Source of the DNA: a virus
Virus record (IMG/VR): IMGVR_UViG_3300013749_000001
Span: 1-37,367 of that record
DNA: 37,367 nucleotides
Direction: 5' to 3' (one strand)
Positions 1 through 37,367 of this stretch are shown here, one piece after another. A program made the translations under genes and the position numbers. Numbering within the stretch: position 1 is the stretch's first letter; the number at the start of each line of letters is the position of its first letter. The notes below the pieces were generated by a model, which was not told where the DNA came from, made no database searches, and saw only the letters and a list, made by a program, of their open reading frames with translations.

Positions 1-267
1 TGCATATCGCTATCCGTCGCATTCGGCGGGAAAAATTGTTTTCTTATAATCCTTTTATTCTCGTCGCTTAGCCACTCTTGTGGAGTGTTTTGTGTTGTTA
101 CTTGGTTCATTTCTTATCCTTACGCTATACTTTCATAAAATTTCCACGCAGGCAGGCTTAGCGTCTGCACCGCCTCTATCTCTTTGCTCTCGGGTTCAAA
201 CTTGGCATATCCCCACCATTGCCCGCGCTCTAGGCACAGCTTATAGCGCTCAAGCAGGGCTAGATAT
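1..267. repeat. Terminal direct repeat: bases 1..267 are identical to 37101..37367 (circular closure overlap / DTR)
   Basis: Direct comparison of window start and end. The RecT N-terminus and exonuclease C-terminus are encoded in both copies. Confidence 0.9.
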
Positions 268-992
268 GTCTTGCGCCCCTGCTCTATCGCCGCCTCATCT
301 AGCGTATAAAAGCCCGTCATATAGGGCTTTTTGGTTTCGACCGCGATAAAAAGGAAGTTTTCTACCCGCTTGCCGCATAGACGCAAGATGTCGGTATAAA
401 ACGCCGCTTGGATGTGGTAGTTAAAATTTGCTACCGATTTTGCAAATCCGTCCGCGCTAGCGTCGGAGGTCGTTTTCAAATCTACGCAAAGGCTTAGCGC
501 TTCGTTTAAAAAGTCGGGGCGACACCTCACGGGCACTCCCTCAATCTCCGCAAAATAGCTCTGCTCCGCTAGCCCGTCTTTTAAAAAAAGCGCCGTCTCT
601 CTCATAGAATTTACCGCGTTTGCGATAGCGGTCGCTTTCTCATAGGCTTCGGCGTCTAGAATGATCTTGCCTTCCGCACCCTTTAAAAACTCTGCGTAAA
701 TTTCTTTGCCCTCTTTGGTGCGTTTATCGGCTTTGGGTTCAGCGGCAAATTCTTTTAAAAAATCCGCAGGCTCCAGCACCAGCTTATGCACGGCAGAGCC
801 TAAGATCAAAGCCTTGCTATCAGGCTTTTCGAATTCGTCTTTGAATTTGAAGTGATAGGGGCTTTTTGCTAAGAGATCCAAATCGCTTTTAGAGATTTCG
901 GCTCGCGCGTGGTAGTCTTTGATGGGCAAGCCTTTTATCATCGTACCTAGGGGATGCTTAACCCCCTGTTCGCCTAAATCAATCTCAAGCAT
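120..992 (-). CDS. Phage recombination exonuclease, YqaJ/lambda-Exo-like PD-(D/E)xK nuclease
   Basis: 290 aa. Motifs GSAVHK, EIEG...RCRPDFL and DLKTT fit the YqaJ viral recombinase exonuclease family. Sits immediately upstream of RecT and SSB (exo-RecT-SSB module). Confidence 0.75.
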   Translation of the reverse strand: MLEIDLGEQGVKHPLGTMIKGLPIKDYHARAEISKSDLDLLAKSPYHFKFKDEFEKPDSKALILGSAVHKLVLEPADFLKEFAAEPKADKRTKEGKEIYAEFLKGAEGKIILDAEAYEKATAIANAVNSMRETALFLKDGLAEQSYFAEIEGVPVRCRPDFLNEALSLCVDLKTTSDASADGFAKSVANFNYHIQAAFYTDILRLCGKRVENFLFIAVETKKPYMTGFYTLDEAAIEQGRKTYLALLERYKLCLERGQWWGYAKFEPESKEIEAVQTLSLPAWKFYESIA

Positions 993-1803
993 TTAACACC
1001 TCAATCTTGCTTAAATTCGTTATGCCCGCTGCGGCTAACATATCTTTGATTTTTGCTGCTAGTTTTTCGTGCGGAGCACTTACGGCAGCTTTTACTTCAA
1101 ACTCGGCGCGGATCGTATAGATAACCTTGCCATCTCCTGCGTCGCGCGGCTTTTGTAAGACTTCGCGCTGCGCCTCGTAAAAAGCTTGCTTATTTGTCTC
1201 CGCTTTTGCGCGCTCTGCCGCTTCGCGCGCGACCTGCTCGACCGCCTCTTGTTTTTCTTGCTCGGCTAGCTTGGCTTGCAAAATTTCGTTTTCTAAAGCG
1301 GCAATTTTACCTTCGATAGCTTCTTTAGTAGGCTTAGCAAGAGAGCCCGCAGTAGTTACCGCGCTTAATTTGATTAGATCACTTACATTTATACGCTCGA
1401 AATTTAGCCCTTTTTCATCGCAAAGGCTCCTTGCGTATTCGTTTATGCGCTCCGCGATCTGCTCTAGCTTGGCGTTTTCAAAAGCCGCCACGCCGTCAGC
1501 TATCTTTTGGCGTCCGTCGGTGATGATAGCTTCGATCTCTTTTTTCTCGGTCTTTAGCTGATTGATAGGCGCCGAAAGCTTGTCGATGAAAAACTTATAG
1601 CGGTCGCCGATTGCGGTTTTGACCTTGTTAAAATTTGCCATCACCTTTTTGGCTTCAGGAATGTTCTCGTCGGTTACTTCGATCGAGTATTTTTCCACCT
1701 GCATTGCTACACCCGCCTTGATCTCCTCAAAATTCGTAGTTAGAATTTGGTTATCTGCCGTTTTTGCCTCGTATGATACGATCAGTTCCATTGTTTCGTT
1801 CAT
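985..1803 (-). CDS. Hypothetical phage protein, coiled-coil (DUF1351-like) in the recombination module
   Basis: ORF 985..1827. AGGAGA RBS precedes the internal Met (MNETMELIV), so start is set at 1803. Ala/Glu/Lys-rich helical protein of a kind often found beside exo/RecT. Confidence 0.5.
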   Translation of the reverse strand: MNETMELIVSYEAKTADNQILTTNFEEIKAGVAMQVEKYSIEVTDENIPEAKKVMANFNKVKTAIGDRYKFFIDKLSAPINQLKTEKKEIEAIITDGRQKIADGVAAFENAKLEQIAERINEYARSLCDEKGLNFERINVSDLIKLSAVTTAGSLAKPTKEAIEGKIAALENEILQAKLAEQEKQEAVEQVAREAAERAKAETNKQAFYEAQREVLQKPRDAGDGKVIYTIRAEFEVKAAVSAPHEKLAAKIKDMLAAAGITNLSKIEVLNA

Positions 1804-2064
1804 TTCATCTCCTTTTTTTACGAGCATTCACAAATTTAGCAAAGCTGCTAAATTTTGTGTGTTTATATACACCTATCCGAGTCCGGTAAGCTATAAATTC
1901 TTCTCTGAAATCTTTCAAACTCATTGTTTATCCTTTAAAATTTGCTTGCATTTTGCGGCCGCTGTAATAACCGCACCAAAGCCGAAACCGATCAGAAAAG
2001 CCACGACAAAACTTATCTCAATATCCCAAACCTAAGATTTGAGATCGTAAATTTCGCACGCCTC

Positions 2065-2283
2065 TTAAATAGCCTTTTCAGAAACCGTAGCATCGTCGTT
2101 CTCCTTTTTTCGTTCTGTAGCTCTTGCTAGCAGCGCGAGGTCTATTAGCAGATCGCTTAGCCCGATGCCGCTCATCTGCGAAACTTCGCATAGATGCTCC
2201 GCCGTGGAGCGCATATAAGCGGAAACGCCTTTTGCGAACTCCGCCGCAGCGTCTTGAAACTCTTGCTCGTCTTGATTTTTCAT
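2065..2283 (-). CDS. Small hypothetical protein (about 72 aa, MKNQDEQEF...)
   Basis: ORF 2065..2397. AGGAGAA RBS precedes the internal Met at 2283. Confidence 0.35.
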   Translation of the reverse strand: MKNQDEQEFQDAAAEFAKGVSAYMRSTAEHLCEVSQMSGIGLSDLLIDLALLARATERKKENDDATVSEKAI

Positions 2284-2413
2284 AGTTTTCTCCTTAAAAA
2301 ATATCCATAAAAGAGCCTCCGATTTAAGAATTTCATTTGAAAAAACGTTAGCCGAGATTTTGACCCGCCGCAAGGAGTAAGGCGGGAGGAGGCTCATTTA
2401 TGGATATGAGGTA

Positions 2414-2436
2414 AAGCGATATAATCTAAAGAAGGG
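2414..2436 (+). promoter_or_regulatory. GCGATATAATC promoter-like element; left arm of a 23-bp inverted repeat
   Basis: aaagcgatataatctaaagaagg. Its reverse complement occurs at 2877..2899 (22/23 identical). Contains a TATAAT -10. Confidence 0.4.
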
Positions 2437-2465
2437 GGGGCTCGGGTTTTCGAGCCATAAAAAGG

Positions 2466-2867
2466 TTAGAGGCTTCCTATGAGCTTGCCGAGCCCAAGCG
2501 CAGAGAGGGAGAATATCTTATTGACTGCCTGTCTTATCAGCTCCTCTTTGCCTAATCTTAGCGCGTCTTTGAGCTTCGAGCCTAAAAAGTCGTATTTTAA
2601 TAACTCAAGTCCTTTAAGCGTTAAAACAGCTCTTTTAACGTCGCCGTAATTTTGATCTATGCCCGAATGGACGATAAAACCGTTATCGCTCAGCCACTCT
2701 ATCGTATGATATGCGATCAAGGCCTGCGATAGGGCGTCCTCTATGCTCTTATTATCGCAAAACTCGTGATAATTGAAATTTTTAGGAATAGGGAATTCGT
2801 CATACAACAGCCCCAACGTCTTAGCGGCGTAGATTTCGAACAATTCGATGTTTTTCTGCTCTTTCAT
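2466..2867 (-). CDS. Hypothetical protein (133 aa), orphan/moron candidate
   Basis: Intact ORF with strong RBS (AGGAAGGAGACC). Flanked by the 23-bp inverted repeat. Confidence 0.5.
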   Translation of the reverse strand: MKEQKNIELFEIYAAKTLGLLYDEFPIPKNFNYHEFCDNKSIEDALSQALIAYHTIEWLSDNGFIVHSGIDQNYGDVKRAVLTLKGLELLKYDFLGSKLKDALRLGKEELIRQAVNKIFSLSALGLGKLIGSL

Positions 2868-2876
2868 GGTCGGTCT

Positions 2877-2899
2877 CCTTCCTTAGATTATATCGCTTT
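2877..2899 (-). promoter_or_regulatory. Promoter (-10 GATATAAT) plus RBS for the 133-aa gene; right arm of the 23-bp inverted repeat
   Basis: Minus strand reads aaagcgatataatctaaggaagg and runs into the ATG at 2867. Confidence 0.45.
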
Positions 2900-3055
2900 T
2901 ATTTTTAAATTGCACGGATTTTTCTACCCCCGAACGTGCATCTATCGGGGCTGATTGCTCGGGTATGGATTGTCGTATCCATACGGACGCTTCCCGTAGC
3001 TTTAGCTCAACGCGGGCTAGGTGTGGGTCACCTTGGTTTTGATGGGAGAATATTA

Positions 3056-3117
3056 GCATAGCCTATATTAAAGATAGCTTAAATTAATAGGAATAGCTAA
3101 TATTTTTTGCAGTATAA
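3056..3117 (+). promoter_or_regulatory. Operator-like dyad (GCATAGCCTAT ... 20 bp ... ATAGGAATAGC) plus TATAAT -10 (3112..3117) upstream of the 3141 operon
   Basis: Half-sites match the cI/cro operator half-site ATAGGAATTGC at 10/11 and 8/11, with the identical 20-bp spacing. Confidence 0.4.
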
Positions 3118-3140
3118 TTCCGCAAAATTTTAAAAGAGGC

Positions 3141-3470
3141 GTGGTGGAAAAGATACTCACTCATCCGACAATTCTTGTGTGGATCATTATCGTATCTGCA
3201 ATAGCGACGTATAAACTGGGGATATGGCGAGACGGCGCGGATGCTTTCGTTAAAATTTCACAGCTTCTTTTAAAAATAGTATTGCTCCCCTTCCGCCCGT
3301 TTATAGAAAAAGAGGACGAGGGATTTGAAAAAGAGCTTGCAAGCTGCGCGACGACAGAGGAGCGAGAAAAACTGATCGAGCGCAAAAATAAAGATTTTTA
3401 TGAAAAATCCATAGTTGTTAGCATATTGCTAATCTTTCTTGTCTTTATGGTTATTCAATTCGTACAATAA
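3141..3470 (+). CDS. Small membrane protein (109 aa, GTG start)
   Basis: AAAGAGG RBS, then GTG. Hydrophobic N- and C-terminal segments. Confidence 0.45.
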   Translation: MVEKILTHPTILVWIIIVSAIATYKLGIWRDGADAFVKISQLLLKIVLLPFRPFIEKEDEGFEKELASCATTEEREKLIERKNKDFYEKSIVVSILLIFLVFMVIQFVQ

Positions 3471-3479
3471 AGGTAAAAT

Positions 3480-3887
3480 ATGACGGAACAAGAAGCAATA
3501 AATGCGCTATTAGAAGCCCTTAATCAAGAAAATCCCCCGAGCGCTAAAACAAGAGTTTTTAGAGTTTTGTATTTTATATCTTTCGTGCTTATCCCGACCG
3601 TCGGCGGAGCGATTATCGGCGTGCCGCTATTTCTTATACTGCTCGTCGTGCAATATATCCTAGAGGGGAGCATAAACCCTCGTTTTTACTTCTACGGCGC
3701 AAATCCGGTCTACGCACAAAGATTTATACAGGTTTGTAGCCTCGCGTGGATAATATGCGTAGCAGGCGCGATCTTTATCGTTTTAGGGGGAAAGGCTACG
3801 GGTAGCGACGTTTTGGCTATGATAGGAGCGGCTATAGCCTATGCCGTATATATCAGGGCTCTTAAATTTGTATTAGTAGGAATTTGA
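3480..3887 (+). CDS. Integral membrane protein (135 aa, about 4 TM)
   Basis: AAAGG RBS. Several hydrophobic helices. The first 20 nt of the CDS are identical to the start of the scaffold gene at 16051. Confidence 0.5.
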   Translation: MTEQEAINALLEALNQENPPSAKTRVFRVLYFISFVLIPTVGGAIIGVPLFLILLVVQYILEGSINPRFYFYGANPVYAQRFIQVCSLAWIICVAGAIFIVLGGKATGSDVLAMIGAAIAYAVYIRALKFVLVGI

Positions 3888-3909
3888 TTTTTTATAGAAG
3901 GACCATAAA

Positions 3910-3990
3910 ATGAAAAAACTACTCGCTTTAATTTTGGCGGCTTTTTTACTGGCGCAAATAAGCGTTTCAGCGTCGGCAAGCGCGGGGTAA
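3910..3990 (+). CDS. Tiny ORF (26 aa, MKKLLALILAAFLLAQISVSASASAG), signal-peptide-like
   Basis: GAAGGA RBS 7 nt upstream. Below the ORF-track length cutoff. Could be a leader or small secreted peptide. Confidence 0.2.
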   Translation: MKKLLALILAAFLLAQISVSASASAG

Positions 3991-4410
3991 TCTCCACTCC
4001 CACGGGGGAATAGGATCGTCGCGCCATAGCCCTCGCTTTTCAAATTTAGCCTCACTCTCTTGCGGCGCATACTTCTTTGAAAATCTACGATACGCCCACG
4101 CGTAGCCGTTTTCTACCATTTGGGCGTTTATGTCTGCGCCGTCAAGATAGATCGTGCCGATCGTGCGCCCATATCTATCATTACCGTTTTTCTCGACTTT
4201 TACGATTTGCCCGGCAATCATAGAAGCCAAAAATTCCTTTGATTTTCGTCCGAAAGGCTGCTTGAGCTCCGGCGCATCAATGCCGAATAGCCTAACTTTA
4301 ACCTGCTTTTCTTCCATCAAAATGGTAATGGTGTCGCCGTCGTGAACGGATATGACTTTGCCAGAGAGCGCAAAAAGAAAAATTGGGAGAAAAAAACATA
4401 AAATTTTCAT
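3967..4410 (-). CDS. Secreted thermonuclease (staphylococcal nuclease/SNase family) with signal peptide
   Basis: N-terminal signal MKILCFFLPIFLFALSG. SNase motifs DGDT, RLFGIDAPE, DRYGR and GLW. Confidence 0.8.
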   Translation of the reverse strand: MKILCFFLPIFLFALSGKVISVHDGDTITILMEEKQVKVRLFGIDAPELKQPFGRKSKEFLASMIAGQIVKVEKNGNDRYGRTIGTIYLDGADINAQMVENGYAWAYRRFSKKYAPQESEAKFEKRGLWRDDPIPPWEWRLPRACRR

Positions 4411-4427
4411 TACTCAATGCTAAAGGC

Positions 4428-5039
4428 TCAGTTGCCATAAATAGACGATCCGTCATATCTTGCTAAAAATAAACCTAGGACATTAGAATTTGGCAAATTT
4501 TTTAAAATAATATCCTTATACGCCCTAAAATGCGCTCCAGTGGTTAAAACATCATCAATTAGTATTATATTGTGATTTGGCGTTTTGGCGGGTGCCGCCC
4601 ATCTCGTATTTTTTATAATTTCTGCAGGATTTCTAGTGCCGCCCGTATGTGATGGAGTGCGTTCTTCTATAGTATCTAGACAAAATTGAATATCGTAATT
4701 TTGTGATAATGATCCAAGCTTGCTAGCTACAGCATCAAGCCTGTCATTAAAGTTTGGCGAATTGCGAGGTTTTGAGGTGGCGCAAGGGATTATAGTGCAT
4801 TTCCTATCGCTTAAAGCATAATGTACCATATATGCGAATTTATCAACCGCGTCGTTTCTGTAGTGCCAATCGTTACATTCCTTGCGCGAAATATCCTTTT
4901 TAAAATTTTGCACTAGGGAATTATATTTCGATATTGAGTATCCTCCAGGGGCGTAGACGCCATAATAATAACACAGATCCTCTTCGTTAAGGTGCCGTGT
5001 AAAATCAACCCCAACTATAACCTTAATGGGCTTACACAT
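4428..5039 (-). CDS. ComF/ComFC-like phosphoribosyltransferase-domain protein
   Basis: C-terminal type I PRTase PRPP-binding motif ILIDDVLTTGAHF. No obvious N-terminal 4-Cys zinc finger. Overlaps the upstream DprA-like gene by 8 nt. Confidence 0.65.
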   Translation of the reverse strand: MCKPIKVIVGVDFTRHLNEEDLCYYYGVYAPGGYSISKYNSLVQNFKKDISRKECNDWHYRNDAVDKFAYMVHYALSDRKCTIIPCATSKPRNSPNFNDRLDAVASKLGSLSQNYDIQFCLDTIEERTPSHTGGTRNPAEIIKNTRWAAPAKTPNHNIILIDDVLTTGAHFRAYKDIILKNLPNSNVLGLFLARYDGSSIYGN

Positions 5040-5865
5040 CTTTAAAAAGATCCAAAATATCGTCAGTGTCTTTAACCCTAATAGCGCCGCGCTCCTCGTA
5101 AGAATGCGGCCATTTTAACCCGCTCTCAAAGCAAGAGTTTAATATAAAAAGTTTTCTCCCCATCTCCATACAAGCTCTAGCCTGGGTGAGAGTTCCGCTT
5201 GTCTCCGATGCCTCTATAATGATTGTAGCATCAGAAACGGCGGCCATTACGGCGTTTCTTTCGGGAAAATAAAACTTTTTTGTGCTAAATGGTTGCTGTG
5301 AATACTTATAAAATGGCACGTGGCTTAGCAATAAGTGATTTTTTGCTACTTCATCTTGTAAGGTTTTATTTTCTTTCGGATAATATTCATTAATCGGTGT
5401 TCCTATTACGCCTATTAGATGCCCGCCAACCCTTATAGTAGACCTCATAGCCTCTGTATCTATCCCTGCGGCCAGCCCTGATACTATTACAAAACCCTCT
5501 TTTGATAAAATATTGGCTATTTTTCGGGCTCTTCTTTTGCCCTCATTGCTTGCTTTTCTTGCCCCGACAATTGAGATTTTTTTAGGAGCTTCCAATAGCC
5601 CAATGTCGCCTTTATAATATAGCTTCTTTATATAAGTTTTTTTCAATAAATCTGGATATTGATAGCTTTCGTGCGTGATTATAGAAAAGTCTTTTTTTAA
5701 ATTATGAAAAAATGCCTCTATATCCTCTTTCATCAACGGAGTATCTAGCCTTGACGGCTTAAATTTTAAATCATCAACTTTTTTTAGATTACTATTGTCT
5801 ATACTGGCCCACAAAAGCTCATAATTTATAGCCTCTTGATAGGGGTTTATTGCATCAATAAACAT
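5032..5865 (-). CDS. DprA/Smf-like protein (Rossmann-fold DNA-processing protein A domain)
   Basis: KISIVGARKAS...VIVSGLAAGIDTEAMR...GVIGTPINEYYP...FPERNAVMAAVSDATIIIEASETSGTLTQARACMEMG matches the DprA Rossmann-fold core. Has its own promoter and RBS. Confidence 0.75.
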   Translation of the reverse strand: MFIDAINPYQEAINYELLWASIDNSNLKKVDDLKFKPSRLDTPLMKEDIEAFFHNLKKDFSIITHESYQYPDLLKKTYIKKLYYKGDIGLLEAPKKISIVGARKASNEGKRRARKIANILSKEGFVIVSGLAAGIDTEAMRSTIRVGGHLIGVIGTPINEYYPKENKTLQDEVAKNHLLLSHVPFYKYSQQPFSTKKFYFPERNAVMAAVSDATIIIEASETSGTLTQARACMEMGRKLFILNSCFESGLKWPHSYEERGAIRVKDTDDILDLFKDV

Positions 5866-5884
5866 AAAATTTCCTCTCTCGTTT

Positions 5885-5935
5885 GTTTTAAATTATATAA
5901 CAGGAGCCCATAAAGTTTTATAAATTTATATCATT
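5885..5935 (-). promoter_or_regulatory. Putative promoter of the DprA-like / PRTase / nuclease operon
   Basis: Minus strand reads ttatataat as a -10, about 25 nt upstream of the GAGAGAGGAAATTTT-ATG. AT-rich 126-bp gap after the P63C-like gene. Confidence 0.35.
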
Positions 5936-5991
5936 TTATCCCGCTATCGCTAAACGTCAGCCCCTTTTGAATTTCTAGCTTGATCTTGCCG

Positions 5992-6867
5992 CTAGTTTTC
6001 TTTTATTCGCCCTTCTTCGTCGAATTCTATATTTTCATCCTGCTCTCTAGCTTTAATTTTCTTAAAACGCTCCCACATTTCACGCATATTGTCGCTTGAT
6101 TGCATAATGCCTATAACCTTATAGATTTGTGCCATTAAATTCGGTTGTCCTATATCTGGAGTTAGGCGCTGATGGTAGCGTGCATGTTTTGGGGTGTTTT
6201 CTTTCAGTTCTTGCAGAACACCCATCGGCAGTTCGTTATAAATAAGATCGTTCGTCCACTTGCCTATAATGGGAGGGCGCTTTTTAATGCCGCTAACGGT
6301 AAAGTCCCAGCCATTAAGCCTGAACATTTCCTTATAAAATTCATCTGGAAATCGCTTCTCCCATTTCAGAAGCTCTTCGCTAATATAAGCTTTTAGTATT
6401 TTTTGGAGCTCATTGCGTTCACGCTCATACTGATAACCCGTGGCCTCGTCAACTAGGGCTGTGATGCCTATACGCGCAAGAGAACGAACTAAAATTTCTG
6501 CCTTTTGCGCAGTTGAAATTTGTTGTGGCGTTAAAAGCCCCTCATCCCTTGCTTTTAAATATAAGTCTGCAACAAGCGGTAAAATATCAGCGCTATAACC
6601 CTCTTTTTCCTTTCCGTTTTCGTCTAAATATGGAACTCGCTTGATCTTGGTTCGCAAGTCCGATGAAATCAGGCTTTGTAAGTTTTTAGCGTCCATAAAA
6701 GCAGGGATCTGATCTATTCTTGAATTTCCCCTTGGGTCGCGCCCCAAAGCCCTAAATACAGCATTTTGCGTGATAACCCTTGTCCCATCTTCCAAAACCG
6801 CTACGTCAAGATCAGCATCACCTATCTTTAAGACGCCGTCTGCCAATGATTTTAGAACTCTTTTCAT
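5992..6867 (-). CDS. Phage protein, putative P63C-domain family; co-oriented downstream of cI
   Basis: 291 aa with a conserved-looking VDEATGYQYERER segment. The family assignment is from memory and was not verified. Confidence 0.4.
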   Translation of the reverse strand: MKRVLKSLADGVLKIGDADLDVAVLEDGTRVITQNAVFRALGRDPRGNSRIDQIPAFMDAKNLQSLISSDLRTKIKRVPYLDENGKEKEGYSADILPLVADLYLKARDEGLLTPQQISTAQKAEILVRSLARIGITALVDEATGYQYERERNELQKILKAYISEELLKWEKRFPDEFYKEMFRLNGWDFTVSGIKKRPPIIGKWTNDLIYNELPMGVLQELKENTPKHARYHQRLTPDIGQPNLMAQIYKVIGIMQSSDNMREMWERFKKIKAREQDENIEFDEEGRIKEN

Positions 6868-6982
6868 AACTTTCTCCTACGTTAAATTTCTAAAATAAAT
6901 TTTATATTCTTAAGTTTTATTCATTTCTAGCCTTTTTCTTAAAACTTCTTAGAATTTATAGAATACGATCCGACTACGCGGA

Positions 6983-7765
6983 TTATTTTATTCCAAAATT
7001 ATCAAAAGTAAGCCCCTTATGAACCTCATAATGTATTTTTCCGCAGACCTTGCCTAATATCTCGCAATCGTAGCCCTCTTTGTGCGGATAAATATCGCCG
7101 TATTTCGGATTTAGGCTAATGAGTTTGACATTGTCATTCGGCAGAAATTCAACCCTTTTTATATACACGATCTCGCCCATTCGAACGACATAAACCCCCG
7201 CTATTCTGACAAAATTACCGCGGTTATTTACCATATCGACGACCGCCCAATCGCTCTCCTCAAAATCGGGTAACATACTATCGCCCACCACCTCGAAAAC
7301 TCTTAAATTCACGGGATTTAGCCCCTTTACGAAGCTTTTATCTACCGCTACCTTTCGCTCCTCTTTATTTAGCATTTCTAAATCGAACGTGCCCTCGCTA
7401 CCCGCGCCCACCCGCATCTCGGATTTTGAGAGAAATACCACGTTTTTCAGGCTATACTCGGCAGGGATCAGATGGGCGTATTTTTCAAAATTGTTTTTCA
7501 GCTCTTTTTTGACGATCTGGTTTTTTAGCTCTGGGCGAGACGGAAAAAAGCTCGTGACGTCTAAATCCAAAATTTCCGCCATATCGGGAATTTTATCAAG
7601 AGACGGATTAGCGGTTTTCTTTTCCTTTCCATCTTTGCCTATTTCGCCTTTTTTCGTTTCATATTGCCCTATCGTTCCTTGCGAAACGCCCATTTTATCC
7701 GCTAGCTCTTTTTGCGTTAGCTTCGCTTTTTTTCTAGCAGAGCTTATCACATCTGAAAGTTCCAT
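6983..7765 (-). CDS. CI-like prophage repressor: N-terminal XRE HTH plus C-terminal LexA/S24 peptidase domain
   Basis: N-terminal KLTQKELADKMGVSQGTIGQYE is an HTH. C-terminal VVGDSMLPDF (catalytic Ser) and IKRV (catalytic Lys) mark an S24 peptidase. Divergent from a Cro-like gene. Confidence 0.8.
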   Translation of the reverse strand: MELSDVISSARKKAKLTQKELADKMGVSQGTIGQYETKKGEIGKDGKEKKTANPSLDKIPDMAEILDLDVTSFFPSRPELKNQIVKKELKNNFEKYAHLIPAEYSLKNVVFLSKSEMRVGAGSEGTFDLEMLNKEERKVAVDKSFVKGLNPVNLRVFEVVGDSMLPDFEESDWAVVDMVNNRGNFVRIAGVYVVRMGEIVYIKRVEFLPNDNVKLISLNPKYGDIYPHKEGYDCEILGKVCGKIHYEVHKGLTFDNFGIK

Positions 7766-7807
7766 TTATGCCTCCTACTAATAATTTAATTTTACCAAAT
7801 CTATAAT

Positions 7808-7851
7808 TGGCAATTCCTATTTTTTTAAGCATTTTCTAATATAGGAATTGC
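7808..7851. promoter_or_regulatory. cI/cro divergent promoter-operator: perfect 11-bp inverted repeat GCAATTCCTAT ... 20 bp ... ATAGGAATTGC
   Basis: Half-sites read directly at 7810..7820 and 7841..7851, in the 99-bp gap between cI and cro. Confidence 0.55.
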
Positions 7852-7864
7852 TAATATATGACCT

Positions 7865-8110
7865 ATGGAACAGAATAAAATTACTCAATCGCAAATAGCG
7901 AAAAAACTTAAAATCACTCAAGGCGCGGTATCGGGCTGGTTTACCGGCGATAGCAAGCCGACCGTAGACAATGCCGCAAAGCTTGAGGAGTATTTTGGCA
8001 TTCCTGCTAAAGAGTGTGCCGATCTCCCGAGCTTTGTTAAGAATAATACCCATTTGTTCGGCTCTCTGAAAATATTACGAAAGGCTAAGAATGGTAGCGC
8101 CGAAGTATGA
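7865..8110 (+). CDS. Cro-like HTH regulator
   Basis: 81 aa. ITQSQIAKKLKITQGAVSGWF is an HTH. Divergent from cI. Confidence 0.65.
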   Translation: MEQNKITQSQIAKKLKITQGAVSGWFTGDSKPTVDNAAKLEEYFGIPAKECADLPSFVKNNTHLFGSLKILRKAKNGSAEV

Positions 8111-8300
8111 CAATAGCAAGGCTTTCAAGCTTTCTAATCAAAACATCGCCGCCATCGTCAAAATCCAAAACGCGAAGGGCTTCAAAAACGATAGCGAGGT
8201 GGTGAGGTTTTGCATAGATTTTATGGCGGTTTTGATTGAGCGCGGGCTAGAAACTCAAGCGCTCGCGAAGCTCGTAGAAAGCGTAGCGAACGAAAGATGA
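8091..8300 (+). CDS. Hypothetical early protein (69 aa)
   Basis: ORF in the early rightward operon. Its stop overlaps the next ATG (ATGA). Confidence 0.4.
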   Translation: MVAPKYDNSKAFKLSNQNIAAIVKIQNAKGFKNDSEVVRFCIDFMAVLIERGLETQALAKLVESVANER

Positions 8301-8392
8301 CCGCAGACCTTGCTTTTGCCATCGGTGGAATAATCGCACTTTGCGTAGGGATTTGGAGCGCTAAACGTGAAAACCAAACGCGAGATTAAAAA
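8297..8392 (+). CDS. Tiny single-TM peptide (31 aa, MTADLAFAIGGIIALCVGIWSAKRENQTRD)
   Basis: ATGA translational coupling with the upstream gene. Below the ORF-track cutoff. Confidence 0.2.
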
Positions 8393-8549
8393 ACTCAAGC
8401 GCGCGATAAAGAAGCTTCGCGAGGAGGTTGATAGGCTAGGCGGAGACGCAAGCGCGATCGGCTTCATTACGGAAGAGTACAAAGATGAAGAAGAGGATAT
8501 CGATATGGAAATTAGATGCAGAAAGGATAAAAAATGCAAACGACGTTAA
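8367..8549 (+). CDS. Small charged hypothetical protein (60 aa, GTG start)
   Basis: ORF track entry. Lys/Glu-rich, coiled-coil-like. Confidence 0.25.
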   Translation: MKTKREIKKLKRAIKKLREEVDRLGGDASAIGFITEEYKDEEEDIDMEIRCRKDKKCKRR

Positions 8550-8663
8550 ACGCCGATGAAAAAAAGGCTGAAAACAAGCGCTTTTTAAAATCGCTTAAAA
8601 AAATAGTGGCGGAGCTAGACAAATGCACGGACAGAAAAGACCAAGCTAAGATGGTAGAAATGA

Positions 8664-8849
8664 TTATTTCTTATTTCGAGCTAGATGGATATCTGCATCG
8701 TTGAGCTTGCTCATGGCGTCTTCAATACTTTCAGCGATAGTATTAAACGCCTCCGCTACTTTTTTGGAGGCTTCCTCTACTCCTAGTTGGGGTATTTTTG
8801 CCTCCATCGCGAGTTTAGTTAGTTCTAAAACTATCTCTTTGTCCGTCAT
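8664..8849 (-). CDS. Small hypothetical protein (61 aa), antisense to the early rightward operon
   Basis: AAAGGA RBS 8 nt upstream. Competes with a plus-strand 56-aa ORF at 8534..8704. Confidence 0.3.
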   Translation of the reverse strand: MTDKEIVLELTKLAMEAKIPQLGVEEASKKVAEAFNTIAESIEDAMSKLNDADIHLARNKK

Positions 8850-8932
8850 TTAAATCCTTTGCGGTGAATTTCTTAGCTTGGCGGCGGAATTCTACAGAGG
8901 ATTTAAATGAAAGTCAAATTTAAGGAGAGGGC

Positions 8933-9190
8933 ATGAAAAAGTTAAAGCTGGCGGCCGAAGCTAAAAAGGACGAGCCGCTAGAAAAAATCCTTTTTAAAAA
9001 AGGAACGGTGCTCAAATTTGGCGGTATGCCGTTTAGCTTGCCGCAAGATACATATTTGTTGGGGCGTATGGAAAACTATAAATATGCCCTAGGTTACGTC
9101 GGCGGGCGCAAGGGCTACAAATTGGACTTAAACCAATCGGACCTTTCTTTGTCAAAGCCCGTCCAAGAGGCATCGGTACCGAATGCTTGA
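8933..9190 (+). CDS. Hypothetical protein (85 aa)
   Basis: Strong RBS AAGGAGAGGG. Convergently overlaps 9115..9387 by 76 nt. Confidence 0.4.
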   Translation: MKKLKLAAEAKKDEPLEKILFKKGTVLKFGGMPFSLPQDTYLLGRMENYKYALGYVGGRKGYKLDLNQSDLSLSKPVQEASVPNA

Positions 9191-9387
9191 ATTACGATTA
9201 GGGCGTCGTTTTGATCTATCGTCGCCTCTAATCTTTTCGCTGCTTGCAGATGGTTTAGGCTTGTTTTTACTATCCAGGTCGAACCCAAGCAGTGGCACCA
9301 GCTTCCTAGGTTTCGTATGGCCTCGCTAAGGGCTGCGTAATTTTGCCCGATCTGATGAAGATCGTAAGAGATGATAAGGGTGTTCAT
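9115..9387 (-). CDS. Hypothetical protein (90 aa) with its own GCGATATAAT promoter
   Basis: AGGAG RBS. Minus-strand ttGCGATATAATtta lies about 35 nt upstream (9415..9433). Confidence 0.45.
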   Translation of the reverse strand: MNTLIISYDLHQIGQNYAALSEAIRNLGSWCHCLGSTWIVKTSLNHLQAAKRLEATIDQNDALIVIQAFGTDASWTGFDKERSDWFKSNL

Positions 9388-9463
9388 CGTAATGGCTCCT
9401 TGTGTTGAAATGCAAATAAATTATATCGCAAGGGGCTTTTAGGATGAATAAAAAGGAGAATAA

Positions 9464-10252
9464 ATGAACCTAGAAATTTTTAAAAAAGACGGCTTCGAGA
9501 TCAGGGTTGCGGTCGATAAAAATAACGAGCCGCTGTTTTGTTTGACGGATATTTGCAGGGCCTTAGAAATTCAAGACGCGAACGGCGTTAAAAATGCGAT
9601 AGATGCGGAATTCGGCAAAGGGGGCAGATTTAATCTTACCCCCTTAAAAACTGCGGGCGGTATACAAAATTTCATAATGGTAACCGAGCCCGAACTCTAT
9701 TTCGTGCTAATGCGGAGCGACAAACCGAACGCGAAGCCGTTTAGAATGTGGGTAAATAACGAAATTTTGCCCGCTATCCGCAAGCACGGCGGCTATCTGA
9801 CCCCCGCAAAGATCGAGGAAGTGCTAAACGACCCCGACACCATCATAGCCCTAGCCCAAACCCTCAAAACCGAGCGCGCCGAAAGAAAGCGACTGCAAGC
9901 CGAAAAGGCGGCGAATGCGGGATACGTGAGCTTTGCCAAATCGGTCGAGGCTAGCGTCGATAGCATCCTCATAGGCAACTACGCCAAGCTTTTAAGCGAC
10001 AGCGAGGGGGTGGCGATAGGACAGAATAGACTATTCGATTTCCTGCGTGCTAGCGGCTATCTAATCAGCGGAGGCACGCGCCACAACGTGCCAATGCAGC
10101 GCTACATTGACAGAGGCTATTTCGAGGTCACGACGCAGACGTTCGCAGGCAGCACCGGCACACATCAAAAATTCACCACCAAAATCACTGGCAAGGGGCA
10201 GATAGCCCTTGCGGGAAAAATAGTCGAATACTTCAAAGGAGAGAGGATATGA
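9464..10252 (+). CDS. Phage antirepressor (N-terminal Bro-N domain plus C-terminal KilA-C domain)
   Basis: FEIRVAVDKNNEPLFCLTDICRALEI is a Bro-N signature. The C-terminal region resembles the KilA-C domain. Confidence 0.7.
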   Translation: MNLEIFKKDGFEIRVAVDKNNEPLFCLTDICRALEIQDANGVKNAIDAEFGKGGRFNLTPLKTAGGIQNFIMVTEPELYFVLMRSDKPNAKPFRMWVNNEILPAIRKHGGYLTPAKIEEVLNDPDTIIALAQTLKTERAERKRLQAEKAANAGYVSFAKSVEASVDSILIGNYAKLLSDSEGVAIGQNRLFDFLRASGYLISGGTRHNVPMQRYIDRGYFEVTTQTFAGSTGTHQKFTTKITGKGQIALAGKIVEYFKGERI

Positions 10253-11166
10253 GGCACGCGTTTAATACGGATTTAGCCGAGAAATACGGCATAGAAAAAG
10301 CGCTTATAATAGACTATTTCGCCTATTGGGTAGTTGAAAATATGCGAAATGAAAAAAACTTCCACGAGGGCAGGTATTGGGTTTTTAACTCCGCGAGCGC
10401 TTTAAGCGAAAAATTCCATTATATTTCGCGCAGGACGATGAACCAAAAACTTCAAGAGCTGGAGACAGACGGCATTTTAATCAGCGGGAATTTTAATAAA
10501 AATAAATTCGACCGCACGAAGTGGTATAGCTTTAGAGATGAATATGCGTGGCTGCTAGACGAACATCGCAGCTCGGCAGAAATTGCGGCTTCGAGTGGGG
10601 ATAATCTCCAATCCATTGGAGAAAGTAGCCACTCCATTGGAGAAAATTGCCAATGGAGTGGAGAAAATTGCCACTCTATAAAAATATCAAACACATATAC
10701 AAACAAAAATTCAAAAGAATTTCAAACGGATAGCTCGCTATCGCTCGCTAACGCGCGCGAGGCGAAAAAGCAGGGAGCTTTTGAAATTCCCGAGTTCATA
10801 AATCCCGAAATTTGGAAAGACTTTGAAGCAATGCGAAAGCAAGTCAAAAGGCCTATGAGCGAACGAGCTAAAAAGCTCATCGTGGCTAGACTTCAAAAGC
10901 TCGGGGAGGACAAGGCAAACGAGATACTGGAGCAAAGTATCGTAAATTGCTGGCAGGACGTCTATCCGCTAAAGACGGGCAGAAGCAACGACAAAGAGGA
11001 CGAATATGCCGACGTGCCGATGTTCGCAAGCGACAATCCGATCCTAAAAAACAACTTCCTAAGCCGCGATATGAGCGTAATCTACGATAGAGCTACGCAA
11101 ATCGCCATAGAGGACGAGAGGCTGCGGAGTAGTCCCGCACAAATCGAGATGAAGGATCACAGATGA
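10249..11166 (+). CDS. Replication initiator (lambda O-like organisation) with intragenic iterons
   Basis: N-terminal winged-helix-like region. The origin-like iteron cluster and an AT-rich tract sit inside the gene. Lies downstream of the antirepressor in the early operon. Confidence 0.55.
   Translation: MRHAFNTDLAEKYGIEKALIIDYFAYWVVENMRNEKNFHEGRYWVFNSASALSEKFHYISRRTMNQKLQELETDGILISGNFNKNKFDRTKWYSFRDEYAWLLDEHRSSAEIAASSGDNLQSIGESSHSIGENCQWSGENCHSIKISNTYTNKNSKEFQTDSSLSLANAREAKKQGAFEIPEFINPEIWKDFEAMRKQVKRPMSERAKKLIVARLQKLGEDKANEILEQSIVNCWQDVYPLKTGRSNDKEDEYADVPMFASDNPILKNNFLSRDMSVIYDRATQIAIEDERLRSSPAQIEMKDHR
10606..10679. repeat. Putative replication origin: iterons and dyads (CCATTGGAGAAA x2, GGAGAAAATTGCCA x2, CTCCAAT..ATTGGAG) followed by an AT-rich tract to about 10730
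   Basis: Repeats read directly. They are in-frame inside the initiator gene, as in lambda ori within gene O. Confidence 0.55.
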
Positions 11167-11762
11167 GCTACAAAGAGAAATTTATAAACGAAATTTTGTT
11201 TCAGGGCAGAGCTACGCCGATGCAGGTTAAATTTCTAGCCGAGGGCGCGCTTAAAAACATCGCGGATAAAGACCTCGGCGAGTTTGCAAATTTCGCTTTC
11301 AGCCTCAAGACGAGATACGACAACGCCATTCAAACGATCATCAATGCCGCAAACGAATACCAGCGAGAAACTACGATGCGTTTGTTGAAGCGAGGATGCG
11401 CGTTTTCGGATATCGCACTGCTTAAAAATTTCCTAACGCAATATTTCAAGCGTAAACTCATAGCGTGCGGCGTGTATCCGTTCACCTGCACGAGTATATC
11501 GATGAACGAATTTGGGGAATTTATCAACGACACCACCAAAAAGGCAATTTCGGCGGCGGACGAAGTGGAATTTTTGACGGCGCTTCTAAAAGAGCAATAC
11601 GCTATCGGCGAGTATAGAGGCGAGCTTTTGGCGCAAAATATCGAGACAGCCCAACGCAACAAGGCGGAGCGGTTTAAGGAGGTGCCGAAGCTCGAAAGCA
11701 AACAATCTTCCGCAAACTCCGAGGGCTTTATAAAGCTACTTGAAAAAACGAGGGTGAGATGA
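11163..11762 (+). CDS. Hypothetical replication-region protein (199 aa)
   Basis: 4-nt overlap with the initiator. No Walker motif. Confidence 0.45.
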   Translation: MSYKEKFINEILFQGRATPMQVKFLAEGALKNIADKDLGEFANFAFSLKTRYDNAIQTIINAANEYQRETTMRLLKRGCAFSDIALLKNFLTQYFKRKLIACGVYPFTCTSISMNEFGEFINDTTKKAISAADEVEFLTALLKEQYAIGEYRGELLAQNIETAQRNKAERFKEVPKLESKQSSANSEGFIKLLEKTRVR

Positions 11763-12151
11763 TCCCGAAATACGAAAATACCCTAGCGTACATGAAAGCA
11801 ACGGGCGAGGTGCCGCTAGAGGAGCGGGAGATGATGACGCTCTCTACGTGGCTAAAGATAAATAAAATTCCTTTTACTCACGTAGCCAACGAAAGAGTAG
11901 CTAGCGTGCGATACAAAAAGAAACTCAAAGCTATGGGGACTAGCGCGGGCTTTCCCGATATGCTGATATTTTTGCCCGGCAAGATAGTTTTTATCGAGAT
12001 GAAGCGCGCCAAAAAAAGCTTAAGCAGGGTTAGCGGGGAACAAGAGGATTGGATAGATACTATCAACTGCTATGACTACGCAAAGGCTGCGGTATGCTAC
12101 GGCTCAGGCGCGGCGATAGATTTCATAAAAAGCGAGATGGGGAGGAAGTAG
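11759..12151 (+). CDS. VRR-NUC domain nuclease (PD-(D/E)xK)
   Basis: GFPDMLIF...IEMK motif. Positioned immediately upstream of the terminase small subunit. Confidence 0.65.
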   Translation: MIPKYENTLAYMKATGEVPLEEREMMTLSTWLKINKIPFTHVANERVASVRYKKKLKAMGTSAGFPDMLIFLPGKIVFIEMKRAKKSLSRVSGEQEDWIDTINCYDYAKAAVCYGSGAAIDFIKSEMGRK

Positions 12152-12684
12152 TGGCAAAGATCACGGACGAAACAAAAAAGCAAGCAATAGCAGACTATCT
12201 TACGGGCAAATTTTCACAACGCGACCTGGTGAAAAAATATAATATTTCGCTAGGAACCGCAAATAAATTAACCAAGGATTTGGCGCCTGAAAATGAACGC
12301 TATGTAGAAGCCGAAGTAACGATGATTGCGGCAAGGCAAACGCTCCCAAATGAACAGATGAACGCAATAATGAACGCCGCTAAAGACGAGGCGTATAACA
12401 GGGGGCTGATTTTCAACGCCACTCAAAAAAACCTAGTAAAGATCACGGAAATGCTAAATAAAAATACCAAACATGAAAAGGTGGGCGTAGGCGACGGAGT
12501 GCAAAACTTCGAGCCGGTAGAACTAAACGCGAACGATTATAAGGCGCTACAGGACGCGATAGATAAAGCAAGCCTAACGCTCGGCGTAAATCCTCGCACA
12601 GCCCAAACCCTCATTCAAAACACCAATGCGCAGCAGACGAAAATTCAGATCACCAGACGAGAGATAGGGGCGAGCGATGAGTGA
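12151..12684 (+). CDS. Terminase small subunit (putative, GTG start)
   Basis: GGGGAGGAAG RBS, then GTG at 12151. N-terminal HTH (SQRDLVKKYNISLGTANKL). Directly precedes TerL. Confidence 0.5.
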   Translation: MAKITDETKKQAIADYLTGKFSQRDLVKKYNISLGTANKLTKDLAPENERYVEAEVTMIAARQTLPNEQMNAIMNAAKDEAYNRGLIFNATQKNLVKITEMLNKNTKHEKVGVGDGVQNFEPVELNANDYKALQDAIDKASLTLGVNPRTAQTLIQNTNAQQTKIQITRREIGASDE

Positions 12685-13972
12685 GCTATCTCTTGATCTG
12701 CGCTATACGCCGCAGCAAAAGGCGGTATTTTTCCAAAACGACGCGCGCTTTTGCACTATCGAAAAGGGCAGACGTTTCGGCTTCACCAAGGGCACGGCGA
12801 ATGCCTGCATCGAGTGGCTGCTTGAGGGGCAAAAGATACTCTGGGTAGATACGATAGCGGCGAATTTGAAAAGATATTTTGAGCGGTATTTCCTCCCCGA
12901 GCTGCGGCAGCTGCCAAAAGAGCTGTGGAGCTGGAACGCGCAGGATAAGCAACTCAAGATCGGCGAGGGTTATCTTGATTTTCGCTCCGCAGAACGCCCC
13001 GAAAATATCGAGGGTTTCGGATACGACACGGTCATCCTCAACGAGGCAGGCATCATTCTCAAAGACCCCTACCTATGGGACAATGCGATCTCTCCTATGC
13101 TGCTTGACAATCCGAACTCTCGCGCATTTATCGGCGGAGTGCCGAAGGGGAAAAACAAATTTTTTGATCTAGCGCAGCGCGGGATGAGAAACGAAAAAGG
13201 TTGGCGGAATTTTCAGTTTTCTAGCTACGACAATCCGCTGCTTCAAAAAGAGGAGATCGATCGTCTCGTCGCAGAGCTAGGCGGAGCGGATAGCGACGTA
13301 GCGAGACAGGAGATTTTCGGCGAGTTTTTGGATACGACGTCAAACTCCGTGTTTTCTTTGGCGGCTATTGAAGCCGCGTTTCGCAAGCAGAGATATTTTG
13401 ACGCGGGCGCGTCCGTGATCTGGGCTTTGGACGTAGCCAGAGAGGGAGACGACGAAAGCGTGCTCTGCAAAAGGCAGGGCGATAGCGTAGAAGCTTTGAA
13501 GCCCTACCGCATAGCAAGCACGAGCGAGCTAGCGCGCGAAATTTACGGCGAGTATGAGAGAGCCGATCTCAAACCTCACGCAATCTATATCGACACTATC
13601 GGGGTGGGCGCGGGGGTGTTTGATACGCTATGCGATCTAGGGCTGCGCGGCATCGCGCGAGAAGCAAAAGGCAGCTTCAAGGCAAGCGATGAGCGCAAAT
13701 ATGCAAACAAAAGAGCCGAGATGTATTTCAATCTGCGCGAAAAGCTTCCGCTGCTTGCGATCGCGCCCGATGAGGAGCTCAAAAGGCAGCTGCAGACGAT
13801 CTCGTTTTTTTTTGACAAAAAGGAGCGGTATCTGCTGATGCCGAAAGAAAGCATCAAAAAAGAGTATGGCCGCAGCCCCGATCGCGCCGACGCGCTGGCG
13901 ATGAGCTTTTTTGATCTCTGCCCGATACTTCAGAGCAGAAAGGAGGAGCGCTATGACGACTACGCATGGTGA
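12677..13972 (+). CDS. Terminase large subunit
   Basis: 431 aa. N-terminal ATPase region (GRRFGFTKG P-loop-like) and C-terminal nuclease region. Followed by the portal. Confidence 0.8.
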   Translation: MSELSLDLRYTPQQKAVFFQNDARFCTIEKGRRFGFTKGTANACIEWLLEGQKILWVDTIAANLKRYFERYFLPELRQLPKELWSWNAQDKQLKIGEGYLDFRSAERPENIEGFGYDTVILNEAGIILKDPYLWDNAISPMLLDNPNSRAFIGGVPKGKNKFFDLAQRGMRNEKGWRNFQFSSYDNPLLQKEEIDRLVAELGGADSDVARQEIFGEFLDTTSNSVFSLAAIEAAFRKQRYFDAGASVIWALDVAREGDDESVLCKRQGDSVEALKPYRIASTSELAREIYGEYERADLKPHAIYIDTIGVGAGVFDTLCDLGLRGIAREAKGSFKASDERKYANKRAEMYFNLREKLPLLAIAPDEELKRQLQTISFFFDKKERYLLMPKESIKKEYGRSPDRADALAMSFFDLCPILQSRKEERYDDYAW

Positions 13973-14264
13973 AAAGTGCGAGCTATGGGTAGAAAATGCA
14001 CTCAAAACAGATTATATTTTTGAAAAAATTTCGCCCACGCTCGTGCGGAATTTGGCGAGGCTGGACGATAGGGCTTTGAGGCTAGGCATATTCGTGATGA
14101 TCTGCGATCTGGCTAGCGGAATGAAGCAGATGCCGACGAAAATTCACAAAATCAGGCTCGCCGCGGAGCTTGTGAGAGACGGAGCGAAATTTAAGAGGGT
14201 GCGCGAGCTCACGGGGGTTTCAAAAAGCACATACTACAAAATGAAAAGGATTATCAATGGATAG
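13953..14264 (+). CDS. Small HTH protein between terminase and portal
   Basis: Start taken at MTTTHGEK. C-terminal KRVRELTGVSKSTYYKMKRI is an HTH. Confidence 0.35.
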   Translation: MTTTHGEKCELWVENALKTDYIFEKISPTLVRNLARLDDRALRLGIFVMICDLASGMKQMPTKIHKIRLAAELVRDGAKFKRVRELTGVSKSTYYKMKRIING

Positions 14265-15807
14265 GACGGCATATCTGCAGGAGCTCAAAACTGCGGCGAT
14301 GGACGGCTATGAACACTACAAGCAGGGTTTCAAGGATTTGGAGGAGGCATATCTGCTGATCTTGCGCCCCGAGCTAATGGAGAGCCTGCAAAAGCGCAAC
14401 AAGAGCAAAAACTATATCCCGAAGCTCAACTCAAAGGCGAAAAGAATTTACGACGGGCTTACGGAAACCTACTTTAACAATGACAAATTCGCAAAGCTGG
14501 AGCCCTATATCAACTCTTCGGACGACGTGATAGACAAATGGCAAGCCGCAATCGATCATTATGCCGAGAGCATAAATCTTTATAAAACCTTTGCGCCGAT
14601 ATTCTTACGCGCGCCGTTTTCGGCAAGCTGCGCGGTCAAGGTGTATTGGGGCAAAGACCGCGCAATGATAGACGAAGTGAGCTTGCAAGATCTGTATTTC
14701 GATCCGGGCGCGCGCGGGCTGAATGACATATCCTATCTGGTGCATCGCATCTATCTTAGCAGCGAGGATATTTTGAGCTACAGAAAAAAAGGAATTTTCA
14801 AAATAGAAAGCCTCGAGAGTTTCAAAGACAAAAAACCCTATGAGCGGATCGAAATTTATGAAATTTATGAGCTCAAGGGCGGCAAATGGTATGTTTCAAG
14901 TCTTTATGAAAACGAGCTTTTGCGCGACAAAATAGAGCTGCGAGACGGACAGCCTTTCATAGTGGGCTATATGCTACCGCAGATCAGATGCACGGACGAG
15001 GAGACTTATGTCAGCGCCTACGGAGAGCCCGCGCTGATGTCTATGCTGCCGCTACAAAACGAGCTCAATGTGAATAGAAACTCGATCGCCGACGTCATCC
15101 GCCAGCAGGTCGCGCCGAAAATCATACTCGACAAGGCTTCAATGGTAGAACGAGGCGAGCTTGAGAGCGTAGGCACGCCGATATACACAAATCAACCAAG
15201 CGCCGTGCAGGTTCTGCCCGCGGGCGACATAGGCGGAGCGATGGCGGCGCTTCAGGTCATCGAAAACGAGATGAGCGAAGTTTCGGGCGTCTCTCCTCAA
15301 CAAAACGGCGCGACGACCGTGCGGAAAGAGACCGCCACGATGGCAAGCATAATGGCGAATGAGGGCAGCGTAAGGCTTCAAGGATATATCCGCACCTTCA
15401 ACGAGACCTTTTTTGAGCCGATATTTGAGCGGCTTGCGTTTTTGGTGTGGAAATACGCCGATCCGATCTTTTTCGCAGGCTTTGGACGCGGCGAGGTGCC
15501 GAGTTTTAAAGTCAATCTAAACACGGGTATCGGAGCGCTGAATAAGGAGGTGCAAAAGCAATCCCTGATGGACGCGGCAAAGATGATCGGCGCGCAGTTT
15601 GGGATGTGCCTGCAGATAGGAGATCAGGCGGGAGCTGCTGCGATGAAAGAGGCGAGCAAAAAGCTTCTTTTGGAACTTCTGCCGCTATACGGCATCAAAA
15701 ATGCAAGCGAGTTTGTAGGCGAACAGAGTAAGCTAGAGCAGATGATCCTACCGCCGCAGATACCGCCCGATATAAATCCAATGCAAGGAGGAAGCAATGC
15801 TTTCTAA
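14257..15807 (+). CDS. Portal protein (putative)
   Basis: 516 aa, immediately after TerL. Size and position fit. Similarity was not verified. Confidence 0.6.
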   Translation: MDRTAYLQELKTAAMDGYEHYKQGFKDLEEAYLLILRPELMESLQKRNKSKNYIPKLNSKAKRIYDGLTETYFNNDKFAKLEPYINSSDDVIDKWQAAIDHYAESINLYKTFAPIFLRAPFSASCAVKVYWGKDRAMIDEVSLQDLYFDPGARGLNDISYLVHRIYLSSEDILSYRKKGIFKIESLESFKDKKPYERIEIYEIYELKGGKWYVSSLYENELLRDKIELRDGQPFIVGYMLPQIRCTDEETYVSAYGEPALMSMLPLQNELNVNRNSIADVIRQQVAPKIILDKASMVERGELESVGTPIYTNQPSAVQVLPAGDIGGAMAALQVIENEMSEVSGVSPQQNGATTVRKETATMASIMANEGSVRLQGYIRTFNETFFEPIFERLAFLVWKYADPIFFAGFGRGEVPSFKVNLNTGIGALNKEVQKQSLMDAAKMIGAQFGMCLQIGDQAGAAAMKEASKKLLLELLPLYGIKNASEFVGEQSKLEQMILPPQIPPDINPMQGGSNAF

Positions 15808-16048
15808 CACGCAAAAAAAGGTTTTTGACGCCACCATTTCAAATTTGACGTCAAATAAAGAGCTTGAGCCTATTTTGGGGAGTGACGCCGTGAGGAAATT
15901 TATCGTTTTGCTAAGCATCAAATACGAGGAATACCTGATCACGGCGCAAGATGAGAATGCAAGCGACGAAAGCCGCCTGCGAGCGATCGACAAGGTGAAG
16001 CTGATAGAAAGCTTCTTTGAATTTTTTGAAAACTATAAAGGAGAATAG
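15797..16048 (+). CDS. Hypothetical head-morphogenesis protein (83 aa)
   Basis: ORF coupled to the portal stop. Confidence 0.4.
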   Translation: MLSNTQKKVFDATISNLTSNKELEPILGSDAVRKFIVLLSIKYEEYLITAQDENASDESRLRAIDKVKLIESFFEFFENYKGE

Positions 16049-16050
16049 AG

Positions 16051-16710
16051 ATGACGGAACAAGAAGCAATCAACGCATTAGTAGGCGAGCTAGAAGCTAG
16101 CGAGGCGCAAGAGCAGGTAGAGCCGCAGGGATCAGAGCCTGCAGAGGCGCAGCAAACAGAACATCCGCAAATCACGCAGGAAAATCTGCAAAATATGATA
16201 GCAAGCGCCATGCAAGGCATAGAGGAGCAAAAGGCGGCACAAGAGGCGGAAAAGGCCAAAGCGGCGGAGCAGGCAAAGGCGGTGCAGCTTCCGCCCGAGC
16301 AGCAAGCGCTGCTCGATAGTATGGGCTTGCAGGGAATGCCTCAGATGCAAGAGCAGATCAGACAGCTTCAAGAAGCGCAGGCACAGGCGCAAGAGGCGGC
16401 GCGCAAACGAGCGGTTTTTGATAAAAATTTAGATCAATTCGGCAAGGATTATCCGACTATCAAGCCCGAGGAGATGGGAAAATGGGCGGAGCAAAACGGC
16501 TTTTTGTCGCTGCTAGGCGAAAATTACGACGGCTGGAAGGCGGTAGCCAACGCAATGATAAAGATCGCGACGCCTACGCAAAAACCCGATGAGATCATTG
16601 ATACGAACAAATCAGGCGGAGAACTCGGCGCATTCGACAGGATGAAAAAAGGCGAGGAGGTAAGCGATGTAGAGATCGGCGCGGAGCTTCTAAAACAGGC
16701 GGGATTTTAA
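16051..16710 (+). CDS. Scaffolding protein (putative)
   Basis: Acidic, Gln/Ala/Glu-rich coiled-coil protein between portal and capsid genes. Confidence 0.5.
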   Translation: MTEQEAINALVGELEASEAQEQVEPQGSEPAEAQQTEHPQITQENLQNMIASAMQGIEEQKAAQEAEKAKAAEQAKAVQLPPEQQALLDSMGLQGMPQMQEQIRQLQEAQAQAQEAARKRAVFDKNLDQFGKDYPTIKPEEMGKWAEQNGFLSLLGENYDGWKAVANAMIKIATPTQKPDEIIDTNKSGGELGAFDRMKKGEEVSDVEIGAELLKQAGF

Positions 16711-16720
16711 GGAGGACGAG

Positions 16721-17068
16721 ATGAACCCATTTTTTTCAGGTATAGCAGGCGGGCTAGCAGGAGCCGCAAACACGGCGGCAAGCGGCGGCGGATGGAATTT
16801 TCTTGATATGCTAAAAGGTGCGGGCAATCGGGCGCTGGGCCTGTTTTCAGGCTCGGGCGGCGGAACGCCTACGTGGTTACAAGCCGCGGGTTTGGCGGGC
16901 GGTCTGTATTCGGGCTTGCAGCAGCAAAAAGCGGCGAATAAAGCTCTAAAAATGCAGCAAGACGCGTATGATTTCAACAAGATGCTTTCGCAGCGCGAGA
17001 TCGACAGACAAAACCGCGCCGAGCAAAATTTATATGACGGATGGAATGCGTCCACTTTCGCGAGGTAG
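16721..17068 (+). CDS. Gly-rich virion protein (115 aa)
   Basis: GGLAGAANTAASGGG low-complexity region. Structural operon. Confidence 0.4.
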   Translation: MNPFFSGIAGGLAGAANTAASGGGWNFLDMLKGAGNRALGLFSGSGGGTPTWLQAAGLAGGLYSGLQQQKAANKALKMQQDAYDFNKMLSQREIDRQNRAEQNLYDGWNASTFAR

Positions 17069-17071
17069 AAA

Positions 17072-18472
17072 ATGGCTTTTTTTAACCCGCACAAGGTAGA
17101 TTTCAACTACGATACGAGGATGATAGATGCAGTCGGAGCGGTCGGCAGATCGCTCTATGAAATTTACAAGGACAACGTGGCGAAAGATCAAAATCAGGCG
17201 CGCCTTGACGAGACGAACCGCGCAAATTTGATGAAAGAATACCTATACGGGCATAAAAATCAAGAAACCGCGCGGCACAATCAAACAATCGAAGCCGAAA
17301 CCTCAAAGAAAAACGCTTTCGATCAGGATTTGGGGCTGAGGAATTTTTACAGCACCGACGCGCTACGCAGGGCTCAAATCAATAATCTATACGCCGACAA
17401 CGCAAGGCAGAACACGCAGTTGCAATGGAATATCAACCAAGCGCGAGATAAAGCCCAAGCCGAGCAGGAAAAGCAGGCGGGCATAGATATGGCGTGGTAT
17501 AACGCAGGGCAACAAGGCGGGCAGTTTAAGGATCAAGCCCCGAATTTGAGCGACGCGGACAAGAGAAATCTAGGCAGGCAGTATAGGTTGCAAATCGAAG
17601 CGCAAGGAGGGATAAACAAGGCGCAAGAGCCTATCTTAAAGCAGCAGGAGGCGCAACGCAAAGAGGAACAAGCGGCGAAAACAAATGATTTTCTTTTTAA
17701 TCAAATGGGTGGGCAAATTCCGCCGGGCATGACCGACCCGAGAGAGCAGGCTGCATATAAAGCCGCCTATGTCTCACCTGAAGCGACAAAAGCAAGAGCA
17801 GCGGGGAAAGGAGGATACCTGACGAGATTGCCAGCAGGGCAAGCTACGCGGCTGGAGAACGCCAAAACCCTATTGTCTCAATATGGAGACTACGCGAATT
17901 CCTTAGTGGGGAAAAAGGGGGATGTAACGGGACCTCTTGATGTAATAACTGCGCCGACAGCAAGGTTTTTAGGATTAAGTGATGCGGATATTGCCGATTT
18001 ATACGCGCAAAGAGACGCAATAGCCGAGAACGAAAGAGCCTTCACGAAAGGCGGCGGTTATAGAACGGCAGAAGAAGCAAAAAAGGCGCTAGACCCAGTG
18101 CATTTAAGATGGAGCACAACCAAAGCAAACGTGAACGCGAACTTACAAAAATGGCTTAAAGTTTATGACGAAACAATAAATGTTTTGCAAAAACAAAAAG
18201 ATTATGCAGGTGTTGCAGAAATTCGACAAGAAAGAGATGACTTTATAAAAACACTGCCTATAGAATTTCAACCAAAAATTTCGCAGCAACAGAACCGAGA
18301 AGCAACTCAGCTATTCATGCAAAAAATGAGTATGCCAACAAATACTGCGTCGATAAATTCTGCTCCGCAGCCGTCAGGGGGATATGCGCCCCAAAACTTA
18401 TACGATGAGATGAGCGCCTATGATGAAAACGGCGTAAGGTATGTCGGCGACGACGGATTTAATAGCTGGTAA
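17072..18472 (+). CDS. Virion protein, Gln/Asn/Ala-rich helical (466 aa)
   Basis: Structural operon. Predicted internal/ejection-type protein. Confidence 0.45.
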   Translation: MAFFNPHKVDFNYDTRMIDAVGAVGRSLYEIYKDNVAKDQNQARLDETNRANLMKEYLYGHKNQETARHNQTIEAETSKKNAFDQDLGLRNFYSTDALRRAQINNLYADNARQNTQLQWNINQARDKAQAEQEKQAGIDMAWYNAGQQGGQFKDQAPNLSDADKRNLGRQYRLQIEAQGGINKAQEPILKQQEAQRKEEQAAKTNDFLFNQMGGQIPPGMTDPREQAAYKAAYVSPEATKARAAGKGGYLTRLPAGQATRLENAKTLLSQYGDYANSLVGKKGDVTGPLDVITAPTARFLGLSDADIADLYAQRDAIAENERAFTKGGGYRTAEEAKKALDPVHLRWSTTKANVNANLQKWLKVYDETINVLQKQKDYAGVAEIRQERDDFIKTLPIEFQPKISQQQNREATQLFMQKMSMPTNTASINSAPQPSGGYAPQNLYDEMSAYDENGVRYVGDDGFNSW

Positions 18473-18481
18473 GGAGAGAAT

Positions 18482-21400
18482 ATGACCCCTAGAGAATATT
18501 TAGGCAACGATACGATCGCGAAATTCCAAGCAATGGGATATACGACGGAGCAAATTAAGGGCTACGCCCGCCAAAAATATATTAAAGAATTTGGCAGGGA
18601 GCCGAGTAACGAAACGCAGCAGGCAAGCTTAACCCCACAACAAAACACGGCAGTCGCGCCTCAACAAAACGCGACTGCAGTGCAAAATACGCAGCAGAAT
18701 TTTCAAATGCCGAGCGAATACGCTAATACCACGCGCATAAATTATACGCCCGAGGCGGCTCGCGAGATGTTAGCGAACGTCAAACCCGCGCAGCCTATTA
18801 TAGGGAAAGATCAATTTTCCAATCCGCAGCAAGAGGAGAAACAATACGACGACGCATACCGCGCCCTCTATGCGGGCGCCTCCAGCGCTAGAAAGGATGA
18901 GGAGCTAAGAGATAAAATTGCCCTTGCTCAAAATACCACCATTTGGCAAAAGCTGACGGGCGGAAAGAAAGAAGCCGAGGAGCTACAAAAAGACCTAGAT
19001 TACATCGCGAAAAATGCAGGATATGAGCTTGGCGCAGTGCAGACGGACGACGGTAAAATTTACTTCGGAACTACAGATGCCAAAGGTAACCCCATAGCAA
19101 AAGAACTTACGCCCGGCATTCTTAATAATCTAGCGGCAAATAAAGGCGAGATCATCGGCGGCATAACCGCAACGGCGCTAGCGCCTTTTACGGGCGGAGG
19201 AAGCTTTTTGCCTCTGCTCGGGGCGAGCGCTACTGGAACGGCGCTCGGCTCTATGAGCGATCTATACCGAAAAGGCGAAGCGACGGGTAGAGAATACGAC
19301 GCGGGAGACTATGCCGCAAGAGCGCTCCAATCTGCAGGGGCGGACGCGCTAGGAGGCGTCGCCATAAATAGCGCGGGAAAACTCGTAAAGGCTGCAGCGC
19401 CTGCGATTAAACAAGCGGGCGAGCGGATAATAAGCCCGGTAGCGAAAAACGCAGCAAAAATTGCGGATAATAACATTTTAGTAAATTTAATGCGTAGAGG
19501 CGTAACCGACAATATCGAGGGAGCCGAAGCGCAGTATATTAAATCTATGGGCGGCGAGGCGGAGGCTCTTAAAAATTTAGTTTCCACTAAAAACGCTTTG
19601 GGCGAGGAGGGATTTAAGAATTTTGCTAATTCGGAGCGATCCCTGCAAATCCCAAAAACGGGGAACGAGGCTATAGATAAAAGCATAAACTACATAAACG
19701 AAAAGGGAATTAAGCCCGCCGAACAAACTATCAGGCGCGTAATTCAAGGGGAAAATTTGAATGAAAGAGAAGCAAGCTTGCTCGCAAGCGCTCTAAGCAA
19801 CGATAAGGGCGCCGATCTAATCACAAGAAGCGTGGCGGGCGATGCCGACGCTTTCGCAAAGACCCAAAAGATTATGACGAAGCTAAACTCAAGTTTTGCA
19901 AAGAATATCAATGAGAGCTTTAAAGACACTCCGAATGTCGTGCAGGTTTTCAAAAACTACGAGGCGCGCACAAAAAATGATTTCGGAAACGTCATCAAAA
20001 CGCTTGATAATGAATTCGGCACGCTGGGGCTTGATACTCGCGCGCTATCTACTAGAGTGGGCGAGGCGCTAGAAAACACGCTACCTAAAGGCTCGCAAAT
20101 TACCAAATATGCTATGAAAGGCATACAAAAGGGAGGTCTTGAGGGCTTGCAAGATGCTAGAGCTTTTTTAAACGGGGAAATTTCTACCTTAAAAAAAGCA
20201 AATGACGCACTAAGCAGGGAGAGACTACTCGAACTAAGAGAAGCAAGGGGAATAATTGATGACGCGATAGACGGCACGCTGGATCAGTTTTCGCGAATAA
20301 ATCCCGAAGTAGGCGCAAGAGCTAAAGAGCTAATGCAGACGGCGCGCGCGGATTATAGCGCATACAAAGAGATAGAGCAAAGCGATCTATTTAAAAGACT
20401 GACGCGCGGAATGAAAACGACAGACGATCTTACTTCCGCTCTGCTTAAAAGCGCGGATAACCAAGCGGGGTTAAATTTGGATGAAGTGCTAAGCATCTTA
20501 AACCCCGCCGAGCGTGCAAACGTAGAGGGTAGCCTGCTTAAAAATATCATAGAGCGCAATACAAAAAAGGGCATAACCGATTTTGAAAAAGCTTTCGAGC
20601 AAATAGATCAAATCCCTTTTAAAAGCGAGCGCGTAGCGGGGGCCGTAGCGCAACTCAAGGAAAGCGCGCCGATCCTTAAGAATTCGGGCGAAATTTTAAA
20701 AAAGCTGTCCGAAATGACACCGAAAACCGCCGAACTACAGCAAGGTATCGGCAAATCGATTACCGGAGCGTTTCAGGTAATGTGGAGAAACCGGATCGTC
20801 AATAAACTAAAATCTAAAATTCCTCATTTCGGCGATAATCAAGCTTTAAAAAACCATATCGTAAACGCCCTAAAGAATGCGGGCGATTTAGAGGGCGCGA
20901 TAAAAAATATCGAGGCGATACCTACGGAGGGCTTAGATAGCGCGACCAAAGAGGGGTTAAGCAAATTCGTAAAAGAGGTAATCCCTGAAATCAGGCAAAT
21001 TTTAAAAACCCAAGAGGATGACGCCGTAAAGGCTAAATTTAACCCCGAGGAATTAAAAAAGGCGTTGATAGATCCAAGCCGAAGCGATCGAGAAAAGATA
21101 AATCTAGTCGAAATGGCTAAAAAGCAGATCAAAGAGGAGCTAGACGAAAAAGCAGGTAAGGTCGCTAAGAGCGAGCTTGTCAAGCAGGGCGAGGGTTTTA
21201 CGATGAAAGACGGCGGTAAGCCCTATCAATACGCGCAGCAGACATTTAAACCCGAGCAGTGGATCAATGATTTAAGCGGAATTCTGACCGACGAATGGGC
21301 CGCAAATTTAAAAAGCCTTGCGGTAAAACACCCCGAGATGTTTAAGAGCGAAGCGGATGTCTTTAGAGTAATCAAGGAGATTAAAAATAATCCTACTCAC

Positions 21401-21844
21401 TTTTTAGAAAACACGAAAGATGATGTTGCGCTCATAGCCAAAAGACTGAATGATAATAAGGCTGCGAATATCGGGGTGCAAAAAGAGACCGGCAAGATAA
21501 TTCACGCAAATAAAACCGATGGGCGAGATTTAAATAGGCTTGTAAATAGGCAGAAAAGGCTTAGAAAAGAAAAAGGGAAACCTGCCGCGACGCCAGCTGC
21601 GGCAACCTCTCTAAAAAAGGAGGATGGCGAATTATTAAAGTCTCCCAATAAGCCTATTATACCACAAAATCTCAAAAATGCATCAATCGATGAGTGGCAA
21701 AGCGAAATTTCTAAAGCCAGAGACGATTGGAACGGGCTAAAACGCCTGATGGATCAGATCAAGCAAAACGAAACGCTAGGGCAAAACGAAAGAGCTAAGC
21801 TATACGTAGATATAAGCGAGCGGATGAAAAAGATAGGAAAATAA
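18482..21844 (+). CDS. Large helical virion protein (1120 aa; internal core/ejection or tail protein)
   Basis: Largest ORF, alpha-helical and low in Cys. Sits before the capsid gene, like podovirus internal core proteins. Confidence 0.5.
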   Translation: MTPREYLGNDTIAKFQAMGYTTEQIKGYARQKYIKEFGREPSNETQQASLTPQQNTAVAPQQNATAVQNTQQNFQMPSEYANTTRINYTPEAAREMLANVKPAQPIIGKDQFSNPQQEEKQYDDAYRALYAGASSARKDEELRDKIALAQNTTIWQKLTGGKKEAEELQKDLDYIAKNAGYELGAVQTDDGKIYFGTTDAKGNPIAKELTPGILNNLAANKGEIIGGITATALAPFTGGGSFLPLLGASATGTALGSMSDLYRKGEATGREYDAGDYAARALQSAGADALGGVAINSAGKLVKAAAPAIKQAGERIISPVAKNAAKIADNNILVNLMRRGVTDNIEGAEAQYIKSMGGEAEALKNLVSTKNALGEEGFKNFANSERSLQIPKTGNEAIDKSINYINEKGIKPAEQTIRRVIQGENLNEREASLLASALSNDKGADLITRSVAGDADAFAKTQKIMTKLNSSFAKNINESFKDTPNVVQVFKNYEARTKNDFGNVIKTLDNEFGTLGLDTRALSTRVGEALENTLPKGSQITKYAMKGIQKGGLEGLQDARAFLNGEISTLKKANDALSRERLLELREARGIIDDAIDGTLDQFSRINPEVGARAKELMQTARADYSAYKEIEQSDLFKRLTRGMKTTDDLTSALLKSADNQAGLNLDEVLSILNPAERANVEGSLLKNIIERNTKKGITDFEKAFEQIDQIPFKSERVAGAVAQLKESAPILKNSGEILKKLSEMTPKTAELQQGIGKSITGAFQVMWRNRIVNKLKSKIPHFGDNQALKNHIVNALKNAGDLEGAIKNIEAIPTEGLDSATKEGLSKFVKEVIPEIRQILKTQEDDAVKAKFNPEELKKALIDPSRSDREKINLVEMAKKQIKEELDEKAGKVAKSELVKQGEGFTMKDGGKPYQYAQQTFKPEQWINDLSGILTDEWAANLKSLAVKHPEMFKSEADVFRVIKEIKNNPTHFLENTKDDVALIAKRLNDNKAANIGVQKETGKIIHANKTDGRDLNRLVNRQKRLRKEKGKPAATPAAATSLKKEDGELLKSPNKPIIPQNLKNASIDEWQSEISKARDDWNGLKRLMDQIKQNETLGQNERAKLYVDISERMKKIGK

Positions 21845-21848
21845 TTCA

Positions 21849-21871
21849 GGCGCGGGGCTGTACCTCGCGCC
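21849..21871 (+). terminator. GC hairpin GGCGCG-n11-CGCGCC just after the 1120-aa gene stop
   Basis: Read directly. No T-tract follows, so this is weak. Confidence 0.25.
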
Positions 21872-22037
21872 AATAGCCTAGCTCGAACGGATCTTACTAG
21901 ACGAACCATACGATTATATCAAATTTTATTAAAAATCCTTCAAATTTAATCTAAAAATACCAAAGAGTGCGTTTTATGGGTAGATTACGCACCCGCACTT
22001 GCGCGAAAATTGCCTTAACTTTCAAAAGGAGAACGTT

Positions 22038-23024
22038 ATGGCAATCACATCTACGGGCTTTCAAGCCCCAGCAACAAAAAGAGAAGGGTTAAAGCCCTCC
22101 GTCTACGATAGCATAATCCTAATCGGAGCGGACGACACCCCCGTCTTAAGTCTCATCGGAACTTCAAACGTTACGAACACGGAACATAGTTGGCTAACCG
22201 ACAATATCGCGGCGCCCAAAAAGAACGCACAGCTTGAGATTAGCGATTTCGCCGATGATCGAAAATCGACTATTCAAAAAACGACCGACAGCGTGCAAAT
22301 TTTCACTACCAACATAAGCGTGTCTTACACGATGCAGAAGGTAGCCACCTATGGCGGAAAAGAGATGGAGCGCGAAACGGCTAAGCGCGCCAAAGAGCAT
22401 AAGCGCGATATGGAATACGCCCTATTCGGCTTAGGTCGCGATACTGACACCAAAACATCCATATTCAAAGCTCCTACTCCACGAACCGATACGGTAGCGG
22501 GCGAGATGGCAGGAATGTTTTATTATATTTCCAAAGGAGAGGCGGCATTTGCTAACGGCAGACGCGGTAATGTCCTTGCTTTCGATAGCAAAAACGACTG
22601 GACCGGCACGCCTACGGTTTTAACAGAAGACGCCTTAAACAAAATTTTACAAAACATTTGGGATGCGGGCGCGACGCCTAAAGACGTATTCATAGGCGCT
22701 AAGCTCAAAAAGGCGATCAATGCTTTTGCCACCCGCCAATTCGGCAACGAAAAAAGCATCAATTCAAGCGTCGTAAGCCTTGATACCGACTTCGGGAAGG
22801 TAAATTTTAGGCTTCATAGGTACTTGTCCGAGCAAAATAAGCTAGACGATGTGCTGATTGCGGGCGACTTTAGCTTTATGAAAAACGGGCTTTTGATCCC
22901 TACTATGATCGAGAACGTAACCACGAGCAAGACCGCAAAACAAAAGCGCTACTACACCGAAGCGACGCTTGAGGTACGAAATGCGGATGCTTTTGCAATC
23001 GGCGTAGGCTTAAAGGTTAAATAA
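22038..23024 (+). CDS. Major capsid protein (putative)
   Basis: Strong RBS AAAAGGAGAA. A 190-nt structured leader. 328 aa, Thr/Ser/Val/Gly-rich, beta-type composition. Confidence 0.5.
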   Translation: MAITSTGFQAPATKREGLKPSVYDSIILIGADDTPVLSLIGTSNVTNTEHSWLTDNIAAPKKNAQLEISDFADDRKSTIQKTTDSVQIFTTNISVSYTMQKVATYGGKEMERETAKRAKEHKRDMEYALFGLGRDTDTKTSIFKAPTPRTDTVAGEMAGMFYYISKGEAAFANGRRGNVLAFDSKNDWTGTPTVLTEDALNKILQNIWDAGATPKDVFIGAKLKKAINAFATRQFGNEKSINSSVVSLDTDFGKVNFRLHRYLSEQNKLDDVLIAGDFSFMKNGLLIPTMIENVTTSKTAKQKRYYTEATLEVRNADAFAIGVGLKVK

Positions 23025-23407
23025 TGACATCGAAATTCGCAAAAGAATTTCTAACTCATAAGATCGTGGGCGGCAAAAAAATGCCGCCCGATGAGATATT
23101 GTCCGAAATGTTTTTAGAAGCCATGCTGTGGACGGCGAACAAATGCACGCCTAGCGAATTATTGCGCAGCGTAGAGCGTGAACGAGTATATAGAAACGTC
23201 GCGAACGGCTTTTATATCACATACCCCGACAAGCCAAATTTCAGCAATGAAAAAGAGCATATTATGATCGATGAGAGCCTAACATACGCGGTAATCAACT
23301 ATGTGGCGTTTATCATCAATCAAGACGCTTTTTATAGGGATTTGGCGCTTGAAATCATTTCGGATTATATCGCAAACGACGGCAAGGAAAGGATATTCGA
23401 TGACTGA
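23024..23407 (+). CDS. Hypothetical structural protein (127 aa)
   Basis: Coupled to the capsid stop (TAATG). Confidence 0.4.
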   Translation: MTSKFAKEFLTHKIVGGKKMPPDEILSEMFLEAMLWTANKCTPSELLRSVERERVYRNVANGFYITYPDKPNFSNEKEHIMIDESLTYAVINYVAFIINQDAFYRDLALEIISDYIANDGKERIFDD

Positions 23408-23540
23408 GGAGGAATTTAATACAGCGCTTTTAAACGCCGAGGCAATATCGGACATCGATATTTTAGAGCTGTTGCGGGCTTTAGCGGAGCGGCTAAAAAT
23501 CCTTAATGCTCTCATCGCCGCAAGCATATTAAAGGGGTAA
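23400..23540 (+). CDS. Small protein (46 aa, MTEEEFNTALL...)
   Basis: ATGA overlap with the upstream stop. GAGGAGG follows the start. Confidence 0.3.
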   Translation: MTEEEFNTALLNAEAISDIDILELLRALAERLKILNALIAASILKG

Positions 23541-23542
23541 AA

Positions 23543-24619
23543 ATGGTATCGATTTATGAACTCAAACTGGGGGCCGAAAAGCTTGAAATTTTAAAAGCTC
23601 TAAGCGCGGAAATAGAAAAAGCGATCGCTTCTATCGGCAAGATCGACAATAGCCGCCTAAATGCTATCTATAACGACATACTAGAAAAAGCAAATCAGGT
23701 CTTGCAAGATAAAAATTTCGTCCAAGAGCTTAAGGACAAGGTGGATGTCGCGCATAAAGACATTTCAGAAAAAGCCGCCTCGATAAATCAAAAATTCGAG
23801 CAGCAGCAAGCCCTATTGCAAAGCATGCAAAAGCTAAAAGCGGAGATAGAGGAACTCTTAAAAAGCGGACTTATCGACGATACTGCAGAAAAAACTACGA
23901 CCACCTATTCGAGCAAAAAGATCGGGGATATGCTGAAATTAAAAACCGATACAAGGGATTTTGACGATTTAAAAAGCACCGTCGGTGATAAGCTCGGCAA
24001 AGACGAGCAAGCCGCAGATAGCGCAAAACTGGGAGGAAGCCCCGCAAACGATTATGCGTTAAAGACCCAAATAAACACGCTAGAAACAAAACTTGCAAAC
24101 AAACTGGGAAAAAACGAGCAGGCGGCGGATAGCGCGAAACTCGGCGGGCTTGCCGCCGATAAGTATGCCAAAACCGAGGATATCCCCGCATCTCCGCAAG
24201 CCGCCACCGAAACAAAGGCAGGTATCGTAAAACTCAAAAATTCCATCACGGGGAGCTTGGCAGATACGGCGGTTTCCGAAAAGGCGATAACAGATTTTTT
24301 CAATTCAAAATTTGCATCCTCCAAAAACCCCGCAGGATACACAAAGCTACCAAACGGGCTGATTTTTCAGTGGGGAAATGTTGCGGAAGTTCCCGCAGAC
24401 GGGAGAAAAAAAGCGATTTTTCCGATAGCGTTTCCGACGGCTTGCCTGAACGCAAGCGTAACCTATGAAGCGGTTTCGGCCGCAGGGGCAGACCATGGCG
24501 GAATGGCTTGCTTGGCAAATATAAGCCCCTCTCAAATGGACGTAGAATATCAGGCCCTAACCGAGGGCTACGCAAATCAGCCGACGGCAACCATATATTG
24601 GTTCGCAATAGGATACTAG
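23543..24619 (+). CDS. Tail fibre protein
   Basis: Tandem internal repeats GKDEQAADSAKLGGSPANDYA and GKNEQAADSAKLGGLAADKYA are typical of phage tail-fibre repeat motifs. Confidence 0.6.
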   Translation: MVSIYELKLGAEKLEILKALSAEIEKAIASIGKIDNSRLNAIYNDILEKANQVLQDKNFVQELKDKVDVAHKDISEKAASINQKFEQQQALLQSMQKLKAEIEELLKSGLIDDTAEKTTTTYSSKKIGDMLKLKTDTRDFDDLKSTVGDKLGKDEQAADSAKLGGSPANDYALKTQINTLETKLANKLGKNEQAADSAKLGGLAADKYAKTEDIPASPQAATETKAGIVKLKNSITGSLADTAVSEKAITDFFNSKFASSKNPAGYTKLPNGLIFQWGNVAEVPADGRKKAIFPIAFPTACLNASVTYEAVSAAGADHGGMACLANISPSQMDVEYQALTEGYANQPTATIYWFAIGY

Positions 24620-24628
24620 GAGTAAAAG

Positions 24629-25183
24629 ATGAAATATGTAAATTATGATAAAAAATCAAATGAGATACTGGGATACTATGATAGCAAGATACACGAAAAT
24701 ATCCCTACTCCTAACGTAGAAATAAGCGAGGAGCAATGGGTAAAAGCTCTCAATATGGGCGCTACTCATATCGACCCAAAAACGCTTGAGCTTAGCATAA
24801 AAATAGAGGAGCCCTCGATCGAGCAACTTCGCGAAACAAAGACCGCAGAGCTTGCAAGATGGACGCACGATATGGGCGATAGTTGCAAGATCGATCTTAA
24901 GAATTTCGGCATCATAAACGGAGGCTATCGCTATCTGCTGAATGTCGAGGCTATGATCGACACCTTCGATAGCCTCGAAATTCGTGCATTTCGCATGTAT
25001 GACAACACGATGAAAAAAATTGGCGGCCAAGAGGAGCTAAAGCGTATCAAAAAGGCAATTCAGCTGGGAGGTCAAAAACTCCATACCCTAAAATGGCAAT
25101 ATGAGCTGAAAATTTCAAAAGCCAAGGATAAAAAAGAGCTAGACGCCATAGTATTCACCGATACGATCGAGGTGACGTTATGA
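24629..25183 (+). CDS. Hypothetical protein downstream of the tail fibre (possible assembly/chaperone), 184 aa
   Basis: Position only. Confidence 0.35.
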   Translation: MKYVNYDKKSNEILGYYDSKIHENIPTPNVEISEEQWVKALNMGATHIDPKTLELSIKIEEPSIEQLRETKTAELARWTHDMGDSCKIDLKNFGIINGGYRYLLNVEAMIDTFDSLEIRAFRMYDNTMKKIGGQEELKRIKKAIQLGGQKLHTLKWQYELKISKAKDKKELDAIVFTDTIEVTL

Positions 25184-25434
25184 GCTACCTTTTGATCTTT
25201 ATCTCTGCGTTTGTCCTCGGAATTTTGGCGTGCCCTATCGCGATTTTCCTGCGCGCTAGAAAGTGCGACCAATGGGATCGCTCCAATATGATGAATATCC
25301 TTCGGGTGTTCGCGCACCTTGCGACGCATCCCGACGACTTTGCGAAATTTCGCTACGAGGACGGCAAGAAGCCCTTTTGGTATCTAGGTAGCGATGAATT
25401 CGCTGATGTCGTAAAAACTCGCCCGAGGGAGTGA
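25180..25434 (+). CDS. Small membrane protein (84 aa, N-terminal TM)
   Basis: MSYLLIFISAFVLGILACPIAIFL is hydrophobic. Confidence 0.4.
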   Translation: MSYLLIFISAFVLGILACPIAIFLRARKCDQWDRSNMMNILRVFAHLATHPDDFAKFRYEDGKKPFWYLGSDEFADVVKTRPRE

Positions 25435-25796
25435 TGATGAACTTTAAAATTTATCTCGGAATTATCGGCGCGCTGATCGTAGTCATCCTCGGGCTGCTCG
25501 GGATAAACCACTCTCGCGCCGCGAAGATCGAGGAGTTGCGAAACGAGCTTGCCGCCGCTACCGCACAGGGGCAAATTTATGCGGCAAATTTGAGTGAATG
25601 CAATGCGCACATCGATCTGCAAAACGCGCAAATAAAGGCAATGGCTCTTGCTAATGAAAACCTAAAAGCCCGCGAGCCTATCATCGAAAAAGAGATACAG
25701 ACGAGATACGAAAAGATAGAGGTGCCGATAAAAGATGATAAGTGCGAGAAAAAGCTTAAATTCTATGAAAAAATATTTAGGGAGCTTGCCCGATGA
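25431..25796 (+). CDS. i-spanin-like protein (N-terminal TM plus coiled coil)
   Basis: N-terminal hydrophobic helix (FKIYLGIIGALIVVILGLLG), then a coiled coil. Overlaps the following lipoprotein gene. Confidence 0.5.
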   Translation: MMMNFKIYLGIIGALIVVILGLLGINHSRAAKIEELRNELAAATAQGQIYAANLSECNAHIDLQNAQIKAMALANENLKAREPIIEKEIQTRYEKIEVPIKDDKCEKKLKFYEKIFRELAR

Positions 25797-26146
25797 AAAC
25801 GAATTGGATCTACGTGCCCGAGTATCGCGGGCCGCTACGAAAGACGTTCCTGATCGACAAAAACTACCGCCGCGCCCTTGAAAAACACGAGCGCGAATAC
25901 AATATCAGGTTTGTCCTCTTTCTCATAGGGCTTGCGCTGTGCGTATTTCTAAGCGGATGCGCGGCCAAAGAGCCTATAGTGCGCACGGAGTATAAAAACG
26001 TCTATATCCCGATCAAGTGCGAAGTGAAAATCCCCGTAAAGCCTAAATTTGATCCGAATAATATGCAAAGCGCGGTCGAGCTGGCAAAATATTATGAAAC
26101 CTGCGAAGCGCTCCTGAAGGAGTGCGCGAATGTGGGGGATAGATAA
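25793..26146 (+). CDS. o-spanin-like lipoprotein (lipobox LSGC)
   Basis: FVLFLIGLALCVFLSGCAAK is a signal/lipobox, although it lies about 55 aa in. The true start may be downstream. Confidence 0.4.
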   Translation: MKTNWIYVPEYRGPLRKTFLIDKNYRRALEKHEREYNIRFVLFLIGLALCVFLSGCAAKEPIVRTEYKNVYIPIKCEVKIPVKPKFDPNNMQSAVELAKYYETCEALLKECANVGDR

Positions 26147-26492
26147 GGACGTGTGGAACTACATGCTCTTAGGCATCACGAGCTTTTTAGGCTCGATGCT
26201 AGGTATCGGCAGCGGCAACATAAAACTGCACGGAGAGGGCAAACCCAAAATGCTATCGTGGATCGTAGCGATAGGCTCATCTATGCTTTTTGCATTCGTG
26301 GGATACGAGGTGCTTTGCGAGCTATTAGAGGGCAAACATAAGCTCTGTATCGCGCTTAGCGGAGCGATAGCGTGGTTCGGGGCCGATTGGATCAGGATCA
26401 AGATAGACGCCTTCGTATCCAAAAAGATCGATAACGTAGGCAGAGATTTTAATAATTATGAAGGAGCAGACTATGAAAATCAAGATAAATAG
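26130..26492 (+). CDS. Holin-like protein (3 predicted TM)
   Basis: 120 aa with three hydrophobic helices and a charged C-terminus. Sits in the lysis cassette. Confidence 0.45.
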   Translation: MWGIDKDVWNYMLLGITSFLGSMLGIGSGNIKLHGEGKPKMLSWIVAIGSSMLFAFVGYEVLCELLEGKHKLCIALSGAIAWFGADWIRIKIDAFVSKKIDNVGRDFNNYEGADYENQDK

Positions 26493-26892
26493 ATTTAAAA
26501 ATATCTATGACGGCACGATTGGAAAACTCACGATCATGGACGACGGAAAGAGGCTTTTTGAATGCTTCACCCTAGAGCCCGCGGGAGGAGACACTACACA
26601 GAGAGGCAAAGATAGACGCATACCCGCGGGGCGCTATAAAATGCAGTGGTATGCTAGCCCGAGCCAGAAGCGAATGTGTCCGCTTCTATGGAACGAGAGC
26701 GTGCCGAAAGAGCGCTACATCCTCATCCACCCCGGTAACTTCCCGAAAGATACGGCGGGATGTATCCTTGTAGGCGACGGATACAGCTCTGCGGGGGTCA
26801 ACAACTCGGTGCAAACATACAATGCGTTTTTTAAAATTTGCACGGGCAAGCACATAGAATTTATCGAAATCGCGAATGAGGAGGGGATATGA
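26473..26892 (+). CDS. Hypothetical lysis-cassette protein with an H...GC motif (possible L,D-transpeptidase-fold cell-wall enzyme)
   Basis: ILIHPGNFPKDTAGCILVG has His then Cys in YkuD-like order. RBS GAAGGAGCAG sits before the second Met. Confidence 0.3.
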   Translation: MKIKINRFKNIYDGTIGKLTIMDDGKRLFECFTLEPAGGDTTQRGKDRRIPAGRYKMQWYASPSQKRMCPLLWNESVPKERYILIHPGNFPKDTAGCILVGDGYSSAGVNNSVQTYNAFFKICTGKHIEFIEIANEEGI

Positions 26893-27329
26893 GCCTCATC
26901 GAAAATATCAAAGCCCATGAGGGATTTAGCGCGCGAATATACAAAGACAGCGTAGGCAAAGCAACCGTGGGATACGGCTTTTTAGTAGCCGCTCTTAGCT
27001 CCGATGAACTCAAGCTCAATGGCGGCAAGGCGGAGCCGATGAGCCGAGAGGTGGCAGATAAAATTTTAAATCTCAAACTAAAAAAGCTTAAAAAACGGCT
27101 CTTTCAGTGCCTGCCGTGGCTGGCTAGCAAGCCGCAGGACGTGCAGGATACCCTAGTAGAAATGGCGTATCAGCTAGGGATTGCGGGGCTCTTGGGCTTC
27201 CGTCATACTCTAGGCTGCATCGAAGCTGGAGACTACGCGCAGGCGGCAAGAAACCTACGCGCAAGCCTGCTTTATCGCCAGACCCCAAAGAGGGTTGAGG
27301 ACTACGTCAAAGGACTGAAAAATGGCTGA
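26889..27329 (+). CDS. Endolysin, phage lysozyme (GH24, T4-lysozyme-like)
   Basis: IKAHEGFSARIYKDSVGKATVGYGF is a canonical GH24 catalytic motif. Confidence 0.85.
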   Translation: MSLIENIKAHEGFSARIYKDSVGKATVGYGFLVAALSSDELKLNGGKAEPMSREVADKILNLKLKKLKKRLFQCLPWLASKPQDVQDTLVEMAYQLGIAGLLGFRHTLGCIEAGDYAQAARNLRASLLYRQTPKRVEDYVKGLKNG

Positions 27330-27903
27330 TTACAAGGAAGCATATAGCGAGCTTTACAAGCGCGTGCTCGGCGACACTATGGCGGCAGATACGCCGTATG
27401 ATAAATTCGCGGGGAAAATCGACGAATACTTTGAGAAATATGGGCTGGCAAACGACAAAAAATTTGAGATGCTTTGCAGCACCCTAGTATCGATGACGCA
27501 GAGCGTAACGACGAGCTCGCAAGAGATAGCGCTGCGGCTTCTAAGCGAGAGCGAGGAGCTGCCGCTACGAAAACAGCAGCTCGAAGCTCAAGTGAAGATA
27601 GCCGATGCGGACGTCAAACTCAAAGAGCGCGAGCTCGATCTGATGGAGAAAAAGCTAAATTTAGCAGACAAAGAAGCTGCGTTTAACGAAGCGCGCACGG
27701 CTCTAATCAAAGAGCAGACTACTAGCGAAAAGAAGCGCGGTCTAGCGATAGATAGAGAGATTGCAAGCTACGACGACAAGCTTAGAATTCAAAAGGCGAG
27801 CTTGCTAAAAGATAGCGTATTCGGCTATTCCGTAGGCGGCCTTACTCCGCCTGCAGATATGATGACCAAGATGTTTAACGCGATTGACAAGGTCGTGCCG
27901 TAA
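27322..27903 (+). CDS. Coiled-coil hypothetical protein (193 aa)
   Basis: Heptad-rich central region. Late strand, after the lysis genes. Confidence 0.4.
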   Translation: MADYKEAYSELYKRVLGDTMAADTPYDKFAGKIDEYFEKYGLANDKKFEMLCSTLVSMTQSVTTSSQEIALRLLSESEELPLRKQQLEAQVKIADADVKLKERELDLMEKKLNLADKEAAFNEARTALIKEQTTSEKKRGLAIDREIASYDDKLRIQKASLLKDSVFGYSVGGLTPPADMMTKMFNAIDKVVP

Positions 27904-29495
27904 TGCCTACCGAAGCCGCCGCGTTTTATCGCAATCCTTCGGGTGATGTAGTAGCCGATGCTACTAACGGGATGATCTACTCGGCGGCCGCGTATAATAG
28001 AATTTGCGAGTATCTGCATAAACAACTGATCCGCAAGGGGCGCGCCTCTAAGCAGGTGTTTATAGATACGCAAAAGTGGGGCAGGGTTTATTACTGCTAT
28101 GATATTTATGAGAAAGACGGGCATTTTTACGTGAACGGATACCGCCTAGATACAGGAGGAGTGCAGCCGTATAACTATGACGGGGTTAACAATTTAGGGC
28201 TATCTCAATTTTTTAATAAACAAAAACCCACGGCAGCTTACTCGGGGCCGTCCGAGGGGCAGATTACCGATTATTTTTGGATCAAAAAAACGAAATTTAG
28301 TAATTTTAGAATTGTCTGCATTTACAAAGGGGGATGGCGGAAGGAATTTAATGACCTTTTCTATGAAGGGGAATACCCACCGATAAGAGAGTTAATAACC
28401 CGCTGCGGCGTCTCTAACTACCAAATCGTAAATGAACACTACGATGAGAAAAAAAACGGCGGCGGCGAATTTATAGACCTTGACGACGGGGTTTGCTATT
28501 TTTATCGGGTTTCTTATCGCCGCGCAGGGGAGGGCGGCGAACACGAAAAAGTTATAAAAGAGGTCGGATGCGCGGCGTATCCACTTTTTCATGCCGATAG
28601 TAACTCGCCCGTAATGGGGTCTAGGAGGTGGGCCAAAAGATGGGGAACGCTATATAAACTAGACTACGACACGAAATCTAAAGGCAAATTCGGCAAATGG
28701 ACGCCTCTATTTAAGATCGCAGTAGTGGTAGTGACCTTTGTGCTAACGTATGTGGCTATCATCACATACGGGCCTATGGCGTCGGCCGCGCTAAGCGCAA
28801 TAGCGGGCGGCGGAGCGGTGAGCTTGGCGGGCGTTATGGCTACTCTTGCCGTTGCGGGAGCCGTCGGCGGATTTCTTGCGACCGTAGGCTCTCTTTCGGG
28901 CAACAAAAAATTAACAAAATTCGGGCGCGTAACGAGCTTTATTGGTGCGATAGGCTCGATCTATCTCTCTATAAAATCTCTTTTCTTCCAATCCGTCGCC
29001 GCTCAAAACGCAAGCACCGCGACCAATCAGGCCCTAGCCGGCGCAGCGGGAGCCAATCAGACGGCGGGGCTTTACAATGGCGTAAGCGTGAGCTCATGGG
29101 CGGGCACGGGCGCAGGAGCAGGCGCGGCGAGTAGCGCATCTGTAGGCGGGCTAGCTGCGGCAGGCGCTACTAGCACCTCACAGCTGTATCTTACTGCGGC
29201 GCTGAAGGTGGCAGGCGTCGGCTACAAAAGCTTTGCTCTGATCCAAGACGTTCGCTCGGAATTTCGCAAGCACGACGACACGCAAGATACGGATATGCAA
29301 GAACAAAGCGACGACGAAAAAGTAGTAAGCGTGAATTCCGACGCGCGGCAGGATACAGAGGGCGACGTAACGCGCAAATTTTACGAACGCGACGTAGAAT
29401 ATGATGTCGGGCTTATAGGCGGCACGCTAATATCAATTGACGATAGCGCTATGGATGAACCAAATAGCGCGATAAAAAACCTACCGACACAATAA
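27903..29495 (+). CDS. Large membrane protein (530 aa): soluble N-domain, multi-TM core, Gly/Ala/Ser low-complexity and acidic C-terminus
   Basis: Hydrophobic block KIAVVVVTFVLTYVAIITYGPMASAALSAIAGGGAVSLAGVMATLAVAGAVGGFLATVG. No signal peptide. Lies between lysis genes and attP. Confidence 0.5.
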   Translation: MPTEAAAFYRNPSGDVVADATNGMIYSAAAYNRICEYLHKQLIRKGRASKQVFIDTQKWGRVYYCYDIYEKDGHFYVNGYRLDTGGVQPYNYDGVNNLGLSQFFNKQKPTAAYSGPSEGQITDYFWIKKTKFSNFRIVCIYKGGWRKEFNDLFYEGEYPPIRELITRCGVSNYQIVNEHYDEKKNGGGEFIDLDDGVCYFYRVSYRRAGEGGEHEKVIKEVGCAAYPLFHADSNSPVMGSRRWAKRWGTLYKLDYDTKSKGKFGKWTPLFKIAVVVVTFVLTYVAIITYGPMASAALSAIAGGGAVSLAGVMATLAVAGAVGGFLATVGSLSGNKKLTKFGRVTSFIGAIGSIYLSIKSLFFQSVAAQNASTATNQALAGAAGANQTAGLYNGVSVSSWAGTGAGAGAASSASVGGLAAAGATSTSQLYLTAALKVAGVGYKSFALIQDVRSEFRKHDDTQDTDMQEQSDDEKVVSVNSDARQDTEGDVTRKFYERDVEYDVGLIGGTLISIDDSAMDEPNSAIKNLPTQ

Positions 29496-29556
29496 GATTG
29501 CCTAAATTTGTCCCCCTGCCGACTACTTTTTGCTGATTTTTTAGCTGACTATAAAT

Positions 29557-29800
29557 TTTGTATAAAAAAGTGTATAACTGAAATTTATATATTGCCTATT
29601 TTAGGCGATATACCTATTATAATCAAATTCCCTGTGGGTCACCATTGCTTCTTTTTATATCGATTTACATCAATGTATAACCATTTACAGATTACCGATA
29701 GTAAGGCGTTTTAGGGCTATTTTCAATTTATATTAATTTATATCTGTTTATAATAATTTACGCAAAAAATGTATAACTTTCTGTATAACAAGGGTATAAA
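29557..29800. repeat. attP-like AT-rich region with arm-type direct repeats TGTATAAC (29571, 29675, 29770, 29783), variants TGTATAAA/GGTATAAA, and AATTTATAT repeats
   Basis: Repeats read directly. Immediately upstream of the integrase ATG. Confidence 0.5.
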
Positions 29801-30976
29801 ATGGCTAAAATTTTAACCGCGACGCAGGTGAAGAAATTAAAATTTGAGGGCAAAGGCAAGCTCAAGGCGTATTCTATCGATAGCACATGCGCGCTGTATC
29901 TCGTGTGTTTTGCAAACGGCAGCAGATACTATAAGCTACGCACAAAAAGAGGCTACACGACGCTAGGAAGTTTCGATGATATAAGCCTTGCTGAAGCTAG
30001 AGAAAAAGCAATGAGCTTGCGTAAATCCGGCGCGAACGACGAGCTACAAAAGCAAAAATTAAAAGATGTTTTCTATGCGTGGCTGGATATTAAAATCCCG
30101 CCCGAGGATAACGAGAAAACAAGGCAATCTCGCCGTAAAATGATAAATCGCGTAAATAAACATCTGCTGCAACCTCTAGGCAATATGCCGATAGATGAGA
30201 TCGGCACAAAGGAAGTGATCGCGTCCACCAAGGGCGTAAATTTTGCAAGTGCTAAAAAGATAATACCGATCCTGCGCGACGTGCTTAAATTTGCTCGCGC
30301 CCAAAACGCGGCGGGCGATATATCGTTTATCTACGAGATTGTCGGCGATATGAGCGAAATTTATCCTAAAAAGAAAGTAGAGCACAGAAAGGCGGTGACG
30401 GATCCAAAGCGTCTAAAAGAGATTATAGAGGCGGTCAGAGACGCCCTTATAGAGCCGACGATTAAAAATCTTTTCTTTTTCAATCTGATTATGGCGCAGC
30501 GCCCGCATCAAATCAGGGAGCTTTGCTGGGATAGGATAGACGGGGATTTTGTGTATTTTAGAGAGGCTGACAATAAAACGGGGGTAAATGCGCGCTTGCC
30601 GCTTCCGAGGCAGGCAAAGCAAATTTTAGAGCGCCAAAAAGAGATAAGCGTAGATGGGATAGTTTTCAAATCGAGCACCTATTCTAGGCTTAGCGGATGG
30701 GCTATCTCGGACGGCACGCTATTAAAAACTCTAAAGCGTTTGGGTATAGCCGATCTGCACGCACACGGCTTTCGCTCGATGTTTGCGACCTTTGCTATTC
30801 GGGCAACCGACGGCGAGCGAGCTATGTTTGAAAAGCGTATCATTGATGAAGTATTATTGCATACGCCCGGTAATGAAGTAGATAAAGCATATTTTAGGGA
30901 CTTCAACTCGCGGGAGCATTTGCGGGTATTGCAGTGGTGGGCGGATTATTTAGAGGGGCTAGCACCCCTCTTTTAG
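29801..30976 (+). CDS. int: Tyrosine integrase (phage integrase family)
   Basis: C-terminal HGFRSMFAT (H-x-x-R), LLHTPG and KAYFR (catalytic Tyr). N-terminal arm-binding-like domain. Confidence 0.85.
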   Translation: MAKILTATQVKKLKFEGKGKLKAYSIDSTCALYLVCFANGSRYYKLRTKRGYTTLGSFDDISLAEAREKAMSLRKSGANDELQKQKLKDVFYAWLDIKIPPEDNEKTRQSRRKMINRVNKHLLQPLGNMPIDEIGTKEVIASTKGVNFASAKKIIPILRDVLKFARAQNAAGDISFIYEIVGDMSEIYPKKKVEHRKAVTDPKRLKEIIEAVRDALIEPTIKNLFFFNLIMAQRPHQIRELCWDRIDGDFVYFREADNKTGVNARLPLPRQAKQILERQKEISVDGIVFKSSTYSRLSGWAISDGTLLKTLKRLGIADLHAHGFRSMFATFAIRATDGERAMFEKRIIDEVLLHTPGNEVDKAYFRDFNSREHLRVLQWWADYLEGLAPLF

Positions 30977-31249
30977 CTTCTTGATATCCTCGTTGAGCCA
31001 ATCTAGGGGATAGCGGGCCTCGCCGTTGAATATGATAAACCGCGGCATAAATTCCCATTTACCCTTGTTTTTCGGCATTCGCATTTTGGCAAGTATATTG
31101 CTGTTTTCGGAATAACCCAGCATAACCGATGCCTCTTTTTGCGTCAGCAGCCTTTGATTTTCGGCGGCAACTCCAGCTACGATGCCGCTGTTTTCAAAAC
31201 ATCCGAGCGCGGACGACGCTTCTTTTGGTTTTTGGCTTTCAGTAGTCAT
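30959..31249 (-). CDS. AlpA/Xis-family excisionase-like HTH protein
   Basis: LTQKEASVMLGYSENSNILAKMR...PRFIIFNGEARYPLDWLNEDI fits AlpA-like proteins. Convergent 18-nt overlap with int. Confidence 0.55.
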   Translation of the reverse strand: MTTESQKPKEASSALGCFENSGIVAGVAAENQRLLTQKEASVMLGYSENSNILAKMRMPKNKGKWEFMPRFIIFNGEARYPLDWLNEDIKKLKEGC

Positions 31250-31409
31250 TGCCGATCCTTTTTAAAATTTCCTTTAGTTGTTTCAAATTTAGGCTAAAAA
31301 GCTTTTGATGTATCTTTTCTACGAGCGCGCCTTTTTCATTATGCTTCTGCGCGAAATCGTCGATTTTGGCTAGCATCTCGCGCTCTTTTTCACGATCGGG
31401 GCTACTCAT
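31239..31409 (-). CDS. Small hypothetical protein (about 56 aa)
   Basis: AAGGAAT RBS before MSSPDREK. Confidence 0.35.
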   Translation of the reverse strand: MSSPDREKEREMLAKIDDFAQKHNEKGALVEKIHQKLFSLNLKQLKEILKRIGNDY

Positions 31410-31633
31410 TTTAATTCCTTGCAATTGCACGTGATGGGTTTGCCGTCTGCACCAAAAAGTTGAGTTATGCCGTTCCCAGATCCGACAAGGGTTACGAATT
31501 TAAACCCTTCTATGCAAAATATTCTTATGCCCCATCCAGTAGTTCCTCCAACCCTGCAAGCTTCAATTTTTGGCTCATCTGCTCCCTCGCACCCCGCCAA
31601 TAAAAAAGCGAACAAAATAAGCAATATTTTCAT
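31406..31633 (-). CDS. Small lipoprotein (signal peptide plus lipobox LAGC)
   Basis: MKILLILFAFLLAGCEGADE. GGAGAAAAG RBS. Confidence 0.5.
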   Translation of the reverse strand: MKILLILFAFLLAGCEGADEPKIEACRVGGTTGWGIRIFCIEGFKFVTLVGSGNGITQLFGADGKPITCNCKELK

Positions 31634-31860
31634 CGTCTTTTCTCCAACCACGCTTCTACCTTGCCGATGTCGAAGCCGTAAAAGGCCCATATTAGGGAAA
31701 TCACAATGGTTGATACAAGCAGAAAATATGGCATCAATATGCCCATCGCAAGATGCAAAGGCGCGCGTTTACTTTTAGGATGCATTCTTCCTGCGACAAG
31801 AACAAGTATCGTAAACGTGTAACAGTTGAGCGTTACGCCCCAAAATATGAAATTTAGCAT
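31630..31860 (-). CDS. Small membrane protein (about 76 aa, MLNFIFWGVTL...)
   Basis: Start sits 1 nt after the upstream stop. Two hydrophobic helices. Confidence 0.4.
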   Translation of the reverse strand: MLNFIFWGVTLNCYTFTILVLVAGRMHPKSKRAPLHLAMGILMPYFLLVSTIVISLIWAFYGFDIGKVEAWLEKRR

Positions 31861-31861
31861 T

Positions 31862-32098
31862 TTATTCTCCCATCTGCTCATAAATCGGCATATTTCGTTC
31901 ATCAAATTCACCCGTCCACATACGTATCTTGTAGTTTTCCATCGGCATCGGTAAAGATAGCTTCGGGTCGCGCGCCTCGCCATAGCCCCATAATATCGTG
32001 ATGGTTTTCTGGGCGAAATTTATTTCCCAAGGTTCTACCTTTTCGCCGGTTCGCTTATCAACGATTATCATTGCTTCGGGTTTTATTGTGGGGTTCAT
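31862..32098 (-). CDS. Hypothetical protein (78 aa)
   Basis: ORF in the minus-strand early operon. Confidence 0.4.
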   Translation of the reverse strand: MNPTIKPEAMIIVDKRTGEKVEPWEINFAQKTITILWGYGEARDPKLSLPMPMENYKIRMWTGEFDERNMPIYEQMGE

Positions 32099-32108
32099 TT
32101 CTTGTCCT

Positions 32109-32504
32109 TTACTTTAAATCCCAGTTTATATTTTTTAAATAATTTTCAGCCTTTTGAGCTTCTTTTCTACCGGCTTTTGAAGAATAAAAGAATTTAATGT
32201 ATATGCCTTCATCATTACGTGGCATACGTAAAACTCCCCAAAAACCTATGCATCCGCCTCGTTTTCTTTCTTTTTCAAAAACTTTTGATGTAGAAAATAA
32301 GATATTAATATTGTAGTTTCCATTATTTTTGCGAAATTTAAAGATTGGAAATTTTTCTTGAATATCTTTAGAGATTTCATCAAGAAAGCGCGTATGGGCA
32401 TCTTCTTTTTTCTTGTATAATTCGCTTATATCTTTATCAAATTTGCGAAATTCTTCTAAGCTGTTATAAAGTGTTTCTGCGTTTTGTATTATTGGCTTTT
32501 TCAT
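32109..32504 (-). CDS. Hypothetical protein (131 aa)
   Basis: ORF. 4-nt overlap with the upstream gene. Confidence 0.4.
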   Translation of the reverse strand: MKKPIIQNAETLYNSLEEFRKFDKDISELYKKKEDAHTRFLDEISKDIQEKFPIFKFRKNNGNYNINILFSTSKVFEKERKRGGCIGFWGVLRMPRNDEGIYIKFFYSSKAGRKEAQKAENYLKNINWDLK

Positions 32505-32962
32505 TTTTCATCCTTTAAATTTTGTGGCAATCTAAATCCGAGCGCGTAAAGAGGTATAGCCGTTTCTCTTTCGTTGGGACCGAGCACTTCGTTGCTAAGG
32601 TCGCTTTTTGCGTATCTAGCGTTTGTCATTTCCCACTCGCCAGATACGTTTTGATATTCCCAATACCAAAGGACGTCATCGGCTTTTATGAAGTCGCTCA
32701 GGTTCATTCCGTCCATCCCAAGCGATCCGACGTGCCAAATATCGGCAGGACGAGAGTAGCCTGCAAAACTTTTGCGCACCACCTCGTCGCCGTCTTTAAA
32801 TTTCGGCTCTTCGAGCTTGACGCGATATTCAAAGTTATCCCAATTCCAAAGCGGCGATGCTGTAGGCGCCCACCTATCATCTTCGCAATCTGCGAGGCGA
32901 AACTCTATCTCCTCGCCCCTATCGTAAGCTTGCATAACCTCGATCATTTCTTTTGTCGTCAT
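32501..32962 (-). CDS. Hypothetical protein (153 aa)
   Basis: ORF. 4-nt overlap with the YopX gene. Confidence 0.4.
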   Translation of the reverse strand: MTTKEMIEVMQAYDRGEEIEFRLADCEDDRWAPTASPLWNWDNFEYRVKLEEPKFKDGDEVVRKSFAGYSRPADIWHVGSLGMDGMNLSDFIKADDVLWYWEYQNVSGEWEMTNARYAKSDLSNEVLGPNERETAIPLYALGFRLPQNLKDEK

Positions 32963-33432
32963 TTTGTATCCTTTAAAATTTCTGGGTTTTCACAAGCGTT
33001 GCTTGCTATGTAATCTAGCGCCCATAAGTGGTCGTATATAGTTCCTGCGACTTTAAGAAAAGACGTTTCCTTGGCGGAAACTTCAAATAGATCGTCAGGG
33101 GACCACCAATCAAAGCTAAGACGCGCGCCATAATTCACTCCTTTATCCCATAGGCGAGTAATTACAAACCTGCCGTCTTCTAGTTTTATTCTGCCCAATT
33201 TTTTGACCCCGCCGCGGAAATACTCAACTAAAAAGTCGGTATAAATTTCCTGGCCGCCGGTGTCGTTTATTCCTGTATATTGCATAAGTGTAATTTCATC
33301 AAAACCTGCCTCAAAATTTACAGCCGTTTCTTTATCCCAAAGCGTCACTTCTTTATTTAAAAAGTCAATGCTTAGCACTTCGTAAATTTGTCCATCAACT
33401 TTAAAACGCGCTCTAAATTTAATCTCTCTCAT
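32959..33432 (-). CDS. YopX-family phage protein
   Basis: MREIKFRARFKVDGQIYEV...TGINDTGGQEIYT is a YopX signature. AAGGAGAGG RBS before the second Met. Confidence 0.65.
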   Translation of the reverse strand: MREIKFRARFKVDGQIYEVLSIDFLNKEVTLWDKETAVNFEAGFDEITLMQYTGINDTGGQEIYTDFLVEYFRGGVKKLGRIKLEDGRFVITRLWDKGVNYGARLSFDWWSPDDLFEVSAKETSFLKVAGTIYDHLWALDYIASNACENPEILKDTK

Positions 33433-33758
33433 CGTCCTCTCCTTCATATAATTTTTCTATGATTTGCTTTGCCTTTTCGACCTTTTCTGCTTGCCCTTTT
33501 TCGTGATAAAAGTAAAAAGTCACATCGTCCAAAAACCAAACATTGCAGGCGGCGGTCTTCGATGCTTTAAATTTTCCGTTTGTGGAAAAAGCAAGCTTCA
33601 AATTTCCAAAAATATCTTGACGGATGCTGCTAAAAGGGAATAGATCTTGCACCCGCTTGCTTGCAGCCTTAAAAAAGCTATCTTTTTTCCTGTCTTTTTC
33701 CCTCTTGGCTTTGATAAGCTCGTTTTCGAGCTCTTGTAACTCTGTTTTATAGCTCATT
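33419..33758 (-). CDS. Hypothetical protein (113 aa, MSYKTELQELENEL...)
   Basis: AAAGGAG RBS before the internal Met of ORF 33419..33919. Confidence 0.4.
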
Positions 33759-34221
33759 GATTTACTCCTTTGAAAAATACCAGCCAATGCGTTTGCTTCG
33801 TTACCTTTTGCCCCAATAACGGAGCTATGGAAAAGCACTTTAGCACCTCCGCTAGCTTGATTTTGCTTTCGTTCCACTTGAAAATCAGTGTTCCGCTGGG
33901 CTTTAAAACCCTCATACACTCATCAAAGCCTTTTGCTAAATCCTCTCTCCAATTCCCATCAAGCCGGCCATAATATTTTTCAGCCCACGAGTTCTTGCCC
34001 GGCGTAGGCATATGTGGCGGATCAAACACCACAAGATGAAAGCTCTCATCATCAAAAGGCAAATTTCTAAAATCTGCAACAGTGTTTGGGTTTACTTCGA
34101 AATTTCGTCCGTCGCAAAGCGTGTAGCTTTCTTTGCGGATGTCGCAAAAATGCACGTTTTCGTTTTGCTTATCAAAATAAAACATCCTGCCGCCGCAGCA
34201 GACATCAAGTATTGTTTTCAA
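33754..34221 (-). CDS. Small SAM-dependent DNA methyltransferase (N6A/N4C type, orphan)
   Basis: LDVCCGGRMF is SAM motif I. VFDPPH is a DPPY-like motif IV. No partner restriction endonuclease. Confidence 0.55.
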   Translation of the reverse strand: MKTILDVCCGGRMFYFDKQNENVHFCDIRKESYTLCDGRNFEVNPNTVADFRNLPFDDESFHLVVFDPPHMPTPGKNSWAEKYYGRLDGNWREDLAKGFDECMRVLKPSGTLIFKWNESKIKLAEVLKCFSIAPLLGQKVTKQTHWLVFFKGVNQ

Positions 34222-34230
34222 AATTTTCTC

Positions 34231-34578
34231 CTAGACCGAATAATCAATCTCAAAAACTACCCATTGTCCGGCTTTTCGTTCATAGGCGATATAGCCGTAG
34301 TAGCTTCCCTCGCACATCCCGCCTCTTTGCCATATTAAGCAGTCGTCTTGACATTTAAAAAGATACTCTTCGCCGAGCAAATCGCAGATATAAAATTCCT
34401 TACCGCCTTTTTCAATCTTCTCAAATTTTGCTAGTCCGTAATAAATAGCCTCCTCCCTATCTATCATATCCGCTAAGTCGTCGATAGAGCCTTCGCTCAT
34501 GCTGCAATGATTTTTAATCAAATCCTCGTAACTTCCTCTTGTCTTTCGCCTGATTTTTTTTGATATTCCAAAAAACAT
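34231..34578 (-). CDS. Hypothetical Cys-rich protein (115 aa)
   Basis: ORF between the two methyltransferases. Confidence 0.35.
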   Translation of the reverse strand: MFFGISKKIRRKTRGSYEDLIKNHCSMSEGSIDDLADMIDREEAIYYGLAKFEKIEKGGKEFYICDLLGEEYLFKCQDDCLIWQRGGMCEGSYYGYIAYERKAGQWVVFEIDYSV

Positions 34579-35165
34579 TATTTTCTCTTCCTTACTACGT
34601 CGCCGTCGTTATCGAGCCAGCGGATAACCGGCTCGCCCTCGTATGCAGTATTGAAAATATACCACGCATACACCATCATTCCCGTTTCGTGTCTACCGTC
34701 GGCCCTGATCTCGCGCAATAAAAGCGGATAGCGCGTAAAAACGTAGATTTTCTCTAAAATTCCGCGCGTATAAATCTCATCGTGCCGCTCTTTGCCGTGT
34801 AGATAGCTGAGCGGCAGCAAAAATGCAAATCTAGGCGCGACTTCGCAAGCCTTGAGGATAAATTCCTTTGCCAAACTAAACGGCGGATTTGTAATAATGG
34901 CGTCAAATTCGCGCGTTTCGTCTAAAAAATCCTTGCCGTCTATCAGTAGGTCATAAGCTGTTATATCCCTATACCCCGCCTCCTCCAAAACGGTAGTGAT
35001 CGCGCCGCCTCCACAAGCGGGCTCTAGTATGCGCCCTTTGAATTTCTCAACTTCTAAAAGTCGCCGCGTGAGATTATAGGGCGTTTGGTAGAAATCGGAT
35101 TTTGAGCGCAATTTATTCGTATTGCCGCTGAAATTTTTGCCACTCGCTCTTTCTTCTGTTTTCAT
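34578..35165 (-). CDS. DNA N6-adenine methyltransferase (orphan)
   Basis: ILEPACGGGAI is motif I. ITNPPFS is an NPPF catalytic motif. Confidence 0.65.
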   Translation of the reverse strand: MKTEERASGKNFSGNTNKLRSKSDFYQTPYNLTRRLLEVEKFKGRILEPACGGGAITTVLEEAGYRDITAYDLLIDGKDFLDETREFDAIITNPPFSLAKEFILKACEVAPRFAFLLPLSYLHGKERHDEIYTRGILEKIYVFTRYPLLLREIRADGRHETGMMVYAWYIFNTAYEGEPVIRWLDNDGDVVRKRK

Positions 35166-35332
35166 CCTATATCCTCACAAGCAAAACCGCTATAATGAGA
35201 GAAAAATAGAGCGCCGAGCAAAGCGCGATTAAAACAATTTGCTTAAATTTCATCTTTTTTTCTCCTTTCGTTTCTTTGCTTCGCTCATAGCCTCTAGCTC
35301 ACGAGTCAGAAACTCCGCGCGCGCTTCCTCGC

Positions 35333-35713
35333 TCATCGCCAAAAGCTCGCCTCTAAGTTCTCGCACATTTTCTGCACTATTTTTGCGCCGCGATGCCATC
35401 GAAAACGTATAAAACACTGAAAGACATTGATATGCGGCGAGCCCGTGCCCTTGTGTGCGATCCACGCAAGCTCATAATCGCTTGCTACTAGTTCGCGCGC
35501 CTTGTAATACAGCCTCTCTATCCGCTCCCTAAGCGCAGGCGTGATCGGATCGTTGTGTGGGAGGTAGTAGCGCTCCGTCTCTACCTGTAGCGCCCTGCCT
35601 AACTTACGGAAGCGATCCGTGCGCCCGATTTTGCGGGCTGTGCTAGCCTGCACGTCGATTACGTAGAGCTTTTTTCCCTCGCGCTTTGCAAATTCACTCG
35701 CGTTCATCCACAT
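35333..35713 (-). CDS. Hypothetical basic protein (126 aa)
   Basis: AGAGGGAG RBS before MWMNASEF. Confidence 0.35.
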   Translation of the reverse strand: MWMNASEFAKREGKKLYVIDVQASTARKIGRTDRFRKLGRALQVETERYYLPHNDPITPALRERIERLYYKARELVASDYELAWIAHKGTGSPHINVFQCFIRFRWHRGAKIVQKMCENLEASFWR

Positions 35714-35855
35714 AGGGCTCCCTCTCTGCAAAATCTATCGCATCGTCTATCATCCTGTCATAGGCGTTGTCGTATTCCTCGTCGTATTGGGCTTTTGCTG
35801 CGGCGCGCCATTCGTTGTAGTCGCCGTGTTCGTTTAGCCATTCTACGTCACCCAT
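35694..35855 (-). CDS. Small acidic protein (53 aa)
   Basis: Strong RBS AAGGAGGAAGCG before MGDVEW. Confidence 0.35.
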   Translation of the reverse strand: MGDVEWLNEHGDYNEWRAAAKAQYDEEYDNAYDRMIDDAIDFAEREPYVDERE

Positions 35856-35865
35856 CGCTTCCTCC

Positions 35866-36342
35866 TTAAAACGGGATCGTGTCGTTGCTGTCATCGTATT
35901 TATCGACACTTCTCGGAGCGGGTTCGCGACTTTGGCTAGGGGCTTGCCCGCCTTGTGTTCCGCCGCCCCGATTAGAATTCTGCGCGCCGCATCCCGAATT
36001 CTGATAGCCGCCCGAATTTTGAGGGCTGCCTAGCATCTCTAGACTCTCTACCTCTACTACGTGCTTGCTGCGGTTTTGTCCGCTTTGATCCTGCCACTGC
36101 TCCAGCTTGAGCCGCCCTTCAACGGCAAGCTTTGAGCCTTTTCTTAAGTATTGATTAGCGACCTCCGCCGTGCGCCCGAAAAACTTTAGGTCGATAAAGC
36201 AGGTTTCCTCTACCGTTTCCCCTTTCGCGTTCTTAAATTTTCTCGTTACGGCGATACCCGAGTTCCCGACGCAATAGCCGCTCTGCGTGTATAGCAGCTC
36301 GATATCGCGAGTTAAATTTCCGATTAAAACGACTTTATTCAC
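35866..36342 (-). CDS. ssb: Single-stranded DNA-binding protein
   Basis: OB-fold N-terminus (MNKVVLIGNLTRD...), Gly/Gln-rich linker and an acidic tail ending DDSNDTIPF. Confidence 0.85.
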   Translation of the reverse strand: MNKVVLIGNLTRDIELLYTQSGYCVGNSGIAVTRKFKNAKGETVEETCFIDLKFFGRTAEVANQYLRKGSKLAVEGRLKLEQWQDQSGQNRSKHVVEVESLEMLGSPQNSGGYQNSGCGAQNSNRGGGTQGGQAPSQSREPAPRSVDKYDDSNDTIPF

Positions 36343-37210
36343 TTCTCAACTCCTCCGCTAATGCGTCAATCGAATTTGGATCGGCTAAATATGCCCTTGC
36401 TTCATCAGGGTTTAGCCTCTCCATCCGCTTTTCCGCTTCGATTTCGTCCACGCCTCTTGCTACTAGCTCGTTTTGCAAGGCGTCAAGCGGCAGCGCCTCC
36501 TCGTTTACGTCTATCTCTAGCGGCGCGGCTTCGATGATCTCCTCCGCGGGCTCTGCCTTTTTCTGCGTGGCTTTGGCTAGAAATTCATTTAAGCTTTGCG
36601 GCTGCTTTGCAATCTTGATTTGCCCCTCTTTGATCGGCTCATTATCCCCCTCGTTTTCGTCAATAGAATAGAGCCCCGAAATATCAAAAGCCTTGCGTAA
36701 GGCTTGGCTTTCGGCTACCTTTTTTAACATCGTTTCGGGCTTTTCCGCCCAAAATTTAGTTATTCTTCCGTCGTTTGTCCTCTGGACATATTCGTCATAT
36801 CTAACCTCTGCTTCAAAAGGGGTCTCGTGTCCTTTCTTATAGACCTGCGCGATAGCTACTAGCTCTTTTTTATTCTCCCACTCCCCATTTATGAAAACGG
36901 GCTTGTCTTTTAAAAAGCAGTCGCTCTTAATGCCGGCAAACTTGCCGCTTCTGTGCGCTAAGGTTAAAAAGCTATCACGCCCCGCGAGCGGTTCGATTTT
37001 AGAGTGCCATTCCCCATTTATTTTGGCTTTTCGCTCGACGAAAAATATCTGTTTCAAAATCGGGTTCAAATTAAAACTTTTGGCTACCGCTATGCAGTAT
37101 TGCATATCGCTATCCGTCGCATTCGGCGGGAAAAATTGTTTTCTTATAATCCTTTTATTCTCGTCGCTTAGCCACTCTTGTGGAGTGTTTTGTGTTGTTA
37201 CTTGGTTCAT
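36335..37210 (-). CDS. recT: RecT/Bet-family single-strand annealing recombinase
   Basis: 291 aa between SSB and the YqaJ-like exonuclease. The start codon lies in the terminal repeat, which also occurs at position 110. Confidence 0.7.
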   Translation of the reverse strand: MNQVTTQNTPQEWLSDENKRIIRKQFFPPNATDSDMQYCIAVAKSFNLNPILKQIFFVERKAKINGEWHSKIEPLAGRDSFLTLAHRSGKFAGIKSDCFLKDKPVFINGEWENKKELVAIAQVYKKGHETPFEAEVRYDEYVQRTNDGRITKFWAEKPETMLKKVAESQALRKAFDISGLYSIDENEGDNEPIKEGQIKIAKQPQSLNEFLAKATQKKAEPAEEIIEAAPLEIDVNEEALPLDALQNELVARGVDEIEAEKRMERLNPDEARAYLADPNSIDALAEELRSE

Positions 37211-37367
37211 TTCTTATCCTTACGCTATACTTTCATAAAATTTCCACGCAGGCAGGCTTAGCGTCTGCACCGCCTCTATCTCTTTGCTCTCGGGTTCAAA
37301 CTTGGCATATCCCCACCATTGCCCGCGCTCTAGGCACAGCTTATAGCGCTCAAGCAGGGCTAGATAT

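Follow-up and report, generated by a model that had tools for sequence, protein, structure and literature searches.

A probable short-toxin Shosta pair between the repressor and a putative secreted-nuclease gene of a temperate Campylobacter phage

Do a DprA-like gene, a ComFC-like phosphoribosyltransferase (PRTase) gene and a putative secreted-nuclease gene that adjoin each other in a phage genome form one device directed at natural transformation, or is the arrangement more ordinary? The initial annotation proposed a new anti-competence or competence-hijack device, and named a two-gene SLOG/PRTase defence module as an alternative. Our analysis points to the alternative. We estimate a probability of roughly 0.8 that the first two genes, shosA and shosT, are a short-toxin Shosta (ShosTA) system, i.e. 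a type IV toxin-antitoxin and abortive-infection system, carried as lysogen-expressed cargo of a temperate Campylobacter phage in the slot between its cI-type repressor and its SNase gene. The pair would thus belong to a catalogued anti-phage system and not be a new device for hijacking competence.

The phage genome and the layout of the locus

The window, i.e. the whole stretch of 37,367 nucleotides that we analysed, is a complete temperate phage genome of ~37.1 kb assembled circularly, with positions 1..267 recurring at 37101..37367; host flanks are absent from it. The host was assigned to Campylobacter on the basis of the integrase and the terminase, each of which clusters at 90% identity with proteins that NCBI lists under uncultured Campylobacter sp. 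The cI-type repressor gene (6983..7765, minus strand; Pfam Peptidase_S24 1.4e-16, HTH_3 8.7e-11) bounds the cargo slot on its upstream side, and a cro-like HTH gene (7865..8110, plus strand; HTH_3 5.2e-13) is divergent from it. A P63C-domain protein (5992..6867, minus strand; Pfam P63C 1.4e-29) is encoded within this slot too, by a cargo gene of its own that does not belong to the Shosta pair.

Three co-oriented minus-strand genes follow cI and the P63C gene, with the coordinates, order and overlap that had been annotated. They are shosA (5032..5865), for a DprA-like antitoxin of 277 aa with SAM-like N-terminal helices and a Rossmann/SLOG domain, shosT (4428..5039), for a stand-alone ComFC-like PRTase toxin of 203 aa, and the SNase gene (3967..4410), for a predicted secreted DNase of the staphylococcal nuclease family of 147 aa. 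The shosT start and the shosA stop overlap by 8 nt (ATGTGTAA, 5039..5032), through which the two genes are probably translationally coupled, and 17 nt lie between the shosT stop and the SNase start. The TATAAT and the ribosome-binding site reported ahead of the first ATG can both be read, at 5897..5892 and 5880..5871, respectively. The former is a -10-like hexamer of a putative promoter (5892..5897, minus strand) in an AT-rich stretch upstream of shosA, where a consensus scan did not find a full -35/-10 site; a full consensus -35/-10 is not expected of Campylobacter-type promoters. The latter, the Shine-Dalgarno region GAGAGAGGAA (5871..5880, minus strand), ends 5 nt before the shosA ATG. Neither the z-score (-0.45) nor a consensus scan gave a convincing intrinsic terminator after the SNase gene.

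Two other public contigs carry the same three genes at equal lengths, as called by independent gene callers. A host-core competence locus captured by misassembly, which had been raised as a caveat, is rejected, since contigs assembled independently from other samples have the same arrangement, again in a phage setting. When 50,697 GenBank phage records were searched with the nucleotide sequence of the region, none matched.

ShosA and ShosT as a defence pair

The first protein is DprA-like far beyond chance, in agreement with the initial annotation (Pfam DNA_processg_A 2.1e-52), and it also matches SLOG LDcluster4 at 4.9e-09. The PADLOC ShosA profile PDLC03961 recognises it at 1.7e-73 (model positions 65-291 of 303), as it does the validated ShosA of E. 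coli APEC O1 (2e-85). The second protein matches the PADLOC ShosT profile PDLC03962 at 3.4e-33 (model positions 8-212 of 237), and so does the validated APEC O1 ShosT (2e-53); the E. coli-specific model PDLC03012 is not matched by the window ShosT. We identify the pair as Shosta because these profiles, the conserved pair order and the mobile or defence contexts all agree. A DprA-like gene followed by a PRTase gene on the same strand, overlapping or abutting, is found at 76 of 80 GTDB genome loci across many phyla and at 16 of 17 IMG/VR viral loci, and the validated APEC O1 system has the identical order, with the antitoxin upstream of the toxin. The GTDB pair loci come from an alignment-based scan rather than from a single-protein query; a scan of genome contigs with the single ShosT protein returned nothing. 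The neighbours of the pair include R-M systems, integrases and phage repressors, e.g. a type I R-M island (L015) and a Prim-Pol element (L016).

The ssDNA-binding residues R139, R234 and R261 of E. coli ShosA correspond to R103 (94/94), R203 (93/94) and R230 (84/94) in the window protein, and the RecA-contact K200 to K164 (K or R in 80/94). The second RecA contact, R206, falls on Q170 and the dimer-interface residues L181/F182 on R145/V146, none of which is conserved. ShosA has 277 aa in the window versus 327 aa in E. coli, with a shorter N-terminal domain. Residue offsets suggest that the window protein stops short of the region matching the C-terminal tail of E. coli ShosA, which is disordered and unstable and has been linked to triggering; this tail would have no counterpart here. 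Given the apparent lack of this region, the trigger may differ from that in E. coli.

The two toxins differ as well. All published ShosTA experiments used the 424-aa E. coli toxin, a HAD-type pyrophosphatase plus PRTase, rather than the short form; the window toxin of 203 aa is PRTase only and has no HAD-type domain. The PADLOC ShosT family model does not require the HAD-type domain, and an R56A mutant of E. coli ShosT loses toxicity only slightly. One relative (L111) has the same PRTase domain fused to an N-terminal HAD-type hydrolase (hhalign probability 99.1), which is the E. coli ShosT architecture (PMC11961720). The pairwise sequence match between the window and E. coli toxins is nil outside the PRPP loop, and searches of PDB chains with the single ShosT sequence or a profile gave no significant match, E. 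coli ShosT included. The link between the two is made solely by fold comparison and the PADLOC family profile, and the window fold is closer to ComFC than to E. coli ShosT. Toxicity in E. coli needs the PRPP-binding D331/D332 and R285, with contributions from H240 and K280. The essential residues correspond to window D162/D163 (95/95 in the family) and R136 (92/95), and K280 aligns to P129, which is not conserved; window K90 is K or R in 91/95 of the family.

The PRTase motif noted initially, ILIDDVLTTGAHF, lies at ShosT residues 159-171 of a ComF-type PRTase domain. The sequence contains no CxxC pairs, and hence no four-cysteine zinc finger, as had also been stated; C23 is the sole nearly invariant cysteine of the family. 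Of the Pfam matches anticipated for the three genes, those to DprA and SNase are strong and that of ShosT to Pribosyltran is sub-threshold (0.0045).

The initial annotation suggested that the two proteins could be truncated, dominant-negative DprA/ComFC decoys. In that model they would poison the machinery by which the host hands over ssDNA, and a periplasmic nuclease would help them to abolish natural transformation. DprA and ComFC (PDB 3uqz, 4ljk, 7p0h), the cytoplasmic proteins that handle ssDNA in transformation, are among the closest known counterparts of the pair. We consider the decoy explanation highly improbable. Neither protein is truncated: pneumococcal DprA superposes on the model of the window DprA-like protein over 247 residues, and ~200-225 aa is the usual length in the PRTase family, whose stand-alone ~200-aa form counts 602 representative clusters at E<=1e-30. 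The PRPP-binding catalytic site of ShosT is intact and family-invariant, which is unexpected for a decoy. Both proteins fall below the equivalog cutoffs, i.e. 155 versus 191 bits for DprA (TIGR00732 / PRK10736) and 27.4 versus 233.55 bits for ComF (TIGR00201), and ShosT lacks the ComFC zinc finger. The DprA winged-helix domain DprA_WH (PF17782) has no match in the window ShosA; this domain is present in many, not all, DprAs, and L022 carries a separate bona fide host DprA of 380 aa that has it. Furthermore, the pair forms an overlapping operon on mobile elements in many phyla and is common in contexts unlinked to competence, and for the homologous E. coli pair both toxin-antitoxin and anti-phage activity have been validated. 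Our literature search found no paper combining ComFC, DprA and ShosT, and one of the two ShosTA structure papers (PMC12961424) does not mention ComF. In public annotation of C. jejuni, C. coli and related genera, such antitoxins go by the name 'DprA', which could mislead surveys of competence genes.

PsyrTA / RqlHI likewise combines a DprA-like antitoxin with a PRTase-containing toxin, and the window ShosA matches PsyrA at 3.1e-27. PsyrT, however, is a RecQ-like helicase fused to a PRTase (PMC5512222); the window toxin lacks a helicase domain and gave no PADLOC match to PsyrT, and this assignment was rejected.

The following mechanism has been demonstrated for the E. coli homolog (PMC11961720, PMC12961424, PMC9122126, bioRxiv 10.1101/2022.05.11.491447), and we infer it for the window pair. 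In the lysogen, the operon would have a promoter of its own; ShosA would be translated first, and the 8-nt overlap would couple the translation of ShosT to it. ShosT would bind PRPP via the DD motif (D162/D163), R136 and K90, and transfer or consume phosphoribosyl groups on some acceptor, so that disturbed nucleotide metabolism would lead to DNA damage and replication stress. ShosA would not bind the toxin; it would bind ssDNA (R103, R203, R230) and recruit RecA (K164), the damage would be repaired and the cell would survive. When a second phage infects, its ssDNA or replication intermediates may titrate ShosA from RecA; alternatively, host shut-off may end the ShosA supply. The unrepaired ShosT damage would then kill the cell before the invader completes its cycle, protecting the lysogen population and the prophage.

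The pair could instead be a prophage addiction module, which kills cells that lose the phage genome or silence the region and has no anti-phage role. It does sit on a mobile element, a shosA deletion could not be transformed, and ShosTA was first found as a toxin-antitoxin pair (Kimelman 2012, as cited in later papers). We regard this as very unlikely, however: in E. coli, the homologous system confers protection from T7 and lambda, the slot of the pair holds other defence systems, and the published antitoxin mechanism is not that of a simple labile binder. Addiction and defence roles can coexist.

A Shosta system on a prophage is not new in itself. E. coli APEC O1 / KTE181 ShosTA occupies a hotspot of P2-like prophages (Kimelman 2012; Rousset 2022; Millman 2022; Pu 2025; Yang 2026), with structures in PDB 8zva-8zvd and 9vzo. 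On this reading, the window pair is ordinary defence cargo in a phage hotspot, which adds little beyond a catalogued defence system in a prophage, as expected. The short ShosT, structurally nearer to ComFC, could nevertheless be a cleaner system for learning what the PRTase actually does.

The predicted secreted nuclease beside the pair

The third gene encodes a thermonuclease with a putative signal peptide, in line with the initial claim. Its match to Pfam SNase PF00565 scores 89.9 bits (E 1.8e-25), where the gathering cutoff is 21, and it has the DGDT, IDAPE and DRYGR motifs. By inspection, its N-terminus is hydrophobic (MKILCFFLPIFLFALS followed by GKV), consisting of MK, a 13-residue core and A-L-S ahead of the G; this feature is conserved in the homologs, which have no conserved lipobox cysteine. 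The residues for catalysis and Ca binding, D24, D26, T27, R40, D45, E48, Y80 and R82, are invariant (alignment A2), and we take D24, R40, D45, E48, Y80 and R82 to be S. aureus D21, R35, D40, E43, Y85 and R87, respectively.

A secreted nuclease adjoins the pair in five separate arrangements. An SNase gene is downstream of the pair at 16 loci of the window clade, whereas L022 and L110 have it upstream and L104 has it 1 kb downstream on the opposite strand. Six C. jejuni-type loci instead carry a non-homologous Endonuclease_NS gene (PF01223 1.5e-35), 27-29 nt upstream of the ShosA-ShosT pair. No further SNase or Endonuclease_NS genes were found elsewhere in the ~12-kb loci. Such recurrence speaks for a three-gene unit, with the nuclease functionally joined to the pair in a naturally competent host. 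The nuclease might remove transforming DNA and so spare the cell ShosA titration and ShosT firing, as an autoimmunity safeguard; or it might block uptake while ShosTA kills cells that import ssDNA, shielding the prophage from deletion by transformation. The inhibition of the ShosA-RecA interaction by excess ssDNA (PMC12961424) and the block of transformation by Campylobacter prophage DNases (PMC4372405, PMC3995785) are in line with both versions.

The counts, however, go the other way. At least 483 SNase relatives occur on viral contigs, and among the 80 best of these the pair is present at 3 phage loci and absent at 77, where other defence systems or cI adjoin the nuclease. Conversely, a nuclease is next to the pair in 5 of 56 pair lineages and absent in the other 51, as well as in 12 of the 13 closest relatives of L110. 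An obligate three-gene system was rejected as the main reading by this reverse query and lineage count. Since so few loci and lineages carry both, we conclude that the Shosta system does not include the SNase, whose gene is separately conserved, independent cargo. In addition, the RM1221 CJIE4 DNase fills the same slot without ShosTA, a shared repressor-side hotspot accounts for the Campylobacter cases and L110, and the nuclease is predicted to be exported whereas ShosTA is cytoplasmic. A functional three-gene unit is therefore unlikely. We find it similarly doubtful that, in naturally competent Campylobacter, the short Shosta pair senses imported ssDNA in general, transforming DNA included, with the neighbouring nuclease (SNase here, Endonuclease_NS in C. 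jejuni prophages) functionally tied to it; if true, abortive infection and the competence machinery would be connected both in mechanism and in evolution.

As an independent cargo gene, it would encode a Ca-dependent SNase that is exported via Sec and degrades periplasmic or extracellular DNA. Its counterparts are the C. jejuni DNases Dns (CJIE1), CJE0566 (CJIE2) and CJE1441 (CJIE4). Their genes also directly follow the prophage repressor and code for nucleases with signal peptides; these are expressed in lysogens and have been shown to prevent natural transformation and to break down the eDNA of biofilms (PMC4372405, PMC3995785). By analogy with these unrelated DNases, the window SNase would most likely make the lysogen less transformable and reduce its eDNA-dependent biofilm. 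The likeness would be one of function and not of family membership, the window SNase belonging to PF00565 and CJE1441 to Endonuclease_NS PF01223.

The slot between cI and SNase

The phage family shares a layout of cI, variable cargo and then SNase, and an S24 repressor upstream of the slot is also found in related phages. The cargo includes DarTG, PDC-S19, RosmerTA-like, RexB-like, P63C and ShosTA genes; matches in related phages are to DarG (4.8e-89), PDC-S19 (3.1e-134), an RmrA-like M78 protein, and DUF6731 together with RexB-like genes. In L124 and L126, no gene related to the window's was recognised between cI and SNase other than P63C, and at some related loci the SNase gene is directly beside cI. 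Because this layout holds interchangeable cargo across the phage family, we call the slot a defence hotspot, with the SNase gene as the conserved anchor at its distal end. A description of it was not found in the literature searched, in a non-exhaustive search. The P2/P4 prophage hotspots (Rousset 2022) are similar in that fixed flanks, here cI and SNase, enclose interchangeable defence cargo, but the present one is in another phage family and host, Campylobacter, and one of its flanks is a lysogenic-conversion nuclease. The hotspot could serve as a handle for finding new defence systems in a genus little studied for defence. In CJIE4, the proteins of the equivalent slot, CJE1439-1441, have been detected in lysogens (PMC3995785).

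The gene pair as a probable ShosTA system

The DprA-like gene and the PRTase gene in the window are assigned, from their sequences, to a catalogued short-toxin subtype of ShosTA. Gene 1 (shosA; 5865..5032, minus strand, 277 aa) matches Pfam DNA_processg_A (2.1e-52) and SLOG LDcluster4. Gene 2 (shosT; 5039..4428, minus strand, 203 aa) overlaps it by 8 nt, ATGTGTAA, and carries the PRPP loop ILIDDVLTTGAHF, although its Pfam Pribosyltran match stays sub-threshold (0.0045). Gene 3 (4410..3967, minus strand, 147 aa) matches Pfam SNase (1.8e-25). A TATAAT (5897..5892) and a Shine-Dalgarno region, GAGAGAGGAA (5880..5871), lie 5' of gene 1. The trio, its overlap and these signals are confirmed as the initial annotation had them, and two further public contigs carry the trio with identical gene lengths according to independent gene callers. 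A cI-type repressor (HTH+S24), with a cro-like HTH gene divergent from it, lies upstream of the trio, and a P63C-domain protein (5992..6867, minus strand) is encoded between cI and shosA.

Gene 1 matches the PADLOC profile for ShosA (PDLC03961) at 1.7e-73 and that for PsyrA only at 3.1e-27, and gene 2 matches the ShosT profile (PDLC03962) at 3.4e-33. The experimentally validated ShosA and ShosT of E. coli APEC O1 (Rousset et al. Table S2) match their own specific models and also PDLC03961 and PDLC03962, at 2e-85 and 2e-53, so the window genes and the validated system are linked through common profiles. ShosTA was reported as a toxin-antitoxin pair in Kimelman 2012; its anti-phage defence was shown in Rousset 2022 (in a P2-like prophage hotspot, against T7 and lambda) and in Millman 2022, and its structures and mechanism were described in Pu 2025 and Yang 2026. 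The suggestion that such a pair had no precedent was wrong, and the idea of truncated DprA/ComFC decoys directed at competence is not supported. The fallback reading of a two-gene SLOG/PRTase defence module was right.

An exact direct repeat of ~267 bp at the termini (1..267 = 37101..37367) marks the window as a temperate phage genome that is complete, ~37.1 kb long and assembled as a circle, rather than as a prophage flanked by host DNA. Its genes include those for a large terminase, a portal/adaptor protein, a tail fibre, a tyrosine integrase, a RecT/Bet-like annealase, an exonuclease VIII-like protein and a replication initiator, and no tRNA gene was found in the window. The 90%-identity clusters of the integrase and terminase contain NCBI proteins of uncultured Campylobacter sp. 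The early region of this phage is also present on a 61,213-bp contig (L194).

Spread of the pair and comparison with E. coli ShosTA

The pair is widely spread. Using an alignment of 24 short PRTases as the query, we found 123 relatives in GTDB species genomes, 80 of which were kept, plus 17 viral contigs. Of the 80 genome loci, 76 have a co-oriented DprA-like ORF directly 5' of the PRTase gene that overlaps or abuts it, and so have 16 of the 17 viral loci. Among the taxa represented are Campylobacterota, Acidobacteriota, Bacteroidota, Alpha-, Beta- and Gammaproteobacteria, Chloroflexota, Cyanobacteria and Actinomycetota. The surroundings of the pair are, for instance, a type I R-M island in L015, a Prim-Pol element in L016, capsid genes of a phage in L014 and phage repressors in L013. 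At E<=1e-30 an exhaustive profile search gave 602 representative clusters (50% identity) of the short PRTase family, a number that rises to 1,364 at E<=1e-10. Almost all members have 195-230 aa, so the 203-aa window PRTase is of normal length and not a truncated ComFC-like protein as had been proposed.

ShosA is conserved far better than ShosT over the same loci, e.g. ~60-68% versus ~40-45% identity. Many toxin-antitoxin pairs show the reverse pattern, i.e. the antitoxin is usually less conserved than the toxin. Prophage ShosA-type homologs (P0113, P0114, P0118, P0120, P0124, P0135 and P0164) are named 'DNA-protecting/processing protein DprA' at NCBI, and homologs so named come from C. jejuni, C. 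coli, Sulfurimonas, Aliarcobacter and a Gammaproteobacteria MAG. This naming could inflate or confuse competence-gene counts.

The residues that matter in E. coli ShosTA (the 'CHARACTERISED' system) were mapped onto the window pair. E. coli ShosT depends on PRPP binding (D331/D332, R285) for its toxicity and brings about DNA damage (Pu 2025, Yang 2026). D331/D332 correspond to window D162/D163 (95/95 in the family), R285 to R136 (92/95) and H240 to K90; K280 is not conserved. E. coli ShosA, a DprA-like dimer that binds ssDNA, recruits RecA without binding the toxin (Pu 2025, Yang 2026). Its ssDNA arginines R139/R234/R261 correspond to the near-invariant R103/R203/R230 and its RecA-contact K200 to K164, but conservation is lacking at R206 (window Q170) and at L181/F182 of the dimer. 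E. coli ShosT, with 424 aa, has an N-terminal HAD-type pyrophosphatase domain that the window toxin lacks, and the pairwise sequence similarity between the two is confined to 38 residues. The contig L111 (4466..6591) encodes a ShosA-like protein followed by a 392-aa toxin with an N-terminal HAD-like hydrolase and a short-family PRTase domain (hhalign probability 99.1). This toxin has no direct sequence match to E. coli ShosT, and its architecture is intermediate, bridging the short family and the long E. coli toxin.

By analogy with the E. coli work, the operon in a lysogen would yield ShosA, plus ShosT through translational coupling. PRPP-dependent ShosT activity would damage DNA indirectly, ShosA and RecA would repair this damage, and infection by a second phage would remove the ShosA protection and make the cell abort. 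In E. coli the triggers include shut-off by T7 Gp0.7 and probably also ssDNA of the phage (Pu 2025, Yang 2026). Since the pyrophosphatase domain is missing and the window ShosA has, judging from residue offsets, no counterpart of the unstable C-tail, the trigger here may favour ssDNA sensing over antitoxin decay.

The hotspot between cI and the nuclease gene

Campylobacter-type temperate phages have a defence hotspot that is bounded by the S24 cI repressor gene and by a conserved gene for a putatively secreted SNase (window 3967..7765; L114-L152). The catalytic and Ca-binding residues of the SNase are invariant among homologs, and its N-terminus is conserved and, by inspection, signal-peptide-like. 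It follows ShosT in 16/16 loci of the window's clade, in some with a 4-nt overlap, and more distant pairs are without it. The reverse query found at least 483 SNase relatives on viral contigs, with the pair present in only three of the best 80 loci. In the closest SNase phages, cI is followed by 0-3 variable genes and then the SNase; in L115 the SNase comes directly after the cI homolog. The variable genes include those for DarG (4.8e-89) with a 198-aa ORF before it (DarTG-like), PDC-S19 (3.1e-134; DUF3644 plus a domain that is REase-like), a pair of a 168-aa protein and an RmrA-like M78 peptidase, DUF6731 with a RexB-like protein, a set of three (a 384-aa protein, a STAS-like DUF4325 protein and a 134-aa protein) and P63C (L124, L126); in some loci nothing is recognisable. 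These counts and this layout argue that the SNase is a conserved anchor at the hotspot end and ShosTA an interchangeable insert. The window P63C protein has no PADLOC match; as P63C recurs in a defence slot, it is a candidate for a role in defence or regulation.

Secreted nucleases adjoin the pair more often than we would expect from chance. Six C. jejuni-type loci (L018, L019, L100-L103) have an Endonuclease_NS gene 27-29 nt 5' of ShosA, with a signal peptide and in the family of the characterised DNase CJE1441. The order in these prophages, e.g. L101 4496..6606, is S24 repressor, DUF6731, a 116-aa membrane-like protein, the secreted Endonuclease_NS, ShosA and ShosT, which places a known transformation-blocking DNase family immediately upstream of the pair. 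An unrelated high-GC phage (L110) has the order S24 repressor, SNase, ShosA, ShosT, and an SNase adjoins the pair in L022 and L104 as well; no further nuclease gene was found in these loci. Together with the window clade, these loci could speak for a functional link between nuclease and pair. We consider such a link improbable, as the adjacency occurs in only 5/56 ShosT lineages and the RM1221 CJIE4 DNase fills the repressor-adjacent slot without ShosTA. A common hotspot beside the repressor is the simpler explanation. The SNase itself most likely acts on free DNA outside the cytoplasm, by analogy with the non-homologous CJIE DNases, which block transformation and degrade biofilm eDNA.

In L022 (179..6008, a marine Gammaproteobacteria MAG) a secreted SNase is followed by ShosA and then by a ShosT fragment of 116 aa, which may have decayed. 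A true DprA of 380 aa with the winged-helix domain is encoded ~3 kb off, and DprA/ShosA paralogs thus coexist on one contig.

Two small, strongly hydrophobic ORFs in the window, 3141..3470 (plus strand, 109 aa) and 3480..3887 (plus strand, 135 aa), converge on the SNase gene. Neither has a Pfam match, and both are also predicted as genes on L194. They may be extra membrane-protein cargo, e.g. for superinfection exclusion.
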